Shown here piece after piece: positions 1 to 60,824 of a stretch of 60,824 nucleotides of DNA. This DNA comes from Myxococcota bacterium (lineage in GTDB: Bacteria > Myxococcota > XYA12-FULL-58-9 > JALHOP01): positions 1-60,824 of the forward strand of contig JBGGMJ010000047.1 in NCBI GenBank assembly GCA_041288095.1, written 5' to 3'. Within the stretch, counting starts at the first letter, position 1, and the number at the start of each line of letters is the position of its first letter. A program made the translations under genes and the position numbers. The notes beneath the pieces are model-generated. The model did no database searches and was not told the origin of the DNA. It saw only the letters and a list, made by a program, of their open reading frames with translations.

Positions 1-65
1 TCTTCGTAGACTTTGTGCGACGGGATGCTGCCGGCAATGATCTTCGAGAAGATGGTTTCGGCCAT
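1..65 (-). CDS. HIT (histidine triad) family protein, N-terminal part only (runs off window edge)
   Basis: Reverse strand reads MAETIFSKIIAGSIPSHKVYE, the typical HinT/HIT N-terminus; not in ORF track because truncated. Confidence 0.85.
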   Translation of the reverse strand, partial: MAETIFSKIIAGSIPSHKVYE

Positions 66-109
66 GCCGCCGCATAACACGTCAGACCCGGGCTGCATAA
101 AGCGACATC

Positions 110-427
110 ATGCTTTCGACCCGTGTCATCGACGGTCTCACCGTCCATCGTGCCGGCGGCCCCTTTCGCCGTGAGATTCACCTCCAAGGTGGCACCCAGT
201 CCGAGCGCGATCAGGTCTTGCGCGATCTCGAGGCGGTCCTCGACGGGCAACCGCACACGCGGACTTTTCGCTTGGCCCTCGGCCGGCTCGAGCTCATGAC
301 CCGGCGCGGTGGCATCTCGATTGGCCTCTCCCGGGAGGACGAGACCGTCCTGCGCGGCAAGCTGGAGTCGGCCACCGACGCGAGCCTGGCGGACGTGCGG
401 TCGACCGCGCAGAAGGTTTGGCGATAA
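110..427 (+). CDS. Hypothetical protein (105 aa)
   Basis: ATG ORF divergent from the HIT gene, plausible globular composition, no motif recognised. Confidence 0.55.
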   Translation: MLSTRVIDGLTVHRAGGPFRREIHLQGGTQSERDQVLRDLEAVLDGQPHTRTFRLALGRLELMTRRGGISIGLSREDETVLRGKLESATDASLADVRSTAQKVWR

Positions 428-543
428 GCGCGCTGTCCGCGGCGCACACTTGGCGGCGCCCTTTGTTCACCCGCGATCGTCGCGCTGCAATCGCCGGCCG
501 CACCGATACTGGACTCAACGTTTGAGCCTGTGAGGAGCGCGCC

Positions 544-1071
544 GTGAGTATCCAAGCCCTTCGCCCCGCCCTGAATGGATTTAAGCCGTACTGCGCGCGA
601 ACCATCAGCGCCAAGGCCGCTCAGCTCCTTTCGCCCATCGTCGCGGTCCCCGTGGGCGCGACCGCTGGCCTCGCGCTCGGAGTCACCGAAACCATCTCGC
701 CAGTTTCGCTCGGGCGCTGGACGCCGCGCTACGACGTGATCCCGGCACCGGGCTGGTACGACAAGCTGCCGCCGATGGTGAAAACCGGCATCTGGGCCGC
801 TGCTGGTGTGCCGATCTTCATAGGCATGGTCCCCGAGCTCACGCAGCTACCGGCCGACAAGCTCGTAGAGGTTCTAGCGACCGACGGAGCCGTGCTGGCG
901 ATGGCGGGAGCGATGCTCGGCGCGGGTGCCCGTGTCGCCAAGAACTGCCTCATGACGACCTGCGCGGGTGCCATGGCCGCTGGCTTGCTGGTGTGGGACG
1001 TGGTCGGTCGTGAGGTCGACGCGCGTAACGGGCTCCTCGTGCCACCGACGCCTGCCGCTCGCCACGTCTGA
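544..1071 (+). CDS. Hypothetical membrane-associated protein (175 aa)
   Basis: GAGGAG RBS before GTG; several Gly/Ala-rich hydrophobic segments; no Sec signal. Confidence 0.65.
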   Translation: MSIQALRPALNGFKPYCARTISAKAAQLLSPIVAVPVGATAGLALGVTETISPVSLGRWTPRYDVIPAPGWYDKLPPMVKTGIWAAAGVPIFIGMVPELTQLPADKLVEVLATDGAVLAMAGAMLGAGARVAKNCLMTTCAGAMAAGLLVWDVVGREVDARNGLLVPPTPAARHV

Positions 1072-1131
1072 GCGTTTCCAAGGAAGCGCGATCGACATCG
1101 GCGACGGCATAGGCTCCACGGCCTGAAACCC

Positions 1132-1163
1132 TCCTTGACTCGCTAGGTTTCAAGGACATAAAT
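1132..1163 (+). promoter_or_regulatory. Putative sigma70 promoter of nuoLMN overlapped by a 7-bp inverted repeat
   Basis: TTGACT (1135-1140)-N17-ATAAAT; TCCTTGA-N11-TCAAGGA at 1132-1156. Confidence 0.4.
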
Positions 1164-1169
1164 CGCCGC

Positions 1170-3197
1170 GTGCTTACGCCAAAAGACCTCGAATCGCTGA
1201 TCGCGCTGATCCCGATCTTGCCGCTCGTGGGCGCGATCATCAACGGTCTGTGGGGCCACCGCCTGCCACAGCGCGTGGTGAGCTTGGTAGCCTGCGGCTC
1301 CGTGCTCGCCTCCTTCGTCTTGTCCGCCATCGTGGTCGGGCATCTCGCGCAAGCCGAGGACGGGGCGCGCTACGTCTCGACTCTCTACACATGGATGGCG
1401 AGCGGCAACCTCAACATCGGGGTCAGCTTCGTCGTCGATCGTTTGTCCGCGGTGATGATCCTCGTCATCACCGGCATCGGCTTTCTCATTCACGTCTACT
1501 CGACCGGCTACATGTCGCACGAGCCGGCGTACGCTCGGTACTTCGCGTATCTCAACCTCTTCTGCTTCGCGATGCTCTGCCTCGTGCTCGGCAGCTCGCT
1601 GCCTCTCTTGTTCCTCGGCTGGGAAGGCGTCGGCCTCTGCAGCTATCTGCTCATCGGCTTCTGGTACACCGACATCGAGAAGGCGCAGGCCGGCAAGAAG
1701 GCCTTCGTCGTCAACCGCATCGGTGACTTCGGCGTGCTCATCGCGATGGCTCTGCTATTGCGGACGACGGGCACGCTCGAGTTCGAGACCCTGCGCGCCG
1801 CCGCCGCCGGGGGTGTCATCACCACGACGGTCGCCACCGCCGCGGCGCTCCTGCTCTTCCTGGGCGCCACCGGTAAGAGCGCGCAGCTGCCGCTCTACGT
1901 TTGGCTCCCGGACGCGATGGCCGGCCCGACTCCGGTCTCGGCTCTCATCCACGCCGCGACCATGGTCACCGCGGGTGTCTATCTGGTCGCGCGCACCGGG
2001 TTCATCTACTCGATGGCGCCGATCGCCATGCTCACGGTCGCGGTCGTCGGCGCCGCGACGGCGTTGTTCGCCGCCACCATCGGCACCGCCCAATACGACA
2101 TCAAGAAAGTGCTGGCGTATTCCACCGTCTCGCAGCTCGGCTTCATGTTCATCGCCGCCGGCGTCGGCGCGTACGCTATCGCGCTCTTCCACGTCATCAC
2201 CCACGCCTTCTTCAAGGCCTGCCTGTTCTTGGGCTCGGGCTCGGTGATCCACGGTATGAGCGGCGAGCAGGACATGCGCCAGATGGGCGGGCTCGCCAAG
2301 AAGATGCCCATCACCTTCGCGACCTTCTTCGTCGCGACGCTCGCCATCACCGGCTTCCCGCTACTTTCGGGCTTCGCCTCGAAGGATCTCATTCTGTGGA
2401 ATGCCTTCATCTCGAGCGAGGGTCACTACGACTCGGTGTTCCACGGCATCGGCTTCTGGCTGTGGCTCATGGGCGCCATCGCCGCCGGCTTCACCGCCTT
2501 CTACATGTGGCGCCTGGTGTTCATGACCTTCTTCTCGGGCCAGACTCGCGCCTCGCACGAGGTCGTGCATCACGTGCACGAGTCGCCCAAGAGCATGACC
2601 TTCCCGCTCGTGGTGCTCGCGACCTTGTCCGTCATCGGCGGCGCGCTTTGCTGGCCGGCGGTTCTTGGCGGGCACGAGTGGCTTGCCGAGTCGTGGCTCT
2701 TGCCGATCACAGGTCATCTGCCGACGCCCGAGGGGCATCACGAGACGCTCGAGTGGACGCTCATGGCGTGCTCGACCGGCATCGCCTTCCTCGGGTTCGC
2801 TATAGCGTTCGTGCTCTACGCGCGCCGCATTCACCCGATGTTGAATCGCCTGGTCTCGGAAGCGCCGTTCCGTGACCTCTTCGTGCTCGTCAACAACAAG
2901 TGGCACATCGACGAGCTCTACGACACGCTCGTGGTGAAGCCCATCGGCTGGGTCTCGCGCATCGTCTTCTACGAGGGGATGGACCGCCGCGTGATCGACG
3001 GGCTGGTGAACCTCGTGGGCTGGTTCGGGCGCTCGATCGGCTTCGTCGGTCAGCTCTTCCAGAGCGGCAACGTGCAGCGCTACCTCGCCATCTTCGCGCT
3101 GGCTCTCGCGCTCTTGCTCTACGGCTGGCTCTCTCCGAGCACGCCCCAAGCCGACCAACCGGCCGAAGAAACGCCAACCTCGATTCAGGCGCGGTGA
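1170..3197 (+). CDS. nuoL: NADH-quinone oxidoreductase subunit L
   Basis: Motifs GWEGVGLCSYLLIGFW, KAFVVNRIGD, GKSAQLPLYVWLPDAMAGPTPVSALIHAATMV, THAFFKA and C-terminal QSGNVQRY. Confidence 0.97.
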   Translation: MLTPKDLESLIALIPILPLVGAIINGLWGHRLPQRVVSLVACGSVLASFVLSAIVVGHLAQAEDGARYVSTLYTWMASGNLNIGVSFVVDRLSAVMILVITGIGFLIHVYSTGYMSHEPAYARYFAYLNLFCFAMLCLVLGSSLPLLFLGWEGVGLCSYLLIGFWYTDIEKAQAGKKAFVVNRIGDFGVLIAMALLLRTTGTLEFETLRAAAAGGVITTTVATAAALLLFLGATGKSAQLPLYVWLPDAMAGPTPVSALIHAATMVTAGVYLVARTGFIYSMAPIAMLTVAVVGAATALFAATIGTAQYDIKKVLAYSTVSQLGFMFIAAGVGAYAIALFHVITHAFFKACLFLGSGSVIHGMSGEQDMRQMGGLAKKMPITFATFFVATLAITGFPLLSGFASKDLILWNAFISSEGHYDSVFHGIGFWLWLMGAIAAGFTAFYMWRLVFMTFFSGQTRASHEVVHHVHESPKSMTFPLVVLATLSVIGGALCWPAVLGGHEWLAESWLLPITGHLPTPEGHHETLEWTLMACSTGIAFLGFAIAFVLYARRIHPMLNRLVSEAPFRDLFVLVNNKWHIDELYDTLVVKPIGWVSRIVFYEGMDRRVIDGLVNLVGWFGRSIGFVGQLFQSGNVQRYLAIFALALALLLYGWLSPSTPQADQPAEETPTSIQAR

Positions 3198-3202
3198 TCA
3201 CG

Positions 3203-5128
3203 ATGGGCTTTCTCGAAACACACCTTCTGACCGCCATCGTTTTCCTGCCGCTGCTCGGCGCCTTCATTTGTCTCGCTTTCCCCAAGGGTGAAGACAGTGG
3301 CGTCCGCGGCTTCGCGCTGACCGTATCGTTGGTCGACCTCGGCCTCGCCATTTGGTTGTGGTCGCGCTTCTCTCCGAACGTCGCCGGCATGCAGCTCGCG
3401 GAGCGCGTCGAGTGGATCCCATCGCTCGGCATCACCTACGCCATGGGTATCGATGGCGTGGCGATGATCCTCATCCTGTTGACGGCGTTCTTAGCGCCCA
3501 TCGTCGTGCTCTCGACGTATTCGAGCGTCGAGGAGCGAGCCCGCGAGTTCATGGTCTGCATGTTGTTCCTGCAGACGGGCATGCTCGGCGCCTTCGCCGC
3601 GACCGACTTGTTCCTCTTCTATACGTTCTACGAGGTCATGCTGGTGCCGATGTACTTCCTCATCGGCATCTGGGGCGGACGGCGCCGCATCTACGCGGCG
3701 CTCAAGTTCTTCCTCTACACAATGGGTGGATCGCTGCTGATGCTGGTCGCGATCATCTACACGGTGTGGGCCGTGAAGGACCAAGGCGGGCTCACCTTCG
3801 ACTGGGCGGTGGTCACGCAGCGTCTGGCGTCGGCGAACCTCGGCAGTACCGAGATCTGGCTCTTCCTCGCCTTCGCGGTCGCCTTCGCCATCAAGGTGCC
3901 GATGTTCCCGTTCCACACCTGGTTGCCCGACGCCCACGTCGAGGCGCCGACGGGCGCTTCGGTCATCCTCGCCGGCGTTCTCTTGAAGATCGGTACGTTC
4001 GGCTTCGTGCGCTACGCGTTGTGGATGTTCCCCAAGGCCGCTGTAGCGTTCTTGCCGACCATCGGCGTGCTCGCGGTCATCGGCATCATCTACGGCGCGC
4101 TCGTCGCCATGGTGCAGAGCGACTTGAAACGCCTCGTCGCCTATTCGTCGGTTTCGCACTTGGGCTTCGTCATGCTCGGCCTCGTGTCGATGTCGGTCAC
4201 CGGCGTCGCCGGCAGTGTCCTGCAGATGGTGAACCACGGCATCTCGTCGGGCGCGCTCTTCCTCTTGGTCGGCGTCATCTACGAGCGCCGGCACACCCGC
4301 CAGCTCGATGACTTCGGCGGTCTCGCCAAGGTGATGCCGAAATACGCCTTCTTGTTCGTGCTGCTCGCCTTGTCGTCGGCGGGTCTGCCGGGCCTCAACG
4401 GCTTCGTCGGCGAGTTCATGATCGTCATGGGTAGCTTCGGCGCCATGGGCCCGACCATGGACGTGACCAACGGCGAGCTCGCGCGCATCGGCATCTCGCT
4501 CGCAGGCGTCATCGGCTTGGGCGCGGTGATCTTGATGGTCATGAAGGTCGCGGCGGAGCGCGCCCGCATGAGCCTCTGGCAACGCGTCGGCGCGGTGGCG
4601 CTGGTCGCGCTCGCGGCGCTCTTGATCGTCGCGCCGCCGATCGGTGGCTTCGGTGGTGGTCTCTTGGTGCGGCCGCTCGTCGGTCTCACCTCGGACAACG
4701 GCGACTTCCGCGAGATCTTCGCGCTGCTGACCGTTTTCGCGGGCACCGGCGTCATCTTCGCGGCCGTCTATCTCCTGATCGCGGTGCAGCGTGTCTTCTT
4801 CGGACCCATCCGCCATGCGGAAAACGAAGGCTTGGAAGATCTGTCCTTCCGCGAGCAGACGGTGCTCTGGCCGCTCGCGATCGTCGCCATCCTCATGGGC
4901 CTGTTCCCGCAGCCGTTCATCGACATGGTGAACCCGACGGTCGACGCCTACGCGCGTCAGTTCCGCGAGCGCGCGAACCTCCCCGCGATCGCGATGACGG
5001 ACGCCCCGGCGCTGCAACCGCTGACTCCGGCGCAGCGCGATCAGGCAAACGAGCGCCGCCGCCTGCCGGCGCCGCGTGCTCACGGGAACGATCCCAACCT
5101 GCGTGTGCGCAAGGGAGCGCAGGAGTAA
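3203..5128 (+). CDS. nuoM: NADH-quinone oxidoreductase subunit M (with an approx. 90-aa hydrophobic insertion)
   Basis: FYEVMLVPMYFLIGIWG, AIKVPMFPFHTWLPDAHVEAPT, AYSSVSHLG, GLNGFVGEF; start moved to the ATG just after the nuoL stop. Confidence 0.95.
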   Translation: MGFLETHLLTAIVFLPLLGAFICLAFPKGEDSGVRGFALTVSLVDLGLAIWLWSRFSPNVAGMQLAERVEWIPSLGITYAMGIDGVAMILILLTAFLAPIVVLSTYSSVEERAREFMVCMLFLQTGMLGAFAATDLFLFYTFYEVMLVPMYFLIGIWGGRRRIYAALKFFLYTMGGSLLMLVAIIYTVWAVKDQGGLTFDWAVVTQRLASANLGSTEIWLFLAFAVAFAIKVPMFPFHTWLPDAHVEAPTGASVILAGVLLKIGTFGFVRYALWMFPKAAVAFLPTIGVLAVIGIIYGALVAMVQSDLKRLVAYSSVSHLGFVMLGLVSMSVTGVAGSVLQMVNHGISSGALFLLVGVIYERRHTRQLDDFGGLAKVMPKYAFLFVLLALSSAGLPGLNGFVGEFMIVMGSFGAMGPTMDVTNGELARIGISLAGVIGLGAVILMVMKVAAERARMSLWQRVGAVALVALAALLIVAPPIGGFGGGLLVRPLVGLTSDNGDFREIFALLTVFAGTGVIFAAVYLLIAVQRVFFGPIRHAENEGLEDLSFREQTVLWPLAIVAILMGLFPQPFIDMVNPTVDAYARQFRERANLPAIAMTDAPALQPLTPAQRDQANERRRLPAPRAHGNDPNLRVRKGAQE

Positions 5129-5131
5129 GCC

Positions 5132-6631
5132 ATGAACATCGTCCAAGATCTGGGTTTGCTCGCTCCCGTTCTCGTCGTCACCATCGCCGCCTCCGTGGTG
5201 CTCTTGCTCACGGTTGCGCACGGCTACGGTCGCCCGGCGCCGCAGACCAACGGTCACATGTCCTTCGTCGCGCTGGCCGCTTTGGCGGTCGCTGCTTGGC
5301 TCATGTGGACGGCCGAGCCCGGCTCGCACACCGCGTTTTCGGGCGCCATCGTCGTCGATGGCTTAGGCATTTCGTTCGGCCTCACCGCGGTCGTCGGAGC
5401 ATTCCTCTCGGTGCTGCTCGCCACCTCGTATTTGAACGAGCACGAGCTCGCGCACGGCGAGTTCATCGCGCTGGTGCTGCTCTCGACCGTCGGCATGCTG
5501 GTGCTGTCGATGGCGGGCGATCTCATCACTCTCTTCATCGGCATCGAGGTGATGTCGCTCGCTGTGTACGTTTTGGCGGGCTACCGGCGCAGCTCTCGGC
5601 GCTCGCAAGAGGCGGCGCTCAAGTACTTCGTCTACGGCGCCTTCGCGTCGGCTTTCGTGCTCTTTGGTATCGCGCTCGTTTACGGCGAGGTCGGTCGCTT
5701 GCTCGGCAAGCCCGGCATCACCATGCAGGTGGTGGCGCAGGCCTTCTCGCGTGACGATCTCTCGAACCTCGGCTGGATTGGCGTCGCCATGGTGCTCGGC
5801 GGTCTCGCTTTCAAGGTCGCGGCGGTGCCGTTCCACATGTGGGCGCCCGATGTTTACGAAGGCGCGCCGACCCCGTCGACCGGCTTCATGGCGGTTGGTG
5901 TGAAGGCGGCTGCTTTCGCCGGCCTCCTGCGCTTCGTCGCCGCCACGCTGGTGCACGCACCTAACGGCCGCGAGACCTTCGTGCAGATCTTCGAGCTGCT
6001 CGCCATCCTGACGATGGTCACCGGCAACCTGCTCGCCATCCGTCAGTCGCAGCTCAAGCGCATGCTCGCGTATTCGAGCATCGCGCATGCGGGCTATGTC
6101 TTCGTTGGTCTCGCTGCCTTCGTGGCGCAGCCTCAGGGTCGTGCCGTGGAAGCCATCGGCTACTACTTGCTCGGCTACACCGCGATGACCCTCGGGGCCT
6201 TCGGCGTCATCTTGGCGTTCGAGCGTCGCGGTGATCGTCGCCTCGACCTGCCCATGGAGCGTCTCTCGGGGACCGGCCACAAATATCCGGCTCTCGGTCT
6301 CGCCATGTCGCTCTTCATGTTGTCGCTCGCTGGGATTCCCCCGACGGCCGGTTTCTTCGGCAAGCTCGCGGTCTTCTCGGCGGCGGTGGAAGCAGGACGC
6401 GTGCCGGTCGTCGTCGTAGCGGTGCTCGCGAGTGTCGCCGGGGCGTTCTACTACCTGCGCGTGCTCGTGATGATGTACATGCGCGCCACCGGCTCGGACG
6501 AGACCCGCATCCACTCGCCCTGGCTTGCGGCGGGCTTGTGGGCTTGCGCGGCGCTTACCACGGTGGCCGGGGTCATTCCAGAGAGCTATCTAGGCTTCGC
6601 CAGGCGTGTTTTAGCCGGCTGGCTGACCTAG
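5132..6631 (+). CDS. nuoN: NADH-quinone oxidoreductase subunit N
   Basis: EAALKYF, FKVAAVPFHMWAPDVYEGAPTP, KRMLAYSSIAHAGY, SLAGIPPTAGFFGK. Confidence 0.97.
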   Translation: MNIVQDLGLLAPVLVVTIAASVVLLLTVAHGYGRPAPQTNGHMSFVALAALAVAAWLMWTAEPGSHTAFSGAIVVDGLGISFGLTAVVGAFLSVLLATSYLNEHELAHGEFIALVLLSTVGMLVLSMAGDLITLFIGIEVMSLAVYVLAGYRRSSRRSQEAALKYFVYGAFASAFVLFGIALVYGEVGRLLGKPGITMQVVAQAFSRDDLSNLGWIGVAMVLGGLAFKVAAVPFHMWAPDVYEGAPTPSTGFMAVGVKAAAFAGLLRFVAATLVHAPNGRETFVQIFELLAILTMVTGNLLAIRQSQLKRMLAYSSIAHAGYVFVGLAAFVAQPQGRAVEAIGYYLLGYTAMTLGAFGVILAFERRGDRRLDLPMERLSGTGHKYPALGLAMSLFMLSLAGIPPTAGFFGKLAVFSAAVEAGRVPVVVVAVLASVAGAFYYLRVLVMMYMRATGSDETRIHSPWLAAGLWACAALTTVAGVIPESYLGFARRVLAGWLT

Positions 6632-6675
6632 ACACTTGGTAGCGGCGAGCCCCGCAATGGGCTACATCAAAGGCC

Positions 6676-8199
6676 ATGCGCAACGGTGACGCCGGCGGTG
6701 GCAAGCCACCATCACCCCCCGGGGGTGACGGCAGCTCCGATCTCTTTGCCAGCTCCGATCTTCCTGACTTCGACATGCCGGGTGCCGCTACCCGGAAAGC
6801 GGTACCGCAAAGCATGAACGACGAGCCCACCAAGCGTCGCGACGCACCCGTGCCCGGAGCCTTCACCGAAGGCGCCACCACCGTCATGAACGACGAACAG
6901 CGACGCCAAGCGCTCGCGGCCGCCGGCCTCAGCGTCGATCCGCCGCCAGCAGCAGCTCCAGTGCCGCAAACGATGCACGACGAGCCGACCCGCGAGGCGG
7001 GGACGTTCAGCATCGGCTTCGACCTCGAACCGATGGCGCAGCAGGATTCGTCGATGAGCTTCGAGGCGCCGGCCGAGTCGACGAGCTTCGAGGCGCCGGC
7101 CGAGTCGATGGGCTTCGAGGCGCCGGCCGTGGAGTCGCGCCCATTCACCGCCGCCGACGCGGCCCCGCGCGTTGATCCTCCTGCTAACGACGGCTTCGAC
7201 CAACCGGCCCTCGGCCCGGACGCGGGCTTGCCGTCGCACCTGCAGCTACCCTCGATCGACTTCTCGTTGCCCTCCGGCATGGGTGAACCGACGTTCTCCA
7301 GCGGCGGGTCGGCGACCCCGACCGATCTACCCGCGCACTTGCAACTGCCGAACTTCCCCGAGTTCGATTTGCCGGCCCTGCCCGGCGTCGAGCAGACCAA
7401 GCGGCGCCTCGTCGACGACGTCGGCATCGAGGGGAGTCTCGGCGGCTCTTTTGGCTCCCTCGACAACTCCCCAGCTACCGGCGCTCCCAAGCCAGGCGCC
7501 GGTGACGGCTGGGCTGTCGCTCCAGCGGCCCAGGCCGCGACGCCTCCACCTCCGCCCAAGCGGAACATGAAGCGCCCGTCGAACGCGCCCCTGCCGATGG
7601 ACCTGTCGCTGCCGCAAATGAGCTTGCCCTCGGTCAACCAGCCGGCGTCCAAGAAAGAGCCGACGCTCCTGCGCTCGGATGTCGCCGAGAAGCTCGCGAC
7701 GGTGAAGAAGAAGTCGATGGCGGGCCCGATCATCGCCATCACCGTGCTGATCCTCGGCACCGGCGCGGCCTTGTACGTCTACAAGGACACCATCCTCACC
7801 CGCGTCTTCGGTAAACATCAGAGCGAAGCTGTCGAAACCAACACCGACAAGGCCCGCAAGCTCGTCGCTTTAGGTACAACGTTCTACGACAAGAACGAGA
7901 TGCCGACCGCCATCGAGAACTTCACGGCGGCGCTGGCGGTGGACCCTACGTACGCTAAAGCGCATCGTTCGCTGGCGATTGCGTATGCGAAGATGAATCA
8001 GCCCGACAAGGCGGTCACCCACTACCGGACGTATCTGGTGCTCGCGCCGACGGCCGACGATGCGGCGGCGGTGAAGAAGATCGTCGACGACTACGACGCG
8101 AAGGCGAAAGAGCTCGAGAAGCAGAAGGCGGAAGAGGCCAAGGCGGCAAGAGAGAAGGAGCGGGAGAAAGAGAAGGAGAAGGGTAAGAAGCACCGGTAG
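6676..8199 (+). CDS. Membrane-anchored TPR protein with long Pro/acidic disordered N-terminus and Lys/Glu-rich tail
   Basis: One TM (PIIAITVLILGTGAALYVY); TPR-like AIENFTAALAVDPTYAKAHRSLAIAY and AVTHYRTYLVLAP. Confidence 0.8.
   Translation: MRNGDAGGGKPPSPPGGDGSSDLFASSDLPDFDMPGAATRKAVPQSMNDEPTKRRDAPVPGAFTEGATTVMNDEQRRQALAAAGLSVDPPPAAAPVPQTMHDEPTREAGTFSIGFDLEPMAQQDSSMSFEAPAESTSFEAPAESMGFEAPAVESRPFTAADAAPRVDPPANDGFDQPALGPDAGLPSHLQLPSIDFSLPSGMGEPTFSSGGSATPTDLPAHLQLPNFPEFDLPALPGVEQTKRRLVDDVGIEGSLGGSFGSLDNSPATGAPKPGAGDGWAVAPAAQAATPPPPPKRNMKRPSNAPLPMDLSLPQMSLPSVNQPASKKEPTLLRSDVAEKLATVKKKSMAGPIIAITVLILGTGAALYVYKDTILTRVFGKHQSEAVETNTDKARKLVALGTTFYDKNEMPTAIENFTAALAVDPTYAKAHRSLAIAYAKMNQPDKAVTHYRTYLVLAPTADDAAAVKKIVDDYDAKAKELEKQKAEEAKAAREKEREKEKEKGKKHR
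7051..7131 (+). repeat. Three tandem 27-bp coding repeats (S[MT][SG]FEAPA[EV])
   Basis: TCGATGAGCTTCGAGGCGCCGGCCGAG and two close variants in tandem. Confidence 0.9.
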
Positions 8200-8206
8200 C
8201 AGCCAC

Positions 8207-8253
8207 TCGGCTTTCGGCTTTCGGCTAATCGACTACCGATTACCGATTACCGA
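8207..8253. repeat. Heptamer tandem repeats (TCGGCTT x3 then ACCGATT x3) between convergent genes; possible hairpin/terminator
   Basis: Read directly; TCGG and CCGA cores are mutually complementary. Confidence 0.7.
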
Positions 8254-11171
8254 ACCTCAACCTCCACCGTCGTCGTCCTGCTCAGCGTCTCGCCCTGCGC
8301 CCGCACCGTCACCGTATACGTCCCCGCCGGCGTCCCCTCGCGAGGCTCCGGCGCGGTCGGCGAATCCGTGCACCCGACCACCACCCCCAGCACCAGCCAC
8401 GCAACCCGCCAGCGGCGCGCCGCCGCTCGCAGGACCACAGCCCCGCCCACCAGCACGAGCAACGCCCACGCCGCCGGCGGCACTCTCGGCACCACGACAC
8501 CACTCGCAAGAATCGGCCGCTGCGTATTCACCAGCAAGCCGACCAGCGTGCCGACGCTGGGCACGTCCGTGATCGCAGGTGAGAACGTGCACGAGCCTCC
8601 CGGCGGTAGGTTTTCGCACAGGAACGTCACCCGCTCGGCGAAGGTGTCCGCCTCGGGAGTCAGCGTCAGCGTGAACGGCACCGAGCCGCCGGCGAAAGTG
8701 ACCGCTCGGGGTGGATTCGCGGCCAGGCGGAAACCCTCGAGGTCCACCGAAAACTCGACCAGGCTGCCCGCGCTGCCGTTGTAGTTCACATCACCTTCGT
8801 AGCGCGCTGCCACCGTATGGCTGCCGCGCGTCAACTGCTCGCTGGTGAAAGTCGCGGCCCCGTTGGCAAGGGTAGGGTCGCCTACGTCGACGTCGTCGAT
8901 GGTGACGACGATATCGCCCGTCGGGAGAGGCAGGGTGTCGGCTGAGCGGAGCACCTCGACGTTGACCGTGACGATGCCGTCGTGAATGTCCGCCACCGTG
9001 AGAATCGTGGTGGTGTCCGCTTTGGCGACATCGTGCGTGATCTGTGCCGAGAGGCTGGCCGTGAAGTCACTGGTCGCGGGCAAGAACTGGGCGACGATGA
9101 TGTGACTGCCCGCCGACAAGCTGGTCACGTTCGTGGTCGCCGCGCCGCCGGTCAGTGTTACTTCGGCGAGCTCCTGAGCTCCGTCGGCGATGAAGCGCAC
9201 CGAGCCGATCGGCATGCCGTCGGCGCTCGAGACCGTGGCATTCAGAGCGAAAGCCTCGCCGAGCGCGGTCACGGGCGAGCTCTGGCTGAGTGTCGTCGTC
9301 GTCGGGCCGATGACGGTTACTTGGATGGACTGCGATGTGCTCGGCCCGAAGCGTCCGTCGTCGCTAGCGAACGACGCGATGATGGTGTGCGGGCCAGCGC
9401 CGAGCGTCGACGGATCGAGCGTTGCCGTCGGGCCCACTAGCGCGACTGGCGCGCGATTCACGCCATCGACATTGAACGTGATCGAGCCCGTGGGCGTGCC
9501 GGTCGCCGGCGCGACGGCCGACACCGTCGCCACGATCGGGCCGTCCTGGGCGGTCAGCGCTGTCTGCGTGCTACCCGCGTTCACGGTGTGCGCGACATTG
9601 CCGTCGTTTTCGATGTGGTAGGCGTTGCCGTCATAGACGGCGTTCACGGTGTGCGGGCCGACCCCGAGCGTCGTGGTGCTCACCGTGGCTACGCCGGAGG
9701 TCAGCGTCGCGGAGTCGACGGCGGTCGTGCCGTCGAGGAAGCGCACCGAGCCGGTCGCGGGGAGCTCATAGGTCGTACGCGGCGTCACGATTGCGCTGAA
9801 ATTCGCGGGCTCCGTGATCACGGTCGGGCTGTTGCCGCTGACCGCGACGGTGACGTCCAGGAGGCTCTGCAGCGACCGCAAAAACGGACGGCTCACGCCA
9901 GCGCGGATTGCCCAAGTGCTCGCGAAGTCGAAGGTGAAGCTCCCCTGGACGCGCATGTTCGTGGTGGTGAGCCCAGTCGTTCCGGAGATGGTGTCGCTCG
10001 GGACGCCGCTCGTTTGGGTGTCCCAGTAGACATTCGATGCGCTACCGAACAGCCCAACCTCGCCGATCGCTCCGCCGACTTGATTGCTGCCGGAGACCGC
10101 GCCCGCCGACCACGACGTCGCGAGACTCGATCCCGCGAGCCCGTTGTTGACTCCCACGGAGCCGGCAATTCCGCCGACTCGCGTCGTGCCGGTGACCCGC
10201 ACCTTGCTCATCCCGTTGCTCACGCTCGAGGGGGTGCCACCGACGCCTTGACCATCGGCGCTGCCGATGAGTCCGCCGACGTCGTTCGTGCCGCTGACGC
10301 TACCGCTCGCGTAGAGCCTCGTGAGATCGCTCGCGACCACCGTGCCGACGACACCGCCGACGTTGTTCGGGCCGACGATGGTGGCATCGAGGACGGCGAT
10401 ATTCGCGATGGCGGCATTGGTTGCGCTGCCGGCGAGCGCGCCGACGTTGTCACCCATCGAGCTCACGCCCGGCCGCACGAGGACGATGTTGCTGACCGTG
10501 GCCCCGCTCGTCAGGGCCGTGAAGAGGCCGTTCCCCGAGGGAACGAGGAGATTGACGACGGCATGCCCAAGGCCATCGAGCACGCCGCCAAAGGTCGGTA
10601 TCGGCGTATAGCCGCCGGGATCGACCATGTCGCGGCAGAGCGCGAACGAGCCGGTTGCCGGGAGGGCCGAGAGCTCGCCCGTAGTATCGATGAGCTTGAA
10701 GGCGCTGAGCGAGCCGCTGACGACCGTCGTCGTGAGGTTCACATCGTCGTGGCTGTAGGCGAGGGTGTTCGCCTGGATGGTGGCCGAGCCCGGGAGAATA
10801 CCGCCGACCGAGAGGCACGCCGCGTCGGCGCGCAGCGTCAGAGCACCGCCGTTGGTCGCCGCGAGCGACGCGTTCAGCACGATGTCCTGCGCCGCGCTCA
10901 AGGTCAGGCGCGAGCCGCTCGCCCAGGTGATGTCGTTCGCCACGATGATGTCAGCGTCGACACCACCTGCCGCCACAGTGACGTCGGCGGCGGCGAGGGC
11001 GGTGACCAGCTCGGTCACGTTGAGGCTGCAGTCCGCGGCGCCGCCGCAGTTGTAGTTGCCACCGATGGGCGTGACGGTGGAAGCCGCCGTCGAGATGGTC
11101 AGGGTTCCAGCGAACGCTGGTCCCGCCGCGAGCAAGGTCGCGGCTGCTGCGAGTAGTCGGAGTCTCCCCAT
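8247..11171 (-). CDS. Secreted/surface protein: GLUG-like beta-helical region plus four bacterial Ig-like (group 3) domains and C-terminal membrane segment
   Basis: Sec signal (…GPAFA); repeated NVGGVVG/DVGGLIG/RVGGIAG; Ig repeats with TGSVRF…LGVGPHTVNAVYDG and GSHTVAARYEGDVNY. Confidence 0.85.
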   Translation of the reverse strand: MGRLRLLAAAATLLAAGPAFAGTLTISTAASTVTPIGGNYNCGGAADCSLNVTELVTALAAADVTVAAGGVDADIIVANDITWASGSRLTLSAAQDIVLNASLAATNGGALTLRADAACLSVGGILPGSATIQANTLAYSHDDVNLTTTVVSGSLSAFKLIDTTGELSALPATGSFALCRDMVDPGGYTPIPTFGGVLDGLGHAVVNLLVPSGNGLFTALTSGATVSNIVLVRPGVSSMGDNVGALAGSATNAAIANIAVLDATIVGPNNVGGVVGTVVASDLTRLYASGSVSGTNDVGGLIGSADGQGVGGTPSSVSNGMSKVRVTGTTRVGGIAGSVGVNNGLAGSSLATSWSAGAVSGSNQVGGAIGEVGLFGSASNVYWDTQTSGVPSDTISGTTGLTTTNMRVQGSFTFDFASTWAIRAGVSRPFLRSLQSLLDVTVAVSGNSPTVITEPANFSAIVTPRTTYELPATGSVRFLDGTTAVDSATLTSGVATVSTTTLGVGPHTVNAVYDGNAYHIENDGNVAHTVNAGSTQTALTAQDGPIVATVSAVAPATGTPTGSITFNVDGVNRAPVALVGPTATLDPSTLGAGPHTIIASFASDDGRFGPSTSQSIQVTVIGPTTTTLSQSSPVTALGEAFALNATVSSADGMPIGSVRFIADGAQELAEVTLTGGAATTNVTSLSAGSHIIVAQFLPATSDFTASLSAQITHDVAKADTTTILTVADIHDGIVTVNVEVLRSADTLPLPTGDIVVTIDDVDVGDPTLANGAATFTSEQLTRGSHTVAARYEGDVNYNGSAGSLVEFSVDLEGFRLAANPPRAVTFAGGSVPFTLTLTPEADTFAERVTFLCENLPPGGSCTFSPAITDVPSVGTLVGLLVNTQRPILASGVVVPRVPPAAWALLVLVGGAVVLRAAARRWRVAWLVLGVVVGCTDSPTAPEPREGTPAGTYTVTVRAQGETLSRTTTVEVEVR

Positions 11172-11227
11172 ACCGACAACCTACGTACGAAAGAGGGCGT
11201 TTGGACGCCTCCGCCGAGCAATTTTTC

Positions 11228-11923
11228 TCAGCTCTTTTCGTCCTCTTCGAAGTCGCGTTCGGCAAAGCCATGGCTCAGGACAATCTTCTTGCCCTGCATC
11301 TGCAGGAAGCCCCGCCGCTGGAATTCCGAGAGCACGCGCGACACGGTCTCGCGCGACGTGCCAATCATCGACGCGATGTCCTGCTGGGTCGGACGGCTGC
11401 TGATGACGATCCCTTCATCGGTCGTGTCGCCTTCCTTCTTGGCGAGGTCGATGAGCAGGCGGGCTACACGCCCATACACGTCGAGCAGGGCAAGGTTGCC
11501 GATGATCTCGTCGGCCTTGCGCAGGCGGCGGCTCATCTCGGCAAGGATGTTGACCGCGACCGCCGGCTCGTCGCGCATGTGCCGCAAGAAGTCGTCGCGT
11601 GACAACACCAGCAAGCGCGCATCTTCCATCGCCAAGACGTTGGCCGAGCGCGGCTGCCCGTCGAGCAAGCTCATCTCGCCGAAAAAGTCGCCGGGGCGGA
11701 ACATCGTGAGGATCATCTCGCGGCCGCTCTCACCGTAGAGCACGACTTTCACGCGCCCGCGCTCGATGATGTAGAGCGCGTCGCCTTGATCGTCCTGGCC
11801 GACGATGAGCGCGTCCTTGGCGAAGTCCAAGGGGCGCAGCGACGCCGAGAGCTTGGCGACGCCTGGATCGTCGAGGCCCTTGAAAATGGTTACTTGGCGC
11901 AACAGCTCGGTCTGCTTATTCAC
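11228..11923 (-). CDS. Crp/Fnr family transcriptional regulator
   Basis: cNMP pocket FFGEMSLLDGQPRSA; HTH TQQDIASMIGTSRETVSRVL. Confidence 0.95.
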   Translation of the reverse strand: MNKQTELLRQVTIFKGLDDPGVAKLSASLRPLDFAKDALIVGQDDQGDALYIIERGRVKVVLYGESGREMILTMFRPGDFFGEMSLLDGQPRSANVLAMEDARLLVLSRDDFLRHMRDEPAVAVNILAEMSRRLRKADEIIGNLALLDVYGRVARLLIDLAKKEGDTTDEGIVISSRPTQQDIASMIGTSRETVSRVLSEFQRRGFLQMQGKKIVLSHGFAERDFEEDEKS

Positions 11924-11936
11924 GGATTAGCTCGCT

Positions 11937-13585
<1,649 letters not shown>

Positions 13586-13589
<4 letters not shown>

Positions 13590-14911
13590 GCGTTTCTCGA
13601 CCCTACCACGGCCCTGGGGGCTTGTGCGCGAAGGCTGACCAGACGGGCGGCCACCAAGCGGTAGAGCAACGCCGCGACCTGGAACGTCCCCGACCCGACG
13701 AAGTCGATGATCTCCTGAACGCTGCGCCGGCCATCGATGGCGGCGAGCACCGTAGCCTCCTCCTCGGTGAGGGTGCGGTCGGCGGTGCCGCCCGGCGCCG
13801 GAAAAGGCACATCGTCGAACGACGGGATCGCGGACTCGATCAGCCCCCACTCGTCGACGCGGCGATAACCCTCCATGAGGAGCTCGTCGATGGTCAGGTC
13901 GAAGTCGAACTCGAGGACCTCGGGGGGCAGCCCTTCGGCGCGCTCGAACTCGAAGCTGCCGCGTCCCCAGCGAATGAGCTCGTAAACCAGCTCGGCGGAC
14001 TGGCGCCGCAAGGCGCTGAGCAACTCCTCGCGCGAAACGTAACCGAGCCGGACCAGCTGCGCGCCGAGGAGACGTCGGGTGCCGCGGCGGTTGTTGAGCA
14101 AGACCTCGAGGTCCTTGGGCTCCATCAGACGCTCGCGGACGACGATGTTGCCCAAGAGCAGCTCGTTGGGAATGTTTTCCCCGGTAACCAGGCGGACTTT
14201 GCCTTCCTTCATGGCGATCGAGATGACCAACTGGTCGCGCCGGGCGATGAGGAAGCCGCTTTGGCGCTGCAGCGACAGCAGCTGCAACACCTCGGCGATG
14301 GGCACCATGGCGAAGTCGCCGGAGAGAGCTGGCCCCCCGGGAATGGTGAGCATGACATCGTGGACGGCGCGCGCCACGTGCGGCATGCGCGAAACGCGAA
14401 GCATCTCGGCGATCAGGATCTCGTGTTGGACGCTTTCGAAGACACCGCTTTCGCGGAGTACGGTGGCGAGGCGCTCGAGCTGTGGCGTGACGAGCTCGGT
14501 ATTGAACTCCGTCGGGCGGCGCTGGGTTGGCTCGCGGTTCGACTTGGTCAGGCGGTGCTCGACGACGGCGAGGAGCGCGGCCGGAGCGAACGGCTTGGTG
14601 ATGTGGTCGACGACGCCCATGGTGCGGACGAACTTGTCGACGACGGGGTCACCCTTGGTGCTCATGATGACGATGGGCACGCCTTCGAGGAGAGCGTGCT
14701 CACCGAGCGCGCGGCAGACGTCGAAGCCGTTGACGTCCGGCATGGCGAAATCGACGAGCACGAGGTCCGGCTGGAAGCGCACTGCGTTGTCGACGATGTC
14801 CGTGCCGTGATCGAGGCAGTGCACGGTGTAGCCGGCTTTGACCAGGACACCTTCGACGACCCGCAGGACGATGTGCGAGTCGTCGACGACCAGGACACGG
14901 CCCAGGCTCAC
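13586..14911 (-). CDS. Response regulator with REC and DUF4388 (PATAN-like) domains and C-terminal winged helix
   Basis: VLVVDD…LVDFAMPD…ITKPF; LSGDFAMVPIAEVLQLLSLQRQSG; WGRGSFEF; ELLMEGYRRVDEW. Confidence 0.88.
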
Positions 14912-14918
14912 CCGCGCC

Positions 14919-15452
14919 TCACTGCTGGACGGGTCGCGCGGCCGCGATAGCCGACGCCGCCTGTTGGCAGACCTCGCGGACGGCGGCCGACTTGTCGTGC
15001 TCGCCCATGCGCGTCGTCACCTCGAACGCGTCGAGCTGCTTGCGCAAGCCGGCGAGCTCGCAGCCCGCGGAGCGTACGTCGTCGTCTCGGTGCTCGAGCA
15101 AGCGCGTCAGCACGTCTCCACCACGGCGGGCGGCGCGGATCTCGCGTAGCTCCGCCGCGTGTTGTGGCCAAAGCAGAATGAGGAACAGGGTCGCGAGGCC
15201 GACCTGGAAGGCGGCGCGGGGGAAGGGGTAGCCGTTCTTGGCGACCTGGAAATAACGGTCGATGGCGTAGGCGGCGACGAAGATGGTGAACGCCGCCGGC
15301 GCCGCGAGCGCCGTCCAGATGGGCAAGCTTCCCGTTCGCACCGCGGCCCAGACCTTGTCGGCGAGCAAAAATGCCGCCGCGGCGCTGGTCAGCAGCAGCG
15401 CGAAGACGACGAACCGCACGATTCGCGGTGCTTGGCGAGGTGTATCGTCCAC
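14919..15452 (-). CDS. Membrane protein (3 TM) with C-terminal HEAT-like repeat
   Basis: Three hydrophobic helices then LLEHRDDDVRSAGCELAG and HDKSAAVREVC. Confidence 0.7.
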   Translation of the reverse strand: MDDTPRQAPRIVRFVVFALLLTSAAAAFLLADKVWAAVRTGSLPIWTALAAPAAFTIFVAAYAIDRYFQVAKNGYPFPRAAFQVGLATLFLILLWPQHAAELREIRAARRGGDVLTRLLEHRDDDVRSAGCELAGLRKQLDAFEVTTRMGEHDKSAAVREVCQQAASAIAAARPVQQ

Positions 15453-15507
15453 GGGTGCGGTTTAGCACGAGTTAAAGGTCGGCCCTAGCTTCCGTAGTGG
15501 TTCGATT

Positions 15508-16668
15508 CTAGGCCTTCAAACGCACGGTTTTGCCGGTTTTGACGGCCTCGTCGATGGCGGCGATCACCCGCATATCCTTGAGCCCTTCCTCGCCGGGGGT
15601 GCGGACGGCGCTGTCGTCCAGGATGGCCTGGGCGAAGTGGTCGAGCTCCAGCGCGAACTGGTTGCCGCTTTCGAGCTCGATGCTGGTGCGACTTTCGCTG
15701 CCCGCCGCGTCCTTGCGCGCGACCGAGAGGCGCAGGCCGCGGTAGGAGAACGCGGGGTCGAGGTCGATGAAGCCGTCGGCGCAGTGCACGCGATAGCGGC
15801 GGCTGGCGCCGGCGGCGAAACTGCAGTCGCAGTGCGCCATCGTGCCGGATGGAAACAGCATGGTGAAGGCGACACTCTCCGGCACTTCACGAAAACGCTG
15901 GTCGCCCGGCGACGAGTACGCCATGGCGGTCACGGCCGTGGGCTCCTCGCGGGTCACGTAGCGCGCGGCTTGAATGCTGTAGATGCCGATGTCACCGACG
16001 GGTCCGCCTCCGAGTGGTTTGGACAAGCGAATGTTCGGCGCCTTCACCTGCATGCAGTGGCTCGACGAGAACGTCTTGATGGCGCCGAGCTCGCGCGTGG
16101 CGCACATCTCCATGACCTTCCGGTTGTAGGGCTCGTAGTGCAGCCGGTACGCGATCATCAGCTTCTTCTTGGCGTCCTTGGCGGCGGCGACCATGCGCTC
16201 GCCCTCGGCCACGCTCACGGCCATGGGCTTTTCGCAGAGGACGTGTTTGCCCGCCTTGAGGCCTCGGATGGTGTACTCGGCGTGCATCGAGTTCGGCAGG
16301 ATGATGTAGATCGCCTCGACTTCGTCGTTCTGGGCGAGCTTGTCGTAGCTCGCGTAGTCGTAGATGGCGCTCTCGGCGATGCCGTAGGTCTGGGCGACGC
16401 GCAGGGCCTTGTCACGATGGCCGCTCACCAGCGCGACCGGGCGCGACAGCTTCGACTGCGCGAACGCCGGCATGACCTCGGCGAGGGCGAGCTCGCCTAG
16501 ACCGACGACGGCGTAGCCGATTGTCTTCTTTGGCGGACGAGGGACCTCGAGCGTCACGGGTTGTTTGTCGGGCGGCGCGAGCGAGGCTTGGATGGCGGAA
16601 GCGTTGGTCGTCCAGACGGTCGCGGTGGCGCCGGCGGCGGCGTAGAGAAAGTCGCGTCGCGTGGTCAT
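15508..16668 (-). CDS. Gfo/Idh/MocA oxidoreductase (glucose-fructose oxidoreductase-like), Tat-exported
   Basis: TRRDFL twin-arginine signal; YAVVGLG; AGKHVLCEKPMA; DIGIY. Confidence 0.92.
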   Translation of the reverse strand: MTTRRDFLYAAAGATATVWTTNASAIQASLAPPDKQPVTLEVPRPPKKTIGYAVVGLGELALAEVMPAFAQSKLSRPVALVSGHRDKALRVAQTYGIAESAIYDYASYDKLAQNDEVEAIYIILPNSMHAEYTIRGLKAGKHVLCEKPMAVSVAEGERMVAAAKDAKKKLMIAYRLHYEPYNRKVMEMCATRELGAIKTFSSSHCMQVKAPNIRLSKPLGGGPVGDIGIYSIQAARYVTREEPTAVTAMAYSSPGDQRFREVPESVAFTMLFPSGTMAHCDCSFAAGASRRYRVHCADGFIDLDPAFSYRGLRLSVARKDAAGSESRTSIELESGNQFALELDHFAQAILDDSAVRTPGEEGLKDMRVIAAIDEAVKTGKTVRLKA

Positions 16669-16719
16669 CTTTGGGCCCCCCAGCGGACAGGCTGGGGACG
16701 CTTACGGCGAAGTCAACGG

Positions 16720-17748
16720 CTACTTGCTCTGGTAGATAGCGACCATCTGGTTCGCCTTCTGATTGGCGCGGTCCCAACGGCCGTCGGTGGCGAGCTCGCC
16801 GAACTCCGAGAGCAGCTTCTGGATTTGCGAGCTGCGGCCCTGGTCGAGCTTGGTGTTCGCGTAAGTGCGGTTGATGCGCGTCATCTTGCCTTGCACGAAG
16901 GCGCTGTTGACGATGACCGCGTCGACCGCCTTGTCGAGCTTCAAGAGCGCGTCTTGCGCGCCCGAATAGTCCTTCGACTTGAGTGAGGCACGCGCGTCCT
17001 GATCGAGCTCGCGTGCCGTCGGTGGCAGATCGTCGGGCAAGAGGCCGCGGTATTCCATCTTGCGCATGACCTCGCGGCGCATGGCACCGACACTCGCCGA
17101 GGTGGGGTTGGCCGCGGCGTTGGCCTGCGGGGCGGCGGCGACGACGACGGTGCGTGTGCTACCGGCGTTCGCGAGGAGCGACTGGGCGTCGCGCAAAGTC
17201 TTGACGACCTCGCCTTCGCGCTCGGCGACGGACTTTTCACGCTGCGCGAGATCGGCTTCACGCTTGGCGAGGTCACGCTCGCGCTTGGCCATGGTCTCTT
17301 CGCGTTGCTGGATGGTCTGGGTGCCTTTGGGTTGTTCGAGGCGTCCGATCTTCTCGAGGAGGACGTTCTTGTCGCGCTCGAGCTTGTCGCGGTCGTCTTG
17401 GAAGCTGCGCAGGCGTGCGTTCAGCCGCGCCTCTTCTTCTTGGACCCGCTTTTGGTCGGCCTCGAGCTTGTCGCGCTGTGATTTGTCTTTTTTGGAGAGG
17501 CTCGCCAGCTTCTCGTTGATCTCGGCGCGCTCGCGCTCGATGCGGGCCTGTTCCTCTTCGACGTTTGCGCGCTCCTTCTTGAGGGTCTGCTCTTCCTCGA
17601 GGATGCGCGTCTTGTCGGCTTCGACGACGATGGACATTTCCTCGACGGGGGTCGCGCCACTGCCGGGGCCTTCGTCCTTGCAGGCGGGAAGGAAGCCGGT
17701 GAGCAGGGTCAGGGTCGCGGAGAGGGCAAAGGCTTTGGTAGTCGTCAT
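16720..17748 (-). CDS. Coiled-coil lipoprotein of unknown function
   Basis: Lipobox FLPAC; long E/K/R-rich heptad region. Confidence 0.75.
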   Translation of the reverse strand: MTTTKAFALSATLTLLTGFLPACKDEGPGSGATPVEEMSIVVEADKTRILEEEQTLKKERANVEEEQARIERERAEINEKLASLSKKDKSQRDKLEADQKRVQEEEARLNARLRSFQDDRDKLERDKNVLLEKIGRLEQPKGTQTIQQREETMAKRERDLAKREADLAQREKSVAEREGEVVKTLRDAQSLLANAGSTRTVVVAAAPQANAAANPTSASVGAMRREVMRKMEYRGLLPDDLPPTARELDQDARASLKSKDYSGAQDALLKLDKAVDAVIVNSAFVQGKMTRINRTYANTKLDQGRSSQIQKLLSEFGELATDGRWDRANQKANQMVAIYQSK

Positions 17749-17841
17749 CGTGCGCCCAAAGGTTAGCAGCTAGGCGATTTGCCGCAACTTGGCGCCCAAA
17801 CGGGGGTTCTGTCGGGGTGTGGGTGTACGGTCGCGGGTAGC

Positions 17842-18774
17842 ATGGAGCAGCTCGGCTTATGGCAACCCGGAGGGTGCGCAGAGGTGCCGGCGGAGGCGGA
17901 GTATGGGCCTCCGGAGGGTGATCGACCGTCGTTCGGGGATGACTTTGAGGCGATGGGCGATGACCGGCCGCCGATGACCGACGGCCGAATACCGATGGCC
18001 GATCACCGAGCGCCAAACGCGGATGACCGAACACCGATCGCCGATGACCGACCGCCGATTGGCGACGCCCGGGCACCGGTGGCGGCGACGCCCGAGTCCG
18101 TGGCGCGCACGTTGTCGCGTTACACCGGCCGCGGCATCCGCTGCACGTTCACGCACAACCGCTCGACGATGATTTCCTATCGCGAGCGTCCGGGCGGCTC
18201 GCTCGACATTCGCTTGCATCACATGTTCCTCGACGCGCCCGACCCCGTGCTCGCCGCGCTCGCCGTTTTTCTCACCGGTGGCGACAGGCGCGCCGCGGCG
18301 GTCATCGACGGGTTCATCCGCGCCCGCCAAGCAGAGGTGCCGCCACCCGACGTGCGCTGCGTGCCGCAAGGTCGCTTTCACGATCTGCGCGCGCTCTTCG
18401 ACCGCTTGAACGCCACCTACTTTCACGGCGCGTGCGTCTCACGCATTACGTGGGGCAGCGCCGGTTCGCGTCGCTATCGTCGCTCCATCCAGCTCGGTTG
18501 TTATGTGCGCAGCGAGTCGCTCATCCGCGTGCACCCGTGTCTCGATCAAGCGTTCGTGCCGGAGTTCTACGTGGCGTGGATCGTGTTCCACGAAATGCTG
18601 CACGAAGTGTTCGGTGTCGAGCGGCACGGCGGTCGTCACTCGGTGCATCCACCAGAGTTCGTCGCCATAGAGCAAACCTATCCCGACTACGCGCGCTGCA
18701 AGGCGTGGGAAGAACAGAATCTGCCGCGTCTGCTCCGCTTCCGGCCGAGCGCGAACCGCTTTGGCGTACGCTAG
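17842..18774 (+). CDS. SprT-like/M48-like zinc metallopeptidase domain protein
   Basis: FDRLNATYF…ITWG…LGCY…IRVHPCLD…FHEMLHE (HExxH)…HPPEF; start chosen at ATG 17842. Confidence 0.8.
   Translation: MEQLGLWQPGGCAEVPAEAEYGPPEGDRPSFGDDFEAMGDDRPPMTDGRIPMADHRAPNADDRTPIADDRPPIGDARAPVAATPESVARTLSRYTGRGIRCTFTHNRSTMISYRERPGGSLDIRLHHMFLDAPDPVLAALAVFLTGGDRRAAAVIDGFIRARQAEVPPPDVRCVPQGRFHDLRALFDRLNATYFHGACVSRITWGSAGSRRYRRSIQLGCYVRSESLIRVHPCLDQAFVPEFYVAWIVFHEMLHEVFGVERHGGRHSVHPPEFVAIEQTYPDYARCKAWEEQNLPRLLRFRPSANRFGVR
17953..18078 (+). repeat. Six degenerate 21-bp repeats built from 7-bp CCGA units, encoding 7-aa repeats
   Basis: MGDDRPP MTDGRIP MADHRAP NADDRTP IADDRPP IGDARAP; CGA recurs about every 7 nt. 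Confidence 0.8.
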
Positions 18775-18925
18775 AGCGGTACGCGCTTAAGCGGACACAT
18801 GCCGAACCGCGCAAACGGACAGCGCGGCACCTAGTAGCGAACAGTTTTGATCGTGTCTAGTGCAGATTTCTCTGGCATTGACCCGCCCAGATTGACCACA
18901 ATACCGGACAGGAGATTTTGCACAT

Positions 18926-19198
18926 ATGAAACCAGGTCCCACGCGTCACATCGTTGCTGAAAACCTTCGCCGCGAGCTCGAGGCTCAGTCCCTCAGCATG
19001 AACGAGTTCGCGAGCCACGCCGGCGTGTCGCGCTCGCAGGTCTACGACGTCCTTGCCGCTCGCAAGGCCCCGTCGGTCGACTGGCTGCAGAAGGTCAGCG
19101 AAGCCCTCAAGATCGAGCCGTGGAGCTTGCTCAAGAAGGGCGCCAAGGCTTCCGGCAAGAGCGGCGGCAAGGCCAAGGCCAAGAAGAAGAAGAAGTAA
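18926..19198 (+). CDS. XRE/Cro-type HTH regulator with Lys-rich tail
   Basis: NLRRE…SMNEFASHAGVSRSQVYDVL…PSVDWLQKVSEAL; CAGGAG RBS. Confidence 0.88.
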   Translation: MKPGPTRHIVAENLRRELEAQSLSMNEFASHAGVSRSQVYDVLAARKAPSVDWLQKVSEALKIEPWSLLKKGAKASGKSGGKAKAKKKKK

Positions 19199-19291
19199 GC
19201 ACTCCAAGCTTGCTCATCGTGAGATGGCGTGCGCGCGGCATTGGTCGCTCGCATCAAGCCGCGCCCGCCATACGCAGATCGTTCCGCCCGG

Positions 19292-20266
19292 TTACTTCGC
19301 TACCGCGCCCTTCGGCTCTTCGTCCTTCGCTTCTTGCCGCGGCGCCGCCTCTGGATTGTCGATCACCCAGCCAGGCCAGAAGGTCACGAACGGGTCGCCG
19401 TTTTTCATGCCTTCGCTGACCGCCTTGGCCTCCGCGATGTCCCTCGCCGTGGCCGTGGGTAGCGTGTAGACCGCGGCGAACGGCACCACTGACGCGACGG
19501 CCTGCATGAGCTGCGACAGACCCATGTTGCTGCGCGCGCGGCTCTCGGCTTCGTTGTCGGTGAGCGCGCCCCAGATGGTGAAGCCGGCGGCGAATGCGGC
19601 GGCTGCGACTGGACCGACCGGCCCCCAGCCGACCACGGTCATGGCGCCATTGATGGCGGCCTGGGTCTGCTCGTTACGCAGCGTCGAGATCGGATCGATG
19701 ACCCACGGCGCGTAACATCGTGATCCGCCATCGCGGTCAACGACCTCGACGATGACGCGGGTCGCGACCATCTCGGCGTTGTCGACGCGGCGGATCAAAT
19801 CACGGCCGGTTTGGTAGCGCGAGGCTGCTTCCGTGGCCGCGTGGATGCCGGATTGGACCAGGCGCCCGGCGGCGAGGAAGCCCTCCTTGGCGAGGATGCC
19901 GGTGACCACTACGCCTTCGCGGACACGCGGCGGTGTGCGGTCTGCGACCCAGTCGCCGGCGGAGAGCGCCGCTTCTTTCGCCGCGCTACCGACGGCGCCA
20001 GCGATGCGCCAGCCCACGCTGGGCTTTTGCTCACGCTGGACGGCGGTGCGCACCGCGTCTTCGATGAGATCCTTGAACTTCGCCTGAGCTTCACGCGCGA
20101 CGCCGGCGGGGTCCTCGATCGCGATGGGCTTGGTGCCACCGTTGCCGGTGTTGACGCGGACGGTGATTGTCGCCCAGGGCACCTTGTTGGCTTCGAGGTC
20201 GCTGACCACGGCTGCGAGGCCGCGGGCGTGAACGAGATCCAGTGGTCCAGAAAGCTTTGTCTGCAA
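19292..20266 (-). CDS. Hypothetical protein with C-terminal hydrophobic hairpin
   Basis: 324-aa ORF, GAGG before TTG; hydrophobic GAMTVVGWGPVGPVAAAAFAAGFTIWGAL. Confidence 0.7.
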   Translation of the reverse strand: MQTKLSGPLDLVHARGLAAVVSDLEANKVPWATITVRVNTGNGGTKPIAIEDPAGVAREAQAKFKDLIEDAVRTAVQREQKPSVGWRIAGAVGSAAKEAALSAGDWVADRTPPRVREGVVVTGILAKEGFLAAGRLVQSGIHAATEAASRYQTGRDLIRRVDNAEMVATRVIVEVVDRDGGSRCYAPWVIDPISTLRNEQTQAAINGAMTVVGWGPVGPVAAAAFAAGFTIWGALTDNEAESRARSNMGLSQLMQAVASVVPFAAVYTLPTATARDIAEAKAVSEGMKNGDPFVTFWPGWVIDNPEAAPRQEAKDEEPKGAVAK

Positions 20267-20322
20267 GACGCCTCGACTCGTTCGATCGCAAGGCGCTCCA
20301 CGTCGCGCCGTTTGCGACCCCG

Positions 20323-20349
20323 TTATCGGTCGCGCCTAGGTCAGGTTGC
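20323..20349 (-). promoter_or_regulatory. sigma28-like promoter
   Basis: GCAA-N15-ACCGATAA on minus strand, about 57 nt upstream of the 20266 start. Confidence 0.6.
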
Positions 20350-20853
20350 GTTGCGCCCTGTGACACGGACGAGACGAGGGAGCTGACGTGACTGCACCGC
20401 AGGGTGCTCGCCTTGGCGCCGAGGAGCCTGCTCTCCCGGCAGGGTCAGTCCTAGGAGGCCGTTCTTGCGGACGATGGTTGCGCGAACGCCGGCGGCCGCC
20501 TGCTCGAAGGCAAGGTTGATTTTCGGCAACAGGCTGGCTGCCTCACGCCCCTCACGGACCAGGGGCGGCTCGACCAGCCAAGGAGAAAGCGTTCCGATAT
20601 CGTGGACAATCCCGGTCGTCGCGACGACGAAGCAACGCTGATTGCGGGCGGCGGCGGCGCCCGTTTCGGCGTCGAAACCTCGGAGAGCACGGGCGCGCCA
20701 GGTCGCTGCGCGGCTGATCTTCTCTTCTGGATCGACGATGTCTCGAAGGGCCAACCTCATGCGCTCGAACTGCGCGACCCTGCGTAGCGAGCCCAGCTCA
20801 GCCTCGGTCGCGCGTTGCGTCGCCGAGACGCGTTCATGGGGGCTCAATCTCAC
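20341..20853 (-). CDS. Hypothetical protein (170 aa)
   Basis: ORF packed 6 bp behind the upstream gene on the same strand. Confidence 0.55.
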   Translation of the reverse strand: MRLSPHERVSATQRATEAELGSLRRVAQFERMRLALRDIVDPEEKISRAATWRARALRGFDAETGAAAARNQRCFVVATTGIVHDIGTLSPWLVEPPLVREGREAASLLPKINLAFEQAAAGVRATIVRKNGLLGLTLPGEQAPRRQGEHPAVQSRQLPRLVRVTGRNAT

Positions 20854-20859
20854 GGCCGT

Positions 20860-21543
20860 CTAGGTGCCTCCGTGGATTTTCCCGGTGCTTGGGTCATCGT
20901 CCGGCACAGTCGGCCGATCGGGAATTTTCGCCCCGGCCTCCGCGAGATCGGCCTGCGCGGCTTGCACCCCAGCCTTTGCGGCGCCGTAGGCCGGGCGCTG
21001 CTCGAGCGCCGCCTCGCCGGTAGCTTCGATCAATGCGGGTGTCGGCCGCCCCATGAGGAGTCGGCTGAGGATGGCGTGAGCGTCCGAGAAGATGAGGGAA
21101 ATGCCGTGCAGACCATGCCGAGCCGTCTCGGAGGCGGCACGTGAGTCTTGGTGATGGCGTGCGCGGACGTCTTCGAGCAGGTCGCGGTCGTAGAACTTCG
21201 AATGGCGCAAGATGTCCGTCTGCGCTGTCGTGACGTTCGCGGCCCGCTTCGCAGCTTCCACCGCGCTGCCGGCCCGAGCCCTGCTCATCGCGTGCGAGAC
21301 CTGATTGGTGCGCGAGATCACGGCCGCACCGGCCGCGTCGCTCTCGACGGGGATAGGAAGCATTCCTTGGGACACCCCAACTGCTTCCATGAGCTCGGAA
21401 TGGCGCGCAGCCGCGGGGTCGACCGCGGAGCTTGGAGGATGATTGTCGCGTCGCGTTGCCCGCTGCATGGCGCCTACCTCGGCATCAAGACCGGTTCCGC
21501 TGGACACGAGGCGCCCGACGGGTGCGCGTCGACTGACGCGCAC
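20860..21543 (-). CDS. Hypothetical Ala-rich helical protein (227 aa)
   Basis: Fills the space in a co-directional cluster; S/P/R-rich N-terminus, no Sec signal. Confidence 0.6.
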   Translation of the reverse strand: MRVSRRAPVGRLVSSGTGLDAEVGAMQRATRRDNHPPSSAVDPAAARHSELMEAVGVSQGMLPIPVESDAAGAAVISRTNQVSHAMSRARAGSAVEAAKRAANVTTAQTDILRHSKFYDRDLLEDVRARHHQDSRAASETARHGLHGISLIFSDAHAILSRLLMGRPTPALIEATGEAALEQRPAYGAAKAGVQAAQADLAEAGAKIPDRPTVPDDDPSTGKIHGGT

Positions 21544-21574
21544 CCTCGAGACGCTCGAGTCATTTGCCTCGCTA

Positions 21575-22246
21575 CTAGACCTGCTTGTCAGTCTTCTCGG
21601 CCGGCTTGACGGCTTCGGCTACGACATGACCCTCGCCCTGTGGGGCGGCTGGCTCGCCGGTAGCGGCGTGTTGCTCACCGCTCGCGGGAGCGTGCTCGGC
21701 AGCCTCTTGAGTCGCCGGAACCGGCGCCGGCGGCGGCTCGGACGGAGCCTCGGGGGGCAGCGGCGGAACGGTGACTTCGATCTCGCCGTAGGCCGTCTCG
21801 AGGGGCTGCGAGTAGGCGGCTTTGACACCGGCAACGAAAGCCTCGTTGGCGCCCGGGAAACCCTCGAACACCTTGGCTGCTTCAGCGCTGCGCGACAGAT
21901 CAGCGATGACGCCCTGAATGATGATCGCGGTGGTCGCCTTGGCGAGCGCGTCGGCGCCCAACGCTTGCGCGTTCGGGTGCGCTTGGAGAATCGCGCGGGC
22001 CGCTGCCGCCGCTTGCGCGCGGATGAAGGCGGTCACGCCGTCCTTCAACGCGGTCTCGGCAAAGCCGCTCTTCTTGGCCAGGCCGTTGAGCATCTCGAAC
22101 GTGCTCTTGACCTTGTCTGTCTCGGCTACCGCGGTGGCTTTGACGCCGCCGCCGATGCTGTCGAGCTTGGCGTACGCCTTGTTGGCTTCTTCTTCAAAGT
22201 TGAGCCGAAGCGAAGCGCTCGGCTGATTTCCGGAAACTGCATCCAT
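21575..22246 (-). CDS. Hypothetical helical protein with Pro/Glu-rich tail (223 aa)
   Basis: AGAGG RBS 7 nt before ATG 22246 (MDAVSGNQPSAS…). Confidence 0.75.
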   Translation of the reverse strand: MDAVSGNQPSASLRLNFEEEANKAYAKLDSIGGGVKATAVAETDKVKSTFEMLNGLAKKSGFAETALKDGVTAFIRAQAAAAARAILQAHPNAQALGADALAKATTAIIIQGVIADLSRSAEAAKVFEGFPGANEAFVAGVKAAYSQPLETAYGEIEVTVPPLPPEAPSEPPPAPVPATQEAAEHAPASGEQHAATGEPAAPQGEGHVVAEAVKPAEKTDKQV

Positions 22247-22290
22247 AGCAAAACCTCTTTGCGTCAGTTGTTGCGGCTCAGGCGAGCAAG

Positions 22291-22317
22291 TTATCGAGCC
22301 TGACACGCTGACGTTGC
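22291..22317 (-). promoter_or_regulatory. sigma28-like promoter
   Basis: GCAA-N15-CTCGATAA on minus strand; GCTCGATAACTT repeated exactly 60 bp upstream (22348-22359). Confidence 0.6.
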
Positions 22318-22411
22318 GCCAAAGAGGGCGGGCAGATTGTCTTTTGTAAGTTATCGAGCGTCGGCAAACCCGCGTCCTGTCTGGCCGCCCTGACAAGTGT
22401 GCATGTTCCCG

Positions 22412-22427
22412 AGTGATTTCGATCACA
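22412..22427. promoter_or_regulatory. CRP-type binding site
   Basis: AGTGA-TTTCGA-TCACA, 9/10 match to TGTGA-N6-TCACA, intergenic. Confidence 0.55.
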
Positions 22428-22456
22428 GGTGCGCGTGACGCCGTGAAACCGCGGCC

Positions 22457-23656
22457 TTAGCGCATCGGGCGGGGCTCAATCCACGGGCTTGGCCGCACTG
22501 CGTCGAGCACCGGTACGCTCTTGCAGACATCGCTCAGCTCGAAAATCGACAGCATTTCTGGAGCCGTGGTCCGGCGGCTGAAGAGGGCGGCGTCGAGGCG
22601 CGCATCCGCGACCAGCCCATCGCAGGCCCGTCGCATGTGATTCCAGAACATGATGGGGTCGCAATGCACGCGCACCGAGCCGCTCGTTGGCAGCGCCTCC
22701 TCGACGATGATGCCGCGCTCGGGCGCCGTAACGAAGGCGATGTGCTCGCAGCGTGAAAAAGCATCGAACATGTCGAGCGAGAGGAAGCGGCCCTCCCCGG
22801 TGAGCGCGGAGTCGCCGGGGTAGAAGGCGGGCGTGAGCTGGCAGAACGCGAAGACGGCGGCGAACGCATAGGCGCGTCGTGTCGCGCGTCCGCTGAAGAA
22901 GTCACCAAAGTCCAAGCTAGCGCCGGCACGCCAGGCAAGCGGGAAGACGCTGAGCAAGCACGCCATCACCAGCGGGTAGAAGTAGCCGACGATGTGCCAG
23001 GAGAACGCGTGGAACATCGCGAGCTGCGCGAGCGTCGCCCAGCGCACCCACCGATGCCGCGATAGCAGACCGAAGACCAGCACGAGCTCGAGGACGACGA
23101 CGTAGGCCAAAGCGAAGCGCTCGAGCAGCGTCCCGGCGAGGACGCTGGGGCGGATCATCGCCGCTCCGGACAACCACTCCACGTTGATCTTGAGCACGCC
23201 TGCGCCCACGTAGAACGCGACCAGCGCCGTCTGCGCCACATCGAGCCGGCGCGGTGCCATCAAGTAGGCGATCGTGGCCATGAGCGGCATGTCGTGGAAG
23301 TTGCCCATGAACCTGAAGTCCTGGGCGATCACCCCGAGCTTCACGACCGTGAGCAGGGCGAGACCGCCAAGAGCCACGCGGCGAAAGCGGCGGGTTAGGA
23401 ACAGGGCAACGACCAGCGCCGCGCACATCGCATAGATGGCGAGCCCGGTGTCCGCGAATGCGCGCAATAGCGGACGATACGCCTCGCAGTCCGGGAGCTG
23501 CGGCCAGCAGATGGCGCCGTCACGCTTGGCGATACGCGGCAGCATCTCTCGCCAGAAGTAGACGGTGAGGAGATGGGTCGCGGTGAGCGCGGCCCCGAAC
23601 CATGCGGACGCGGTGTCCGCACCGCGTGATTCAGCCGCCGTCACCGTCGCCGTCAC
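22457..23656 (-). CDS. HTTM-domain / vitamin-K-dependent gamma-carboxylase-like membrane protein
   Basis: Multi-TM; GNFHDM, FYVGAGVLKINVEWLSG, FHAFSWH, GEGRFLSLDMF; GGAGG RBS before GTG 23656. Confidence 0.7.
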   Translation of the reverse strand: MTATVTAAESRGADTASAWFGAALTATHLLTVYFWREMLPRIAKRDGAICWPQLPDCEAYRPLLRAFADTGLAIYAMCAALVVALFLTRRFRRVALGGLALLTVVKLGVIAQDFRFMGNFHDMPLMATIAYLMAPRRLDVAQTALVAFYVGAGVLKINVEWLSGAAMIRPSVLAGTLLERFALAYVVVLELVLVFGLLSRHRWVRWATLAQLAMFHAFSWHIVGYFYPLVMACLLSVFPLAWRAGASLDFGDFFSGRATRRAYAFAAVFAFCQLTPAFYPGDSALTGEGRFLSLDMFDAFSRCEHIAFVTAPERGIIVEEALPTSGSVRVHCDPIMFWNHMRRACDGLVADARLDAALFSRRTTAPEMLSIFELSDVCKSVPVLDAVRPSPWIEPRPMR

Positions 23657-26018
23657 CGCCGCCTCCACAAGCGCACGAACCGCTGCAGCAGTAGTAGATG
23701 CCGCCGGCGCAGGGCGTGAAGTCGGGCGCGGACGCATCGCCGGGGCAGGCGTGGCTTGCGCCATTGCAGTACTCGACGGCGTCGCATTCCTGCGCCGCGC
23801 CTCGGCACGCGACGCTCGGTGGTTGCACGTTGTCGGGACAGGCGAATGACGAGCCGTTGCAGTAGTCGGCGACATCGCACACGTTGTCGGCGTTGCGACA
23901 GAGGGTGCCATTGGGTCTCGGCGCGCTCGCCGGGCAGGCGGGGCCGCCGCTCGTGCAGTAGGCCGCTTGCTCGCATGGCTGCCCAGGCGAGCGGCAGAGC
24001 GTGCTGCCGTTGTAGAGCGCGTCGCCGGGGCAGGCCGGCGAGCCACCGCTGCACACCTCTTGTGGATCGCATGGACCCGCCGAGCCCCGGCAGACCGTGG
24101 CGCCGCCATAGAGCGTGTTCCCTGGGCAATCGACGCCGCCGTTGCAGGTCTCGGCGGGGTCGCATGGTCCAGCGGACGCGCGGCAAACCTGGCCGGTGAG
24201 GAGCGTGTCGGCGGGACAGGTATTGGCGCTGCCGTTGCACGACTCGGCGACGTCGCACGCTCCAGCGGACGCGCGGCATACGCTGCCCGCGGGAACCTTG
24301 GCGTCCGCTGGACAAGCAGTGCTGCCTCCGCTGCAGGTCTCGGCCGGATCACATACTCCGCCCGAGCCGCGGCAGACGGTGCCCGGCGGGTAAAGGGTAT
24401 CGCCGGGACACGCCGGCGACGAGCCGCTGCAAACCTCTTGCGGGTCGCACGCTCCGCCGGAAGCCCGGCAAACCGTGCCGCCGCCGGTGAGCACGTCCGC
24501 CGGACACGCGACCGAGCCGCCGCACACTTCCGCTGGGTCGCAGCCGCCGGCCGACGCTCGGCAAACCTGACCTGTGCGCAAGGCGTCTGACGGGCAACTG
24601 TCGGCCGCACCGTTGCAGTACTCGTCGGCGTCGCAGGCTCCGGCCGATGCTCGGCACACCGTCGTCGCCGGAGACTTGCTATCGAGAGGACACTGGCCGC
24701 TGCTGCCGTTGCACGTCTCCTGGGGATCGCAGGCACCGGCCGACCCACGACACGACGTCCCCGCCGCGACCAGCGTATCGGCGGGACACTGCGCCCGGTC
24801 GCCGGCGCACTGCTCGGCGACGTCGCATGCGCCGCTCACCGGGCGGCAGGTCGTCTCCGCGCCGCGGAAGCCGTCCGCCGGGCAGCCGACGTTCACGCCG
24901 TCGCAGGTCTCGGCGAGGTCGCAGGGACCGGACGAGGGTCGACAAATCGTGCCGCTGCCTTTGCCCGCGCAGGGTTGCGGGGCATTACAGTCGGCGGCGC
25001 AAACGCCGCTGCAGCATTGCTCGGTCGGCGCGCAGATCGACGTCAGCACGCACGCGTTGGCCACGCACTCGGCGCGCTGGCAAGGACCCGCGAAACAGTT
25101 GTCGGGCCCGCACGGCGGCGGTGTGCAACCGGTGAGCGCGCTAGCCTCGTTCGCGAAAGGATCGCAGGCGCCCGCGCCGCACAAGCTCGAGTCGGGTAGG
25201 TTGCTGCAACCGCCGCCGAAGCAAGCGTCGAGTGTACAGCGGATCGCATCGTCGCAATCCTCGGGGCCGTCGCACTCGGGCATGCGCGCGACGCAGCCGG
25301 CGGGCAGCCGACAATCCATGCCAGCGCCGCACAGCGCGTCGTCGGCTCGCTCGATGCATGTGCCTTCGACGCAGGCGACGCGCGCGCAGGCAACGCCGGG
25401 CTCACAATCGTCGTCGCTCCCGCAAGTCGCCGGCCCGCACGCCGAAGGGTCCAAAGAGCTGCAGCTCGGGGTCACGCATCGTCCGTCATGGCAGACAGTG
25501 GCGTCGAGGGAGTCGCCCGACGAGGGGCACGACATCAGGGTGCAGGAGCGCGTGAGCACCAGCGTTACGTCGGTGTCGGTGCGCACGAAGACGCGGACCT
25601 GCCGGTCCATGATGACGTCGCCGTCCTTGGCGAGCGCGACGCGCGCCGTTCTCATGCCTTCCCGGAGCGCGACGAAGGTGGCGATCGGCCTCGCCTTGTC
25701 GAAGTGCATGGCGACGGTGAGCGGGTAGACGACCTCCGAGCCGTCCTCGAGGATCGTGTGGAGCGCATCGAAGTCGACGACGGGCGCTAGATCGCTTACG
25801 ACGTTGACGGTGAGCACGGCGCTGTACGTGTATGGGGAGTCGTCGATGATGTCGTCGATGGAGCAGCTCGCCGAGCACCTACCGTCGCAGCAGGACTGGC
25901 CGCTCGGACAGTTACCGTCGTTCAGGCACGAGTCTCCCTCGGAGGAGACGAGCTGGCCGATGCCGCAGCCGACGGCGAGCAACAAGCCAGCAATTGTACA
26001 GACGCGGCGCGCTCGCAT
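23631..26018 (-). CDS. Cys-rich lipoprotein with 13 tandem disintegrin-like repeats
   Basis: Lipobox LAVGC; repeats of CRxxxGxCDxxExCxGxxxxCPxD. Confidence 0.88.
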   Translation of the reverse strand: MRARRVCTIAGLLLAVGCGIGQLVSSEGDSCLNDGNCPSGQSCCDGRCSASCSIDDIIDDSPYTYSAVLTVNVVSDLAPVVDFDALHTILEDGSEVVYPLTVAMHFDKARPIATFVALREGMRTARVALAKDGDVIMDRQVRVFVRTDTDVTLVLTRSCTLMSCPSSGDSLDATVCHDGRCVTPSCSSLDPSACGPATCGSDDDCEPGVACARVACVEGTCIERADDALCGAGMDCRLPAGCVARMPECDGPEDCDDAIRCTLDACFGGGCSNLPDSSLCGAGACDPFANEASALTGCTPPPCGPDNCFAGPCQRAECVANACVLTSICAPTEQCCSGVCAADCNAPQPCAGKGSGTICRPSSGPCDLAETCDGVNVGCPADGFRGAETTCRPVSGACDVAEQCAGDRAQCPADTLVAAGTSCRGSAGACDPQETCNGSSGQCPLDSKSPATTVCRASAGACDADEYCNGAADSCPSDALRTGQVCRASAGGCDPAEVCGGSVACPADVLTGGGTVCRASGGACDPQEVCSGSSPACPGDTLYPPGTVCRGSGGVCDPAETCSGGSTACPADAKVPAGSVCRASAGACDVAESCNGSANTCPADTLLTGQVCRASAGPCDPAETCNGGVDCPGNTLYGGATVCRGSAGPCDPQEVCSGGSPACPGDALYNGSTLCRSPGQPCEQAAYCTSGGPACPASAPRPNGTLCRNADNVCDVADYCNGSSFACPDNVQPPSVACRGAAQECDAVEYCNGASHACPGDASAPDFTPCAGGIYYCCSGSCACGGGGDGDGDGG
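23715..24944 (-). repeat. 13 tandem approx. 93-96 bp coding repeats (disintegrin-like)
   Basis: Counted from the translation; units 4-6 and 8-10 look like a higher-order duplication. Confidence 0.85.
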
Positions 26019-26099
26019 CCCTAGAAGCGTACAGCATCCGCCGTCGCGCGGCTGTCGGCGTTCTTCACGCGCGAGCGCGCAGCCGCTTGCAGGTGACCT

Positions 26100-27380
26100 G
26101 TGAGGCTCGCTTTCGGCGTCTACGCCGCTGCTGTCGTGTTGGCAGTGATGTGGGTGTCGGTAGGTCAGCTGGGGTCTTCGCCGAGCCCGAGCGCGCCGCG
26201 GGTCGAGCTCGTGCGCCGCATGCCCGCCTACGAGCCGCGCCCGCTCACGCCCGTGACCTCGGCGTATCGCGTCGACGGCCGCCACTCCGGGGTCAGTACG
26301 AGCGTGGTCCCCTTGCAGCTCGTGGCGACGGCTGTCGGCGCCGGCAACAAAGGCATTCACAGCGCCGCCAAGGGGTCACCCGCCGCCGACGCCAGCGGCT
26401 TTTACGTCGGCACGGACGACGGCCACCTGTACGCTTTCGCGAACGACGGGCATCTCCGCTGGCAGGTCAAGCTCGCGAACGCCGGCCAGGGCGTGCACGG
26501 AACGCCTATGCTCGACGGCGAGCGCGTTTACATCGGCGCCTACAACGGCCGCTTGTATGCGTTCGACAAGAACGACGGCCGGCCGCTCTGGCTCGCCGTG
26601 CTGGGTGATGCCATCGGCGCGTCCCCGACGCCGGACGGCGACGACCTGTTGATTTCCGTCGAAACCAGGGCCCCGAACGGCTACGTCGCGCGCCTGTCGC
26701 GGGCCGATGGCCACGTCGTGTGGCTCTCCGATTGGCTCGGTGAGCAGTCCCACGCCTCGCCGACAGTCGCCGGCGACGCGATCTTTCTCGGTGCCAACAA
26801 CCAAGACTTCTTCGCGCTCGCTCGCTCCGACGGCCATCTCCTATGGCGGACACCAGTCGGAGGCGACGTGAAGGGCACCGCCTGTGTCATTGGTGACGCG
26901 GTCATTGCCATCACCAACGCCGGCACCGCCTTCGCTTTGAGACGTACTGACGGCGGTGTTCTCTGGCGTCGCGAGCTCGGCAGCGAGGGCCGCGGCAGCG
27001 TCTCGTGCCTCGAACAGAGTACGGGCGCCCCCGTATCGGTTGGGCTCGTTTTCGTCACCCTGGGCACGGCGGCCGCGCGCGGGGGCTTCGGCACCTCATA
27101 TGCGCTCGACGCCGCGACCGGCGAAGTGCGCTGGTCGGCTCCCCAAGGCTCTCCCCGCCCGCTCATGAGCCCGCTCGTCGCACCGGACCCTGGCGGCCGG
27201 CTCTTTGCTTGGTTTCGCTGCGACGACACGGCCCTCTGTGCCTACGATGCGTGGAGCGGAGTGCGACTGTCGCACGTCGAGCTCGGCGCGCCTCTCAGCG
27301 GCTCGCCGGTTGTCTATGATGGCGGACTGGTGGTGAGCCTCGACCATCCCGGTGGTATCGTCCGATTGGTGCCCCAATGA
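26100..27380 (+). CDS. PQQ-like (BamB-type) beta-propeller repeat protein
   Basis: Repeated YVGTDDGHLYAF…GHLRW, YIGAYNGRLYAFD…GRPLW, ALDAATGEVRW; N-terminal TM/signal. Confidence 0.88.
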   Translation: MRLAFGVYAAAVVLAVMWVSVGQLGSSPSPSAPRVELVRRMPAYEPRPLTPVTSAYRVDGRHSGVSTSVVPLQLVATAVGAGNKGIHSAAKGSPAADASGFYVGTDDGHLYAFANDGHLRWQVKLANAGQGVHGTPMLDGERVYIGAYNGRLYAFDKNDGRPLWLAVLGDAIGASPTPDGDDLLISVETRAPNGYVARLSRADGHVVWLSDWLGEQSHASPTVAGDAIFLGANNQDFFALARSDGHLLWRTPVGGDVKGTACVIGDAVIAITNAGTAFALRRTDGGVLWRRELGSEGRGSVSCLEQSTGAPVSVGLVFVTLGTAAARGGFGTSYALDAATGEVRWSAPQGSPRPLMSPLVAPDPGGRLFAWFRCDDTALCAYDAWSGVRLSHVELGAPLSGSPVVYDGGLVVSLDHPGGIVRLVPQ

Positions 27381-28123
27381 GAAAGCTCGCGCTTTTCGCA
27401 GTCATGCTCGCTACCGCCGCGGCGGCCGCCTACGCGTTCTGGGACGGCTGGATTCGTTTGAACACGCCGAGCGAGGTCATGTTCCCCGTGCGCGGCATCG
27501 ACGTTTCGCATCATCAAGGCGTGATCGACTGGGAGCGCGTCCGCGCGGCCGGCGTCCGCTTCGCCTACATCAAAGCGAGCGAAGGGGCGGACTTCGTCGA
27601 CGCGAGCTTCGAAGCCAACTGGCGCGGCGCCAAGGCCGCCGGCATCGCTCGCGGCGCCTACCACTTCTTCACGCTGTGTACGCCTGTACGCCCCCAGGTC
27701 GACAACTTCGTCGCCACCGTCTTCGAGGTCGGCGAGCTGCCGCCCGCCCTCGACCTCGAGCTCGGCGGCAACTGCGCCAACCCGCCCGCTGTAGCGGACG
27801 TGAAGGCGATGATCGAAGAGCTCGTGCCGATGATCAGCAAGCGCTTCGGCGAGCCGCCCATCGTCTACACGACGTACGAATTCCGCGAGCTCTACTTGTG
27901 CCCGACCTGCGTCAACGGCTCGCTCCCGCTCTTGTGGATCCGCGACGTCATCTGGAAGCCGCGCCTCACCAACGCCGAGCCCTGGGTGTTCTGGCAACAC
28001 CACAACCGCGGCCGCCTGGACGGCATCGACGGCCCGGTGGATCTCGATGTCTTCCGCGGCGACGTCGCCGCCTTCGGGCGTTATCTCGACGGCCGAAGGC
28101 TCGACATCGTGCGGGGCAAGTAG
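27377..28123 (+). CDS. GH25 lysozyme (muramidase)
   Basis: GIDVSHHQG, FAYIKASEG, RGAYHFF, LDLE, GPVDLDVF; ATGA coupling to upstream gene. Confidence 0.95.
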   Translation: MRKLALFAVMLATAAAAAYAFWDGWIRLNTPSEVMFPVRGIDVSHHQGVIDWERVRAAGVRFAYIKASEGADFVDASFEANWRGAKAAGIARGAYHFFTLCTPVRPQVDNFVATVFEVGELPPALDLELGGNCANPPAVADVKAMIEELVPMISKRFGEPPIVYTTYEFRELYLCPTCVNGSLPLLWIRDVIWKPRLTNAEPWVFWQHHNRGRLDGIDGPVDLDVFRGDVAAFGRYLDGRRLDIVRGK

Positions 28124-28125
28124 CG

Positions 28126-29304
28126 CTACCTGACGATGCCGAGCTCTCGCATCACGTTGGTCGCGACCGTCTCGCCCATCTTGGTGCTGACCATGTCGGA
28201 CAAGTAGCTCAAGCCACCGACGATGCGCGACGCGCGTGCCCCGGACGCCATCGCGAGCCACTGCTTTTTCTTCTCCGGGAAGACCTGGTTGAGCAGGGCG
28301 CTGATCGCACCGCCCTGACCGGCATGAGCGGACGGATACGCCGGCGTGTTCGGGAGTTTCACGGCCTCCTTGATGGGATCGGCGGGCTCGATCTGCCACG
28401 GACGCCGCACAAATCCATTCATCGGGTCGTACTTCGCCTTGAACACGGCGACGTACGCATCGGCACGCGCGGTATGGAAGGCGAACAACAGCTTCGCGGT
28501 CGCTTGCGGGCTCATTTCACGCGCCTTGATTTCCGCGACCAGCACGTCGTTCCACGGCTTCAGGTTCTCCCACTGCTCCGTCGATGCCGCGAAGGACCGG
28601 CCTTGCTCCTTGAGCTCCGGCGTGGCGTCGGTGTCGAGGATCTGCCGCACGTCGTATGAATTGCGTGACAGCCTGTAGTTGATGGCGAAGATGTCCGAGC
28701 CTTCGGCGGGCGGCGGCGGCGCGGTCACCGCGTCATTGGCGGCGGTCCACATGCGAACCGCGCCCCAGCGCGGGCGAAAGGGCGGCTCGTTGGGATCCTT
28801 GGGGACCCATTTGCCCTCGGGGATGGTAATCGGCCGGTCATCGTCACTACCGTCGCCGACGCGCGCCGCGATCGACTTGCCGGCGATCGCCAGCGCCATC
28901 GCTTGATCGATCGGGCTGAGGGGCAAGCCGAGCTTGGCGGCGAAGACGTGAATCGACGCGATCTCGGTGGGAAAGTAGTTGGTCAACACGGCCCCGATTG
29001 CCGCATTGGCGATCGTCGCTTTGTTCGGGCTCGCAAGGGCCAACGCGTTCATCTGCGCTTGCACCGCGACGGCCAGTCGCTGCGCGCCCATGAGATCGTC
29101 GAGACCTACCTTGGTGATGAGCGTCGTCGCGAAGTCGTGCCACGCGATGACGTCGCCGGCGTGCGGAGCCCGCTTGCCGACGCGCTCGACGCGATCGACC
29201 TGACTACTAGTGCTCGGGATTGTCGCCCGCGCCGAAGCCGTCGCGGAGAGTGCGGTTGTGCCGAGAAGCTGCGCGCGAAGCCCGACTGGTCCAAGGGTAT
29301 CCAT
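28126..29304 (-). CDS. Vanadium haloperoxidase/PAP2-superfamily protein lacking the motif-3 His
   Basis: KAKY…RP, PAYPSAHA, SRIVGGLSY. Confidence 0.8.
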   Translation of the reverse strand: MDTLGPVGLRAQLLGTTALSATASARATIPSTSSQVDRVERVGKRAPHAGDVIAWHDFATTLITKVGLDDLMGAQRLAVAVQAQMNALALASPNKATIANAAIGAVLTNYFPTEIASIHVFAAKLGLPLSPIDQAMALAIAGKSIAARVGDGSDDDRPITIPEGKWVPKDPNEPPFRPRWGAVRMWTAANDAVTAPPPPAEGSDIFAINYRLSRNSYDVRQILDTDATPELKEQGRSFAASTEQWENLKPWNDVLVAEIKAREMSPQATAKLLFAFHTARADAYVAVFKAKYDPMNGFVRRPWQIEPADPIKEAVKLPNTPAYPSAHAGQGGAISALLNQVFPEKKKQWLAMASGARASRIVGGLSYLSDMVSTKMGETVATNVMRELGIVR

Positions 29305-29312
29305 GGGACCGA

Positions 29313-29339
29313 TGTTCGGCGGCGCGGCTGCGACGTTGT
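29313..29339 (-). promoter_or_regulatory. sigma28-like promoter, probably giving a leaderless transcript
   Basis: ACAA-N15-GCCGAACA ending 8 nt before ATG 29304; no RBS. Confidence 0.5.
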
Positions 29340-29368
29340 GTCAGACAGCAGTGACGAGGAGGGAAGAA

Positions 29369-29441
29369 TGAGCGCGGTCGGGATCGAACCGACGACCCGC
29401 GGATTAAGAGTCCGCTGCTCTACCAGCTGAGCTACGCGCCC
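29369..29441 (-). tRNA. tRNA-Lys (CTT)
   Basis: GGGCGCG/CGCGCTC acceptor stem, AGCTCAGCTGGTAGAGC D-arm, GCGGA-CT-CTT-AA-TCCGC anticodon arm, GGTTCGATCC T-loop; CCA not encoded. Confidence 0.97.
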
Positions 29442-29455
29442 TGAAACAGGCGGGG

Positions 29456-29485
29456 TCTGTACCGAAAGCGTGCTGTCCCCGTCAA
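29456..29485 (-). promoter_or_regulatory. Putative sigma70 promoter of tRNA-Lys
   Basis: TTGACG-N18-TACAGA, 14 nt upstream of the tRNA. Confidence 0.4.
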
Positions 29486-29647
29486 GCACGACCTGCGTTG
29501 AGCCACGCGTACTTTCGGCCATGGGGCCTGGGCACCCTGGGTTGGGCCGACGGTGCTTCGAAGCCCCGAGAAGGCCCATTTGCGCCATTTTGGGCCCGGC
29601 TTGCTTCCTGCACCTTGGATGCTGCGTTCTGTCTTCTGGGGGAACCA

Positions 29648-30643
29648 ATGCCAATGCGCGCCCTGATCGCCGATGATGACCCGATGTCGCGCCGCATGCT
29701 CGAGCTCGTGCTCGGCAAGCTTGGCTACGAGGTCACCGCCGAGACCAATGGCCAAGCCGCCTTTGACCGCCTGACCGCGGCGGATCCGCCGCAGCTCGCG
29801 ATCCTCGACTGGATGATGCCGCAGCTCGATGGCCCGGAGGTGGTGCGGCGCGTGCGCGCCAGGAGCGGCGCCCCGTACGTTTACATGTTGCTCCTCACCA
29901 GCAAGACGCAATCGAGCGACATGGTGAAAGGCCTCGAGGCCGGTGCCGACGACTACATCCTCAAGCCCTTCAACGTGAACGAGCTGCAGGCGCGGCTGCG
30001 CGCGGGCGAGCGGGTGCTGGCGTCACAACGCGACCTCGTCGCGGCGCGCGAAGCATTGCGAGGACGTGCCGCCATCGATGAAGCAACCGGTGCGTTCGGA
30101 CCGGGCGCGCTGCAGCCGCTACTCGCGCGGGACCTCGCCCGGTCGCGCTTCGAGCGCGCGTCGATGAGCGTGGTTGTCGCGGCGCTGGACGCTCCAGCGG
30201 ATCTGCCGCCGACCGTTCGAGGTGAAATGTTGGCCGCGGCCAGCAGGCGAATCACCGCGATGCTGCGGCCGAGCGATGCCTTGGTGCGCGCGAGCGACGA
30301 CATGCTCTGCGTGCTCCTGCCGAACACGACGAGCAGAGATGCCATGATCTTCTCCGAGCATCTGCGCGCGGCGAGCCAGGCGGAGACCGTCGTGACGCCG
30401 AAGGGCGCGATGTCCACCGGTTGCAGCTTCGGCATCGCCAGCTCCGATGGAGCGCAGGTCGAAGCCCCGATGCTTCTGAAGATGGCGACGTCGGCGCTCG
30501 AGCATGCACGCCACGGTGGTCGCGGTCAGATCGTGACGTCGCGACGGACGGCGCCAGCGTCATCGCCTCCTCCCGGACCGCCGCCGATGCCACGCGCCAT
30601 TCGTTCGCTGAGCGGCTCCGCTGAAACGGGACGAGGCTTGTGA
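29648..30643 (+). CDS. Response regulator with degenerate GGDEF domain
   Basis: LIADDD…ILDWMMP…[15 protein letters not shown] fold with active site RASDDM in place of RYGGEE. Confidence 0.85.
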
Positions 30644-33243
30644 AGATGTTCGCAAGCTTCAACGGCATGCGACGCGGCGCGTTCTCGCCAGGCGTCCTCG
30701 ACGCGTTCGACAACCCACAGATCGCGCGCCAGGTTCTGATGCTGGTGAGCGTGATGTATCCCGCTTGGTCGCTCCTCTTGCGCTGGGCGGACCCGCAGGC
30801 GGTCGGTGGGCTTTGGCCCCGTCTTGGGGTGTGCGGCGTGCTCGTCGCTTTGACCGTTGCCACCTTCCAGGCCCGGTTCGTCCACCGCGCGCAACTCGCG
30901 ATGCAGGTGGCGCTGTGGGTCACCACGGCGCACGCCTTCTACGACTTCGCGCGCAACGGCCAGAGCTTCGTGCACGTGCTCGCCTTGCTCGTCTCCTTCA
31001 TGCTGGCGCTCATGACGGCGGTCGCGCCTATCTCGACGCTCGCGTATTTGCTCTTCACCACGTCACTGACCGCTGTGTACGGCTGGACCTGCGGCATGGA
31101 CGAGCCCCTCGAAGTGGTCATCGTCGTGACCATCGGAAGCCTCTCGTCTGTCACCGTGCTGCTGGTGCTGATGCGGTCGTCGATCGCCGGCCGCGTCAAT
31201 CAAGAGCTCCATCGGACGACGCAAGCCTTGCTCGATAGCGAGACGCGCTTCCGGGCGCTCGCGATGAACGCTCCAGTTGGCATCTTTCGCATGGACGCGC
31301 AGCGGCGCTGCCTCTTCGTGAACGATCGTTGGTGCGAGATCGCGGAGTCTCCGGCATATCTCGCGGCCGGACTCGGTTGGGTGAACGTCGTGCATCCCGA
31401 TGATCGCGTGGCTGTGATGGCGGATCTTGATTCCGCTATCGCGAATGGTCGCGAGTTCAGCAAGGAGTTCCGCTATCTGCTGCCTGACGGCAACGCCCGC
31501 TGGGTGCATCTGCGTCTCGTCGGCATTCGCAATGCGTTGAACGAGGTCATCCAGTTCGTTGGGACCGTTATCGATCTTACCGAGCGCAAGGTCGTCGAAG
31601 AGAGCTTGGTGCGCGCCAAGGAAGTCGCGGAGACCGCGACGCGCTCGAAGAGCGAGTTCCTGGCCAACATGAGCCATGAGATCCGCACCCCGATGAACGG
31701 CGTCATCGGTATGACCGAGCTGGCGCTGCAGACCGAGCTCACCATGGAGCAGCGCGAGTACGTCAGCACGGCGCGCGACTCGGCGGAGAGCTTGCTCACC
31801 ATCATCAACGACATCCTCGACTTTTCGAAGATCGAGGCGCGAAAGCTCGAGCTCGAGAACGTTGGCTTCAGCCTCCGCGAGGTGGTGGAAAACGCGGTGA
31901 AGACGCTTGCGTTGCGCGCTTCCGACAAGGGGCTGTCGCTGGCCAGCCAGGTGCCCGCGGATGTGCCGGACACCCTCCTCGGCGATCCGGTTCGCTTGCA
32001 GCAGGTACTGGTGAATCTGCTGAACAACGCGGTCAAGTTTACCGAAGTGGGCGGCGTCACGCTGACGGTCAGCAAGGTCACGAGCACAGCGGACGGCGCG
32101 GCGCTCAGGTTCAGCGTCCGCGACACCGGCATCGGCGTCGATCCCGATCGTCAAGCGAGCATCTTCGAGGCCTTCACCCAGGCCGACGGTGCCATTACGC
32201 GCAAGTTCGGCGGCACCGGCCTGGGTCTCACCATCAGCTCGCAACTCGTAAGCATGATGGGTGGTACCATGGCGGTGGAGAGCGCGCGCGGCCGCGGCAG
32301 CGAGTTCCACTTCACCATCCCGTTCGTCAACGCGTCCGTCGAGACCGCCGTCGAGCCCTATACGCAGACGCGCTCGGAGCAGCCGCGCATCAAGCCCGTG
32401 GCCCGTTCGCTGTCGCTCCTCGTCGCCGAGGACAACGTCATCAATCGCCGACTAGCTATTCGTTTGCTCGAGAAGGCAGGGCACAACGTGGTTGCCGTCG
32501 AGAACGGTCGCCTTGCCTTGCACGCGGTGAGTGAGGCGCGCTTCGACTGTGTCCTCATGGACATTCAGATGCCGGAGATGGACGGCTTGGCGGCAACCAT
32601 GGCGATTCGCGCCGAGGAGGCGGTGCGCGGCGGACGCGTTCCGATCATCGCGCTCACCGCCCAGGCCATGACTGGTGACCGTGACCGCTGTTTCGAGGCG
32701 GGCATGGACGCCTACGTTTCGAAGCCCATCGACAGTGTCATCTTGCTCGAGACGTTGTATCGCGTCGTCGGCGTCGACACCTCGGCCGCTCCGCCACAGC
32801 CCGCACTCGCCGCGCAGGTGATGGCGTTCCCGATGCTCGTGCTGGAGCCTGATCGGGAAGAGGGACGCCATAGCGGACACGCCATCGACAAGGGCGAGCT
32901 CATGGGGCGCCTCGGCGGCGATGAGCAACTCGTCGCCGAAGTGGTCGGGATGTTCATGCACGAAGGACCCGCAATGCTCGCGGCGCTACAGCGCGAGGTG
33001 TCACGCGGCGAACCAGTGGCGATCGAGCGCGCGGCGCACAAACTGAAAGGTGCCTTGCTCAGCTTGTCGGCGGGAACCGCGGCGAACATCGCCAAGGAGA
33101 TGGAGCTCGCTGCCCGTGAGAGCGACGTCTCGCGAGCCCCGGTCATGGTGGTCCATCTCGAGCAAGAGATTGACGCCGTCTACGACGACCTGAGCGACCT
33201 GCTGCCGAAGCCGGTGAGTCAATCGGGCGCGGCCGCGAGTTGA
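30640..33243 (+). CDS. Hybrid sensor histidine kinase (TM-PAS-HisKA-HATPase-REC-HPt)
   Basis: [55 protein letters not shown]. Confidence 0.96.
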
Positions 33244-33249
33244 CGCGCG

Positions 33250-35604
33250 CTAGAAGTCGACGTTGTTGCCGTACTCTTTGATGACGCGCTCGGGGAGTCG
33301 CAAGGTGCGGCCATAGAGAGCGCTGTAGACCGCGAGATTGCTGATGACGCGGCGGACGTAGCCGCGGGTCTCGCGGAACGGTATCTCCTCGACGAACTCG
33401 TCGACCGCGAGCGTGTGCTTTTGATCGACCCACTTGGCGACGGCGATTGGGCCCGCGTTGTAGCTCGCGATCGCCATGATGGGGTTGTCGTTGAACTTGG
33501 TCATGAGCTGCCCGAGATACCAGGTGCCGAAGCGCACGTTGACGGATTTTTCGGTCACTTGCGGCCCTTCGAATCCGTCTTCGCGGAGCGCTTTGGCGAT
33601 CTTCGTAGCGGTGTCCGGAATGATTTGCATGAGGCCATTGGCGCTCGCCGCGGAACGCGCGCGGTCGTCGAAGGCGCTCTCCTGGCGCATGATCGCGAGC
33701 ACCAGCAGGGGCGAGACTGAAAATTCGCGCGCGGCGCTCTCGACGAGGTTGGCGTGCGCGTCGGGATACGCGATGCGCATGAGGGCGCGATTCGTGGGGG
33801 TTGGGGCCTCGGCCAGCTCCTTCCTGAAGACGATCGCGCTAACGCGATACCCGGCGTTGTAGTCGCCCAACGCGTAAAGCAGGCGCGCGCGGGCATAAGC
33901 CACAGCCGCCTTCTCTTGGCCGGCCTTCGCCGGGAGCGACATGACCAGGTCCGCGGCGGCGTCGTAGTTGTGCAAGGCGATCAAGCGGAGCATCCGACGC
34001 GCGGTCGGACCCTGCCAATCGAAAGCGGCGTTGCCCCACGGAATGATCTCATCCGGCCGGCTGTCCAAGGTGCCGGGCGGCGCCAGCGGGCGATCCGCCA
34101 TCGCGGATGTCGGCGCGGCGGCGACGAGCCGCCCATCCGCGGCGGTCTCACTAGGTGTCGCGTCGAAGCCGCCGATGTCGAGTGACGCGAACAGCAAAGG
34201 TTCGTCGTTGGCATCCACTATCGGGCGGGTATCGCTGACGAGCTCACCTAGTCGCTGACGGGCGAGCACCCCGTAGTAGTCGAGTGGCGCCGCTGCGAGC
34301 GTCGTTTCGTAGGAGCTGCGTGCCTCGGCCGCGCGTCCCAGGCTCGTGAGGACCCGACCCTCCCAGTAGTACGTGCGTGGCACCAGGGTGCTGCTCGGAA
34401 ACTTGGTGCGCAGCGCGGCCAGCGCGCTCAACGTGGCGGGTAGGTTACCGCTTCGATAAGTCGCCCACGCGAGATACCAAGCGGCCTCGTCGGCTTGGCG
34501 GTCGCGGCCATAGCGTTCGACGTAGCGGCCGAAGAGTTGGACAGCGGCTGGATATTGACCGGCGTTGAAGGCGAGCCAGCCCGCCTTGTAGAGCGCTTCG
34601 CGACCCTCGGTACGGCTTTGGTAAAGCTCGGCGAGCTCTTGATACGCGCGCACCGCGGCTTCGGCGTCGTCCGCCGCCATGTAACAACGGGCGATCCACG
34701 ACTTGTATTCGAGCTGAGCGATGCCGGTAGCGCGGCTCGCGAGCGAGGCAAATCGTACGACGGCGGCCTTGTAGTCGCGGCTCTTCATGGCGAGGCGGGC
34801 AGCGCGAAAGTCGACGATCTCTTGTTGTGCCTTCGTCTTGGCGAGCGCCGTGACGGTCGTTAGCGCCGTGGCCGCGTCCTCGAGAGAGCGCGAGCCGAGC
34901 AAGCGATCGAGTCGCGAGACGAGGTGCTGGAAGGTCGGCGCTGGTGCTCGGCGTTTCGCGACCATTGCGCCCAAACGCTCGTTGGCAGGGCCGCTGAAGG
35001 GTCCACCCGCGTCGTTGTAGGCCATCGTCGCGTAAGCATCGGCGGCTTCGGAGTAGTGGCCGGTGAGCTCGAGGATGCGCGCCTGGTTGAACTGCACAGC
35101 CGGGACGCGCTCGTGGTTCGGGTGTGCTTCGGTGGCGGCGGTGTAAGCCTCTTGCGCCTTGGCCAGTTGGTTCGTGGCGTAGTGGGCGTCCGCTATACCG
35201 TATCGCGCGTCGTCCGCGACCGGTGAGTCCGGCCAACGTTGCAGGACTTTCTCCCAGGTCGCGAGCGCGTCCTTCCATCGCCGAGCGACGCGGTAGGCGA
35301 GGGCGGTCTCTGCGAGCACGAAGTCCGCGACCTCCGGCATGCTGCGTTGCACGGCGGTCAGGTGGCTGAGCGCCTTCGTGGAGTCCCCGAGGCGAAGGGC
35401 GGTGCGCGCCGCGAGGAAATGCGCTTCGTCACGTTCTCGCTGGCTCAGGTTCTTGGCGATGGCGCTCTCGAACAGCGTGAGGGCCTTGGTGTCGTCGCCG
35501 ACATCGAAGGCATCGACGGCTGCTAGATAGTCGCGGTCGCCGAAGCTGTCGGCGAACGCCGGCGTCGCTCCGGTGAGGAGCGCGAGAATGAGGGCCGCGC
35601 GCAT
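33250..35604 (-). CDS. Soluble lytic murein transglycosylase (Slt70-like) with TPR repeats
   Basis: AIMRQESAF, GLMQI, ASYNAG, IPFRETRGYV; signal peptide from ATG 35604 (alternative start 35682). Confidence 0.92.
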   Translation of the reverse strand: MRAALILALLTGATPAFADSFGDRDYLAAVDAFDVGDDTKALTLFESAIAKNLSQRERDEAHFLAARTALRLGDSTKALSHLTAVQRSMPEVADFVLAETALAYRVARRWKDALATWEKVLQRWPDSPVADDARYGIADAHYATNQLAKAQEAYTAATEAHPNHERVPAVQFNQARILELTGHYSEAADAYATMAYNDAGGPFSGPANERLGAMVAKRRAPAPTFQHLVSRLDRLLGSRSLEDAATALTTVTALAKTKAQQEIVDFRAARLAMKSRDYKAAVVRFASLASRATGIAQLEYKSWIARCYMAADDAEAAVRAYQELAELYQSRTEGREALYKAGWLAFNAGQYPAAVQLFGRYVERYGRDRQADEAAWYLAWATYRSGNLPATLSALAALRTKFPSSTLVPRTYYWEGRVLTSLGRAAEARSSYETTLAAAPLDYYGVLARQRLGELVSDTRPIVDANDEPLLFASLDIGGFDATPSETAADGRLVAAAPTSAMADRPLAPPGTLDSRPDEIIPWGNAAFDWQGPTARRMLRLIALHNYDAAADLVMSLPAKAGQEKAAVAYARARLLYALGDYNAGYRVSAIVFRKELAEAPTPTNRALMRIAYPDAHANLVESAAREFSVSPLLVLAIMRQESAFDDRARSAASANGLMQIIPDTATKIAKALREDGFEGPQVTEKSVNVRFGTWYLGQLMTKFNDNPIMAIASYNAGPIAVAKWVDQKHTLAVDEFVEEIPFRETRGYVRRVISNLAVYSALYGRTLRLPERVIKEYGNNVDF

Positions 35605-35759
35605 GATGTGAAACGTATCGTGGCCTGCCTGCCGCCGCCAAAAGAACGAACGAAAGCGCGTCGCAATTTGCGACATCGCCATGGGTGAGCCGCCTCGTCG
35701 GGGCTGGAGGCCGTTCCTGCGCGGCGGGGATTGGCCCGACCTTTGCGAAGGCTTGCGGT

Positions 35760-38237
35760 ATGCGGCGCCATCCTCTCCTGTTCGCGTTTCTGGCGGCCGT
35801 GACCGGTGTCTGGGTGGCCGAGCTCCTGGCTCTGTCGGTCTTGCTCGCCGGTGGAGTCACCGTGGCCACGACGGTTGGCTTGCTGGTCGCCGTCCGGCGA
35901 CGGCGTGGGGTCGTGATCGCGGCGTGGATTGCCGCGGGGGCAGCGGCCGGCTGGGCACGCGCGGCTACTGGACCCACTCGGGCACCCCCTACCTGCGCGG
36001 TGGCCGGCGGCATTCGCGGGTACGCCGCGAGCACCTGGCGCGGCCGCGTCGACGGGCCCCTCGAGGCACGTCCGGCTGGAGCGCGTACGGTGCTGGCGCT
36101 GGAGCGAGAGCTCTGCGGTGGCGTGTGGGTCGGGCGTCGCGCGCGGGTCGGGGTAACGTTGTGGGACGGACCCGCGGTCGCTCGAGGTGATCACCTCGAG
36201 CTCGTGCTCGCGGTCGAGCCCATCGCCGCGGCGCGAAATCCGACGGATGCCGACGCGGAGATCCAGGCGCGCATCGATGGCGTCGATGCCGCGGCCCGCG
36301 TGTTGTCAGTGCACCGCGTCGTCGCGACCGATCGCGGCGGGCTCTCGTACATCGATGGAGCGCGTCGGCTGGCCGCCGGGGCTTTGATGTCGCGATTATC
36401 GGCGGACCACGCCGCGGTCGCTCGCGGCTTGGTCATGGGAGACCGCGGTGGCCTAGGGGCGGCCGATCGTGAAGCCTGGGCGGACGCGGGGCTCGCCCAT
36501 CTCCTTGCGGTCAGCGGCATGCACGTCACGATGGTCGTCGTGGCGATCGGCGCCGCGGTGCGCTTTCTCGTTGGCCGCGTGCCTGGACTGGTCGAACGCT
36601 GCTCGTTGCTCCCCGTGGTGGCGCTGGTCGCGCTGCCGGCGGCGTTGCTGTTCTGCGCGTGGTCCGCTTCCCCAGCTTCGGCGGTTCGCGCGACGCTCAT
36701 GGGCAGTGTCGGCCTCGTCGGCTCCATTCTCGGTCGACCGGCGCGGGCCGTCGAGGCTCTCGCCTTCACGGGGCTGGCCATGCTGGTCGAGCAACCACTC
36801 ATCATGCACGACGCTGGCTTCGTCTTGTCGATGGCCGCGGTTGCCGCGCTTCTCGCGTCGCCAAGGTTGCGAACCGACGCCGCCGGACAGCTTCGCCGAC
36901 CGCTCTGGCGCTTGTTGCTCAAGCTGCGGCGCACGATGTTGCTCGGGGTTGTCGCCTCCGTGGCGGCGACTCTCGCGGCGTTGCCGATCACCGCGGTCTT
37001 CTTCGGACGGGTCTCGCTGGTTGCACCCCTCACGAATCTCGCGGCGGTGCCCATCGGCGCGACTCTGGCGACTCCCCTGGCCTTGGCATTGGTGATTGTC
37101 GCCCCGGTGGCGCCTCGATGCGCCGACTGGATCGCCATGCCCCTCGAGCGACTTCTCGGGTGGTTGCTCGCCATCGTCCATGTTGGTGAGCAGCTGCCCG
37201 GCGCGACAGTGGCGTTGGCGGCGCCTCGGCCGCACGAGCTCGTCTTCTACGGCGTGGCGCTGACGGCCGGGTTCGCGGCGTTGCGCCTCCCGCGCAGGCG
37301 ACTACGCTTGGGGGCCGTCTTTTTCGCGGCGCTACTCGGCTTGGTGACGAGCGCCCTGGTGCGTTGGGTCACCTCGCGACGCACCGATGAGCTCGTCGTC
37401 TTGGTGCCGTACGTCGGCCAAGGCGACGGCATCGTCGTCCGTTTTCCCGGCGGGCAAACGGCCGTGGTCGATGCCGGCGGCGCCATCGCGACGAGTGACT
37501 GGGATCCCGGGCGGCGGGTGATCGCTCCGCTATTGCGGAAGAATGGCGTGACCTCCATCGATCTGGCGGTGGTCAGCCATCCGCATCCCGACCACATCGG
37601 TGGCTTCGTCTATCTCGCCGAGCGCTTTCACATCGTCGAGCTCTGGCGAAGCGGCCAGCACGACGAAATGGGCGCGATGGCGCGACTGGAAGAGAATGTG
37701 ACGCGACGGGGCGGGCGCCTCCGAGCTTCGGGGGCGCTCGCCGCGACCGTCGACTACGGCGGCGTCCGCATCGACGTCGTTCATCCTCGCGTCGAAGACA
37801 CCTCGTATCTCCCGGAGCTCGATCTCAACGACAATTCCGTGGTGTTGCGGCTCAGGCACGGCGCGCGATCCATTCTCCTGACCGGCGATATCGAGGCCAT
37901 TGCGGAGCGCGAGATCGTGGCAACCGGTGTCGACATCGCGGCCGACATCCTGAAAGTCGCGCATCACGGCAGCCGCACCTCGTCGACTCCAGAGCTGCTC
38001 GACGCGGTTCGACCCTGGGTGGCTGTCGCGTCTTGCGGGGTCCACAACCAGTTCGGCTTTCCACATCCCGAGGTGATGGACCGCTTTAGCGGACGGGATA
38101 TCCCCCTGTTGAGCACCGCGAAGCACGGCGCCGTCACCCTCCGGACCGACGGCGTGACTTGGCGCGTTAGCGGGCACCGCCCCGGTTTAGCCCTGCCTGC
38201 AAGGCCGGCGCTCATGGAGGTACCCGATGGTGATTGA
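35760..38237 (+). CDS. comEC: DNA internalization competence protein ComEC/Rec2
   Basis: GLAHLLAVSGMHV, SAVRATLM, VGQGD, SHPHPDHIGG, LTGDIE, KVAHHGS, FGFPH. Confidence 0.93.
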   Translation: MRRHPLLFAFLAAVTGVWVAELLALSVLLAGGVTVATTVGLLVAVRRRRGVVIAAWIAAGAAAGWARAATGPTRAPPTCAVAGGIRGYAASTWRGRVDGPLEARPAGARTVLALERELCGGVWVGRRARVGVTLWDGPAVARGDHLELVLAVEPIAAARNPTDADAEIQARIDGVDAAARVLSVHRVVATDRGGLSYIDGARRLAAGALMSRLSADHAAVARGLVMGDRGGLGAADREAWADAGLAHLLAVSGMHVTMVVVAIGAAVRFLVGRVPGLVERCSLLPVVALVALPAALLFCAWSASPASAVRATLMGSVGLVGSILGRPARAVEALAFTGLAMLVEQPLIMHDAGFVLSMAAVAALLASPRLRTDAAGQLRRPLWRLLLKLRRTMLLGVVASVAATLAALPITAVFFGRVSLVAPLTNLAAVPIGATLATPLALALVIVAPVAPRCADWIAMPLERLLGWLLAIVHVGEQLPGATVALAAPRPHELVFYGVALTAGFAALRLPRRRLRLGAVFFAALLGLVTSALVRWVTSRRTDELVVLVPYVGQGDGIVVRFPGGQTAVVDAGGAIATSDWDPGRRVIAPLLRKNGVTSIDLAVVSHPHPDHIGGFVYLAERFHIVELWRSGQHDEMGAMARLEENVTRRGGRLRASGALAATVDYGGVRIDVVHPRVEDTSYLPELDLNDNSVVLRLRHGARSILLTGDIEAIAEREIVATGVDIAADILKVAHHGSRTSSTPELLDAVRPWVAVASCGVHNQFGFPHPEVMDRFSGRDIPLLSTAKHGAVTLRTDGVTWRVSGHRPGLALPARPALMEVPDGD

Positions 38238-40678
38238 CTGGCGGGCGGACCCCCCGGGACAATGCATCCATCGTGGTTTCCCGATTGGGAAAATACCTGC
38301 TGCTCGAGCATGTGAACCAGGGCGGCATGGCCGACGTCTTCTTGGCGAAGACGTTCGGGTTTGGGGGAGCCGACCAGCTCATCGCGCTGAAGTGTATTCG
38401 CCCGGAGGTCCAGGCGAACCACGACTTCATCACCATGTTCATCGACGAGGCCAAGCTGTCGGCCCTCTTGAGCCACGCCAACATCGCCAAGACCTTCGAG
38501 CTCGGGCGCATCGACAATTCGTACTTCATCGCCATGGAATACGTGAGCGGCCGCGATCTGCGTGCGCTGGTCGATCGAGCGCGGGCGCGTGGCATGGAGA
38601 TCCCGGTCGGGCTCGCGCTCTTCATCATCGCGTCCGTCCTCGAGGGGCTCGACTACGCGCATCGCAAGGCCGATCTCAAAGGCCAGCCTCTGCGCATCGT
38701 TCACAGCGACGTCAGCCCTCGCAACGTGCTCGTGGGCTATGCCGGCGAGGTGAAGCTCATCGACTTCGGGATTGCCCGCGCGGCCCAGGGCCCGTCCGCG
38801 ACCGAGGGGCACGGCAAGCTGGGATACATGTCGCCGGAGCAGGTCCGCGGTGAAGCCGTGGACGCGCGCTCGGACTTGTTCGCCGTCGGATCGCTGATGT
38901 TCGAGCTCCTGACCCGCTCGCGTCTTTTCGACGGCGCCAGTGACACGTCGGTGCGGGACAAGGTGAAGAACGCCGAGATCTTCCCGCCAACCCTCGTCGC
39001 CCCGAGCCTGCCGCCGGACATCGAAGCGATCGTCATGCGCGCGCTCGCCCGCAGACCCGACGACAGGTACCCTAACGCCGAGAGCATGCACCGCGAGATA
39101 GTCGAGGCCATGCTCCGCCATCACGGACAACCGCAACCGCGTGAGTTGGGCAACTTCGTGCGCCGCCTCTTCGACGAGGAACACCGTGAGGACCTGGCAC
39201 GGATTGAGCGCGCCATGAACGTCCAGACGACCACCGAGGGCGCTTCCAGCCCCGACTCCGACTCCGACGCGGGAGCCGAGCCGACCAGGATGGTCAACGT
39301 AGCCAAGTTGGCGCCGCTGATCGAAGAGACCACATCACCCGAGGCGACTCGCTTCGCCAGCATACTGCCGAGCGGCGTCATCCTCACCCACCCATTCGCC
39401 AAGCCCGCCGCCGCCGCTGCCGCCGCCGCGGCAGCGACCGCCGCCGCGAACAGCGCGCCACCCAAGGATCCCGCGATGACGCCGCCGGTCGTCGGCCCGG
39501 TGACAACCGGGGAGAGCGCGGCACCTGACCCGCAAGCGCCGGCGCCGCGCGAGAGCACGGCACGTGCCGCCGAAGCGGCCGTCGAGAACGCGATGAGTCG
39601 CGCCGCGGCGGAGCAGACCAGCAGCTGGGAATCGCCAACGGTGGGCCAACCGGCCGCACCGGCGGCGAAACCAGCGCTCGCGCCACGGTCGCTGACGGTT
39701 GCCACGCCGCTCAAGCCGCAGCCCATGACGGAGCTCGAGCGCACCGATGTCGACGACGAGCCGGACGGTGATACCGCGGTCGTGGCCCGCGACGCGGGCA
39801 CCGATCCGCGAGCCATGCGGTTCGATACCGACCGGCACCTGTCGCTTCCGCGGACTGCCGACGTCGAGACCGATGAAGAGCCCAATGACGGCGACACGGC
39901 GATCGTCCGCACCGACGGCACGCGCATCGCTTCACTCCACGATGTTGCGCAGCCCGACGAGGACGACTTCACCGATCGCATCCACAAGTCGCTCGCCATC
40001 TTGGGCGTGCACGAGGACAGCGACGCCGGGCTCGAGCCCACGCAAGTCGCCTTCAAGGCCGATGCGCTACGGCAGGGGCCGACGCCTCAGGGCGCGGCAC
40101 CGATTTCGGCCGGTACCGCCACCGTGCCGCCGCCAGCGAAGGTCCGCCGCGGGACCGTGGAGAGCCTCGCCGCGATCGGTATTACGCCCGCTCCCGCCGC
40201 TGGCGACGACGATGTCGATGACTCGACGGATCGCGTGATGCGCTCCGGCGGCGGCGCTCTCGAGCAAGTGCCGCGCGAGGTCACCATTATCGATCATTCA
40301 CGGCGCACCGCCGGCGTCGACGACTGGGCCCGCGAGGCGCGTGGCCAACGTCGCTCGGGCCTACGACGGGTGGTGCTCTTCGGGCTCGTTGGCTTGCTGG
40401 TCGCGGGAGGGGGCCTCGGGCTCCTGTGGCTGCGAGCCAATGGTCGCCTGCCGCGGGGCGCCTACGCCGTCGGCGGCCTCGTGGTCATCAGCCAGCCGGC
40501 GGGCGCCGAGGTCCTGATGGACGGGGTCGTCGTGGGAACGACGCCGTTCTCGTCGCAACGGGTTCCGACCGGCCACCATCAAATCGTCATTCGCGGTGTC
40601 TCCGGGAGACAGCGCGCCATCGAGATCCAGGTCAGGGAACGCGAAGTAGTGACGCGCGAAGTGAATCTCCTCGAGTGA
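38234..40678 (+). CDS. Ser/Thr protein kinase with long disordered linker, TM and PEGA domain
   Basis: GGMADVF, ALK, FIDEA, HSDVSPRN, DFGIAR, GYMSPEQ; SQPAGAEVLMDG. Confidence 0.93.
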   Translation: MTGGRTPRDNASIVVSRLGKYLLLEHVNQGGMADVFLAKTFGFGGADQLIALKCIRPEVQANHDFITMFIDEAKLSALLSHANIAKTFELGRIDNSYFIAMEYVSGRDLRALVDRARARGMEIPVGLALFIIASVLEGLDYAHRKADLKGQPLRIVHSDVSPRNVLVGYAGEVKLIDFGIARAAQGPSATEGHGKLGYMSPEQVRGEAVDARSDLFAVGSLMFELLTRSRLFDGASDTSVRDKVKNAEIFPPTLVAPSLPPDIEAIVMRALARRPDDRYPNAESMHREIVEAMLRHHGQPQPRELGNFVRRLFDEEHREDLARIERAMNVQTTTEGASSPDSDSDAGAEPTRMVNVAKLAPLIEETTSPEATRFASILPSGVILTHPFAKPAAAAAAAAAATAAANSAPPKDPAMTPPVVGPVTTGESAAPDPQAPAPRESTARAAEAAVENAMSRAAAEQTSSWESPTVGQPAAPAAKPALAPRSLTVATPLKPQPMTELERTDVDDEPDGDTAVVARDAGTDPRAMRFDTDRHLSLPRTADVETDEEPNDGDTAIVRTDGTRIASLHDVAQPDEDDFTDRIHKSLAILGVHEDSDAGLEPTQVAFKADALRQGPTPQGAAPISAGTATVPPPAKVRRGTVESLAAIGITPAPAAGDDDVDDSTDRVMRSGGGALEQVPREVTIIDHSRRTAGVDDWAREARGQRRSGLRRVVLFGLVGLLVAGGGLGLLWLRANGRLPRGAYAVGGLVVISQPAGAEVLMDGVVVGTTPFSSQRVPTGHHQIVIRGVSGRQRAIEIQVREREVVTREVNLLE

Positions 40679-40725
40679 TCCGCGGGAGATTGGGCGCGAC
40701 GGGCTCGAGCGGGTATGATCGAGCC

Positions 40726-41469
40726 GTGCGTCATTGCCTCATCGCTTCGATTCTCTTCGTCGCTGCTTTGTCCACTATGGCGGACGTGTCGGCCCAGGTG
40801 CAGCCGCAAGCGCCGGCGAAGGTCAAGGTCGTCGTCCTCGAGCTCAACGGCCTGGGCCTCCATGGCCGCGACGCCGAGCTTCCCAAGGCGCTTGGCACCT
40901 ATCTGCGCAACAGCGTCGCCACCATCGATGGTCTGCAGCTCCTGCCACCAGTCGACGTGCAGCTCGCGGTGCAGGCCTCGAAGAACCCCAAGCTCATCGA
41001 CTGCGCTGGCGGTGCCAAGTGCGCCACGGACATTGGTAAGCTGGTGGGAGCCGACCGAGTCATCTTCGGAGGCATCAGCGCCTTCGGCGAGGCCTACAGC
41101 CTCAACGCCCGCGTCATCGAGACGGCGACCGGCAAAGAGGTAGCACGCCACCAGGCGACCTTCGCCGGCTCGCGTGACGCGCTTATCCCCGAGATCCGGC
41201 TGGCCGCCTACAAGCTCCTCGCGCCCGAGCGCATCCTGGGCTCGCTCATGGTGCAGGCCGACGTCGACGGAGTTAGCGTCGAGATCGACGGCGAGCCGCG
41301 CGGCATGACTCCCCTAAGTGAGCCCATCAAGAATCTCGCGCCCGGCAAGCACACCGTGGTGCTCAAACGCTCCGGCTACTCGCAGTTCCAGCAAGAGCTG
41401 ACCATTCGCCCGTTCGAGACCGCGAAGCTCCAACTCAAGCTCGACCGGCCGGCCAAGGCCGAGCAGTGA
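40726..41469 (+). CDS. Secreted PEGA-domain protein
   Basis: Signal peptide; C-x4-C module, then VEIDGEPRGMTPL…LAPGKHTVVLKRSGY. Confidence 0.8.
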   Translation: MRHCLIASILFVAALSTMADVSAQVQPQAPAKVKVVVLELNGLGLHGRDAELPKALGTYLRNSVATIDGLQLLPPVDVQLAVQASKNPKLIDCAGGAKCATDIGKLVGADRVIFGGISAFGEAYSLNARVIETATGKEVARHQATFAGSRDALIPEIRLAAYKLLAPERILGSLMVQADVDGVSVEIDGEPRGMTPLSEPIKNLAPGKHTVVLKRSGYSQFQQELTIRPFETAKLQLKLDRPAKAEQ

Positions 41470-41795
41470 GCGACAGTCCCGAGGACCAGCAGGTAGTCGA
41501 AGCACTGCCACCGGTCTATTCGGTCGTGAAGGACGGGCGGCTGGTGGCTTACGCTCGCCGCGCGCTGCCGGAGGGCGGTGGAGCGGTGCGCCGCGCCAGC
41601 GGCAAGGAGCCAAGGATCTTGCACGCTATCGCGTACGGCGTCGTCGACTGCTTCGACAGCAAAGCGGCACCGACCATCGTCGCCAAGGCGCAGGAGGTCG
41701 AGACACTCGATGCCTTGCTGTTCGAGCTCAAGCTCGAGGGCTTCGACGTCCACGAAGGTGAAGCCAAGCCGAACGGCTCGCGCTGGACCTTCTAG
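41466..41795 (+). CDS. Hypothetical protein (109 aa)
   Basis: GTGA overlap with upstream gene; ends at the convergent ptsI stop. Confidence 0.65.
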   Translation: MSDSPEDQQVVEALPPVYSVVKDGRLVAYARRALPEGGGAVRRASGKEPRILHAIAYGVVDCFDSKAAPTIVAKAQEVETLDALLFELKLEGFDVHEGEAKPNGSRWTF

Positions 41796-43627
41796 GCCTC
41801 GGCTTCCTCGTCCGCATCCCAGGAGGGTTGCATCATCGTCTTGCTGCTCATGAACTGGCGGACGAGCTCGACGACTTCTTCGCGCTTGCTACAGGCGAGT
41901 GTCTCGGCAAGCAGCGCATCACACTCGCTCTTGGCGAGCTCGAGGACGAGGCGTTTCACCTTGGGGATCGACGTCGCGTTCATGCTGAGCTGGTCGAAGC
42001 CGAGGCCCAACAGTAGCGCTATGTTCTCGAGGTCTCCCGCCATCTCGCCGCAGACCGAAGTGTGAATGCCCGCCGCTTGGGCGGCGTCCGCGATGGCGCG
42101 CAGCGTCCGCAACACCGATGGATGCAATGGATGATTGAGATAGTCGACGCGCTCGTTGGTGCGGTCGGCCGCGAGCAGAAACTGCAGCAGATCGTTGGTG
42201 CCGACCGCGAAGAAATCGACGTGCTTCGCCAGATGGTCGGCGATGAACACGGCGCTCGGCACCTCGATCATGATGCCCACCGGCACGTCTGTTTTGTGCT
42301 GTACGCCCTCGCGGGTGAGGCGAGCCGAAACTTGGGCGATGACCTCCCGCGCGTCTTCGACCTCTTCGACCGCCGCCACCATCGGCAGCATGACACGCAC
42401 GTCGCCGTGCATCGCGGCACGCAACACACCCGCGATTTGCGGCTCGAAGATCTCGGGGTGCCGTAGGCAATAGCGGATGGCACGCAGCCCCAACGCGGGG
42501 TTCGCCTCGAGCTCCAGCGGCGCCATGCCCTGGAAGATCTTGTCGCCGCCAAGGTCGAAGGTGCGGATTGTCACCTGTCGGTCGCCGACCTCGGCGAGCA
42601 CCTTGCGGTACGTCTGATAGTGGTCGTCTTCGCTGGGTGGGTCGCGCCGTCCCAGGAACATGAACTCCGTGCGGTAGAGGCCGATCGCTTCGCCGCCGCG
42701 GCTGATCACGGTCGCGACTTCGACCGGTAGCTCGATGTTGCCGGCGACGCGGATGGAGTGCCCGTCGGTGGTTTGCGCCGGCAGTGCTTGCGCCTCGAGC
42801 AACTCGAGCGTCATGCGCTCGAAGACCACGCGTCGCCGCTCGCTGCGTTCGACCTGCGCCTTGGTTGGGCGCAGCAACACCTGACCTTCGAGGCCGTCGA
42901 TGATGATCTGATCGCCCGAGCCAGCCGCATCGACGATGCCGTGGGCGCCGACGACCGCAGGGATCTCGAGCGCGCGCGCGATGATCGAGCTGTGCGAAGT
43001 CTTGCCGCCGACCTCGGTGACGAACGCCTTGACCTTGTGCTGTGAGAGCACCGCGGTATCGACCGGCGAAAGGTCGTGCGCCACCAAGATCACGCCCTCG
43101 GCGTGGGTCGGCACTTCGGCGATGTCGTTCATCTGGCCGACGAGGTTGCGCAAGATGCGCTCACCCGCGAACTCGACGTCACCTTTGCGTTCGCGGAAGT
43201 ACGGGTCGGCGACGCTGTCGAAGAGACTGCGGATGCGGGCGATGACTTGCGACACCGCCCACTCGGCGTTCACGAGCTCGTCGCGGATGGTGCGTGACGC
43301 TTCGGTGAAGAGCGACCGATCGCGCAGCATCATCTCGTGCGCTTCGAGGATCGCCTTGTGGTCCATGGCGGACCCGGCGAACGAGGTGCGCACTGCTTCG
43401 AGCTGGGCCACCGAAGAGGTGATCGCGGCCTCGAGACGCGCGATCTCGGCGTCGGTGTCGCTGTTCTCGATATGGAAGCGACGAATACGCACGCTCCGCC
43501 GGTCGAGCAAGACGACGCGCCCGATGGCGACGCCCGCCGAGGTGCCGATGCCGCGAAAGACTCGCGGCCGGCCGCTGCCCGGCGGGACAATTTTCACGAC
43601 TCGAAGCCCCGATCGATCAACGCGCAA
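41792..43627 (-). CDS. ptsI: PEP-protein phosphotransferase (PTS Enzyme I)
   Basis: GGKTSHSSIIAR (phospho-His), GLYRTEF, EANPALGLRAIR, GTNDL, CGEMA; exact start uncertain. Confidence 0.95.
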   Translation of the reverse strand: MRVDRSGLRVVKIVPPGSGRPRVFRGIGTSAGVAIGRVVLLDRRSVRIRRFHIENSDTDAEIARLEAAITSSVAQLEAVRTSFAGSAMDHKAILEAHEMMLRDRSLFTEASRTIRDELVNAEWAVSQVIARIRSLFDSVADPYFRERKGDVEFAGERILRNLVGQMNDIAEVPTHAEGVILVAHDLSPVDTAVLSQHKVKAFVTEVGGKTSHSSIIARALEIPAVVGAHGIVDAAGSGDQIIIDGLEGQVLLRPTKAQVERSERRRVVFERMTLELLEAQALPAQTTDGHSIRVAGNIELPVEVATVISRGGEAIGLYRTEFMFLGRRDPPSEDDHYQTYRKVLAEVGDRQVTIRTFDLGGDKIFQGMAPLELEANPALGLRAIRYCLRHPEIFEPQIAGVLRAAMHGDVRVMLPMVAAVEEVEDAREVIAQVSARLTREGVQHKTDVPVGIMIEVPSAVFIADHLAKHVDFFAVGTNDLLQFLLAADRTNERVDYLNHPLHPSVLRTLRAIADAAQAAGIHTSVCGEMAGDLENIALLLGLGFDQLSMNATSIPKVKRLVLELAKSECDALLAETLACSKREEVVELVRQFMSSKTMMQPSWDADEEAEA

Positions 43628-43875
43628 AGCGCTTCCACGGCGCGCTCGGCGTCGCTGCCTTCGGCTTCGACCACGAGATCGGTGCCACGGCCGGCCGCGA
43701 GTGCAAGCACGCTCATGATGCTCTTGGCGTTGGCGCGCTGGCCACCTCCGCCATCGCGCTCCAGCGTGATCTCGCAGGTGAAACCACCAGCCATTTGTAC
43801 CAAGACCCCGGCGGCGCGCAGATGCAGCCCAAGATCGTTCGACACCCGTACGCTACGGCGGATACGCGGGTTCAC
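43594..43875 (-). CDS. ptsH: Phosphocarrier protein HPr
   Basis: GLHLRAA (His15) and NAKSIMSVL (Ser46). Confidence 0.95.
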   Translation of the reverse strand: MNPRIRRSVRVSNDLGLHLRAAGVLVQMAGGFTCEITLERDGGGGQRANAKSIMSVLALAAGRGTDLVVEAEGSDAERAVEALCALIDRGFES

Positions 43876-44294
43876 GACGCATTCTCCTTCACCGCGGCGC
43901 CCAGCACTTCGCTGGCGACGGCGATCGATCGCAAACCGGCTTCCTTGACCTGCCGGGCAGCGGTCGCGAGGTCTACATCTTTGACGCTGAGCTGCAGCGC
44001 CTTGATTGCCATGGGGAGATTGGCGCCTGTCAGCACTTCGACGACGCCGACCTTGTGGAGCGTGAGTCCGACGTTCGAAGGCGTGCCTCCGAACATGTCG
44101 GTGAGAATCAAGACCCCGCGGTCGCCTTGAACGCTCGTCACGGCTTCGCGCAGACGTGTTTCGTAGGTTTGCGTCGTATCGTCCTCGCTGATCTCCACGG
44201 CGACGAAACGTGTCGCGTCCGCGACGACCCCTCGCGCGGTCGCGAGTAGCGACGTCGCGAGACGGCTATGCGTTGCGATGACCACACCGATCAC
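43872..44294 (-). CDS. PTS mannose/fructose-type EIIA component
   Basis: MIGVVIATH, LTDMFGGTPSN, GANLPM. Confidence 0.93.
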   Translation of the reverse strand: MIGVVIATHSRLATSLLATARGVVADATRFVAVEISEDDTTQTYETRLREAVTSVQGDRGVLILTDMFGGTPSNVGLTLHKVGVVEVLTGANLPMAIKALQLSVKDVDLATAARQVKEAGLRSIAVASEVLGAAVKENAS

Positions 44295-45202
44295 GGCGAC
44301 TCCTTGGTGGTTTTCACGGTGGCTTCGGGCGGCCGGGCGAGCCGCGCGGCGTTGTGTACGTCGCGGTGACGCAAGTCGACGTTGAGGCCGAGCTCGCGCA
44401 GCTTGTCCGCGATAGAGGAGGCGATGACCACCGATCGATGCTGGCCACCGGTGCAGCCGACGGCGAGGGTGAGATACCGCTTGCCCTCGCTTTGGAAGCG
44501 CGGCGTAAGGAAACGAAGGAAGGCCATGGCCTGGTCGATGAACGCCACCGTCTCGGTGCTGTCGAGCACGTTCTTCGCCACTGCTTCGTCGAGCCCCGTT
44601 AGCTCGCGTAGTCCAGGCACGAAGAACGGGTTGGCAAGGAAGCGCACGTCGAACACCATGTCGGCGTCGAGAGGCAGGCCATGCTTGAAGCCGAAGCTCA
44701 ACACCGCGACGCGTAACGTGTCGCGCATGCCGACGCCTGCGATCTGCTCGATAACCCGAGCCTTCAGCTCGTGTGGCGACATCGCCGACGTGTCCAGCGT
44801 GTCGTCCGCGATCTCGCGCAGCGGCACGAGGAGCTCGCGCTCGCGCTCGATGGCGTCACGCAACCCGCCGCCGTTGTCGAGTGGGTGCTTGCGTCGTGTC
44901 TCGGAGTAGCGCCGCAGCAACGCCTCTTCGCGTGCCTCGAAGTAGACGACACGCACGGTGTGCATCGAGCGCAGCGTCTCGACCAGAGCCGGGGCCCCGC
45001 GCAGCGACGCGGGATTGCGCGCGTCCATCACCAGCACCACGCGTGCGGTGGTCGGATCATCGGGGAGGGTGCGGACCAGCTCCGAGACGAGCGACGTCGG
45101 CAGGTTGTCGACGCAGTAGAAGCCTTGATCCTCGAGGACGCGGACCGCCGTCGATTTGCCCGAGCCTGACTGGCCGGTAAGGATGACGATCTGGCGCTTC
45201 AT
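44291..45202 (-). CDS. rapZ: RNase adapter RapZ
   Basis: GQSGSGKS, CVDNLP, SETRRKHPL, SFGFKHG, DVRFL, GCTGGQHRSV. Confidence 0.96.
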   Translation of the reverse strand: MKRQIVILTGQSGSGKSTAVRVLEDQGFYCVDNLPTSLVSELVRTLPDDPTTARVVLVMDARNPASLRGAPALVETLRSMHTVRVVYFEAREEALLRRYSETRRKHPLDNGGGLRDAIERERELLVPLREIADDTLDTSAMSPHELKARVIEQIAGVGMRDTLRVAVLSFGFKHGLPLDADMVFDVRFLANPFFVPGLRELTGLDEAVAKNVLDSTETVAFIDQAMAFLRFLTPRFQSEGKRYLTLAVGCTGGQHRSVVIASSIADKLRELGLNVDLRHRDVHNAARLARPPEATVKTTKESP

Positions 45203-46143
45203 TCGCTCTCCACCGTGCCGCGCATCAGTCGGCGCTCGAGCGCCTCCTTGAACTTCATGGCGGCGTTGTGGCCGCGTAGCTTGAGGAGCTGGTTACGCGC
45301 CGCGACTTCGACAATGGAAGCGACGTTGCGGCCGGGGCGGATCGGCAGCCTGACCTTGGCGACGCCGACTTCGAGAATCGTCTCGTACAACTCATCGACG
45401 CCCAGCCGGTCGTACTGATCTTCGTTGCGCCACTCGGTCATTTCGACGACGAGCTCGACGCGCTTGCGATCGCGGACCGACGCGGCGCCGAAGAGGTCAG
45501 CGGCGTTGATGATGCCGAGGCCGCGCACCTCCATGTGGTGCTTGGTCACCTGCGGCGAGAAACCTTCGAGATAACCGGAGCGTCGTTTTACTTGTATTAC
45601 GTCGTCGGCGACGAGGCGGTGGCCTCGTAAGACCAAGTCCAACGCGCACTCGCTCTTGCCTACCCCAGAAGGACCGGTGAGCAGCACGCCGACGCCAAAA
45701 ACGTCGAGCAGGACGCCGTGCATCGACACCTCGGGCGAGAGGTGCTCGTCGAGGAACTGATGCACCCGACTCGTGAAGATGTGGGTGACGAGGGGTGTCC
45801 GGAATAGCGGAAGCTCGAGCCGCTCGCACATGGCGACGAGCTCGCCTTGCGGCATAAGGCCGCTGGTCACCACGAGGCAGGGGATGTTGACGCTCCCCAA
45901 ATACTCGACCGCGGCGCGGCGCGACTCTCCCTCGAGGCTTGCGAGGTACGAGATTTCGGTGGCCCCGACGACCTGCATGCGCCCGGGCTGCAATGAGGCG
46001 GTGAAGCCAGTCAGCGCCAAGCCCGGTCGCTGTGTGCGCACGTGATCGATCTCGCGGCGTAGGCCGGCGGCGCCGGCGACCAGCTCGAGCTCGAGCTTGA
46101 AGTCGGTGTCATCCCGCAGCGCTTTGGCGAGCACGGTCATCAA
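45199..46143 (-). CDS. hprK: HPr kinase/phosphorylase
   Basis: RPGLALTG, HGVLLDVFGVG, GPSGVGKSECAL, LVADD, EVRGLGII, PGRN. Confidence 0.96.
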   Translation of the reverse strand: MMTVLAKALRDDTDFKLELELVAGAAGLRREIDHVRTQRPGLALTGFTASLQPGRMQVVGATEISYLASLEGESRRAAVEYLGSVNIPCLVVTSGLMPQGELVAMCERLELPLFRTPLVTHIFTSRVHQFLDEHLSPEVSMHGVLLDVFGVGVLLTGPSGVGKSECALDLVLRGHRLVADDVIQVKRRSGYLEGFSPQVTKHHMEVRGLGIINAADLFGAASVRDRKRVELVVEMTEWRNEDQYDRLGVDELYETILEVGVAKVRLPIRPGRNVASIVEVAARNQLLKLRGHNAAMKFKEALERRLMRGTVESE

Positions 46144-46610
46144 CAGCGCGAATCCTCTTCGAGAAAGGCGCGGTAGAGCGGCGCTTGGCCGCCCGCGCGC
46201 TGGAGTCCTTCGCGAAACGCGGGGTTCTTCAAGAGACGCGAAATGCGAGCCAGCGCCTTCAAGTGAACGCCGGCGGAGTTCTCGGGAACGAGCAGCGCCA
46301 CCACTAGAGTCACGGGTTGTTGGTCGATGGCTTCGAAGGGAATGCCGCGCATACTGCGGCCAAACGCCGCGGTGAGACGCGCAAGGCCGGGCACCTTCGC
46401 GTGCGGGATGGCGACGCCTTCGCCAACGCCGGTCGAGCCGAGGCGCTCACGGTCGAGCAGGGCGCGCACCACGCGGTCCTCGGCGTCGCCGATGCCTGCA
46501 GCGAACGTACAAAGATGGTGCGCCATTTCACGGAGCACTCCCTCTTTGTCCGTCGCCTTGAGGTCGGGGAGAATCATCTCCTCGGTCAAGAACTCGCTGA
46601 TTCGCAACAT
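46140..46610 (-). CDS. ptsN: PTS EIIA-Ntr
   Basis: RERLGSTGVGEGVAIPH, HLKALARISRL. Confidence 0.92.
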   Translation of the reverse strand: MLRISEFLTEEMILPDLKATDKEGVLREMAHHLCTFAAGIGDAEDRVVRALLDRERLGSTGVGEGVAIPHAKVPGLARLTAAFGRSMRGIPFEAIDQQPVTLVVALLVPENSAGVHLKALARISRLLKNPAFREGLQRAGGQAPLYRAFLEEDSRC

Positions 46611-46700
46611 CGCGATGCCGCCCTCGTCACGCCCCGCGGCCAATGGCAGGCGCTCGCTCGGCTTGTAACACGCCGAGGGTGAAGGGGCACACCCTTGAGG

Positions 46701-49700
46701 CTAGTCGAGCATGAAGTAGCGAACCGTGTAGTGCCCGAGGGACACGTAGCGGTCGCCGATGCGCGGCCGGCTGATGAGGCCGGTGGTGGGGTTGACGTCG
46801 AGGTGGGAGCGGGCGCCGGGGCTTCGCGAATTGATGCCCGGGTCGTTGATGTTGAGACGCAGGCGAATGCCCCGACTGTCCAAAGCCCCGAGGAGTCGGT
46901 TCCAGTCGCCGCCGGTGGCCGCGACGGCCGCCTGTACGTCGGCGTTGGCAACTCGACGACCCTGCGCGTTGACGAACTCATAGCCCGTCAAGGCGACGAC
47001 GTGGCCGCTGTCCGACCCGCGAATGGAGGCACCGGGGCCCTCACGCGAGCGGACGCCGAGTTGGATGCCGGTGGTTTGCAGCTGCGTGAGCACCCGTTGC
47101 AAGAGCGGGCCGTCGAAACGCACTGCCTCGTTGTTGCCGACGCGCTCGCGGCCAACGTGACCGTCGCGCGCGCGAATCATGCGCAGCGTCGTCGGAATGC
47201 AGGTGCTGCCATCGGGCTGGACGTAGTGCGGGATGTTCAGGTCGGGCCCCGCCGCTCCGAGGTTTGCGAGACTCAAGGTACCGGTGCGATCGCGTACCAC
47301 GGGTTGGTCGGGCTGCGGGCGGACCCGCGGAGTCGGCGCCTCGGCGGCTTGTCCCTCGAGTAGACGCCGCTCCGGCGAGCTCGCCGGCAGCGCGGCGCGC
47401 GTCGCTTCGAGGATGCGTCGCGCGTCGGCGTTGGTGCGTGCGTGCTCACGCAGGCTCGTGGCGATCATGCGGCGCGCGTCGGCCTGAACCCGCTCGGCCA
47501 CTTGGGGGTTTGCAGTGGCGCCCGCCGCTTCGAGGAGCTGACTCATCGTCGGCTGCGGTCGCCCGTCGCCGCCCGCGTGGGGGAGATTGAAGGCGAAGGC
47601 GACGTTCGCGGCGAGGTCCTCCGGCTTGCCTCGCTGCAAGCGCTCCATGCGCAAGTGAAGCGCGGCGAAGCGGGTCTGCGGATCGGCCTGCGAGAGGTCC
47701 GCGCGCAGCAGTGCATCGGAGAGCTCGTTGTGCTGATGATCAGCGAGGTTCGGACGGGTATCCGGACGGCCGTCGCCCGGCAGGTGCGTTTGGCTGTAGG
47801 CCCTCGCGCGCGCGACCAAGGCGGTGTCGACACCGGCACGAATGTCGCGGACGGTCGGCGTATCGCCGGCAGCGGTGATCAGACCCAGGCGACGCTGGCG
47901 CTCGGTCGCGGCGGCGGCGGTCTCGTTCTCGGTCGGGCTGAGCTCGCGCGTGATCGCGCCAGCCAGATCAGCGGCGTCGGCGACGCCGTCCGGGCCTCGC
48001 GCGCGCCATTCCTCGAGGCTACGCGTGAGCGCCGCGGCGCGCGTCGCGTCGAGGTTGGCGAGCTGGTGGCGTGCGGCGTCATCGGCGGGCATCGGCCGCA
48101 ACCCGAGTCGCGTGTCGAGGTGGCCGCGGGCCACTGGATCGATCTGGTCACCCGCGCCGGCGAGCGCGGTTCGCAGGCCTGCCTGATAGGCGGCGAGCTG
48201 ACGGCGCGCCGATGGGGTTGGCACGGGCGCATCGCCGAGGCGTGCGAGCTCGGCGTTGCGGAGCTGTGTGCGCACGTCGGCGTGCATGGCGGCGGCGACG
48301 CGATCGTCATAACCGCCATCGGCGCGCGGGGTGCTGAGGATACGCAACCGCTCCGCCATCGCGCCTGCCTGCTGCGGATCACGTAGGTCGAGCGCCTGCT
48401 GCTCGCGCGCCTGAGCGCGTAGGGTCGCGGCGCGAATGGTGGCGGCGGCGGCCATGGTCAGGCGATCGGTGTTGTTCGCGAAACCAGCCGCCATGCTGGC
48501 GTCGATATCGCGCAGAGCCGCCGGGGGAAGGTTCGCGAGCGCTCGGTTTTCGCCCCCAGGTTGTGGGGTGCTCGCACCGATGGTCATGCCGAGGGCAGCG
48601 AGCTGCTCGGTGGTGTAACGATGTTCGCCGTCGGCCGCCACCGTCGGTGGGTCGTCGGCCCGGCGTGGGCGGATACCTTCCCAGAGACGCGCCGCGTCCG
48701 CGGGATTCATGGTCGCGAGCAAGTCGCGGGTGATTTCGTGACGTCGCGATAGCGGACCCTGCATGGCGGTCCGCGCGATGCGGTCGATGGCGGCACGGCG
48801 ATCTTCACCGGGCGGGCCACCCAGTTGGTCGAGTCTATCGAGCTCGGCCGCGAGGCCTTCCATGGGCCGCGTCGTCATGCCGCGCGCACCGGCAAAGCCT
48901 CGCTGGGCCGCCGTCACCGCTGCGTCCGTGACATCGCCCCCTCGAGCGATGGTGCGCAGGCGCGTGAAGCGGCCGGCGAGGTCCCCTTCGGGCGGGGCGA
49001 CGTTGCCGAGTGCCGCTGCGACGGCGGGGTTCGCGGCCCTGCCGACGACGGGCTCGAGCCGCGCCAGGAGATCGCGCTGCAGCTGCGCGCGCGCCGTGTC
49101 GGGCAGCGCCGAGTGCACCGGGTCTTCGGGGTTGCGCTCCATGAAGGCGGTCGACAAGCTGCGCGACCGATCGGGTCCGAAGGCGAACGTCGCGTCACGC
49201 GCAAGACGCTCGCGACCGGGGTCGGTGTCGAGATCGTAGCTCTCGCCCGCGCGTGCGCGCATCGCCGCAGCGCGGACGGTGGCCGCCGCGCCGGCGTTCT
49301 CGGGTGTCGCCGCGAGCGTGCCCGTGAGATGACGGTCGAGATCGCCGAGGACCTCGGGCGACATGCCGTCGAGTGTCGGATTGGCCACGCCGATGCGGGC
49401 GCGATCTTCCGCGACGTTGGCGCGCACCTGGTCGGCGATCCGCGTCACAGCCTGCTGATACGCGGCCGGATCGCCGCCCTGGCGCAGGCGCGCTAGATCG
49501 GCGGCGGTCGGGACGGCGTCGGCGGTGCGCTCGGGCGGCCGATCGCCGCTTTGCTGAACGATGGTGCCGGGAACGACTACCCCTCGCGTACCCGCCGGGG
49601 GCTCGCGCAACCGCTCACCGAGCCTGTCCGTGATCATGCTCTCGGGGACTTGGCTGAGGATCGAGCGGAGCTGCGTGCGGTAGGCTTGCGCCCCCGCGGC

Positions 49701-50912
49701 ATCGGCGGGCGGCTCCGCCTTCTCGAGTCGATCCAGGACCGAACGAGTCAGATGCTCGCGGCTGCTCTCCGGGATCCGAGCAGCGATGGCGTCGTCGGGC
49801 GAAGGGGTCGCGCCCGGCGTGCCGTCGGGCTCGGTGCCGCCGCGGGCGAACCGGAGGTCAGCGAGCAGCGCATCACGCTGGGCCTGATCGCGAACGTCGA
49901 CCGGCTGTTCGGCGCCGCGGCGAATGACCTCCGCGCGCAAGTTGGCCGCGGCGTCCCGATCGGCGTCGGTGCCTTGCGGCGAAAGCGCACGCTCGCGGAT
50001 GGCCGCGTTCAGACCGGTAAGCGCGTTCGCGGGCAAACCCGCGGCATGCTCGCCGCCATTGCCCTCGAGACGGCCAATGGAGCGTGCCATGTCGAGGTGC
50101 TGACCGGGCGTGAGCCGGCCCGGCTCGTTGGCACGCGGAGCGATGCGGTTGTAGAGCTCGGTGCCGTCGGCGTTGTCGAGGCTGGTGAGCAGTGTCGCGG
50201 CGAAGCGGCCTCGCGACTCGGCGGGATGGGTGCCCACCTCCGTGGCCAAGGCGTCGAGAGTGCGGGGGCGCGCATCGGCCGGCAACGCGCGTACGCGATC
50301 GCGGAGCGCCGCCGCTTCCGGTTGGTCGGAGCCGATGGGAGAGTGCTCGATCTGGCCAAGCTGGCGTGCCGCCGCGATCGCTTCTGGATCGCCGCGAGGC
50401 GTTCCGCGCGGGACGTCTTCGGGGGGCGTTGGGACGGCACCTTGATTCGGCGGAAGGGTGCCGATGGGATTGCGAACGCCGCGCTGTGCATGGACCGTCG
50501 CCATGCGATCGGTCAGATTCGCGGGAACGTCGCCCTGGCTGAGGGCATCGGCCAGCGCTCGTAGGGTGGGGCCCGCTGCTCGGCCCCCGCCGATATCCCG
50601 GCGGTTGCTGACGCGACGGTCCTCGTCGAGCATGTCCTGAACGTCGGTGAGCGCACGTTCGGTATGGCGACCAAAAATGCCGTCGACTTCGAGCCGGGCG
50701 CTGTTGGTGTAGAGATTGATGCCGCGCTGCAGCGCCTCGACGTCGGCACGTTCCGCGGGTCGTCCGCGCGCAAGGCCGCGCGTGATGCGGTCCGCGATTC
50801 CACGCAGCTGCTGCGCTGTCTGCGCGCGAACTTCAGGGCTCTGCAGCTGGACGCGGTGTTCGTCGCTGACTTGCGAAGGCTGCACGGCCGCGCGTCGAGT
50901 AGCGGTCGTCAT
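46701..50912 (-). CDS. Large protein (1403 aa): peptidoglycan-binding domain, helical repeats, C-terminal C39-like cysteine peptidase
   Basis: VEALQRG…VDGIFGRHTERAL; IPHYVQPDGSTCIPTTLRM…GHVVALTGY…NINDPG. Confidence 0.8.
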   Translation of the reverse strand: MTTATRRAAVQPSQVSDEHRVQLQSPEVRAQTAQQLRGIADRITRGLARGRPAERADVEALQRGINLYTNSARLEVDGIFGRHTERALTDVQDMLDEDRRVSNRRDIGGGRAAGPTLRALADALSQGDVPANLTDRMATVHAQRGVRNPIGTLPPNQGAVPTPPEDVPRGTPRGDPEAIAAARQLGQIEHSPIGSDQPEAAALRDRVRALPADARPRTLDALATEVGTHPAESRGRFAATLLTSLDNADGTELYNRIAPRANEPGRLTPGQHLDMARSIGRLEGNGGEHAAGLPANALTGLNAAIRERALSPQGTDADRDAAANLRAEVIRRGAEQPVDVRDQAQRDALLADLRFARGGTEPDGTPGATPSPDDAIAARIPESSREHLTRSVLDRLEKAEPPADAAGAQAYRTQLRSILSQVPESMITDRLGERLREPPAGTRGVVVPGTIVQQSGDRPPERTADAVPTAADLARLRQGGDPAAYQQAVTRIADQVRANVAEDRARIGVANPTLDGMSPEVLGDLDRHLTGTLAATPENAGAAATVRAAAMRARAGESYDLDTDPGRERLARDATFAFGPDRSRSLSTAFMERNPEDPVHSALPDTARAQLQRDLLARLEPVVGRAANPAVAAALGNVAPPEGDLAGRFTRLRTIARGGDVTDAAVTAAQRGFAGARGMTTRPMEGLAAELDRLDQLGGPPGEDRRAAIDRIARTAMQGPLSRRHEITRDLLATMNPADAARLWEGIRPRRADDPPTVAADGEHRYTTEQLAALGMTIGASTPQPGGENRALANLPPAALRDIDASMAAGFANNTDRLTMAAAATIRAATLRAQAREQQALDLRDPQQAGAMAERLRILSTPRADGGYDDRVAAAMHADVRTQLRNAELARLGDAPVPTPSARRQLAAYQAGLRTALAGAGDQIDPVARGHLDTRLGLRPMPADDAARHQLANLDATRAAALTRSLEEWRARGPDGVADAADLAGAITRELSPTENETAAAATERQRRLGLITAAGDTPTVRDIRAGVDTALVARARAYSQTHLPGDGRPDTRPNLADHQHNELSDALLRADLSQADPQTRFAALHLRMERLQRGKPEDLAANVAFAFNLPHAGGDGRPQPTMSQLLEAAGATANPQVAERVQADARRMIATSLREHARTNADARRILEATRAALPASSPERRLLEGQAAEAPTPRVRPQPDQPVVRDRTGTLSLANLGAAGPDLNIPHYVQPDGSTCIPTTLRMIRARDGHVGRERVGNNEAVRFDGPLLQRVLTQLQTTGIQLGVRSREGPGASIRGSDSGHVVALTGYEFVNAQGRRVANADVQAAVAATGGDWNRLLGALDSRGIRLRLNINDPGINSRSPGARSHLDVNPTTGLISRPRIGDRYVSLGHYTVRYFMLD

Positions 50913-51049
50913 ATCGTAAACTTACCTCGAACTAACCGTGGCGCGCTGGCGGAGGGCGAGCCACGCTTGAACTTACCCGAGTGTAGGTCTGTGTGGATGC
51001 GCGAAAATGCAGGATCTCACATGAAAATTGTTGCTGCACCGCGGCAAGC

Positions 51050-52696
51050 CTAAAACACCTGCTTGCGCTTCGACGAAGACGGAATTCTCAACATTTCCCG
51101 ATACTTCGCGACGGTGCGCCGAGCAATGTCGATGTCCCGGCTCTTGAGCAGCTCGACGATCTGCTGATCGCTGACCGGAGACTTCGGATTCTCGTTGTCG
51201 ATGAGCTGCTTGATGAAGTCGCGCACCGACTCGGAAGCGATGCTCTCGCCACCGACCCGGTTGATTGACGAATTGAAGAAGAACTTGAGCTCGTAGATGC
51301 CCTGGGGCGTGTGCACGTACTTGTTGGAGGTCACGCGCGAGATCGTCGACTCGTGCATGCCGACGTCTTCGGCGACGTCCTTCAAGATGAGTGGCCGTAG
51401 GTGCTGGACTCCTTTGTCGAAGAAGTCGCGCTGGAACTTCAGGATGCTCTCCATCACGCGGTAGATGGTGCGCTGCCGCATGTGGATGCTGCGGATCAGC
51501 CACACGGCGCTGCGCAGCTTCTCTTGGATGAACGACTTGGTCTGACCGCCGCTGCTCTGGAGCGCGTCGCGGTAGTAGTTCGAGATCTTGAGCTTCGGCA
51601 GGCCGTCTTCGTTCAAGACGATCTGATAGTCCTCGCCGACCTTGTGCACGTAGATGTCGGGCGTGATGTACTGCGGCTCCTTGACGCTGAAGATGCGGCC
51701 CGGGCGCGGCTCGAGGTGGCCGATGAGCTTCACCACGTCGCCGACTTCCTGGAGCGAGACCTTGAGGTCCTTGGCGATAGCCGCGTAGTTGCGGCGCTCG
51801 ACATTCTTCAGGTGCTTGTCGATGACTGCGTGCAATAGCGGATGGTCCGCTTTCATCTTCTCTGCTTGGATGAGCAAGCACTCGCGCAGATCGCGCGCCG
51901 CGACGCCGGGCGGATCGAACTCGCGCAGCTCGGAAGCGACGACCTCGACCGCGTCGAGGCTCTGACCGAGCTCCTCGGCGACCGTGGCGATGGCGTCGGC
52001 CGCGAGATAGCCGTCGTCGTTGATCTCCTCGATGAGCATGACCGCGACGATCGCTTCGACCTCGGACATCTCGCTCATCTGCACCTGCCAGCGCAGGTGA
52101 TCGTGCAGCGACTCGGGCGCCGACATGGTGGCTTCGAACGGCGGCAGCTCGTCGGTGTTGCCGGACCCCGCGGTAGCGGGCAGCGCGTAGGTGTTGCTCT
52201 CGAGATACGCTTCCCAATCGATCTCTTTTTCGACCTCGCGGTTCGTCGGCTCGGGCGTGGCGTCGACGGGGCTCGATTCGACGACGCTGCTCGCGTCGAT
52301 GGTGCCGCCTTCGTTGCCGGCGCTCGGCTCGACCGATGTCGATCCGCCACTCGACAAGACTTCGAAGTCGGTATGGTCGTAGTCGGAACCGTTGCCGTCG
52401 TGCGCTTCAGCGGACGGCGCCTCGAGACTGTAGCTCTCGCCGCTCGCCTCGTAGTCGCCTTCGGCCTCGCCGCGTGACTCCGCCGTCTCCGCCGACTCCG
52501 GTTCGCTCGAGCGGTCGAGCTCACTGCGCTCGTGAGCTTCGCCTTCTTCGAGGGTCGGGTTTTCCTCCATCTCCTTCCGGAGGACTTCCGCCATCTCTAG
52601 GTGCGACAGCTGGAGGAGCTTGATCGCTTGTTGCAGCTGGGGGGTCATCACCAGCTGCTGACTCATCTTCTGCTGAAGTCTTAGATCGAGAGCCAT
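51050..52696 (-). CDS. rpoN: RNA polymerase sigma-54 factor
   Basis: QQLVMTPQLQQAIKLLQLS, MHESTISR, RpoN box ARRTVAKYRE. Confidence 0.98.
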   Translation of the reverse strand: MALDLRLQQKMSQQLVMTPQLQQAIKLLQLSHLEMAEVLRKEMEENPTLEEGEAHERSELDRSSEPESAETAESRGEAEGDYEASGESYSLEAPSAEAHDGNGSDYDHTDFEVLSSGGSTSVEPSAGNEGGTIDASSVVESSPVDATPEPTNREVEKEIDWEAYLESNTYALPATAGSGNTDELPPFEATMSAPESLHDHLRWQVQMSEMSEVEAIVAVMLIEEINDDGYLAADAIATVAEELGQSLDAVEVVASELREFDPPGVAARDLRECLLIQAEKMKADHPLLHAVIDKHLKNVERRNYAAIAKDLKVSLQEVGDVVKLIGHLEPRPGRIFSVKEPQYITPDIYVHKVGEDYQIVLNEDGLPKLKISNYYRDALQSSGGQTKSFIQEKLRSAVWLIRSIHMRQRTIYRVMESILKFQRDFFDKGVQHLRPLILKDVAEDVGMHESTISRVTSNKYVHTPQGIYELKFFFNSSINRVGGESIASESVRDFIKQLIDNENPKSPVSDQQIVELLKSRDIDIARRTVAKYREMLRIPSSSKRKQVF

Positions 52697-52867
52697 GCGA
52701 GGGGTCAGGATAGTGCAAGAGTCATGCACAGCCAACCCGAATTTGTGGCATTACTCGAATCTCTAGTTGAGACGCCTACTTAGCAAGGTACTCTCAAGGC
52801 CACGAAAAATGGCACGAAAAAGCGTTCCGGCGACGGTTGGCTTTTATCGCGGTCAGGCGGCGCGACG

Positions 52868-53794
52868 TCAGTAGATCGTCTTGCCCAACGCGCTCTGCGC
52901 CAGCTCGGTCGCGAGGATGGCGGTGATGTTCTGATTGTCGAGGACGGGATTCACCTCGACGAAATCCATGGAGACGATGTTCGCGCGGTCGGCGCAGATC
53001 TCCATCGCCAAGTGCGCTTCGCGATAGGTGATGCCGCCCCAGACCGGCGTGCCGGTGCCGGGCGCGTCTTCGGGATCGACGACGTCGAGATCGAACGAGA
53101 GGTGAATCCCGACGGTGCCGTCCCCGGCGATGCGCACCGCTTCTTCGACGACGTCACGCATGCCGCGCTCGTCGATGTCGCGCATGGTGTAGACGGTGAC
53201 GCCGCTCTTCTTGAGCGTCTTGCGCTCGCCTTCATCGAGGTCGCGCACGCCGATGAGCACCACGTTGCGCGGGTCGATCTTCGGAAAGTGTCCGTTCAAG
53301 CCGACGAGCTCTTTGTCGCCGATGCCGCAGGTCGCCGCGAGCGACATGCCGTGGATGTTGCCCGAGGGGCTGGTCTCGTCGGTGTTGGCGTCGCCGTGCG
53401 CGTCGAACCACAACAGGCCGAGCTTCTCGTTGCGCTTGTGGAAGTAGGTCGCGGAGCCGGCGGCGCTGCCGATGGTGATGCTGTGATCACCGCCCAAGAT
53501 GAGTGGGACGCGCCCTTCGGTGAGCGACTGCTCCACCATCTTGGCGAGCTCGGTGCACGCGGCGAGGATCGGCTTCTTGTACTTGAGGCGCGTGTCCCCG
53601 ACCTCCTGGGTCTCCGGGATCATCACGTCGACATCGCCGTAGTCGACGACGTTATGGCCGAGCTGTTCGAGACGCGCCTCGAGACCGGCGACGCGAATGG
53701 CTGACGGCCCCATATCCACGCCACGACGACTGGCACCCAGATCGATGGGGATGCCAATGACGGCAATCCGCTTATTTTTGCTCGCAGCTGGCAT
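52868..53794 (-). CDS. rocF: Arginase
   Basis: GVDMGP, LGGDHS, DAHGD, SPSGNIHGM, SFDLD, APGTGTPV, VEVNP. Confidence 0.95.
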   Translation of the reverse strand: MPAASKNKRIAVIGIPIDLGASRRGVDMGPSAIRVAGLEARLEQLGHNVVDYGDVDVMIPETQEVGDTRLKYKKPILAACTELAKMVEQSLTEGRVPLILGGDHSITIGSAAGSATYFHKRNEKLGLLWFDAHGDANTDETSPSGNIHGMSLAATCGIGDKELVGLNGHFPKIDPRNVVLIGVRDLDEGERKTLKKSGVTVYTMRDIDERGMRDVVEEAVRIAGDGTVGIHLSFDLDVVDPEDAPGTGTPVWGGITYREAHLAMEICADRANIVSMDFVEVNPVLDNQNITAILATELAQSALGKTIY

Positions 53795-53861
53795 GGCGCG
53801 CTCCGTAGCACCCAGCTTGGTTGCCGTCTAGGAGCCTGCTAGTGACCAGCCCCAAGGAGGA

Positions 53862-54404
53862 ATGACCATGTACCGCTTGCTAGCTCTTTCCATCGTTGCG
53901 CTTTCCACCACCGCTTTCGCCGGGGAAATGCCACCAAAGGCCGCACCGAATTCCATGCTCGAGGCCGCCTTCAAGGACGCCGCCGGCACCTGGACCTGCA
54001 CCGGCACGTGGAACGATCCGGCGTCTGGCAAGTCGATGACGATGACCAGCAAAGCCAAGATCGCCAAGGCCCTGAATGGCCACCAGTACACCGCCGAGTT
54101 CAGCTCGCCGAAGACCGGCGACATGCCGGCCATGAAGTCGAACGCCGAGTGGCACTACGACCCCATCAGCAAGGGTCTGGTCGGCAACATGGTTTGCGAT
54201 AGCGGAGACGTATCGCGCTCGACCTCGAACGGCGTGCAAGGCCAGACCATCATCTGGGTGAGCGAAGGCACCATGATGGGCAACCCCATGAAGATGCGCG
54301 CGACGCACACCACGAAGAGTGCCAAGGAGATGACGATGGTCTACGAGGTCGAGGCCAACGGCAACTGGGCCAAGATGGGCGACGAGACCTGTAAAAAGAA
54401 CTAG
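53862..54404 (+). CDS. Secreted beta-barrel protein (DUF1579-like)
   Basis: AAGGAGG RBS; signal peptide; GTWTCTGTW and alternating beta strands. Confidence 0.7.
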   Translation: MTMYRLLALSIVALSTTAFAGEMPPKAAPNSMLEAAFKDAAGTWTCTGTWNDPASGKSMTMTSKAKIAKALNGHQYTAEFSSPKTGDMPAMKSNAEWHYDPISKGLVGNMVCDSGDVSRSTSNGVQGQTIIWVSEGTMMGNPMKMRATHTTKSAKEMTMVYEVEANGNWAKMGDETCKKN

Positions 54405-55126
54405 AGCTCGAAGTCTTTTCCCAGATACGACGCGCGGGCGATCGGGTTGTCGACGATCTCCCGCGGCGTCCCACCCAGCAGAATCGCGCCTTCGCTGATG
54501 ATGTAAGCCCGGTCGCAGATCTTCAGGGTCTCCCGAACGTTGTGGTCGGTGATCAAGACGCCAATCCCGTCGCCCCGCATCTGGGTGATGAACGCCTTGA
54601 TGTCGCCGACGGCGATCGGGTCGACTCCGGCGAACGGCTCGTCGAGCAGCACGACCTTCGGCGAGTGAATCAACGTTCGCGCCATCTCCAGCCGGCGTCG
54701 CTCGCCACCAGAGAGCTGCGAGCCGAGGTTGTCGCGCACGTGCTGCAAGGCATACTTGGCGATGATCTCGTCCGCTTTAGCGACACAAGCGGCTTTCGTC
54801 ATGCCGCGTGTCTCGAGCACCGCCAACAGGTTTTCGTGCACCGTGAGGCCGCGGAAGACGGTGGGCTCCTGCGCGAGATAGCCTAGGCCCATGCGGGCGC
54901 GGGCGTAGAGGGGCAGGCGCGCGAGATCGTCCTCGCCCAAGCGGATGCTGCCCGAGTCCGGCCGCGTGAGGCCCGCCACCATGTTGAACGACGTCGACTT
55001 GCCGGCGCCGTTGGGACCCAGGAGGCCGACGATCTCACCGGCACGCACGTCGAACGACACGTCGCGCACGACCCTACGTCGGCGAAACGCCTTGTTGAGA
55101 TTCGTCGCGGTGAGGAGCGGCTGCAC
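54401..55126 (-). CDS. lptB: LPS export ABC transporter ATP-binding protein
   Basis: GPNGAGKS, LSGGERRRLE, LDEPFAGVDPI, ITDHNVRETL, YLGKDF. Confidence 0.97.
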   Translation of the reverse strand: MQPLLTATNLNKAFRRRRVVRDVSFDVRAGEIVGLLGPNGAGKSTSFNMVAGLTRPDSGSIRLGEDDLARLPLYARARMGLGYLAQEPTVFRGLTVHENLLAVLETRGMTKAACVAKADEIIAKYALQHVRDNLGSQLSGGERRRLEMARTLIHSPKVVLLDEPFAGVDPIAVGDIKAFITQMRGDGIGVLITDHNVRETLKICDRAYIISEGAILLGGTPREIVDNPIARASYLGKDFEL

Positions 55127-55128
55127 GG

Positions 55129-55689
55129 CTACTTCCCAGTGGGCTTTGCCGGCGGCTCGCGCGCCGGCACGATGCGCGGGACGGGGCAGGTCGCCGGGAG
55201 TTGCTTCTCGTCGACCTGCGGCGTGAGTGGCTTCTTGTCGAGCTTGGTGTCGGCCTGCTCGATGCGGCCGCGCGGTTTCTCGATGTGTGCTTCGTTGGTG
55301 TTGACGTCGACGACGATGCGCTCACCGGCGAGCAGGCTCTGGCCGCGCTGCAATCGCGGACGCCCGGTCAACAACAGGTTCGAGGAGCCGAGCTCGAAGA
55401 CCGCTTCGTCGGACTCGACGAGCTCGTCGGGACGCTGGGCGCGCACGTCGTTTTTGCAAATGAATTTCTGCCACTGCCACTGGTCGTCGGCGATGCCCTC
55501 GAAGTACTCGCAGCACAGCAACACGTCGCGGCGGCGCACCACGACGTTACCTTTGCATTCGACGCGGTTCGGCTTGCTGAAGATCTGCATGCCGTCACAG
55601 CGGTAGTCGATGGGGCCTTGCTGGCCGGGCGCGTTCGCTTTCGCGGCGGGCGGAGCCGCGAGTATCCAGAGAACGAGCGCGAGATTCAT
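55129..55689 (-). CDS. lptA: LptA/OstA family LPS transport periplasmic protein
   Basis: PIDY…GNVVVRR…LTGRPRLQRG…GERIVV; directly upstream of lptB. Confidence 0.8.
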   Translation of the reverse strand: MNLALVLWILAAPPAAKANAPGQQGPIDYRCDGMQIFSKPNRVECKGNVVVRRRDVLLCCEYFEGIADDQWQWQKFICKNDVRAQRPDELVESDEAVFELGSSNLLLTGRPRLQRGQSLLAGERIVVDVNTNEAHIEKPRGRIEQADTKLDKKPLTPQVDEKQLPATCPVPRIVPAREPPAKPTGK

Positions 55690-56591
55690 GGCTGCGTCGT
55701 ATCACCGGACGGTGGTCTTGTCTTCCAGCGCTTGTGCAGCCACACCCATTGCGCGGGGACCCGGCGGATCGCCTTTTCGAGCTGCTCGGTGAGCTGCCCC
55801 GTGAGCTCGGAGGCGTCACGCTCCCCGTCGCCGGACGGCGTGAAGCGGAAGCGCTCGACGTGGACGTCGAAGCCGTCGGGGTAACGATGGGCCCAGCTCA
55901 AGATGATGGGCGCTTCGAAGCGCAAGGCGAGGGCGGCGGCGGCGATCGGCGTGTAGGCTAGCCGACCGAAGAACGGCACGAAGGTGCCTTGGACCTTGGT
56001 GTCCTGGTCGATGAGCAGCCCCAAGATCTCGCCGCGCTTGAAGACCCGCAACATGTCCTTGCCGACCGATGCTTGGCCGCGCCACAGGATCTTGGTGCCG
56101 AACTGGCGGCGCATTCTGTCCACCAAAGCGGTCAGGCGCGGATCGTACAAGGGCTTGGCGATGGCGTTGATGGGCAGGCCGGCACGCGCGTAGGCGTGCG
56201 ACAAGAGCTCCCAGTTGCCGATGTGGCCCCCGACGAGCACCATACCTTTGCCCTCGGAGAGCGCCTCGGCGACCAGCGCCTGCTGTTCCGCCGAGAGCAC
56301 CGGCCCGCCGCCGCTCGCGAAGAGGCGGTCGGCTTTGAGCACCTCCACCGCCGAGACGCCCAGGTGCTCGAACATCTCGTCGGCAATGCGCCGGTGAAAA
56401 CGTGGCTCGAGGGCCGGCAGGGACTCGGCGAGCTGGTTCACGGCGCGGCGTCGCTCACCGACCGCCAAGAGACCCGCGAGCCGGCCCGCCCAAGCGCCCC
56501 ACCAACGCAGGAGCCACAGGGGAAAGCGCCGAGCCACCGCGATAGCGCACACGATGACCCAGTAGATGACGGTGTTTTTCCAGCGCTGCAC
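55686..56591 (-). CDS. Lipid A late acyltransferase (LpxL/HtrB family)
   Basis: GHIGNWE, LIDQD, VPFFG, PAQWVWLHKRWK. Confidence 0.92.
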   Translation of the reverse strand: MQRWKNTVIYWVIVCAIAVARRFPLWLLRWWGAWAGRLAGLLAVGERRRAVNQLAESLPALEPRFHRRIADEMFEHLGVSAVEVLKADRLFASGGGPVLSAEQQALVAEALSEGKGMVLVGGHIGNWELLSHAYARAGLPINAIAKPLYDPRLTALVDRMRRQFGTKILWRGQASVGKDMLRVFKRGEILGLLIDQDTKVQGTFVPFFGRLAYTPIAAAALALRFEAPIILSWAHRYPDGFDVHVERFRFTPSGDGERDASELTGQLTEQLEKAIRRVPAQWVWLHKRWKTRPPSGDTTQP

Positions 56592-56623
56592 GCGGCCCCA
56601 GCGGGCCGGAAGCTCTACCTTGC

Positions 56624-57441
56624 TCAGCGGCTCACCAGCTTGGCGCTGCGCTCCCAGAGCTCTTTGGCGAGCGCCTGGTCTTGGGCGACGCGAGCCGGCT
56701 CGCGCGGCTTACTGGCGTCGAAGTAAGCGCCGTTGAGCCCCGCTTCCAGCGGCGCGGTGGCGCAGTGCACGCTGGTGCGCGCGCCATCTTCGGTGCTGCT
56801 CATGCTCATGAAGAGCTTCATGCCCCAACGGACGGGCGCGGGAATGTGGCGCCAGATGTCGGAGGCAATGAAGCCCGGGTGCACGCTGACGGCCGTGATC
56901 CCGTGCTCGCCATAGCGGCGCGCCAGCTCACTCGCGAACAACACGTTGCAGAGCTTCGAGTCGCAGTATTCGTCGATGCCGGTGACGCTCTTGGTTGGCC
57001 CCTCGAAGGCGGCGAAATCGAGGGTCTCGGAGCGGCGATGCATTTCGCTCGCCACGCAGACGACGCGCGTCTTGCTGGCTTTCAAGCCTTCGATGAGGCC
57101 CATGGTGAGCGCGAAGTGCCCGAGGTGATTGATGCCGACGTTCATCTCGAAGCCATCGGACGTCTTGCCGCGCACACCACCGACACCGGCGTTGTTGATG
57201 AGCACGTCGATCTGGGGCGCTTTCGCCATGATCTCGGCGGCGGCTTTGCGCGTCGAGGCGAGGTTCGCGAGATCGAGCTCGACGAACTCTACCTCGGCGC
57301 CGCGTGCCTTTGCCGCGTCGATGACCTCTTGTGTCCGCTCCAGCGACCGACCGGCCAAGATCAACTTCGTGCCCGGCGCCGCCAAGCCCTCGGCGGTGGC
57401 GCGACCGATACCAGTGTTGGCTCCGGTGATGACGATGGTGG

Positions 57442-57445
<4 letters not shown>
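56624..57445 (-). CDS. SDR family oxidoreductase (retinol dehydrogenase-like)
   Basis: [29 protein letters not shown]. Confidence 0.93.
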
Positions 57446-60628
<3,183 letters not shown>

Positions 60629-60640
60629 GATCGGGAGGCC

Positions 60641-60669
60641 GGTATAGGGACCTCGCCGCGGGTCGTCAA
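60641..60669 (-). promoter_or_regulatory. sigma70-type promoter for the kdsB-pyrG-kdsA operon
   Basis: TTGACG-N17-TATACC, 12 nt upstream of the kdsB start. Confidence 0.6.
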
Positions 60670-60824
60670 GTCACGGTGGCTGTCTGACATGGTGGCGCAA
60701 GGCGGATCGCCGTTCCCACGCGTACCAGCCATGTTAGAATCCTCTTCCAGAGGCTGGGATATGGTCGTGGTCATACCGCCGGTTGCAGCGCGCGTAGCAG
60801 CCGCTGAAGCACGGCCCATCGTTC

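Follow-up and report, generated by a model that had tools for sequence, protein, structure and literature searches.

Organization of the locus

The window, a 60,824-nucleotide stretch of a Myxococcota genome (contig JBGGMJ010000047.1), carries on its reverse strand a gene for a Cys-rich lipoprotein followed by a gene for a polytopic membrane protein resembling vitamin-K-dependent carboxylases (VKGC/HTTM-like), while a PQQ_2 beta-propeller gene lies divergently on the lipoprotein gene's far side from the enzyme gene (Table 1). The first GTG of the enzyme gene stands five bases after a GGAGG and 26 nt within the lipoprotein reading frame. However, the length of the overlap is uncertain, 26 or 14 nt, because the relative L002 (84% identical) lacks the first GTG and keeps as its start only another GTG in the same frame, at 23644. 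In another relative, L001, the enzyme gene begins with ATG, and its overlap with the lipoprotein stop is 11 nt long. Thus, the overlap with a GGAGG ribosome-binding site that the first-pass annotation had read at this junction is borne out, and an overlap is kept in each of the three enzyme-bearing genomes of the genus (the source genome, L001 and L002). Such retention is also how a functional pair would be expected to look. We conclude that the lipoprotein and enzyme genes are coupled in translation, which shows co-expression here and not a substrate relationship.

Table 1. Features of the locus, with positions counted from the first nucleotide of the window
Feature	Position	Strand	Details or basis
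VKGC/HTTM-like polytopic membrane protein	22457-23656	-	399 aa (GTG 23656) or 395 aa (GTG 23644)
R290 codon (at GGCX Y395 position)	22787-22789	-	alignment mapping
H216 codon (=GGCX H287)	23009-23011	-	alignment mapping
E190 codon (=GGCX D263)	23087-23089	-	invariant column and alignment mapping
W161 codon (=GGCX W223)	23174-23176	-	invariant column and alignment mapping
K156 codon (=GGCX K218)	23189-23191	-	invariant column and alignment mapping
H121 codon	23294-23296	-	GNFH motif
N119 codon	23300-23302	-	invariant column
Lipoprotein/membrane-protein junction	23631-23666	-	GGAGG 23666-23662, GTG 23656, lipoprotein TGA 23633-23631
Lipoprotein gene	23631-26018	-	795 aa, 98 Cys; ATG at 26018, TGA 23633-23631
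13 tandem disintegrin-arm (Da-like) repeats, ~32 aa each	23736-24944	-	residues 359-761, regex count
PQQ_2 (BamB-like) beta-propeller with N-terminal membrane anchor	26100-27380	+	Pfam PQQ_2, E 2.3e-33

The membrane protein is distantly related to vitamin-K-dependent carboxylase

The Pfam HTTM profile (PF05090) gave no match to the membrane protein at E<=1 and none across the whole source genome, in which no canonical HTTM protein was matched; in the VKGC-like family to which the protein belongs, the profile produced only sub-threshold matches in 6 of 39 members, the best with an E of 3.2e-4. Similarly, a sequence profile of the family found no GGCX chain, that is, no chain of the human enzyme, in the PDB. 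More sensitive comparisons nevertheless connected the two: hhalign aligned the family with 15 canonical bacterial HTTM proteins over 370 columns (probability 97.5%, E 8.2e-12), and the alignment of these canonical proteins in turn matched GGCX with an E of 9.4e-80. The AlphaFold model of the membrane protein (pLDDT 90, pTM 0.89) points in the same direction, as all 16 of the 16 best Foldseek matches were GGCX, with E values down to 2.6e-7. VIA-align placed the model over its whole length on residues 47-508 of human GGCX (model residues 10-399 on GGCX residues 57-508) with a Z of 18.4 and an rmsd of 4.0 A over 357 residues; the 16 GGCX entries scored Z 12.8-18.4 and the next unrelated fold 8.7. 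In the Atlas, the structure matched a cluster with HTTM and VKGC_lumenal_dom at a TM of 0.78. Since HTTM stays below threshold and the profile finds no GGCX in the PDB, the homology rests on profile-profile comparison and predicted structure. The kinship with HTTM/VKGC proposed by the first-pass annotation therefore stands on the hhalign result and the modelled GGCX fold, whereas the Pfam HMM search left it unmatched, and a distant relationship to HTTM/VKGC proteins, including the human vitamin-K-dependent carboxylase, is supported at this level.

Compared with human GGCX, the membrane protein is ~13% identical and much shorter (399 vs 758 aa): it ends where GGCX residue 508 aligns, and the region beyond, including the C-terminal domain, is absent. 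Its residues 290-399 make up a small periplasmic domain that holds four out of six Cys invariant in the family, which suggests that the C-terminal part is, like that of GGCX, non-cytoplasmic and disulfide-bonded. The canonical HTTM proteins of bacteria (PF05090 together with PF22777 VKGC_lumenal_dom, ~460 aa) share its architecture and length class, but they keep the N-H pair in the GGCX register and match GGCX by sequence, which the VKGC-like family does not. The family comprises ~940 clusters at 50% identity, and no Pfam domain was found on the enzyme part of the members seen. Judged by alignment and modelled structure, the protein belongs to a branch of the carboxylase superfamily that is new and has no name.

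Residues of the quinol half of the active site are retained

In three sources (PMC12647623, PMC13187478, PMC13486548), K218 of GGCX is described as the general base acting on the quinol, with W223 stacking, D263 as relay and H287/N290 at the quinone, and Asn159, His160 and Tyr395 as the residues holding the substrate Glu. The motifs singled out in the first-pass annotation, AGVLKINVEW (K156) and GNFH (N119, H121), are indeed present in the membrane protein, and the human counterparts it named were found in the GGCX chain alignment as IAGVKKLDADWV and WNNHSY. Bridged by hhalign, K156 corresponds to K218, W161 to W223, E190 to D263 and H216 to H287, with S219 at the N290 position and Y227 at that of F299. 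In 39 of 39 members of the family K156, W161, N119 and E190 do not vary, and S219 is invariant too; H216 is found in at least 90% of them, and the M401 equivalent is also conserved. Thus, the residue set of a quinol epoxidase is present, with Asp263 replaced by Glu and Asn290 by Ser. According to PMC13486548, the former change in GGCX (D263E) keeps 25% of activity, and viral VKGC-like epoxidases carry a Glu at this position, as does E190 here.

The Glu-holding site is kept in part. In the hhalign register N119 falls at N159, F120 at H160 and an invariant R290 at Y395; with the register shifted by one, H121 equals H160 but Y, F or Q stands at N159, so that N159 and H160 are never both matched. 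From the alignment, R290 and N119 could hold a carboxylate. In PMC13187478, H160 is called indispensable for linking carboxylation with epoxidation. Because the Glu-holding residues are conserved only in part, and no counterpart exists of the C-terminal domain past residue 508 that binds the propeptide, propeptide-tagged gamma-glutamyl carboxylation is not implied.

Within the first periplasmic loop, two Cys, C50 and C57, form a pair that is invariant in the family. C99 and C450 of GGCX form a structural disulfide, and in the alignment C50 lies one residue from the C99 position and C345 two residues from C450; because of this nearness, the family Cys may be structural.

The lipoprotein repeats fit the consensus of a structural calcium site

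The N-terminus of the 795-aa protein, MRARRVCTIAGLLLAVGC, contains a lipobox (LLLAVGC, Cys18) that, read by eye from the sequence, fits [LVI][ASTVI][GAS]C, and the protein reads as a predicted lipid-anchored bacterial lipoprotein. The lipobox is followed by a knot rich in Cys at the N-terminus, a domain of ~110 aa without any Cys, a middle part again rich in Cys and the 13 repeats, counted with the regex CRxxxxxC[DE]xxXxC. Pfam Disintegrin (PF00200) matched in 12 stretches (E 9.9e-44; score 148.4 bits, where the cut-off is 35.1), in each repeat only by its C-terminal half (profile positions ~28-45 to 75 of 75); phmmer with the lipoprotein found no match among PDB chains. As in the Da subdomain found in ADAMs and in P-III SVMPs, then, the repeats match Pfam Disintegrin, but the lipoprotein has only the C-terminal half-domain, in 13 copies head to tail, lacks a metalloproteinase domain and is lipid-anchored and bacterial.

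Regex counting confirmed the first-pass statement that 11 of the 13 repeats carry a Glu in CDxxExC, the remaining two reading CEQAAYC and CDVADYC. PMC4885070 gives CD(X)2(E/D)XCXG(X)4C(X)2(D/N) as the consensus of Ca2+ site III, a buried structural site in the disintegrin domains of ADAM and snake-venom proteins, and 12 of the 13 repeats conform to it when the (X)4 gap is relaxed to 3-4 residues. Since it belongs to this consensus as described there, the CDxxExC Glu is no sign of carboxylation. Moreover, a Glu occupies the same position in 55 of 57 disintegrin repeats from four genomes without any HTTM-type match. The eukaryotic ADAMs and SVMPs with these domains are not known to be Gla proteins. 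We conclude that, taking the consensus as that source gives it, the structural Ca2+ site explains the conserved Glu.

With this lipoprotein included, the source genome codes for at least five paralogous lipoproteins that are rich in Cys and have disintegrin repeats; disintegrin-repeat ORFs occur on six of its contigs, and the VKGC-like enzyme gene only once. At least four paralogues sit away from any VKGC-like enzyme gene, and these have 5-9 repeats each that match the site III consensus. The paralogues are 40-48% identical over their length with similar N-termini, and comparison with them revealed no residue or motif peculiar to the linked copy, the Glu/Asp preference being equal.

Linkage of enzyme and lipoprotein is confined to one genus

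A disintegrin protein was found upstream of the VKGC-like gene in 2 of 80 loci, both from relatives 79-84% identical, so that the linkage fails outside the genus when checked for conservation elsewhere, as the first-pass annotation had advised. In a sample of 151 genomes of the phylum, disintegrin repeats occur in 55 and the VKGC-like family in four, three of them from one genus; 51 of the 55 repeat-bearing genomes are without the family and 29 without any HTTM-type match. Canonical HTTM proteins, present in 64 of the 151 genomes as against four for the VKGC-like family, are no commoner where repeats are present (23/55) than where they are not (41/96). Taken with the Glu that persists in genomes without an HTTM-type match, these counts do not support the enzyme-substrate pair that the first-pass annotation had suggested. 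The link to the lipoprotein is either accidental at the level of the genus or was recruited recently.

A beta-propeller recurs beside the family

A PQQ_2 propeller adjoins the VKGC-like gene in 35 of 80 loci. It is missing from the flanks of the other 45, where neighbours such as Thioredoxin_9 and pentapeptide proteins are found, and is thus not a universal partner. Enzyme and propeller are joined in a single frame in L051 and L061, and PQQ_2 (PF13360) is fused in 16 of the 150 best representatives of the family, namely 15 of the 16 long representatives scanned (nine of 780-814 aa) and P0045. Human GGCX has no such partner. At L003, a relative 46% identical, the divergent propeller gene is the immediate neighbour and no lipoprotein gene intervenes, while in the source genus the lipoprotein copy occupies the divergent gap between the enzyme and propeller genes. 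Thioredoxin_9 genes stand beside the family at 7 loci by Pfam and 13 by BLAST clustering; these run convergently instead of in the same orientation and belong to related genomes. An LMF1-family neighbour was seen at L016 and a DoxX neighbour at L038.

Interpretation

We consider it probable, from alignments and the predicted fold, that the membrane protein represents a VKGC-like branch that keeps the quinol half of GGCX and is partnered by a propeller, and that the lipoprotein, linked only in this genus, is not its dedicated substrate. Of the GGCX active site, it keeps the half for quinol binding and deprotonation, and the enzyme would draw on menaquinol and O2 to form, within the membrane, a strong oxygenated base, which would then deprotonate, and perhaps carboxylate, a substrate presumably on the periplasmic side. 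The source genome has menA and menD above their cut-offs and two VKOR homologues. The family's functional partner is probably the periplasmic PQQ_2 beta-propeller, encoded by the next gene or as a C-terminal fusion; in the source genus it would be the divergent propeller gene, and the lipoprotein gene appears to have been inserted between these two ancestral partners.

That the membrane protein is instead a gamma-glutamyl carboxylase with the lipoprotein as dedicated substrate, the CDxxExC Glu becoming Gla and strengthening Ca2+ binding, draws on the overlapping coupled genes kept in the three enzyme-bearing genomes, on the VKGC-like fold with its K218, W223 and D263 equivalents, on N119 and R290 as possible carboxylate ligands and on the menaquinone genes; an unfolded lipoprotein would, furthermore, cross the inner membrane, and its Glu should therefore be accessible before folding. 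We regard it as very unlikely, since the linkage is limited to two close relatives, most repeat-bearing genomes lack the family or any HTTM-type match, the Glu belongs to a buried site III consensus that recurs in genomes without HTTM matches and in the unlinked paralogues, N159 and H160 are not matched together, and the GGCX region past residue 508 is gone. A broader version, in which enzyme and propeller form a periplasmic menaquinol/O2 protein-modification machine, a prokaryotic analogue of the vitamin K cycle whose quinone the two VKOR homologues would recycle, recruited here to carboxylate or otherwise alter the Ca2+-binding surface lipoprotein, appears quite unlikely. Should such recruitment prove functional, Gla-type modification of a protein would be seen for the first time in bacteria.

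Alternatively, the lipoprotein may be a lineage-specific client of the enzyme-propeller module that receives a modification other than Gla formation at the Ca-site Glu, for instance carboxylation or oxidation on another residue or on the lipid anchor. The translational coupling and the position of the lipoprotein gene exactly between the partner genes would fit, and there are precedents, likened here by description, that keep K218 chemistry on known or proposed non-Gla substrates (PMC12647623, bioRxiv 10.64898/2026.08.19.745780, PMC13486548). MloH of Streptomyces, from malonomycin biosynthesis, acts on a polyketide-peptide intermediate, in which it carboxylates an aspartyl residue (as cited by PMC12647623 and bioRxiv 10.64898/2026.08.19.745780), and for the fusions of epoxidase and desaturase in giant viruses, lipids are the proposed substrates (PMC13486548); their partners, as described there, are polyketide/NRPS machinery for the former and a fused desaturase and VKOR for the latter, whereas the VKGC-like family has a propeller. 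Still, conserved linkage is missing for this reading as well, the family must have other substrates elsewhere and no motif sets the linked copy apart, so we think it unlikely. We find similarly little probability in a quinone-linked thiol-disulfide or redox component of the MauE/DoxX kind, serving the oxidative folding of Cys-rich proteins such as the 98-Cys lipoprotein. MauE (PF07291) is the best Pfam match of the membrane protein, though sub-threshold (19.7 bits against a cut-off of 27, residues 140-223), and gives sub-threshold matches in 11 of 39 family members; feature neighbours in the Atlas are labelled MauE or DoxX, the C50/C57 pair is invariant, and Thioredoxin_9, LMF1 and DoxX genes occur nearby. 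However, MauE and DoxX are proteins of far smaller size with no C-terminal lumenal domain, the modelled structure resembles GGCX much more strongly, and the invariant K/W/E/H set is the quinol-deprotonation site of GGCX and not a thiol site. Also, the Cys may be structural, two VKOR homologues for disulfide formation are already present in the genome, and the thioredoxin neighbours are convergent and from related genomes.

Returning to the propeller-partnered branch, its recognition corrects an attractive but weak substrate inference, since the repeat Glu belongs to a structural Ca2+ site. It also defines a separate, unannotated branch of the superfamily that keeps the quinol-activating residues of GGCX; in the literature covered, MloH is the only relative cited with a defined reaction. 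Finally, the recurrent and sometimes fused propeller gives a concrete enzyme-propeller two-component system to test.

An overlapping gene pair for a disintegrin-repeat lipoprotein and a carboxylase-like membrane protein

The lipoprotein begins with MRARRVCTIAGLLLAVGC, which reads as a lipobox-bearing lipoprotein signal peptide, and matches the Pfam Disintegrin family (PF00200) in 12 stretches with an E-value of 9.9e-44 and a score of 148 bits (cut-off 35). By regular-expression count it holds 13 tandem repeats of about 32 amino acids, CRxxxxxC[DE]xxXxC (residues 359-761, window positions 23736-24944). As the first-pass annotation had observed, 11 of the 13 carry CDxxExC, the remaining two being CEQAAYC and CDVADYC; the gene overlap and the motifs AGVLKINVEW and GNFH that it described in the membrane protein, here called the enzyme, were likewise confirmed. 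A phmmer search of the lipoprotein against PDB chains gave no match at E<=0.001, NCBIfam gave nothing meaningful on either protein, and a literature search on disintegrin, Myxococcus and cysteine-rich repeats listed no paper dealing with these repeats.

The overlap of the two genes is real and conserved, while the precise start of the enzyme is uncertain. The related locus L002 (84% identical) retains only an alternative in-frame GTG, at 23644, and in a second related locus, L001, the enzyme starts with an ATG that gives an 11-nt overlap with the lipoprotein stop. Three soil-metagenome DNA runs, all from one study, contain the stretch; no RNA run is among the listed carriers. Scanning of 21400-27500 gave zero promoter-like sites and a single terminator-like site (26382-26399, +), which lies within the propeller gene and falls below shuffle counts, and hence is uninformative.

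Features of the window and of other contigs (C-numbers) of its genome
Feature	Location	Strand	Remarks
ORF, 283 aa	21575-22426	-	30 bp downstream of enzyme gene; gene status doubtful
Enzyme gene	22457-23656	-	GGCX-like membrane protein
Enzyme RBS and start	GGAGG 23666-23662; GTG 23656	-	GTG five bases on; 26 nt inside lipoprotein frame
Lipoprotein gene	ATG 26018 to TGA 23633-23631	-	795-aa ORF, 98 Cys
PQQ_2 (BamB-like) beta-propeller	26100-27380	+	PQQ_2 E 2.3e-33; N-terminal membrane anchor
GH25 muramidase gene	27377-28123	+	Pfam Glyco_hydro_25 E 6.4e-37
ORF, 392 aa	28126-29304	-	Convergent with GH25; PAP2-superfamily sub-threshold (E 6e-4, 20 vs 27.2 bits)
Paralogous disintegrin-repeat ORF	C34 1157-3457	+	
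Paralogous disintegrin-repeat ORF	C85 1703-4009	-	
Paralogous disintegrin-repeat ORF	C181 11138-13339	-	Lipobox-like N-terminus
Paralogous disintegrin-repeat ORF	C152 25875-27938	-	Lipobox-like N-terminus
Disintegrin-repeat ORF	C167 24881-26869	-	Weaker match
VKOR homologue 1	C1 20076-20465	+	Above Pfam cut-off
VKOR homologue 2	C187 55459-55884	-	Above Pfam cut-off

The enzyme is related to the HTTM/VKGC superfamily

The first-pass annotation had called the membrane protein carboxylase-like; this was correct, and the relationship is detectable only by profile and structure comparison. The Pfam HTTM match that had been proposed as a check did not appear on the window's enzyme, on which Pfam found only a sub-threshold MauE (19.7 vs 27 bits), and a bridge alignment was needed. 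Scanned singly, the 39 family members of our alignment A1 gave weak Pfam matches to HTTM in 6 cases and to MauE in 11. A family sequence profile run against PDB chains did not find GGCX, the human vitamin-K-dependent carboxylase, its only hit being a chance match to a single transmembrane helix (E 0.97), and homology was therefore reached through A2, an alignment of 15 canonical HTTM proteins encoded in genomes of this phylum: hhalign matched A1 to A2 over 370 columns with a probability of 97.5% and an E-value of 8.2e-12, and A2 matched GGCX with an E-value of 9.4e-80. An AlphaFold2 model of the enzyme built on A1 (pLDDT 90.0, pTM 0.89) had GGCX as all 16 of its best Foldseek matches (E from 2.6e-7). 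VIA-align superposed model residues 10-399 on GGCX residues 57-508 with Z 18.4 and an rmsd of 4.0 A over 357 residues, Z ranging over 12.8-18.4 for the 16 GGCX entries and being 8.7 for the next fold. Finally, an ESM Atlas model of the enzyme matched, with a TM of 0.78, a cluster all of whose members are HTTM plus VKGC_lumenal_dom proteins. Thus, three independent lines, namely the AlphaFold2 model comparison, the A1-A2-GGCX bridge and the ESM Atlas match, place the enzyme in relation to HTTM/VKGC.

The enzyme is a member of a well-populated unnamed family. A word-indexed search matched 168 proteins at E<=1e-3, the best 120 of which are nearly all 'hypothetical', with a Pfam domain (PF13360) on two longer ones only; an exhaustive search of 1.84 billion representatives matched 940 clusters at E<=1e-3, of which 781 remain at E<=1e-10 and 515 at E<=1e-30. 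Invariant in all 39 members of A1 are C50, C57, N119, K156, W161, G164, E190, F215, S219, Y227, P228, Q273, G287, R290, M296 and D298, together with four C-terminal cysteines, C303, C332, C345 and C378.

The quinol-activating half of the active site is conserved

Residues were mapped by chaining the A1-A2 and A2-GGCX alignments, chain 9wfn_A index plus 31 giving the human numbering, which was checked on K217/K218, W223, D263 and C99. By this mapping K156 corresponds to GGCX K218, the general base on the quinol; W161 to W223, which stacks on K218; E190 to D263 of the acid-base relay; H216 and S219 to H287 and N290, both at the quinone C1 carbonyl; Y227 to F299, which stacks on CO2; and M296 to M401, whose main chain contacts K218 and bicarbonate (roles as given in the available portions of PMC12647623, PMC13187478 and PMC13486548). 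In the available text of PMC13486548, GGCX D263E has 25% activity left and Glu stands at the D263 position in giant-virus epoxidases. At the Glu-holding positions hhalign placed N119 at N159, F120 at H160 and R290 at Y395, and family members have F, Y or Q where H160 aligns; shifting the register of the sequence alignment by one residue brings H121 to H160 but loses the N159 match. The window's enzyme ends where GGCX reaches residue 508 and has no counterpart of the remainder, the C-terminal domain included. Judged from the alignments, the quinol-activating ('epoxidase') half of the GGCX-type site is conserved, and the carboxylase-specific half appears altered.

In the window's own genome menA and menD were found above cut-offs, with men genes on contig C83, and genes of the futalosine pathway gave no match. 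A quinone cofactor for the enzyme is plausible in this genome, given menA, menD and the two VKOR homologues. The men genes and the VKOR homologues are parts of a quinone/quinone-reductase cycle.

The lipoprotein is not a conserved partner of the enzyme

The first-pass annotation had proposed that the two proteins may form an enzyme-substrate pair, in which Glu of the lipoprotein would be carboxylated or the protein otherwise modified. Conservation does not support such a pair. Among 80 loci encoding the enzyme family, drawn from one-genome-per-species contigs, a homologue of the lipoprotein occurs in L001 and L002 only, both from near relatives (enzyme identity 79% and 84%). An upstream same-strand ORF is present in 74 of the 80 loci, the other 6 having no upstream sequence or ORF, and only in L001 and L002 does it combine a high Cys content (>10%) with the repeat motif, none of the remaining 72 being of this kind. 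In a sample of 151 genomes of the phylum, disintegrin repeats were found in 55, canonical HTTM in 64 and the enzyme family in 4, namely the window's own genome, two of the same genus, which are probably those of L002 and L001 (equal adjacency, equal identities), and one from another family without a disintegrin match. By hand tally, and with related genomes being non-independent, 23 of the 55 genomes that have disintegrin repeats also have canonical HTTM, as do 41 of the 96 that lack the repeats; neither HTTM type occurs in 29 of the 55 (hand tally).

The window's own genome (90% complete) has one enzyme gene as against disintegrin-repeat ORFs on six contigs. Its paralogous ORFs span 688-769 amino acids (stop to stop) with 84-95 Cys; those on C152, C34 and C181 align almost end to end with the lipoprotein of the window at 40-46% identity, and that on C85 aligns at 48% over a 384-aa segment. 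No VKGC-like gene adjoins these paralogues. Co-occurrence across the 80 loci and 151 genomes thus gave no linkage beyond the genus, and outside it the lipoprotein is not the partner of the enzyme.

The Glu of the repeats has another explanation. The disintegrin 'arm' of ADAM and snake-venom metalloproteinases contains a Ca2+ site III with the consensus CD(X)2(E/D)XCXG(X)4C(X)2(D/N), whose Ca2+ is deeply buried and not removed by EDTA, according to the available part of a structural review (PMC4885070). This consensus is present in 12 of the 13 repeats of the window's lipoprotein and in 5-9 repeats of each unlinked paralogue. We also compared four genomes, G121, G046, G053 and G077 (90-98% complete), that have many disintegrin matches and neither HTTM type (canonical at E<=1e-5, enzyme family at E<=1e-10). 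Glu occupies the position in 55 of their 57 frame-fitting repeats, the others having Ala and Asp once each; a fifth region (L125, genome G135) had no frame-fitting repeat and so stands outside this count. Since the Glu is kept in these genomes and belongs to the site III consensus, it is a feature of the fold rather than the mark of a carboxylation substrate.

Conversion of the lipoprotein's Glu to Gla by the enzyme is therefore highly improbable. In its favour, the genus keeps the translational coupling, the lipoprotein would pass through the membrane before folding, and a carboxylate could be bound by R290 and N119. On the other side, the idea has no conservation support and the Glu, one of its two sequence arguments, is accounted for by Ca2+ site III. 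A client relationship of any kind, for which the same points count, is rather less improbable though still unlikely. In B. subtilis the HTTM protein SdpB is required for maturation of a toxin peptide, and a Leptospira orthologue reportedly has epoxidase activity without carboxylase activity. Among microbial and viral precedents, MloH acts, and giant-virus epoxidase-desaturases are proposed to act, on non-Gla substrates, as described in the available portions of PMC12647623, bioRxiv 10.64898/2026.08.19.745780 and PMC13486548.

A beta-propeller is the recurrent partner of the enzyme family

In 35 of the 80 loci the enzyme gene has a PQQ_2 beta-propeller gene beside it, in most cases immediately next and in the same orientation. 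Enzyme and propeller form a single reading frame in L051 and L061, the only true fusions among the 80 loci; L004 and L008 were rejected as fusions, their long ORFs being a different frame across the enzyme gene. Among the best 150 representatives, PQQ_2/PF13360 follows the enzyme part in 16: the representative P0045 and 15 of the 16 long proteins that were scanned, nine of these being 780-814 aa in length. The 805-aa representative P0154 is an example of a natural fusion. The window's propeller and lipoprotein genes diverge, with 81 bp separating their starts. Enzyme and propeller diverge in L003 (46% identity), with nothing between them. The simplest reading, we infer, is that the enzyme and propeller genes are ancestral partners and that, in this genus, a copy from an expanded lipoprotein family came to be inserted between them.

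The GH25 start overlaps the propeller stop as ATGA (27377-27380, +), and the GH25-propeller-lipoprotein-enzyme block is retained in L001 and L002. The 283-aa ORF beyond the enzyme has no Pfam match and no homologue in the 80 loci, its one weak match being L117 (37% over 129 aa).

The other 45 loci have different neighbours. Thioredoxin_9 is one, in 7 loci by Pfam and 13 by clustering; in L017, L018, L039, L042, L044, L047 and L056 (Rokubacteria/Methylomirabilota-type) this gene is convergent and just downstream of the enzyme. L016 has an LMF1-family membrane protein upstream of the enzyme gene and L038 a DoxX protein downstream. In Bdellovibrio-type loci the gene directly upstream of the enzyme encodes a secreted protein of pentapeptide repeats, about 200 amino acids long (22 loci by clustering, 4 of 5 tested by Pfam), as in L005, L009, L058, L062 and about 20 others, and a small lipoprotein precedes it in 15 loci. 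Operons there run from lipoprotein through pentapeptide protein and VKGC-like enzyme to propeller, and the first two proteins are candidate substrates. Bdellovibrio bacteriovorus, a culturable species, carries the pentapeptide protein-enzyme-propeller operon in the strains of L058, L062 and L065.

In A3, an alignment of the window's propeller with those of 24 loci, conservation is unusually strong at an N-terminal motif around NxGIHxASKSSPxxDxSGxYVGSD; other His, Lys and Glu residues are invariant as well, and two Cys are paired near the C-terminus. Conservation of this degree exceeds what one would expect of a purely scaffolding BamB-like propeller.

Literature searches on bacterial HTTM, on HTTM with beta-propellers and on VKGC orthologues in Leptospira listed no paper that describes the family or its propeller partner. 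We conclude that the family is the more solid novelty: it forms a branch of the VKGC superfamily that lacks annotation, keeps the quinol-activating site and is partnered by a beta-propeller.
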